The notes under the pieces were generated by a model. That model was given only the letters and a program-made list of their open reading frames with translations, did no database searches and was not told where the DNA came from. A stretch of 64,000 bases of DNA, from assembly GCF_001677475.2 (NCBI RefSeq), contig NZ_CP015229.1, one strand, 5' to 3'. This document shows positions 1 to 64,000 of this stretch, piece after piece; within the stretch, counting starts at the first letter, position 1, and every line of letters starts with the position of its first letter. The stretch comes from Escherichia coli (lineage in GTDB: Bacteria > Pseudomonadota > Gammaproteobacteria > Enterobacterales > Enterobacteriaceae). The position numbers and the translations under genes were made by a program.

Positions 1-24323: not shown

Positions 24324-24343
24324 ATCACCCTCCGATTAAGGCG

Positions 24344-26616
<2,273 letters not shown>

Positions 26617-26666
26617 GAGCTTCTCCTCAATGCCTTGCGGCCTGCCCTAAGGCAAGCCGCCAGACG

Positions 26667-28208
26667 TTACCAGGATTGGGTTGCTTTGAAGGAATCGAGG
26701 ATGCCTTTCAGCTTGCCTTCGATTTCGTCGTTGTAGCCACCGGTCTGGTTGATCTCTTGCATCAACGGAGCGTGATCACGGTCGACGTAAGCCAGCAGAG
26801 CGGCTTCGAAGCTGCCGATTTTCGACAGTTCAACATCCGCCAGGTAACCACGTTCTGCTGCGAACAGAACCAGAGACTGTTGCGCTACGGACATCGGCGC
26901 ATACTGTTTCTGTTTCAGCAGTTCGGTCACTTTCTGACCGTGGTCAAGCTGCTTACGTGTTGCATCGTCAAGGTCGGATGCAAACTGAGAGAACGCTGCC
27001 AGTTCACGATACTGTGCCAGAGCGGTACGGATACCACCGGACAGTTTTTTCATGATCTTGGTCTGTGCTGCACCACCAACACGGGATACGGAAATACCCG
27101 GGTTAACCGCAGGACGAATACCGGCGTTGAACAGGTTGGTTTCCAGGAAGATCTGACCATCGGTAATGGAGATTACGTTGGTTGGAACGAACGCAGAAAC
27201 GTCACCCGCCTGAGTTTCGATAATCGGCAGCGCAGTCAGAGAACCGGTTTTCCCTTTCACTTCACCTTTGGTGAAGGCTTCAACGTATTCGGCGTTAACA
27301 CGCGCAGCACGCTCCAGCAGACGAGAGTGGAGGTAGAATACGTCGCCCGGGAATGCTTCACGTCCTGGCGGACGACGGAGCAGCAGGGAGATCTGACGGT
27401 AAGCAACAGCCTGTTTAGACAGGTCATCGTAAATGATCAGCGCATCTTCACCGCGGTCACGGAAGTATTCGCCCATTGCACAACCAGCGTACGGTGCCAG
27501 GTATTGCAGTGCAGCGGATTCAGACGCGGTTGCTACCACAACGATGGTGTTAGCCAGTGCGCCGTGCTCTTCCAGTTTACGTACCACGTTAGAAATGGTG
27601 GACGCTTTCTGGCCGATAGCGACATAGATACATTTGATACCGGAATCGCGCTGGTTGATGATGGCATCGATAGCCAGTGCGGTTTTACCGGTCTGACGGT
27701 CACCGATGATCAATTCACGCTGACCACGACCGATTGGGATCATGGAGTCAACGGCTTTATAACCGGTCTGTACCGGCTGATCTACGGACTGACGTTCGAT
27801 AACGCCCGGAGCGATTGCTTCTACAGCAGAGAAGCCGTCGTGATCCAGCGGACCTTTACCGTCGATTGGTGCACCCAGAGTGTTAACCACACGGCCCAGC
27901 AGGCCACGGCCAACCGGAACTTCCAGGATACGGCCAGTACACTTAACTTTCATGCCTTCGGCAAGGTCAGCGTACGGACCCATAACAACCGCACCTACAG
28001 AGTCGCGCTCGAGGTTCAGTGCGATAGCGTAACGGTTACCCGGCAGGGAGATCATTTCACCCTGCATACAATCGGCCAGGCCGTGAATGCGGATAACACC
28101 GTCACTTACAGAAACAATAGTACCTTCGTTGTGAGCTTCACTCACAACATTGAACTGAGCAATGCGCTGCTTGATCAGTTCGCTGATTTCGGTGGAATTC
28201 AGTTGCAT
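26667..28208 (-). CDS. atpA: ATP synthase F1 alpha subunit
   Basis: 513 aa ORF, Walker A GDRQTGKT. Confidence 0.97.
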
Positions 28209-28220
28209 GCTCCAGTCCCC

Positions 28221-28754
28221 TTAAGACTGCAAGACGTCTGCAAGGCGCTCAAGACGACCGCGTACGCTGCCATCAATGACCATATCACCCGCTCGGATGA
28301 TAACGCCTGCCATTACAGACTTATCGATTTTGCAATTCAGCTTAACTTTGCGTGACAGACGTTTTTCCATCGCAGCAGAAATTTTCGCGAGCTGTTGTTC
28401 ACTCAGTGCGGCAGCGGAAATGACGTCTACCTCAGCGGTAGCCTCACTCACGGCACGAAGGTGAATAAACTGCTCCAGAACATCCGGGAGCGCGTTAAGA
28501 CGACCATTTTCAGCCATTACCCGAATCAGGTTCTGACCGTTTTCGTCCAGTTGCTCACCACAAACTGCGATAAACGACTCGGCGAGCGTTTCTGGCGCAA
28601 GCGCGCCAGAGAGAAGCTCTGCCATTTGTTCGTTTTTGGTTACCTCGGCGGCAAACGCCAGCATGTCCTGCCAGCGTTCTACACTTTGGTGTTCGACGGC
28701 AAAGTCAAAAGCTGCTTTGGCGTAGGGGCGAGCTACCGTAATAAATTCAGACAT
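28221..28754 (-). CDS. atpH: ATP synthase F1 delta subunit
   Basis: 177 aa ORF; synteny. Confidence 0.95.
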
Positions 28755-28768
28755 CAGCCCCTCCCTCC

Positions 28769-29239
28769 TTACAGTTCAGCGACAAGTTTATCCACGATGT
28801 CGCTGTTAGCAGCTTCATCCACGGAACGTTCGATGATCTTCTCGGCGCCAGCAACAGCCAGGATAGCAACTTGCTTACGCAGCTCTTCACGGGCACGTTT
28901 ACGCTCGGCTTCAATTTCTGCCTGCGCCTGGGCCACGATTTTAGTACGTTCCTGTTCTGCCTCAGCTTTCGCTTCGTCCAGAATCTGCGAGCGGCGTTTG
29001 TTCGCCTGCTCGATGATTACCTGGGCTTCCGCTTTCGCTTTTTTCAGCTGGTCGGTCGCGCTGGCCTTTGCAAGGTCAAGGTCCTTATGTGCTCGTTCTG
29101 CGGAAGCAAGGCCGTCAGCAATTTCTTTTTGACGTTTTTCGATGGCTGCCATTAATGGCGGCCATACGTACTTCATGCAGAACAGAACGAACAGGACAAA
29201 CGCGATGGCCTGGCCGAGGATTGTTGCGTTAAGATTCAC
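28769..29239 (-). CDS. atpF: ATP synthase Fo subunit b
   Basis: 156 aa ORF with N-terminal TM helix and charged coiled coil. Confidence 0.95.
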
Positions 29240-29283
29240 AGCACAATGCCTCTATTTAGTTAACGTTCTGATATTGCTCTTTA

Positions 29284-29558
<275 letters not shown>

Positions 29559-29586
29559 TCAGTTAAAACGTAGTAGTGTTGGTAAA

Positions 29587-30791
<1,205 letters not shown>

Positions 30792-31407
30792 CACGTTTTT
30801 CACTCCTGCTCCCTTCGAGGTATGCCGCGTGTCGTATAAAACTTTCTTTAAGGCTTAGAGTCAAGCATCAAAAAGCGGTCAAATTATACGGTGCGCCCCC
30901 GTGATTTCAAACAATAAGTAGCCAAAAGGTGAATAAATGTTTAAATATTTTTCCAGTGCATACAATTGCGACTTTTCTGCTAACCATGTTCGATCATGAA
31001 AAACTGTAAATAACGCGTAAACACTGGTGATAAAGCGTGCTTCAGATCACATATTGCGCATGTTCGCGCACAGCATATTTATTTACTTGGCAAATGATGC
31101 CTTTGCAAGTTTATGATATTTCAGTCTAAAAACAGATACTGTTTTAATAAATGACATTTACACAACAAAAACCACCCATTGACATTTTTAATAATGTTTT
31201 AACAGCCAATGATGATTCTTAGCGCCGATTTTTAGCAGACTGATATTTTCACTTATGACTTATTTTCTGCTTACCAAAAAAAGCCACGTTACTTTGTTGA
31301 TGCAAAAGAGTGAACGTGGCGTTAAATGTAACCAGTTATATCAGTAGAAAACCTGGTTGTTGTTAACAGTCTAACCGGTCAATTTTTTATGATTTTTTTG
31401 ATAAAAA

Positions 31408-32031
31408 TTAAATTTTATTTGCTTTAATCACCACCAGATGACGTTCGCCATCCAGGGCCGGAACGTGAAGTTTAACCACTGATTCGACCTGATATTCTTC
31501 GGGCAACAAAGCGATTTCATCTTCCGGCATTTGGCCTTTCAGCGCGTAGAAACGACCTTGCTCACCAGGAAGATGGTGGCACCAGCTCACCATATCGTTC
31601 AGAGAGGCAAAAGCGCGGCTAATTACGCCATCAAATGGCGGCTCAGAAGGAAACTCTTCTACCCTGCTCTGTACTGGCTCAATATTCTCCAGTTTTAGCT
31701 CATGTTGCACCTGACGAAGGAAACGCACGCGTTTACCAAGGCTATCCAACAACGTGAAGTGGGCTTCAGGACGTACGATAGAGAGTGGAATGCCAGGCAG
31801 TCCTGGTCCGGTGCCGACATCGATAAACCGTTCACCTTGCAGATACGGTGCCACCACAATGCTATCGAGAATATGGCGTACCAGCATCTCATTAGGATCG
31901 CGGACCGAAGTCAGGTTGTACGCTTTATTCCATTTATGCAGCATATTCACGTAGGCAATTAGCTGGTTTTTCTGGTGATCGGTAAGCGAAATTCCTGCGT
32001 CTTTCAGCAGAGAGGTGAGTTTGTTGAGCAC
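31408..32031 (-). CDS. rsmG: 16S rRNA m7G527 methyltransferase
   Basis: 207 aa ORF; synteny upstream of the atp operon. Confidence 0.93.
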
Positions 32032-32094
32032 GGTGATTACCTGTTCTTGATGCGTTGCCCGGTAAGCGGGTGCTTACCAGGCATTTTTAATGCG

Positions 32095-33984
32095 TTATGC
32101 GCTACGACGCAGCATACCCTGTTTTTTCAGCCACACCAGCAGAATGGAGATGGCCGCAGGCGTGACGCCAGAAATACGCGAAGCCTGGCCGATAGAGGCC
32201 GGTTTGTGATCGTTAAGTTTGGCGATCACTTCGTTAGAAAGACCGGATACCTGGCGGTAATCCAGCGTCGCTGGTAGCAGGGTGTTCTCGTTACGCAGCT
32301 GCTTTTCGATCTCATCTTGCTGGCGCGCGATATAACCTTCGTATTTAACCTGAATCTCAACCTGTTCAGCCGCCTGATCGTCTGTCAACGCAGGGGCAAA
32401 CGGCGTCAGCGTGGTTAATTTTTCATAAGTCATTTCCGGACGACGCAGCAGATCTTCACCACTGGCTTCACGGGAAAGCGGCGCAGTCAGGTGAGCATTC
32501 ACTTCGGCTGCAGCTTCCGCCGACGGGGTTACCCAAGTCGATTTCAGACGCTGACGCTCACGCTCGATATTCTCAAGTTTCTCGTTAAAGCGCGCCCAAC
32601 GTTCGTCATCCACCAGGCCCAGTTCACGACCGATTTCAGTCAAACGCAGATCAGCATTATCTTCGCGCAGCATCAGACGATATTCTGCGCGCGAGGTAAA
32701 CATACGATACGGTTCTTTGGTTCCTAAAGTGCACAGGTCATCAACCAGTACGCCGAGATACGCCTGAGAACGCGTCGGAGCCCAACCATCTTTGTCAGCA
32801 GACAGACGGGCAGCGTTAAGACCGGCCAGCAAACCTTGCGCAGCGGCTTCTTCGTAACCGGTAGTGCCGTTAATCTGACCAGCAAAGAACAGCCCCTGGA
32901 TAAACTTGCTCTCCAGCGTCGGTTTCAGGTCGCGTGGATCGAAGAAGTCATACTCAATGGCATAACCTGGACGCACGATCTTCGCGTTTTCCATCCCCTG
33001 CATGGAGCGGACGATTTGCATCTGCACATCGAACGGCAGGCTGGTGGAGATACCGTTCGGATAAATTTCGTTTGAGGTCAGCCCTTCCGGTTCAAGGAAG
33101 ATCTGATGTTGATTTCTGTCGGCGAAGCGCATGACTTTGTCTTCGATCGACGGGCAGTAGCGTGGGCCGACACCTTCGATCACCCCTGCATACATTGGGC
33201 TACGATCGAGGTTACTGCGGATCACATCATGGGTTTTCTCGTTGGTATGGGTGATATAACACGGCACCTGCTGTGGATGCTGGGATGCATTACCCATAAA
33301 CGAGAATACCGGCATTGGGTTATCGCCATGCTGTTGCGCCAGCACGCTGAAGTCGATAGTACGCGCATCAATACGCGGCGGTGTCCCGGTTTTCAGACGA
33401 CCAACGCGCAGCGGCAGTTCACGCAAACGGCGAGAGAGCGGAATGGACGGCGGATCACCAGCACGACCACCGCTGTAGTTATCCAGACCGATATGAATTT
33501 TACCGTCGAGGAACGTCCCAACGGTGAGCACGACGGCTTTGGCACGGAACTTCAGTCCCATTTGGGTAACAGCACCGACCACGCGATCGTTTTCGACAAT
33601 AAGATCTTCAACCGCCTGCTGGAAGATCATCAGGTTCGGTTGGTTCTCCAGCGCCGTACGTACCGCCTGCCGGTAGAGCACACGATCCGCCTGAGCACGG
33701 GTAGCGCGAACCGCTGGTCCCTTGCTTGCGTTTAGTATCCTAAACTGGATACCCGCCTGATCGATCGCTTTCGCCATCAGACCGCCGAGTGCATCCACTT
33801 CTTTTACCAGATGTCCCTTCCCAATACCGCCGATCGCCGGGTTGCAGCTCATCTGCCCCAGCGTGTCGATATTGTGTGTCAAAAGCAGAGTCTGTTGACC
33901 CATACGCGCCGCGGCCATCGCGGCCTCGGTGCCTGCATGACCCCCGCCAATGATGATGACGTCAAAAGGATCCGGATAAAACAT
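32095..33984 (-). CDS. mnmG: tRNA uridine 5-carboxymethylaminomethyl modification enzyme
   Basis: 629 aa ORF, FAD-binding [10 protein letters not shown] near N-terminus. Confidence 0.95.
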
Positions 33985-34072
33985 GGTGATTGCCTCGCAT
34001 AACGCGGTATGAAAATGGATTGAAGCCCGGGCCGTGGATTCTACTCAACTTTGTCGGCTTGAGAAAGACCTG

Positions 34073-34340
34073 GGATCCTGGGTATTAAAAAGAAGATCTA
34101 TTTATTTAGAGATCTGTTCTATTGTGATCTCTTATTAGGATCGCACTGCCCTGTGGATAACAAGGATCCGGCTTTTAAGATCAACAACCTGGAAAGGATC
34201 ATTAACTGTGAATGATCGGTGATCCTGGACCGTATAAGCTGGGATCAGAATGAGGGGTTATACACAACTCAAAAACTGAACAACGGTTTTTCTTTGGATA
34301 ACTACCGGTTGATCCAAGCTTCCTGACAGAGTTATCCACA
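34073..34340. other. oriC: chromosomal replication origin oriC
   Basis: three GATCTnTTnTTTT 13-mers at 34095-34139, DnaA boxes TGTGGATAA (34152-34160), TTATACACA (34258-34266), TTATCCACA (34332-34340), dense GATC sites, between mnmG and mioC. Confidence 0.9.
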
Positions 34341-34362
34341 GTAGATCGCACGATCTGTATAC

Positions 34363-34806
34363 TTATTTGAGTAAATTAATCCACGATCCTAGCCATTCTT
34401 CTGCCGGATCTTCCGGAATGTCGTGATCAAGAATGTTGATCTTCAGTGTTTCGCCTGTCTGTTTTGCACCGGAATTTTTGAGTTCTGCCTCGAGTTTATC
34501 GATAGCCCCACAAAAGGTGTCATATTCACGACTACCAATACCGATTGCGCCAAAGCGGACCGCAGAAAGATCGGGCTTCTGTTCCTGCAATGCTTCATAG
34601 AAAGGAGAAAGGTTGTCCGGAATATCTCCGGCACCGTGGGTTGAGCTGATAACCAGCCAGATCCCAGAGGCAGATAAATCTTCCAACAGCGGACCGTGCA
34701 GCGTTTCGGTGGTAAAACCCGCCTCTTCCAGTTTTTCAGCCAGGTGTTCTGCTACATATTCGGCACCGCCGAGGGTGCTGCCGCTGATAAGAGTGATATC
34801 TGCCAT
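34363..34806 (-). CDS. mioC: flavodoxin-like FMN-binding protein MioC
   Basis: 147 aa ORF; position adjacent to oriC. Confidence 0.93.
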   Translation of the reverse strand: MADITLISGSTLGGAEYVAEHLAEKLEEAGFTTETLHGPLLEDLSASGIWLVISSTHGAGDIPDNLSPFYEALQEQKPDLSAVRFGAIGIGSREYDTFCGAIDKLEAELKNSGAKQTGETLKINILDHDIPEDPAEEWLGSWINLLK

Positions 34807-34895
34807 AAACCGCCACCTTTATTAAGAGTGGCGTATTGTACGCTGTGAACGCGTTGGGATCTACCTGTGGAAAAGTATGGGATTAAAAAAGCCGA

Positions 34896-35354
34896 TCAGG
34901 GCTTGATGGTACGCATGATCGGGTTCTGCAGGACGATCAATGTCTCGGTGGACTGAATTTCATCAATTGTTTGGATCTTGTTGATAAGTACATGCTGGAG
35001 AGCATCGATCGAACGGCACATTACTTTGATAAAGATGCTGTAGTGGCCAGTTGTGTAATAGGCTTCAGTGACTTCATCGAGGCTTTCCAGCTTTGCCAGC
35101 GCGGAAGGATAGTCTTTGGCGCTCTTTAATATAATGCCGATAAAGCAGCCTACGTCATAACCGAGCTGCTTCGGGCTGACATCAATACGCGCCCCGGTAA
35201 TGATCCCCGCCTGCTTCATTTTCTCTACTCGAACGTGAATCGTCCCCGGACTGACGCCAAATTGTTTCGCCAGTTCAGCGTAAGCGGTGCGCGCATTGCC
35301 CATTAATGCTTCCAGGATGCCACGGTCCAGATTGTCGATCAGATAATTTTCCAT
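34896..35354 (-). CDS. asnC: Lrp/AsnC-family transcriptional regulator
   Basis: 152 aa ORF; divergent from asnA. Confidence 0.93.
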   Translation of the reverse strand: MENYLIDNLDRGILEALMGNARTAYAELAKQFGVSPGTIHVRVEKMKQAGIITGARIDVSPKQLGYDVGCFIGIILKSAKDYPSALAKLESLDEVTEAYYTTGHYSIFIKVMCRSIDALQHVLINKIQTIDEIQSTETLIVLQNPIMRTIKP

Positions 35355-35505
35355 AGGATTTTCTTATGCGGATTGATGATTCATTCTATTTTAGCCTTCT
35401 TTTTTAATGAATCAAAAGTGAGTTAGGCTTTTTATTGAATGATTATTGCATGTGTGTCGGTTTTTGTTGCTTAATCATAAGCAACAGGACGCAGGAGTAT
35501 AAAAA

Positions 35506-36498
35506 ATGAAAACCGCTTACATTGCCAAACAACGCCAAATTAGCTTCGTGAAATCTCACTTTTCTCGTCAACTGGAAGAACGTCTGGGGCTGATCGAAGT
35601 CCAGGCGCCGATTCTTAGCCGTGTGGGGGATGGCACGCAGGATAACTTGTCGGGCTGTGAAAAAGCGGTACAGGTAAAAGTGAAAGCTCTGCCTGATGCC
35701 CAGTTCGAAGTGGTTCATTCACTGGCGAAGTGGAAACGTCAGACCTTAGGGCAACACGACTTCAGCGCGGGCGAAGGGCTGTACACGCACATGAAAGCCC
35801 TTCGCCCCGATGAAGACCGTCTTTCTCCGTTGCACTCGGTCTATGTAGACCAGTGGGACTGGGAACGCGTAATGGGCGACGGCGAGCGTCAATTCTCGAC
35901 TCTGAAAAGCACGGTAGAGGCGATCTGGGCGGGAATTAAAGCAACCGAAGCTGCGGTTAGCGAAGAGTTTGGCCTGGCACCGTTCCTGCCGGATCAGATC
36001 CACTTCGTACACAGCCAGGAGTTACTGTCTCGTTATCCGGATCTCGATGCCAAAGGGCGTGAGCGGGCGATTGCGAAAGATCTAGGCGCGGTATTCCTCG
36101 TCGGGATTGGCGGCAAGTTGAGTGATGGTCATCGTCACGACGTGCGCGCACCGGATTATGATGACTGGAGCACCCCGTCAGAGCTGGGCCATGCGGGTCT
36201 GAACGGCGATATTCTGGTATGGAACCCGGTACTGGAAGATGCGTTTGAGCTTTCTTCCATGGGGATCCGCGTGGATGCCGACACGCTGAAGCATCAGCTG
36301 GCGCTGACCGGTGACGAAGATCGCCTGGAGCTGGAGTGGCATCAGGCGCTGCTGCGCGGTGAAATGCCGCAGACCATCGGCGGCGGTATCGGGCAGTCTC
36401 GTTTGACCATGCTGCTGCTGCAACTGCCACATATCGGCCAGGTTCAGTGTGGTGTATGGCCGGCAGCTGTTCGCGAGAGCGTCCCTTCTCTGCTGTAA
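35506..36498 (+). CDS. asnA: aspartate--ammonia ligase (asparagine synthetase A)
   Basis: 330 aa [41 protein letters not shown]... Confidence 0.95.
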
Positions 36499-36502
36499 TA
36501 AT

Positions 36503-37954
36503 TTATCGCCGCCAGCGTCTGAGCAGGCGGCTTCGCATCCCGGTATCAAAGCGCCAGATATGATCGAAAATGCGCATGATGCCGGGTTTGCCATGTGCCG
36601 ACATCGCCACGGCATGAAAGCGATGCTGATGTACCCGCTGCAACTCTTTCACTTTGCTCGTCACGTCGTCAGGCAACCGCTGGGCGATAAAATCAGAAAT
36701 CACCACCGCATCGGCATCAAACCATTCCCGGCTTTGCAAGCGTTCCATAATGGCGCGAAAACAACTGGCCAGATCGGTGCCGCCACGAAACTGCTGGCTT
36801 AAAAAACGGATTGCTTGTTCGATGCCTTGTGGGCCTGAAAGCTCATAACGGACGATCTCGGTGGAAAATAACATAATATAGCAGCGCCGGTTTTCAGCGA
36901 GAGCAATGCGCATCAAGGCCAGGCAGAACGCTTTCGCACACTGTTCATTAAAGCCGCCCATTGAGCCGGAAGTATCCACACAGACAATAAACGGTCCGCG
37001 CGGCTGTTCGTCGTAATCTTTATGCACCACCGGGCGTTCGATCACTTTTTCTCGCCACGACTCACCGTGCAGGCGATAGGTGAGCAACTGTTTTTCCACC
37101 AGCCGACGGTAAAACTCATACTCCAGTTCTGTTATCCCTAGTGTCGCCAGTTCTGGCGGCAGGAGACGTAAAATATCATCGCTTTGTTGCAGACCATCAA
37201 CCTGCTCAGGAACCGTCGCCGGTTCGCGCACCAGGGTGCGGAAGGTTTCCATCTGCGCATCGTTGCGCGGTATTGATTTGGCTTCCCGGGAACGCCCCAG
37301 CTGTTCTGCCAGGCGTTTCAGTTCCGGCTGTTCGTTAAGAAATTCACCGTATTTCACAATCAACTGATAGTCGCCGCGTTTAAGCTGACCGGCGCTCATA
37401 TCCCACAGACGACCAGCTGCGGTATTGTTATCTGCGAGAATGGGTTCAAGTTGCCCGCTCAGCGTCATGCGTTCCTGAACTTCACTCAACAGTTGTTCGC
37501 GTTCTTCTTCTAATAGCTGCTGATTTAGCGTCGTTGCTTGCACGATCAGACTTAAACGCCAGCGCTGGAGAAAAAGCGTGTGTAACGCTGAAGTGATCGT
37601 ACTGTTAGCATCAACCAACTGTCGGGCTTGTTCTGCCCATGGAGAATTCAGACGATGCAGTAAGTCCAGGATCTGTGGTAGCTGCACAATAAACTGCGGC
37701 GTGGAGAGGAGCTGGCTTTGCTGATAGCACATCACCTCTTCGGTGAGTTCCGGCGGGACTCGGGCATCTTTCAGCCGACTGCGCAGTGCCTCACGCCAGC
37801 GGGGAACATCATCAGTGATTGCCGCCTTCAGTCGTGGGAATTTTTCAAAGAAGACTGCCAGCTGCGGTGAGGCCAGCAGCGCGATGATCATCTCTTCGAT
37901 CAATCCCTCTTCGCTGACGGCCAGCATCACATTAAGCGTATCCAGCGTTAGCAT
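36503..37954 (-). CDS. viaA: VWA-domain protein interacting with RavA
   Basis: 483 aa ORF; overlaps ravA 3' end. Confidence 0.9.
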
Positions 37955-39444
37955 TGTTGTGCCTGGCGAATCTGTGCACCGACATCCTGTAGGCTGGCTT
38001 CAATGCGACCTAACCAGTCGCCAGGGATAAACAGACATTTTTGCTGTTCGCTGAATAAAGCGTGTTGCTTGCGCCAGTCGCTTTCAAGCTCTTCCAGTTG
38101 TTGTTTTATTTCACCTGGCAGACCTTCAGCCGATGAACCGGGAAGTGCCAGCGTACTGCCTTGTAAACTTACATCGCGTACAACAAGATGTTGGGCGCTA
38201 TCAACTTCCAGATTCAGTTTCTGGGCAAAGCCGATACCGTTTAGTTTGCCGCGAATTTCACCACCTTTACTCAGCCACTGTTCCAGCGCGCTACGCTCAA
38301 AGGAGATATGAACCACTTCCATATCATGCAGTTTTAACGGTTTTTGCAGCAGCAGAGTCAGAGTGGAAGCAGTAACGTTAACAGGGAGTTGATACTGCTG
38401 ACGACGGCTGAAAATGCCGCCCAGACGAATTACCGTTAAGGCTGTTTTATCGCTTTGTTGCTGCTGTAGTTGCAGGTGACGTTGCACAATCGCGCCCAGG
38501 CGGGTCAACATCCCTTGCTGTTGCCAGGCATGACCGGTCATCAATACATCAATTTGTTGTTGTATCAAATTCAGGCTTTGCGCGTCATACCACAGGCAAT
38601 CTTTCAGCAAAATGAGATCTACCGGGGCAACAGCACTGCGACCGCTAAAAAAGGCGCTGGCCTGCAATAATCGGATCGCTTTTTTCCAGCGACGATCCGA
38701 GACATAAGGCGCATCCGGTAATTTATCCAGTTGCTGGCGCAGCATAAAAATCAGCTCAAATACATGATCGGGCAGCGTAATTTCACCAATCTCTTTCTGC
38801 CAGCGTTCATATTCTTCATCTGTGACCTGCAAGGCATCAGGAACCGGATTGTCGTTTTCATCCTGTTGACTGGTCAGCATGGAGCGGAAATTCGCTTTAT
38901 CCTGCACTTTATCTAACCACAGACGAATCAGCATGCGGTCATATAACGCTTCCAGACTGCTGTCTGCTTCCGGCAGCTCGTTGGAGGCCGCCACCAGTAG
39001 ACGCATCGGGATTTTTTCTACGTGTGCACCGTTGCGGAACTGGCGCTCGTTAATGGCGGTGAGCAAGGTATTAAGAATTGCCGGGCCCGCTTTCCAGATC
39101 TCATCCAGAAAGACGATTTCTGCTTCCGGCAGGTAACCGTTGGTTAAACGTTCATAGCGCCCTTCATCTTTTAGCGCCTGAATAGAAAGGGGACCAAAAA
39201 CTTCTTCCGGCGTGGAGAAGCGGGTCATCAGATATTCAAACGCGCGGGCATTCTGAAAGGCGAATTTTAAGCGCCGGGCGATCAAACTTTTGGCAATACC
39301 TGGCGGGCCAAGGAGGAACACACTTTCACCACTTAATGCCGCTAATAAACACAAGCGGATGGCGTGGCTACGTTCATAAAGCCCCTTTTCCAACGAACTG
39401 CTCAGGCGGGAAATTCTTTCCGCTAATAAATGAGGGTGAGCCAT
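37948..39444 (-). CDS. ravA: MoxR-family AAA+ ATPase RavA
   Basis: ORF with Walker A GPPGIAKS; start set at [11 protein letters not shown]... (track ORF begins 8 codons upstream). Confidence 0.9.
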
Positions 39445-39666
39445 AATGAAGTGGCGTCCTTTCGTCAAAAGTTCTGCGTAAATTGCGAGTATAGACGTTT
39501 CTTGCTGGTGGCTAAAATAGTCTCAAAGGGGGGGCATTTTTCTTTGAGCCAGGTTAATGTGGCCGCATTTAGGAGTACGATTTTGCCGTTAATCGTGCAT
39601 ACTGTGCGCTTTTTTGTGGGCCAAGGGACTAAGCACACATTTCATATTTCAACGAAAGACTAGTCT

Positions 39667-41535
39667 ATGAGCACTGATAATAAGCAATCATTGCCCGCGA
39701 TTACCCTCGCGGCGATTGGAGTTGTCTACGGCGATATTGGTACCAGCCCGTTATATACACTTCGTGAATGTTTGTCCGGCCAGTTTGGTTTTGGCGTTGA
39801 ACGCGATGCCGTGTTTGGCTTTTTATCGCTGATCTTCTGGCTGCTAATCTTTGTGGTTTCCATTAAATATCTCACCTTCGTGATGCGGGCAGATAACGCC
39901 GGTGAAGGGGGGATCCTGACGTTGATGTCGCTTGCCGGGCGTAATACGTCGGCGCGAACCACATCAATGCTGGTGATTATGGGGTTAATCGGCGGCAGCT
40001 TTTTCTATGGTGAAGTCGTCATAACACCCGCTATTTCGGTGATGTCAGCCATTGAAGGTCTGGAAATCGTCGCCCCGCAGCTGGATACCTGGATAGTTCC
40101 CCTCTCAATTATCGTTCTCACTTTATTATTTATGATTCAAAAGCATGGCACGGCTATGGTCGGTAAGCTGTTTGCGCCGATCATGCTGACCTGGTTTTTG
40201 ATTCTGGCAGGACTGGGATTACGTAGCATTATTGCTAACCCGGAAGTGCTGCATGCGTTGAATCCGATGTGGGCGGTGCATTTCTTCCTTGAATACAAAA
40301 CGGTTTCTTTTATTGCATTAGGGGCAGTGGTGCTGTCGATTACGGGGGTCGAGGCGCTGTATGCTGATATGGGGCACTTTGGTAAGTTCCCTATTCGCCT
40401 GGCGTGGTTCACCGTCGTATTACCTTCCTTGACCCTTAATTACTTCGGTCAGGGAGCGTTGTTGTTAAAGAACCCGGAAGCGATTAAGAACCCGTTCTTC
40501 CTGTTGGCACCGGACTGGGCGCTGATCCCGCTGCTGATCATCGCCGCACTGGCAACGGTAATTGCCTCGCAGGCGGTTATCTCTGGCGTCTTCTCATTGA
40601 CGCGTCAGGCGGTACGTCTGGGATATTTGTCGCCGATGCGCATTATTCACACCTCCGAAATGGAGTCAGGGCAAATCTATATTCCGTTTGTGAACTGGAT
40701 GCTCTATGTCGCGGTCGTGATTGTGATTGTCAGCTTTGAGCACTCCAGCAACCTGGCGGCGGCGTACGGGATTGCGGTGACCGGAACCATGGTGCTGACG
40801 TCTATTCTCTCGACTACCGTGGCACGTCAGAACTGGCACTGGAATAAGTATTTTGTTGCGCTGATCCTGATTGCTTTCCTTTGTGTCGATATTCCATTGT
40901 TCACCGCTAACCTCGATAAACTGCTCTCCGGCGGCTGGTTGCCATTGAGCCTCGGTACGGTGATGTTTATCGTGATGACCACCTGGAAGAGCGAGCGTTT
41001 CCGCTTGCTGCGGCGGATGCATGAACATGGTAACTCTCTGGAAGCGATGATTGCTTCGCTGGAGAAATCACCGCCCGTTCGCGTGCCCGGGACCGCAGTG
41101 TATATGTCGCGTGCAATCAACGTCATTCCCTTTGCGCTGATGCATAACCTTAAACATAACAAGGTATTGCATGAGCGGGTGATTCTGTTAACTCTGCGCA
41201 CCGAAGACGCGCCATATGTCCATAACGTCCGTCGGGTACAGATTGAACAACTGTCGCCCACTTTCTGGCGCGTGGTGGCAAGTTATGGTTGGCGAGAAAC
41301 GCCAAACGTGGAAGAAGTATTCCACCGCTGCGGTCTGGAAGGATTAAGTTGCCGGATGATGGAAACCTCCTTCTTTATGTCGCATGAGTCGTTGATCCTC
41401 GGCAAACGCCCGTGGTATTTGCGTCTGCGCGGTAAGCTGTACTTGCTGTTGCAACGTAATGCGCTGCGTGCGCCGGATCAATTTGAAATCCCGCCAAACA
41501 GGGTTATCGAACTGGGTACTCAGGTCGAAATCTAA
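39667..41535 (+). CDS. kup: low-affinity potassium uptake protein Kup
   Basis: 622 aa membrane [34 protein letters not shown]... Confidence 0.95.
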
Positions 41536-41701
41536 CGCCAGACGCCTCCTTTCTCCATAAGGGGGCGTTTTTGTTTTCATGGTTAATCACCATGTAAAAC
41601 GTTTCGAGGTTGATCACATTTCCGTAACGTCACGATGGTTTTCCCAACTCAGTCAGGATTAAACTGCGGGTCAGCGAAACGTTTCGCTGATGGAGAAAAA
41701 A

Positions 41702-42121
41702 ATGAAAAAAGGCACCGTTCTTAATTCTGATATTTCATCGGTGATCTCCCGACTGGGACATACCGATACGCTGGTGGTGTGTGATGCAGGTTTACCCATC
41801 CCCAAAAGTACAACGCGTATCGATATGGCATTAACCCAGGGTGTACCTTCTTTTATGCAGGTGCTGGGCGTCGTCACAAATGAAATGCAGGTCGAGGCAG
41901 CCATTATCGCGGAAGAGATCAAACAACATAATCCGCAACTCCACGAAACGTTGCTCACTCACCTTGAGCAGCTGCAAAAACACCAGGGAAATACCATTGA
42001 AATTCGTTACACCACGCATGAACAATTCAAACAACAAACCGCAGAAAGTCAGGCGGTAATTCGCAGCGGAGAATGTTCTCCGTATGCGAATATCATTCTC
42101 TGTGCTGGCGTGACGTTCTGA
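41702..42121 (+). CDS. rbsD: D-ribose pyranase
   Basis: [25 protein letters not shown]...; start set at MKKG. Confidence 0.9.
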
Positions 42122-42128
42122 GGCCGTC

Positions 42129-43634
42129 ATGGAAGCATTACTTCAGCTTAAAGGCATCGATAAAGCCTTCCCGGGCGTAAAAGCCCTCTCGGGTGCAGCG
42201 TTAAATGTCTATCCTGGCCGCGTGATGGCGCTGGTGGGCGAAAACGGTGCGGGTAAATCCACCATGATGAAAGTGCTTACGGGTATCTATACTCGCGATG
42301 CCGGTACGCTTTTATGGCTGGGGAAAGAAACGACGTTTACCGGGCCGAAATCTTCCCAGGAAGCCGGGATTGGGATTATCCATCAGGAACTGAACCTGAT
42401 CCCGCAGTTGACCATTGCCGAAAACATTTTCCTCGGTCGTGAGTTTGTTAATCGCTTTGGCAAAATTGACTGGAAAACCATGTATGCCGAAGCGGATAAA
42501 TTGCTGGCTAAACTTAACCTGCGCTTTAAAAGCGACAAGCTGGTGGGCGATCTTTCCATCGGTGACCAGCAAATGGTTGAAATTGCCAAAGTGCTGAGCT
42601 TTGAGTCGAAAGTCATCATTATGGATGAACCGACCGATGCGCTGACCGATACCGAAACCGAATCCTTGTTCCGCGTCATCCGCGAGCTGAAATCGCAAGG
42701 CCGCGGTATTGTCTATATTTCCCACCGCATGAAAGAAATCTTCGAGATTTGCGATGACGTTACCGTTTTTCGTGATGGGCAATTTATTGCTGAGCGTGAA
42801 GTAGCATCACTGACCGAAGATTCGCTGATTGAGATGATGGTGGGCCGCAAGCTGGAAGATCAATATCCGCACCTGGACAAAGCGCCAGGAGATATTCGCC
42901 TGAAAGTCGATAATCTCTGCGGACCTGGCGTTAACGATGTCTCTTTTATTTTACGCAAAGGCGAAATTCTTGGCGTCTCTGGTTTGATGGGCGCAGGTCG
43001 TACCGAACTGATGAAAGTGCTCTACGGCGCACTGCCGCGCACCAGCGGTTACGTCACCCTGGATGGGCATGAAGTTGTTACCCGTTCACCGCAGGATGGC
43101 CTGGCAAACGGCATTGTGTATATCTCCGAAGACCGTAAACGCGACGGTTTGGTGCTGGGCATGTCAGTAAAAGAGAATATGTCGCTGACCGCGCTGCGCT
43201 ACTTCAGCCGTACTGGTGGCAGTTTGAAGCATGCCGATGAACAGCAGGCAGTAAGTGATTTCATTCGTCTGTTTAATGTGAAAACGCCGTCGATGGAACA
43301 GGCAATTGGTCTGCTTTCCGGTGGCAATCAGCAAAAAGTGGCGATTGCCCGTGGTCTGATGACACGCCCCAAAGTGTTGATCCTCGATGAGCCTACCCGT
43401 GGCGTAGATGTCGGCGCGAAAAAAGAGATCTATCAACTGATTAACCAGTTCAAAGCCGATGGCTTGAGCATCATTCTGGTGTCATCGGAGATGCCAGAAG
43501 TATTAGGCATGAGCGATCGCATCATCGTCATGCATGAAGGGCATCTCAGCGGGGAATTTACTCGTGAGCAGGCCACCCAGGAAGTGTTAATGGCTGCCGC
43601 TGTGGGCAAGCTTAATCGCGTGAATCAGGAGTAA
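42129..43634 (+). CDS. rbsA: ribose ABC transporter ATP-binding protein
   Basis: 501 aa ORF with two ABC cassettes ([18 protein letters not shown]). Confidence 0.95.
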
Positions 43635-43638
43635 AAAA

Positions 43639-44604
43639 ATGACAACCCAGACTGTCTCTGGTCGCCGTTATTTCACGAAAGCGTGGCTGATGGAGCAGAA
43701 ATCGCTTATCGCTCTGCTGGTGCTGATCGCGATTGTCTCGACGTTAAGTCCGAACTTTTTCACCATCAATAACTTATTCAATATTCTCCAGCAAACTTCG
43801 GTGAACGCCATTATGGCGGTCGGGATGACGCTGGTGATCCTGACGTCGGGCATAGACTTGTCGGTAGGTTCTCTGTTGGCGCTAACCGGCGCAGTTGCTG
43901 CATCTATCGTCGGCATTGAAGTCAATGCGCTGGTGGCTGTCGCTGCTGCTCTCGCGTTAGGTGCCGCAATTGGTGCGGTAACAGGGGTGATTGTAGCGAA
44001 AGGTCGCGTCCAGGCGTTTATCGCTACGCTGGTTATGATGCTTTTACTGCGCGGCGTGACCATGGTTTATACCAACGGTAGCCCAGTGAATACCGGCTTT
44101 ACTGAGAACGCCGATCTGTTTGGCTGGTTTGGTATTGGTCGTCCGCTGGGCGTACCGACGCCAGTCTGGATCATGGGGATTGTCTTCCTCGCGGCCTGGT
44201 ACATGCTGCATCACACGCGTCTGGGGCGTTACATCTACGCGCTGGGCGGCAACGAAGCGGCAACGCGTCTTTCTGGTATCAACGTCAATAAAATCAAAAT
44301 CATCGTCTATTCTCTTTGTGGTCTGCTGGCATCACTGGCCGGGATCATTGAAGTGGCGCGTCTCTCCTCCGCACAACCCACGGCGGGGACTGGCTATGAG
44401 CTGGATGCTATTGCTGCGGTGGTTCTGGGCGGTACGAGTCTGGCGGGCGGAAAAGGTCGCATTGTTGGGACGTTGATCGGCGCATTAATTCTTGGCTTCC
44501 TTAATAATGGATTGAATTTGTTAGGTGTTTCCTCCTATTACCAGATGATCGTCAAAGCGGTGGTGATTTTGCTGGCGGTGCTGGTAGACAACAAAAAGCA
44601 GTAA
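43639..44604 (+). CDS. rbsC: ribose ABC transporter permease
   Basis: 321 aa membrane ORF. Confidence 0.95.
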   Translation: MTTQTVSGRRYFTKAWLMEQKSLIALLVLIAIVSTLSPNFFTINNLFNILQQTSVNAIMAVGMTLVILTSGIDLSVGSLLALTGAVAASIVGIEVNALVAVAAALALGAAIGAVTGVIVAKGRVQAFIATLVMMLLLRGVTMVYTNGSPVNTGFTENADLFGWFGIGRPLGVPTPVWIMGIVFLAAWYMLHHTRLGRYIYALGGNEAATRLSGINVNKIKIIVYSLCGLLASLAGIIEVARLSSAQPTAGTGYELDAIAAVVLGGTSLAGGKGRIVGTLIGALILGFLNNGLNLLGVSSYYQMIVKAVVILLAVLVDNKKQ

Positions 44605-44622
44605 TAACGACTACAGGACATC

Positions 44623-45489
44623 TTGAATATGAACATGAAAAAACTGGCTACCCTGGTTTCCGCTGTTGCGCTAAGCGCCACCGTCAGTGCGAATGCGATG
44701 GCAAAAGACACCATCGCGCTGGTGGTCTCCACGCTTAACAACCCGTTCTTTGTATCGCTGAAAGATGGCGCGCAGAAAGAGGCGGATGAACTTGGCTATA
44801 ACCTGGTGGTGCTGGACTCCCAGAACAACCCGGCGAAAGAGCTGGCGAACGTGCAGGACTTAACCGTTCGCGGCACCAAAATTCTGCTGATTAACCCGAC
44901 CGACTCCGACGCAGTGGGTAATGCTGTGAAGATGGCTAATCAGGCGAACATCCCGGTTATCACTCTTGACCGCCAGGCAACGAAAGGTGAAGTGGTGAGC
45001 CACATTGCATCTGATAACGTACTGGGCGGCAAAATCGCCGGTGATTACATCGCGAAGAAAGCGGGCGAAGGTGCCAAAGTTATCGAGCTGCAAGGCATTG
45101 CTGGTACATCCGCAGCCCGTGAACGTGGCGAAGGCTTCCAGCAGGCCGTTGCTGCTCACAAGTTTAATGTTCTTGCCAGCCAGCCAGCAGATTTTGATCG
45201 CACCAAAGGTTTGAACGTAATGCAGAACCTGTTGACCGCTCATCCGGATGTTCAGGCTGTATTTGCACAGAATGATGAAATGGCGCTGGGCGCGCTGCGC
45301 GCACTGCAAACTGCCGGTAAATCGGATGTGATGGTCGTCGGATTTGACGGTACACCGGATGGCGAAAAAGCGGTTAATGATGGCAAACTAGCAGCGACTA
45401 TCGCTCAGCTACCCGATCAGATTGGCGCGAAAGGCGAGAAAGTTCAGGCTAAGTATCCGGTTGATCTAAAACTGGTTGTTAAGCAGTAG
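44623..45489 (+). CDS. rbsB: periplasmic ribose-binding protein (appears about 10 aa shorter than the K-12 protein as I recall it)
   Basis: ORF with signal peptide [23 protein letters not shown]; start could be 44629. Confidence 0.88.
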
Positions 45490-45614
45490 TTTTAATCAGG
45501 TTGTATGACCTGATGATGACATAAATACGTCATCGACAGATGAACGTGTAATATAAAGAAAAGCAGGGCACGCGCCACCCTAACACGGTGGCGCATTTTA
45601 TGGACATCCCGAAT

Positions 45615-46544
45615 ATGCAAAACGCAGGCAGCCTCGTTGTTCTTGGCAGCATTAATGCTGACCACATTCTTAATCTTCAATCTTTTCCTACCCCAGGCGA
45701 AACCGTAACCGGTAACCACTATCAGGTTGCATTTGGCGGCAAAGGCGCGAATCAGGCTGTGGCTGCTGGGCGTAGCGGTGCGAATATCGCGTTTATTGCC
45801 TGTACTGGCGATGACAGCATTGGCGAGAGCGTTCGCCAGCAGCTCGCCACTGATAACATCGATATTACTCCGGTCAGCGTGATCAAAGGCGAATCAACAG
45901 GTGTGGCGCTGATTTTTGTTAATGGCGAAGGTGAGAATGTCATTGGTATTCATGCCGGCGCTAATGCTGCCCTTTCCCCTGCGCTGGTGGAAGCGCAACG
46001 TGAGCGTATTGCCAACGCGTCAGCATTATTAATGCAGCTGGAATCACCACTCGAAAGTGTGATGGCAGCGGCGAAAATCGCCCATCAAAATAAGACTATC
46101 GTTGCGCTTAACCCGGCTCCGGCTCGCGAACTTCCTGACGAACTGCTAGCGCTGGTGGACATTATTACGCCAAACGAAACGGAAGCAGAAAAGCTCACCG
46201 GTATTCGTGTTGAAAATGATGAAGATGCAGCGAAGGCGGCGCAGGTACTGCATGAAAAAGGTATCCGTACTGTACTGATTACTTTAGGAAGTCGTGGTGT
46301 ATGGGCTAGCGTGAATGGTGAAGGTCAGCGCGTTCCTGGATTCCGGGTGCAGGCTGTCGATACCATTGCAGCCGGAGATACCTTTAACGGCGCGTTAATC
46401 ACGGCGTTGCTGGAAGAAAAACCATTGCCAGAGGCGATTCGGTTTGCCCATGCTGCCGCTGCGATTGCCGTAACACGTAAAGGCGCACAACCTTCCGTAC
46501 CGTGGCGTGAAGAGATCGACGTATTTTTAGACAGGCAGAGGTGA
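45615..46544 (+). CDS. rbsK: ribokinase
   Basis: ORF MQNAGSLVVLGSINADHIL...; start set at MQNAG. Confidence 0.92.
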   Translation: MQNAGSLVVLGSINADHILNLQSFPTPGETVTGNHYQVAFGGKGANQAVAAGRSGANIAFIACTGDDSIGESVRQQLATDNIDITPVSVIKGESTGVALIFVNGEGENVIGIHAGANAALSPALVEAQRERIANASALLMQLESPLESVMAAAKIAHQNKTIVALNPAPARELPDELLALVDIITPNETEAEKLTGIRVENDEDAAKAAQVLHEKGIRTVLITLGSRGVWASVNGEGQRVPGFRVQAVDTIAAGDTFNGALITALLEEKPLPEAIRFAHAAAAIAVTRKGAQPSVPWREEIDVFLDRQR

Positions 46545-46547
46545 CGC

Positions 46548-47540
46548 TTGGCTACAATGAAAGATGTTGCCCGTCTGGCGGGCGTTTCTACCTCAACAGT
46601 TTCTCACGTTATCAATAAAGATCGCTTCGTCAGTGAAGCGATTACCGCCAAAGTTGAAGCGGCGATTAAAGAACTCAATTACGCGCCATCAGCTCTGGCG
46701 CGTAGCCTCAAACTCAATCAAACACATACCATTGGCATGTTGATCACTGCCAGTACCAATCCTTTCTATTCAGAACTGGTGCGTGGCGTTGAACGCAGCT
46801 GCTTCGAACGCGGTTATAGTCTCGTCCTTTGCAATACCGAAGGCGATGAACAGCGGATGAATCGCAATCTGGAAACGCTGATGCAAAAACGCGTTGATGG
46901 CTTACTGTTACTGTGCACCGAAACGCATCAGCCTTCGCGTGAAATCATGCAACGTTATCCGACAGTGCCTACCGTGATGATGGACTGGGCTCCGTTCGAT
47001 GGCGACAGCGATCTTATTCAGGATAACTCGTTGCTGGGCGGAGACTTAGCAACGCAATATCTGATCGATAAAGGTCATACCCGTATCGCCTGTATTACCG
47101 GTCCGCTGGATAAAACTCCGGCGCGCCTGCGGTTGGAAGGTTATCGGGCGGCGATGAAACGTGCGGGTCTCAACATTCCTGATGGCTATGAAGTCACTGG
47201 TGATTTTGAATTTAATGGCGGGTTTGACGCCATGCGCCAACTGTTATCACATCCGCTGCGTCCTCAGGCCGTCTTTACCGGAAATGACGCTATGGCTGTT
47301 GGCGTTTACCAGGCGCTGTATCAGGCAGAGTTACAGGTTCCACAGGATATCGCGGTGATTGGCTATGACGATATCGAATTGGCAAGCTTTATGACGCCAC
47401 CATTAACCACTATCCACCAACCGAAAGATGAACTGGGGGAGCTGGCGATTGATGTACTCATCCATCGGATAACCCAGCCGACCCTTCAGCAACAACGATT
47501 ACAACTTACTCCGATTCTGATGGAACGCGGTTCGGCTTAG
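46548..47540 (+). CDS. rbsR: LacI-family ribose operon repressor
   Basis: 330 aa ORF with N-terminal [26 protein letters not shown]. Confidence 0.95.
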
Positions 47541-48933
47541 ATTTACGCTGTCTTTTGATCAAATTATTACCATCGGTTGTTTTCAGAAGCATGAACATTG
47601 CTGCTGAAGCAACAGTAATAATGCCCATCGTGATAAACGTATAGTGGAATTGTTCTACAGTCGTTGTGCCTTCCATCCCTTCATAAACGCGAAGGACGGC
47701 CGCACTTACAGCAACGCCTAAACTGATCGACAGTTGCTGCGTGACCGCCAGAACACTGTTACCGCTGCTGGCGTTGTCATCGGTCAGATCGGCAAGTGTG
47801 ATGGTATTCATCGCGGTAAACTGCGTCGACATAGCCATCCCTAATATAAACAACGGCAAGATTAGCATCCATATCGCCATTGCCGGTGATTGCAAAGAGA
47901 ACTGAGCGATCATTAACCCAATAATCACCGTGATCCCCACTAATGTATGGCGATAGCCCAGACGACGTAAGACTTGGGTAACCATCGATTTTGCAATAAT
48001 GGAACCTAACGCTGTCGGTGCCATCATACAGCCGGCAATAAACGCCTGATAACCAAATCCTACCTGTAACATCAATGGCATAAGAAACGGTACGCAGCCG
48101 GTCCCCAGACGGGTTGCAATATTGCCTACGATACCGATCGAGAAAGTGCGGGTTTTAAATAAATCTAATGAAATTAATGGGTTTGGCGTGCGTCGTGCAT
48201 GGAGAATATAGAGAAGCAGTAACCCGATGCTGGTGACAATTACCGTCAAGGCAATCCAGCTGGCGACAATCTTTTCCCCGAATAGCTCTATTCCGCTTGA
48301 GAAGAGAACAAGGCTGAGGCCAAACAGCAAAAAGCCAGTGATATCGAATCTGCGTCGTGCGGTGGTGAAATTGGGCATATGTTTGCGCGCGTAAAGAAGG
48401 CCCGCAATACCTATGGGGATATTGATTAAAAATATCCAGTGCCAGGTTGCCCAAGTGACCAGCACGCCGCCAAGAACGGGGCCTAAAATTGGCCCCACCA
48501 GACCCGGCATGGCGACAAAATTCAATACCGGAAGAAGTTCATTACGAGGATAAGCACGCAGTAAGGCCAGCCGAGCAACAGGCATCATCATTGCGCCGCC
48601 TATCCCCTGAATAACCCGGAAGACAACCAGCTGTGGTAGCGAGTTGGAAAGTGCGCAGGCCAGAGAACCCAACGTGAACAGACTCACGGCAAGGGTAAAA
48701 ATGCGACGCGTACCGAAGCGATCGGCTAGCCATCCGCTTACCGGAATAAGCATCGCCACCGTCAGCGTATAACTGATGATGGCTGATTGCATCGCGAGAG
48801 GAGAACGATTAAGGCTATGAGCGATTGCGGGTAAGGCGGTATTCAGAATAGTGGCATCAAGTGCCTGCATGAAGAAGGCCATCGCCGCGATCCACGGCAA
48901 ACCCGACATACTGCGCTTCTTTTTATCGCTCAT
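47506..48933 (-). CDS. hsrA: MFS transporter (putative multidrug/efflux)
   Basis: 475 aa membrane ORF; convergent with and overlapping rbsR 3' end. Confidence 0.88.
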
Positions 48934-48955
48934 TCAATGTCCTGTTATCGGGTTA

Positions 48956-49648
48956 TCACTTATCAGGTGAGCGTAGCAGCGCCTGACAAGCTTTAAATGC
49001 CGCGTCGCCATCGCTTTGGATAATCGCATCGACAATCGCCTGATGCAGATCCAGCTTTATCACTGTGTCGCTGGTAATTGACGTGAAGTAAGTGTGATAA
49101 ACTGAATGGAATAGCGAGGCGAATGAGGTCAAAAACGGATTGGCGCTCATTTCATAGATATGCTCATGCCAGGCCATATCGACTTCGATCCAGCGTTCAC
49201 GGCGAAAGTTCTCTTTTAATGCCGCCATTTCGGCCATTAACGTATTGAGATGCGCTTTCTGTTCTGCGGTGCCAACCGTTGCTGCCAGTAGGCAGGCTTG
49301 CGGCTCCAGACAGATACGCATAACCAGAAAGTGATCGATGACCTGATGAAAGTTCTCTTCTGTCATCCACCAGGTAAGCAATTCCTGATCAAGAAAATTC
49401 CAGTTCGATTGTGGCATTACCCGGGTACCAATTCGCGGTCGCGGTAAAACCATCCCTTTTGCCGTTAACGTTTTGACCGCTTCGCGTACCGCTGTACGAC
49501 TCACTCCAAATTGCTCGCCCAGCTCAATCTCACCGGGCAAAATGGTGCCGGGTTCATATTCACCTTTTAAGATCCGTTGCGCCAGCTTCTCAGCCAGAAC
49601 ATACGAAAGGTTTTTCTGTGCAGCTAACTGTTGTGCGCTTAAAGGCAT
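48956..49648 (-). CDS. yieP: GntR/FadR-family transcriptional regulator
   Basis: 230 aa ORF with N-terminal winged HTH; synteny. Confidence 0.88.
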   Translation of the reverse strand: MPLSAQQLAAQKNLSYVLAEKLAQRILKGEYEPGTILPGEIELGEQFGVSRTAVREAVKTLTAKGMVLPRPRIGTRVMPQSNWNFLDQELLTWWMTEENFHQVIDHFLVMRICLEPQACLLAATVGTAEQKAHLNTLMAEMAALKENFRRERWIEVDMAWHEHIYEMSANPFLTSFASLFHSVYHTYFTSITSDTVIKLDLHQAIVDAIIQSDGDAAFKACQALLRSPDK

Positions 49649-49800
49649 TACTAATCTTCCTTTTTCTTTTTATTCCTCCTTAGTATGCCACCAGGAAGTG
49701 TGATTACGGTTGCAAAAACGGCAAATTGCTTGTTTTATGGCACATTAACGGGGCTTTTGCTGAAAAAATGCGCGGTCAGAAAATTATTTTAAATTTCCTC

Positions 49801-49828
49801 TTGTCAGGCCGGAATAACTCCCTATAAT
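49801..49828 (+). promoter_or_regulatory. rRNA operon promoter P1 (-35 TTGTCA, -10 TATAAT) preceded by an AT-rich UP-like element
   Basis: ttgtcaggccggaataactccctataat with 16-bp spacer; AT-rich tract 49780-49800. Confidence 0.75.
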
Positions 49829-49917
49829 GCGCCACCACTGACACGGAACAACGGCAAACACGCCGCCGGGTCAGCGGGGTTCTCCTGAGAATCTCAACAG
49901 AGAAAAGCAAAAAATGC

Positions 49918-49945
49918 TTGACTCTGTAGCGGGAAAGCGTATTAT
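49918..49945 (+). promoter_or_regulatory. rRNA operon promoter P2 (-35 TTGACT, -10 TATTAT)
   Basis: ttgactctgtagcgggaaagcgtattat. Confidence 0.7.
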
Positions 49946-50126
49946 GCACACCCCGCGCCGCTGAGAAAAAGCGAAGCGGCACTGCTCTTTAACAATTTAT
50001 CAGACAATCTGTGTGGGCACTCGAAGATACGGATTCTTAACGTCGCAAGACGAAAAATGAATACCAAGTCTCAAGAGTGAACACGTAATTCATTACGAAG
50101 TTTAATTCTTTGAGCATCAAACTTTT

Positions 50127-51668
<1,542 letters not shown>

Positions 51669-51763
51669 CCTTAAAGAAGCGTACTTTGCAGTGCTCACAC
51701 AGATTGTCTGATAGAAAGTGAAAAGCAAGGCGTCTTGCGAAGCAGACTGATACGTCCCCTTCG

Positions 51764-51839
51764 TCTAGAGGCCCAGGACACCGCCCTTTCACGGCGGTAA
51801 CAGGGGTTCGAATCCCCTAGGGGACGCCACTTGCTGGTT
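51764..51839 (+). tRNA. gltU: tRNA-Glu (UUC) in the 16S-23S spacer
   Basis: GTCCCCTTCGTCTAGAGGCCCAGGACACCGCCCTTTCACGGCGGTAACAGGGGTTCGAATCCCCTAGGGGACGCCA. Confidence 0.97.
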
Positions 51840-52022
51840 TGTGAGTGAAAGTCACCTGCCTTAATATCTCAAAATTCATCTTCGGGTGATGTTTGAGATA
51901 TTTGCTCTTTAAAAATCTGGATCAAGCTGAAAATTGAAACACTGAACAACGAAAGTTGTTCGTGAGTCTCTCAAATTTTCGCAACACGATGATGAATCGA
52001 AAGAAACATCTTCGGGTTGTGA

Positions 52023-54925
<2,903 letters not shown>

Positions 54926-55018
54926 ACAACGCCGAAGATGTTTTGGCGGATTGAGAGAAGATTTTCAGCCTGATACAGATTAAATCAGAACGCAGAAGCG
55001 GTCTGATGAAACAGAATT

Positions 55019-55138
55019 TGCCTGGCGGCCGTAGCGCGGTGGTCCCACCTGACCCCATGCCGAACTCAGAAGTGAAACGCCGTAGCGCCGATGGTAGTGT
55101 GGGGTCTCCCCATGCGAGAGTAGGGAACTGCCAGGCAT
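55019..55138 (+). rRNA. rrfC: 5S ribosomal RNA
   Basis: TGCCTGGCGGCCGTAGCGCGGTGG...CTGCCAGGCAT; 120 nt. Confidence 0.98.
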
Positions 55139-55190
55139 CAAATTAAGCAGTAAGCCGGTCATAAAACCGGTGGTTGTAAAAGAATTCGGT

Positions 55191-55267
55191 GGAGCGGTAG
55201 TTCAGTCGGTTAGAATACCTGCCTGTCACGCAGGGGGTCGCGGGTTCGAGTCCCGTCCGTTCCGCCA
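55191..55267 (+). tRNA. aspT: tRNA-Asp (GUC)
   Basis: GGAGCGGTAGTTCAGTCGGTTAGAATACCTGCCTGTCACGCAGGGGGTCGCGGGTTCGAGTCCCGTCCGTTCCGCCA. Confidence 0.97.
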
Positions 55268-55275
55268 CCCTAATT

Positions 55276-55351
55276 AGGGGCGTAGTTCAATTGGTAGAGC
55301 ACCGGTCTCCAAAACCGGGTGTTGGGAGTTCGAGTCTCTCCGCCCCTGCCA
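55276..55351 (+). tRNA. trpT: tRNA-Trp (CCA)
   Basis: AGGGGCGTAGTTCAATTGGTAGAGCACCGGTCTCCAAAACCGGGTGTTGGGAGTTCGAGTCTCTCCGCCCCTGCCA. Confidence 0.97.
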
Positions 55352-55357
55352 GAAATC

Positions 55358-55387
55358 ATCCTTAGCGAAAGCTAAGGATTTTTTTTA
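55358..55387 (+). terminator. rrn operon terminator
   Basis: hairpin atccttagcgaaagctaaggat followed by a T8 run. Confidence 0.8.
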
Positions 55388-55445
55388 TCTGAAATAACCT
55401 CTCCGAAGTAAATCCTTCTACCGGCATCCTTGCCAGCCATTCAGA

Positions 55446-56285
55446 TTAATACACTTCATCCAGCACGTTAATTTTCAATAGATCGCGAATCAACGCATTT
55501 TTATCGCTATTTTGCAGCCATATGGCATAAAGCGGCCGTGAAAGTGTTGTGCTATCGACAACGGTATGCAGGCCGCCCTTTTTACGCGCCCAACTGACGG
55601 GTAGCCAAGTGCAACCATTAAGCGTCGCAATCTGTTGCTGTGCCAGTTCAGCAGAACTGGTTGTCAGAATGGGAACTTCGTCAGCACCGATCAAACCTGC
55701 CTCATGCTGTTGAAAATCTGGCCCCCATTCCAGTCGCAGATAGTTAAGATCTCCCTTTAGTTTGGAAGGGGCACTGGTATAAAGCGCTAAAGTGAAATAC
55801 CCGAGCAACTGACTGCTAAATTCGTCCATTTTGGGCGCTTCAGTAGTAATAAGAAGATCAAGCTGGCGTTCATGCAGCTGTTTTACCAGAGACTGCCGTT
55901 GGGCAATTCGCGCTTCGAACTGTAAGCCTGTATGGGCATCCTGATTTTTATACAAACGTCCCAGCCACTGATTAAGCATACATTCCCACAATGAGGCGCT
56001 GGCACCGATAGAAAACTCGTTATGTCGTGAGGTATGTGCCACCTCCTTACGGGCGGCCTGCCAGGTGCTCATGAGCGTTTCTGCATAAGGCAGTAGTTTT
56101 TCACCGGCAGCGGTTAAACGGATATTGTTTCTGTGGCGGGTGAAAAGGTTCACACCCAGTTGATTTTCCAGTTGTCTGATTCGAAAGCTCACTGCTGACT
56201 GGGTCAGGTAGAGCGATTCAGCCGCTCGACCAAAGTGACGCGTTCGGCTAACTTCCAGGAAAGTTTTTAACAATTCCGTATCCAC
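55446..56285 (-). CDS. hdfR: LysR-family transcriptional regulator HdfR
   Basis: 279 aa ORF with N-terminal HTH; synteny after rrnC. Confidence 0.9.
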
Positions 56286-56403
56286 AGTGCTCTCCGCAAA
56301 ATTATTTGTCGTTATGATTTAAATGTTTTGTTTTACACTCTGTCAAGCGTAACTAATACTCCGCGCCATAACTAGCTCGGTCAAAGAATTAGGAGCGTGC
56401 AGG

Positions 56404-56742
56404 ATGGCGGAAAGCTTTACGACGACTAATCGATATTTCGACAATAAACATTATCCACGTGGATTCTCTCGTCATGGTGATTTCACCATCAAAGAGGCAC
56501 AACTGCTTGAGCGTCATGGTTATGCCTTCAATGAGTTGGATCTTGGCAAACGCGAGCCGGTTACCGAGGAAGAGAAACTCTTCGTAGCAGTATGCCGTGG
56601 CGAACGTGAGCCAGTGACAGAAGCAGAACGCGTGTGGTCCAAGTATATGACGCGTATCAAGCGTCCAAAACGTTTTCACACCCTTTCCGGCGGTAAACCG
56701 CAGGTTGAAGGTGCTGAAGACTACACCGATTCTGACGATTAA
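56404..56742 (+). CDS. maoP: macrodomain Ori protein MaoP (YifE)
   Basis: 112 aa [43 protein letters not shown]... Confidence 0.88.
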
Positions 56743-56767
56743 TAAAAAGGGCGAAATGCCCTTTTTT

Positions 56768-64000: not shown

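Follow-up and report, generated by a model that had tools for sequence, protein, structure and literature searches.

The replication origin of an Escherichia coli chromosome and the AT-rich Z-locus in its neighbourhood

Where replication of a chromosome starts, and what this position means for accessory DNA housed nearby, are two questions raised together by a 64,000-nucleotide stretch of an Escherichia coli chromosome (henceforth the window; NCBI RefSeq assembly GCF_001677475.2, contig NZ_CP015229.1), which carries a dense cluster of origin-like motifs and, some 20 kb away, an AT-rich island. Our answer, drawn from sequence comparison and to which we would give a probability of about 96%, is that positions 34073 to 34340 should be the single chromosomal origin of this E. 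coli strain, and that the island should be the known Z-locus, without any tie to the origin. Origin and island location were both already known: the finding is correct, but ordinary.

The origin between mnmG and mioC

The segment 34073–34340 is the canonical E. coli oriC, located between mnmG (gidA) and mioC. It begins with the first G of GGATCC, the site at the start of the classical oriC fragment, and ends with the final base of DnaA box R4. The features of the region are the following, in window positions:

32095–33984, minus strand: mnmG (gidA), left flank, transcribed away from oriC; from its ORF and from synteny with MG1655 and others
34073–34340, plus strand: oriC as delimited earlier, from the GGATCC site to the end of R4; 40.7% GC, 266 of 268 bases as in MG1655
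34083–34094, plus strand: 12-bp AT cluster TATTAAAAAGAA flanking the left 13-mer, read from the sequence; element described in PMC10380432
34095–34138, plus strand: duplex-unwinding element (DUE), with three 13-mers L, M and R; identical to MG1655
34095–34107, plus strand: 13-mer L, GATCTATTTATTT, 1 mismatch to GATCTNTTNTTTT
34111–34123, plus strand: 13-mer M, GATCTGTTCTATT, 1 mismatch to GATCTNTTNTTTT
34126–34138, plus strand: 13-mer R, GATCTCTTATTAG, 2 mismatches to GATCTNTTNTTTT
34152–34160, minus strand: DnaA box R1, TTATCCACA, perfect match
34161–34206, no strand: R1–R5M spacer, IHF-binding site IBS1 in K-12; identical to MG1655; role in PMC10380432
34207–34215, minus strand: DnaA box R5M, TCATTCACA, from the motif scan
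34218–34226, 34229–34237 and 34240–34248, minus strand: what we take, from established knowledge and 11-bp phasing after R5M, to be the low-affinity left array tau2, I1 and I2
34258–34266, plus strand: DnaA box R2, TTATACACA, from the motif scan
34278–34292, no strand: position of the Fis-binding site, between R2 and C3; GAACAACAGTTGTTC in K-12, GAACAACGGTTTTTC here, with SNPs at 34285 and 34289
34288–34329, plus strand: presumably the low-affinity right array C3, C2, I3 and C1, placed from established knowledge and 11-bp phasing leftwards from R4
34293–34301, minus strand: DnaA box R3, TTATCCAAA, from the motif scan
34332–34340, plus strand: DnaA box R4, TTATCCACA, perfect match
34363–34806, minus strand: mioC, right flank, transcribed towards oriC; from its ORF

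Such a concentration of motifs stands out from the rest of the window. GATC, the target of Dam and SeqA, occurs 12 times in these 268 bp, when the window-wide density would predict 1.31 occurrences (Poisson P = 1.6e-8), and the runner-up among all other 268-bp stretches of the 64 kb has 7. These sites, 11 of them in 34095–34340, are at their K-12 positions. If a single mismatch is allowed, four DnaA boxes fall within 189 bp, for 0.09 expected (P = 2.7e-6). The AT-rich 13-mers (GATCTnTTnTTTT) at the left end of oriC form the sole tandem cluster of this kind that a motif scan found in the 64 kb. The GC content follows suit: 27% in the DUE region (34080–34138), 40.7% in oriC, and 51.5% in the window without the island. 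The five boxes R1, R5M, R2, R3 and R4 have the order, spacing, orientation and sequence that they have in K-12. R1 and R5M are on the strand opposite to that of R2 and R4, and this is how the published left DnaA-oligomerisation region is set against the middle and right ones (PMC10380432). The sequence of the left low-affinity array (34218–34248) is that of MG1655, and so is that of the right array (34288–34329), save for position 34289. The strict IHF consensus WATCAANNNNTTR had no match in a scan of the intergenic region of the window, so that the assignment of IBS1 rests on homology.

The genomic context tells the same story. The 378 bp between mnmG and mioC align without a gap to MG1655, with 376 of 378 positions identical (99.5%) and two substitutions, and the feature that RefSeq annotates in MG1655 as 'origin_of_replication oriC' (3925744–3925975) maps to 34095–34326 of the window. 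Of 5426 complete E. coli genomes, 5424 have a match to this intergenic region, the median being one copy per genome, on the chromosome every time and never on a plasmid. Synteny of mnmG, oriC and mioC is the same in MG1655, 120899, 042 and O157. To the right, mioC is followed by asnC, asnA, viaA, ravA and kup, the stretch from mnmG to asnA being the conserved context of the origin; further on, the K-12 order is kept through rbsDACBKR, hsrA, yieP, rrnC (50127–55351), hdfR, maoP, yifB and ilvLXGMED. Apart from the island, the window agrees with K-12 in gene order all the way from tnaB to ilvD. To the left, the 13.8-kb block from glmS to mnmG (20190–33984) is 99.2–99.3% identical to its best E. 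coli matches, strain 042 for example, with which the core genes of the window share about 99.2% identity, and the strain from which the window comes must therefore itself be outside the collection of 5426 genomes.

Composition of the strands changes at the same place. The minimum of the cumulative GC skew is at 33–34 kb, and the mean skew goes from -0.044 left of oriC (-0.029 without the island) to +0.052 right of it. Chi sites follow, with 2 on the plus and 6 on the minus strand to the left and 10 on the plus and 1 on the minus strand to the right (Fisher P = 0.006). The heavily transcribed operons on either side lead away from oriC, namely atp, glmUS and pst to its left and rbs, rrnC and ilv to its right. 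The strand-compositional switch, in GC skew, in Chi polarity and in direction of highly expressed operons, is thus present at oriC.

Could such a cluster of motifs be a look-alike, brought about by chance or left over from a decayed or secondary copy, with the true origin elsewhere? Against this reading we have motif enrichments with P values of 1e-6 to 1e-8, 99.5% identity to an origin that is functional in K-12, a median of one copy per genome with none on plasmids, and a switch of skew and Chi polarity that falls exactly at oriC. The probability that we would leave to it is practically negligible. An oriC carried by a plasmid or a clone was likewise discarded, as were a chance cluster and an additional, inactive copy, in view of the enrichment, of the synteny on the chromosome and of a median copy number of one per genome. 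The origin that a preliminary description of this DNA had recognized from its 13-mers, its DnaA boxes and its density of GATC sites was identified correctly, down to exact coordinates, and is two bases off that of K-12.

Scanning the region brought a few further observations. A DnaA-box-like match, TTTTCCACA, is found at 34866–34874 (minus strand), in the interval between asnC and the upstream end of mioC; K-12 is known to have a DnaA box there that regulates mioC transcription. A third perfect DnaA box, TTATCCACA, is present far to the left, at 1099–1107 (minus strand), inside a tnaB-like ORF (678–1925); it is probably a chance match. In the intergenic region between glmU and atpC, the Rfam model of the enterobacterial sRNA STnc410 is matched at 23635–23792 (plus strand, 188 bits), in antisense to the operons on either side. 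At the other end of the window, ilvG (58879–60525) is an intact ORF of 548 aa, annotated as a pseudogene in K-12 MG1655, and directly upstream of it, at the position of the ilvL leader, Rfam has a match to the 'Rev39 5'UTR' (58570–58859).

How this origin would work can be described after the established scheme of K-12 oriC. The high-affinity boxes R1, R2 and R4 would keep DnaA bound, and the two oppositely oriented low-affinity arrays would then be filled by ATP-DnaA, with the help of IHF bending the DNA between R1 and R5M. The left pentamer would open the AT-rich 13-mers, DnaB would be loaded, and replication would proceed in both directions. After firing, SeqA would sequester the hemimethylated origin via the 11 GATC sites of the minimal origin. 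For the user of this genome, an origin at 34.07–34.34 kb fixes the direction of replication, the leading and lagging strands and the expectations for gene dosage across the window. Beyond this orientation, the finding matters little.

Two substitutions and the Fis site

Both bases that depart from K-12 fall within the position of the Fis-binding site. At 34285, A is replaced by G relative to K-12, a change that strain 120899 has as well. At 34289, G is replaced by T, and this is rare: the exact 60-mer with both substitutions is present in 0 of 5426 complete genomes, and T at 34289 combined with the K-12 base at 34285 in only 3 of the 5426. The change is real, not an error, because the same 378 bp recur unaltered in an independent NCBI assembly (GCA_031299685.2), which was reached via an identical MnmG protein. 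The Fis consensus, GnnYAnnnnnTRnnC, is matched on both strands by MG1655 at the place corresponding to 34278–34292; this match is lost in the window, where 34289 G>T falls on position 12 (R) of the 15-bp consensus. Judging from 11-bp phasing from R4, the same base would lie within or next to the low-affinity box C3, whose sequence is not printed in the text of PMC5716108 or PMC10380432. With the Fis match lost and the vicinity of C3 hit by the same substitution, it follows that regulation strictly as in K-12 is not guaranteed.

It is tempting to go further and to see in the oriC of this lineage a regulatory variant, where loss of the Fis consensus, together with the change in box C3, would alter the timing or the synchrony of initiation. 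The conserved R of a consensus that K-12 matches on both strands has been changed, the resulting 60-mer has no counterpart among the 5426 genomes (and T with the K-12 base at 34285 only 3), and the change recurs in an independent assembly over 378 identical base pairs, all of which fits this proposal. According to the review literature, however, Fis bound at this oriC site has no or only slight influence on initiation (PMC10380432); the DnaA-box consensus is unmatched at 34289 by G and by T alike; and the lineage, which has turned up in more than one sample, is clearly viable. We therefore hold the proposal to be unlikely. A phenotypic effect of 34289 G>T is itself rated unlikely, because Fis binding there affects initiation so little (PMC10380432), and the substitution is probably neutral. 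That the substitution, shared by at least one independent assembly of the same lineage, should make a natural origin variant with measurably changed control of initiation or, in a weaker form, that the EspY-type island described below should be given a growth-rate-dependent dosage, is an idea to which we would grant a slim chance.

The Z-locus and its distance from the origin

The second question is that of the island, which has the following place in the window:

7885–15296, no strand: island, the Z-locus (Z5211–Z5214 / EspY4-type genes), between yieH and phoU; 7412 bp, 31.6% GC (PMC2646131)

Its edges are clear-cut: yieH ends at 7884, the phoU ORF starts at 15297, and no bgl genes are present. 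Its distance to oriC goes from 18,777 bp (edge at 15296) to 26,188 bp (edge at 7885). Sankar et al. (2009) described the Z-locus as an island that takes the place of bgl at a shared site (PMC2646131), with 30% GC, present in 19% of strains, clonally inherited and devoid of mobility genes, and with two large ORFs homologous to one another (PMC2646131). The bgl island is the other occupant of the yieH–phoU slot, and it is the classic locus silenced by H-NS (PMC2646131). In the window, the translations of the two large ORFs show them to be paralogous. Of 5426 complete E. coli genomes, 1109 (20%) were found to have the Z-locus, always as a single chromosomal copy, and the yieH–phoU context is the same in SMS-3-5 and in O157:H7. 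A search with the island gave 100% query coverage and 93.3–93.6% identity in 1088 or more genomes, and 462 of the 1109 copies are only 80–90% identical to the island allele. An island at 93.6% at most, set in a core at 99.2–99.3%, implies that strains differ far more in the Z-locus than in the DNA around it, as likewise remarked by Sankar et al. (PMC2646131).

As for its genes, the names used here are the RefSeq labels in O157 and SMS-3-5, together with those of PMC2646131. The large Z-locus genes are labelled 'T3SS effector EspY4' (one gene, in O157:H7) and 'type III effector protein'; EspX4/EspX5 was dropped as a gene name, the annotation of O157 being EspY4. Scans of the four island ORFs against Pfam and NCBIfam gave only weak, mostly sub-threshold matches to pentapeptide repeats, and thus no functional handle. 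The EspY4-type gene (8021–10446), which has 802 codons' worth of product (802 aa) in SMS-3-5, O157 and a related contig, is here represented by an ORF of 704 aa and an upstream ORF of 90 aa. The central gene (10717–11900), which codes for 395 aa in SMS-3-5, is represented by overlapping ORFs of 207 and 194 aa. These split forms recur in draft assemblies that carry the exact 207-aa protein. Relative to SMS-3-5, two genes of the Z-locus thus look broken, by a stop or a frameshift. The island occupies yieH–phoU as one of two vertically inherited alternatives, and nothing ties it to the origin.

The preliminary description had also put the island 19–26 kb from oriC, next to pst and atp, in a part of the chromosome of high gene dosage and high expression, and had found this neighbourhood unusual for AT-rich acquired DNA. 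The distance (18.8–26.2 kb) and the neighbours are right, phoU-pst abutting the island and atp lying between it and oriC, and the textbook inference that copy number is maximal there during fast growth can be accepted. High expression does not follow from the position, since H-NS typically silences AT-rich acquired DNA wherever it is (PMC2646131; PMC4390576). H-NS repression is reported to follow the local AT-rich context rather than copy number (PMC4390576). For AT-rich DNA of the kind that H-NS silences, a high copy number does not entail a high expression. In the island, expression would most likely be kept low by silencing of the H-NS type, if we go by its AT content and by the literature on the alternative island.

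Nor is the neighbourhood unusual. The comparison of origin-proximal variable loci that the same description had called for brings out two sites much used by accessory DNA at less than 30 kb from oriC. One is yieH–phoU, a conserved slot that is never without accessory DNA, be it bgl or the Z-locus. The other is the junction between glmS and pstS, 14 kb from oriC, which is uninterrupted in only 3004 of 5424 genomes, so that about 45% must carry an insert there, meaning more than about 1 kb at the junction. What is inserted varies: the fimbrial operons lpf2, in O157:H7, and lpf-O113, with an IS3, and, in strain 042, a resistance island of more than 20 kb with mer, tet(A) and a class 1 integron. 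Accessory DNA at both sites implies that proximity of the origin is not unusual for accessory DNA in E. coli. It is commonplace at less than 30 kb from oriC, AT-rich and H-NS-silenced DNA included, and an AT-rich island near the origin is therefore, by that fact alone, no anomaly.

There is a statistical side to the matter. Across the genome, H-NS-repressed genes are reported to be more often close to the terminus than to the origin (PMC4288151), which places an origin-proximal one in a statistical minority, and the island is within about 1% of the replichore length of oriC. This could invite the view that its position is both unusual and functionally meaningful, selected for instance for high dosage or high expression. 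Most other E. coli, however, have the bgl island, silenced by H-NS, in the same yieH–phoU slot; some 45% of genomes have accessory DNA at glmS–pstS, nearer to oriC; the Z-locus is clonally inherited without mobility genes (PMC2646131); and two island genes are broken relative to SMS-3-5, which argues against strong selection for expression. We find an adaptive position very improbable, and 'unusual neighbourhood' is at most a weak statistical remark.

Comparison with known origins and islands

Set beside the oriC of K-12, the classical minimal origin of 245 bp, the origin of the window has the same flanking genes, 13-mers, R boxes, spacing, orientation and GATC positions, and it differs by two substitutions, 34285 A>G and 34289 G>T. 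The glmS–pstS variable locus is, like the slot of the island, an origin-proximal accessory site, on the same side of oriC and 14 kb away from it. In the window this slot (attTn7 / lpf) is empty: pstS ends at 19876 and glmS starts at 20190, leaving a gap of 313 bp (19877–20189).

For the island there are two terms of comparison. The bgl-yieIJ island of K-12 (cbrBC-yieKL-bglHBFG) sits in the same slot, 18.9–28.3 kb from oriC in K-12, and is also accessory and H-NS-silenced, but its genes are unrelated to those of the window island, its length is 9.4 kb, and with 42–54% GC per kb it is only moderately AT-enriched. The Z-locus of O157:H7 and of phylogroup D strains shares with the window island the yieH–phoU slot, a GC content of about 31%, the absence of mobility genes and a gene order in which two large minus-strand paralogues flank a central plus-strand gene. 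The allele of the window differs from the Z-locus as found elsewhere in that its identity to the 1109 copies nowhere exceeds 93.6%, and in having two of its genes interrupted.
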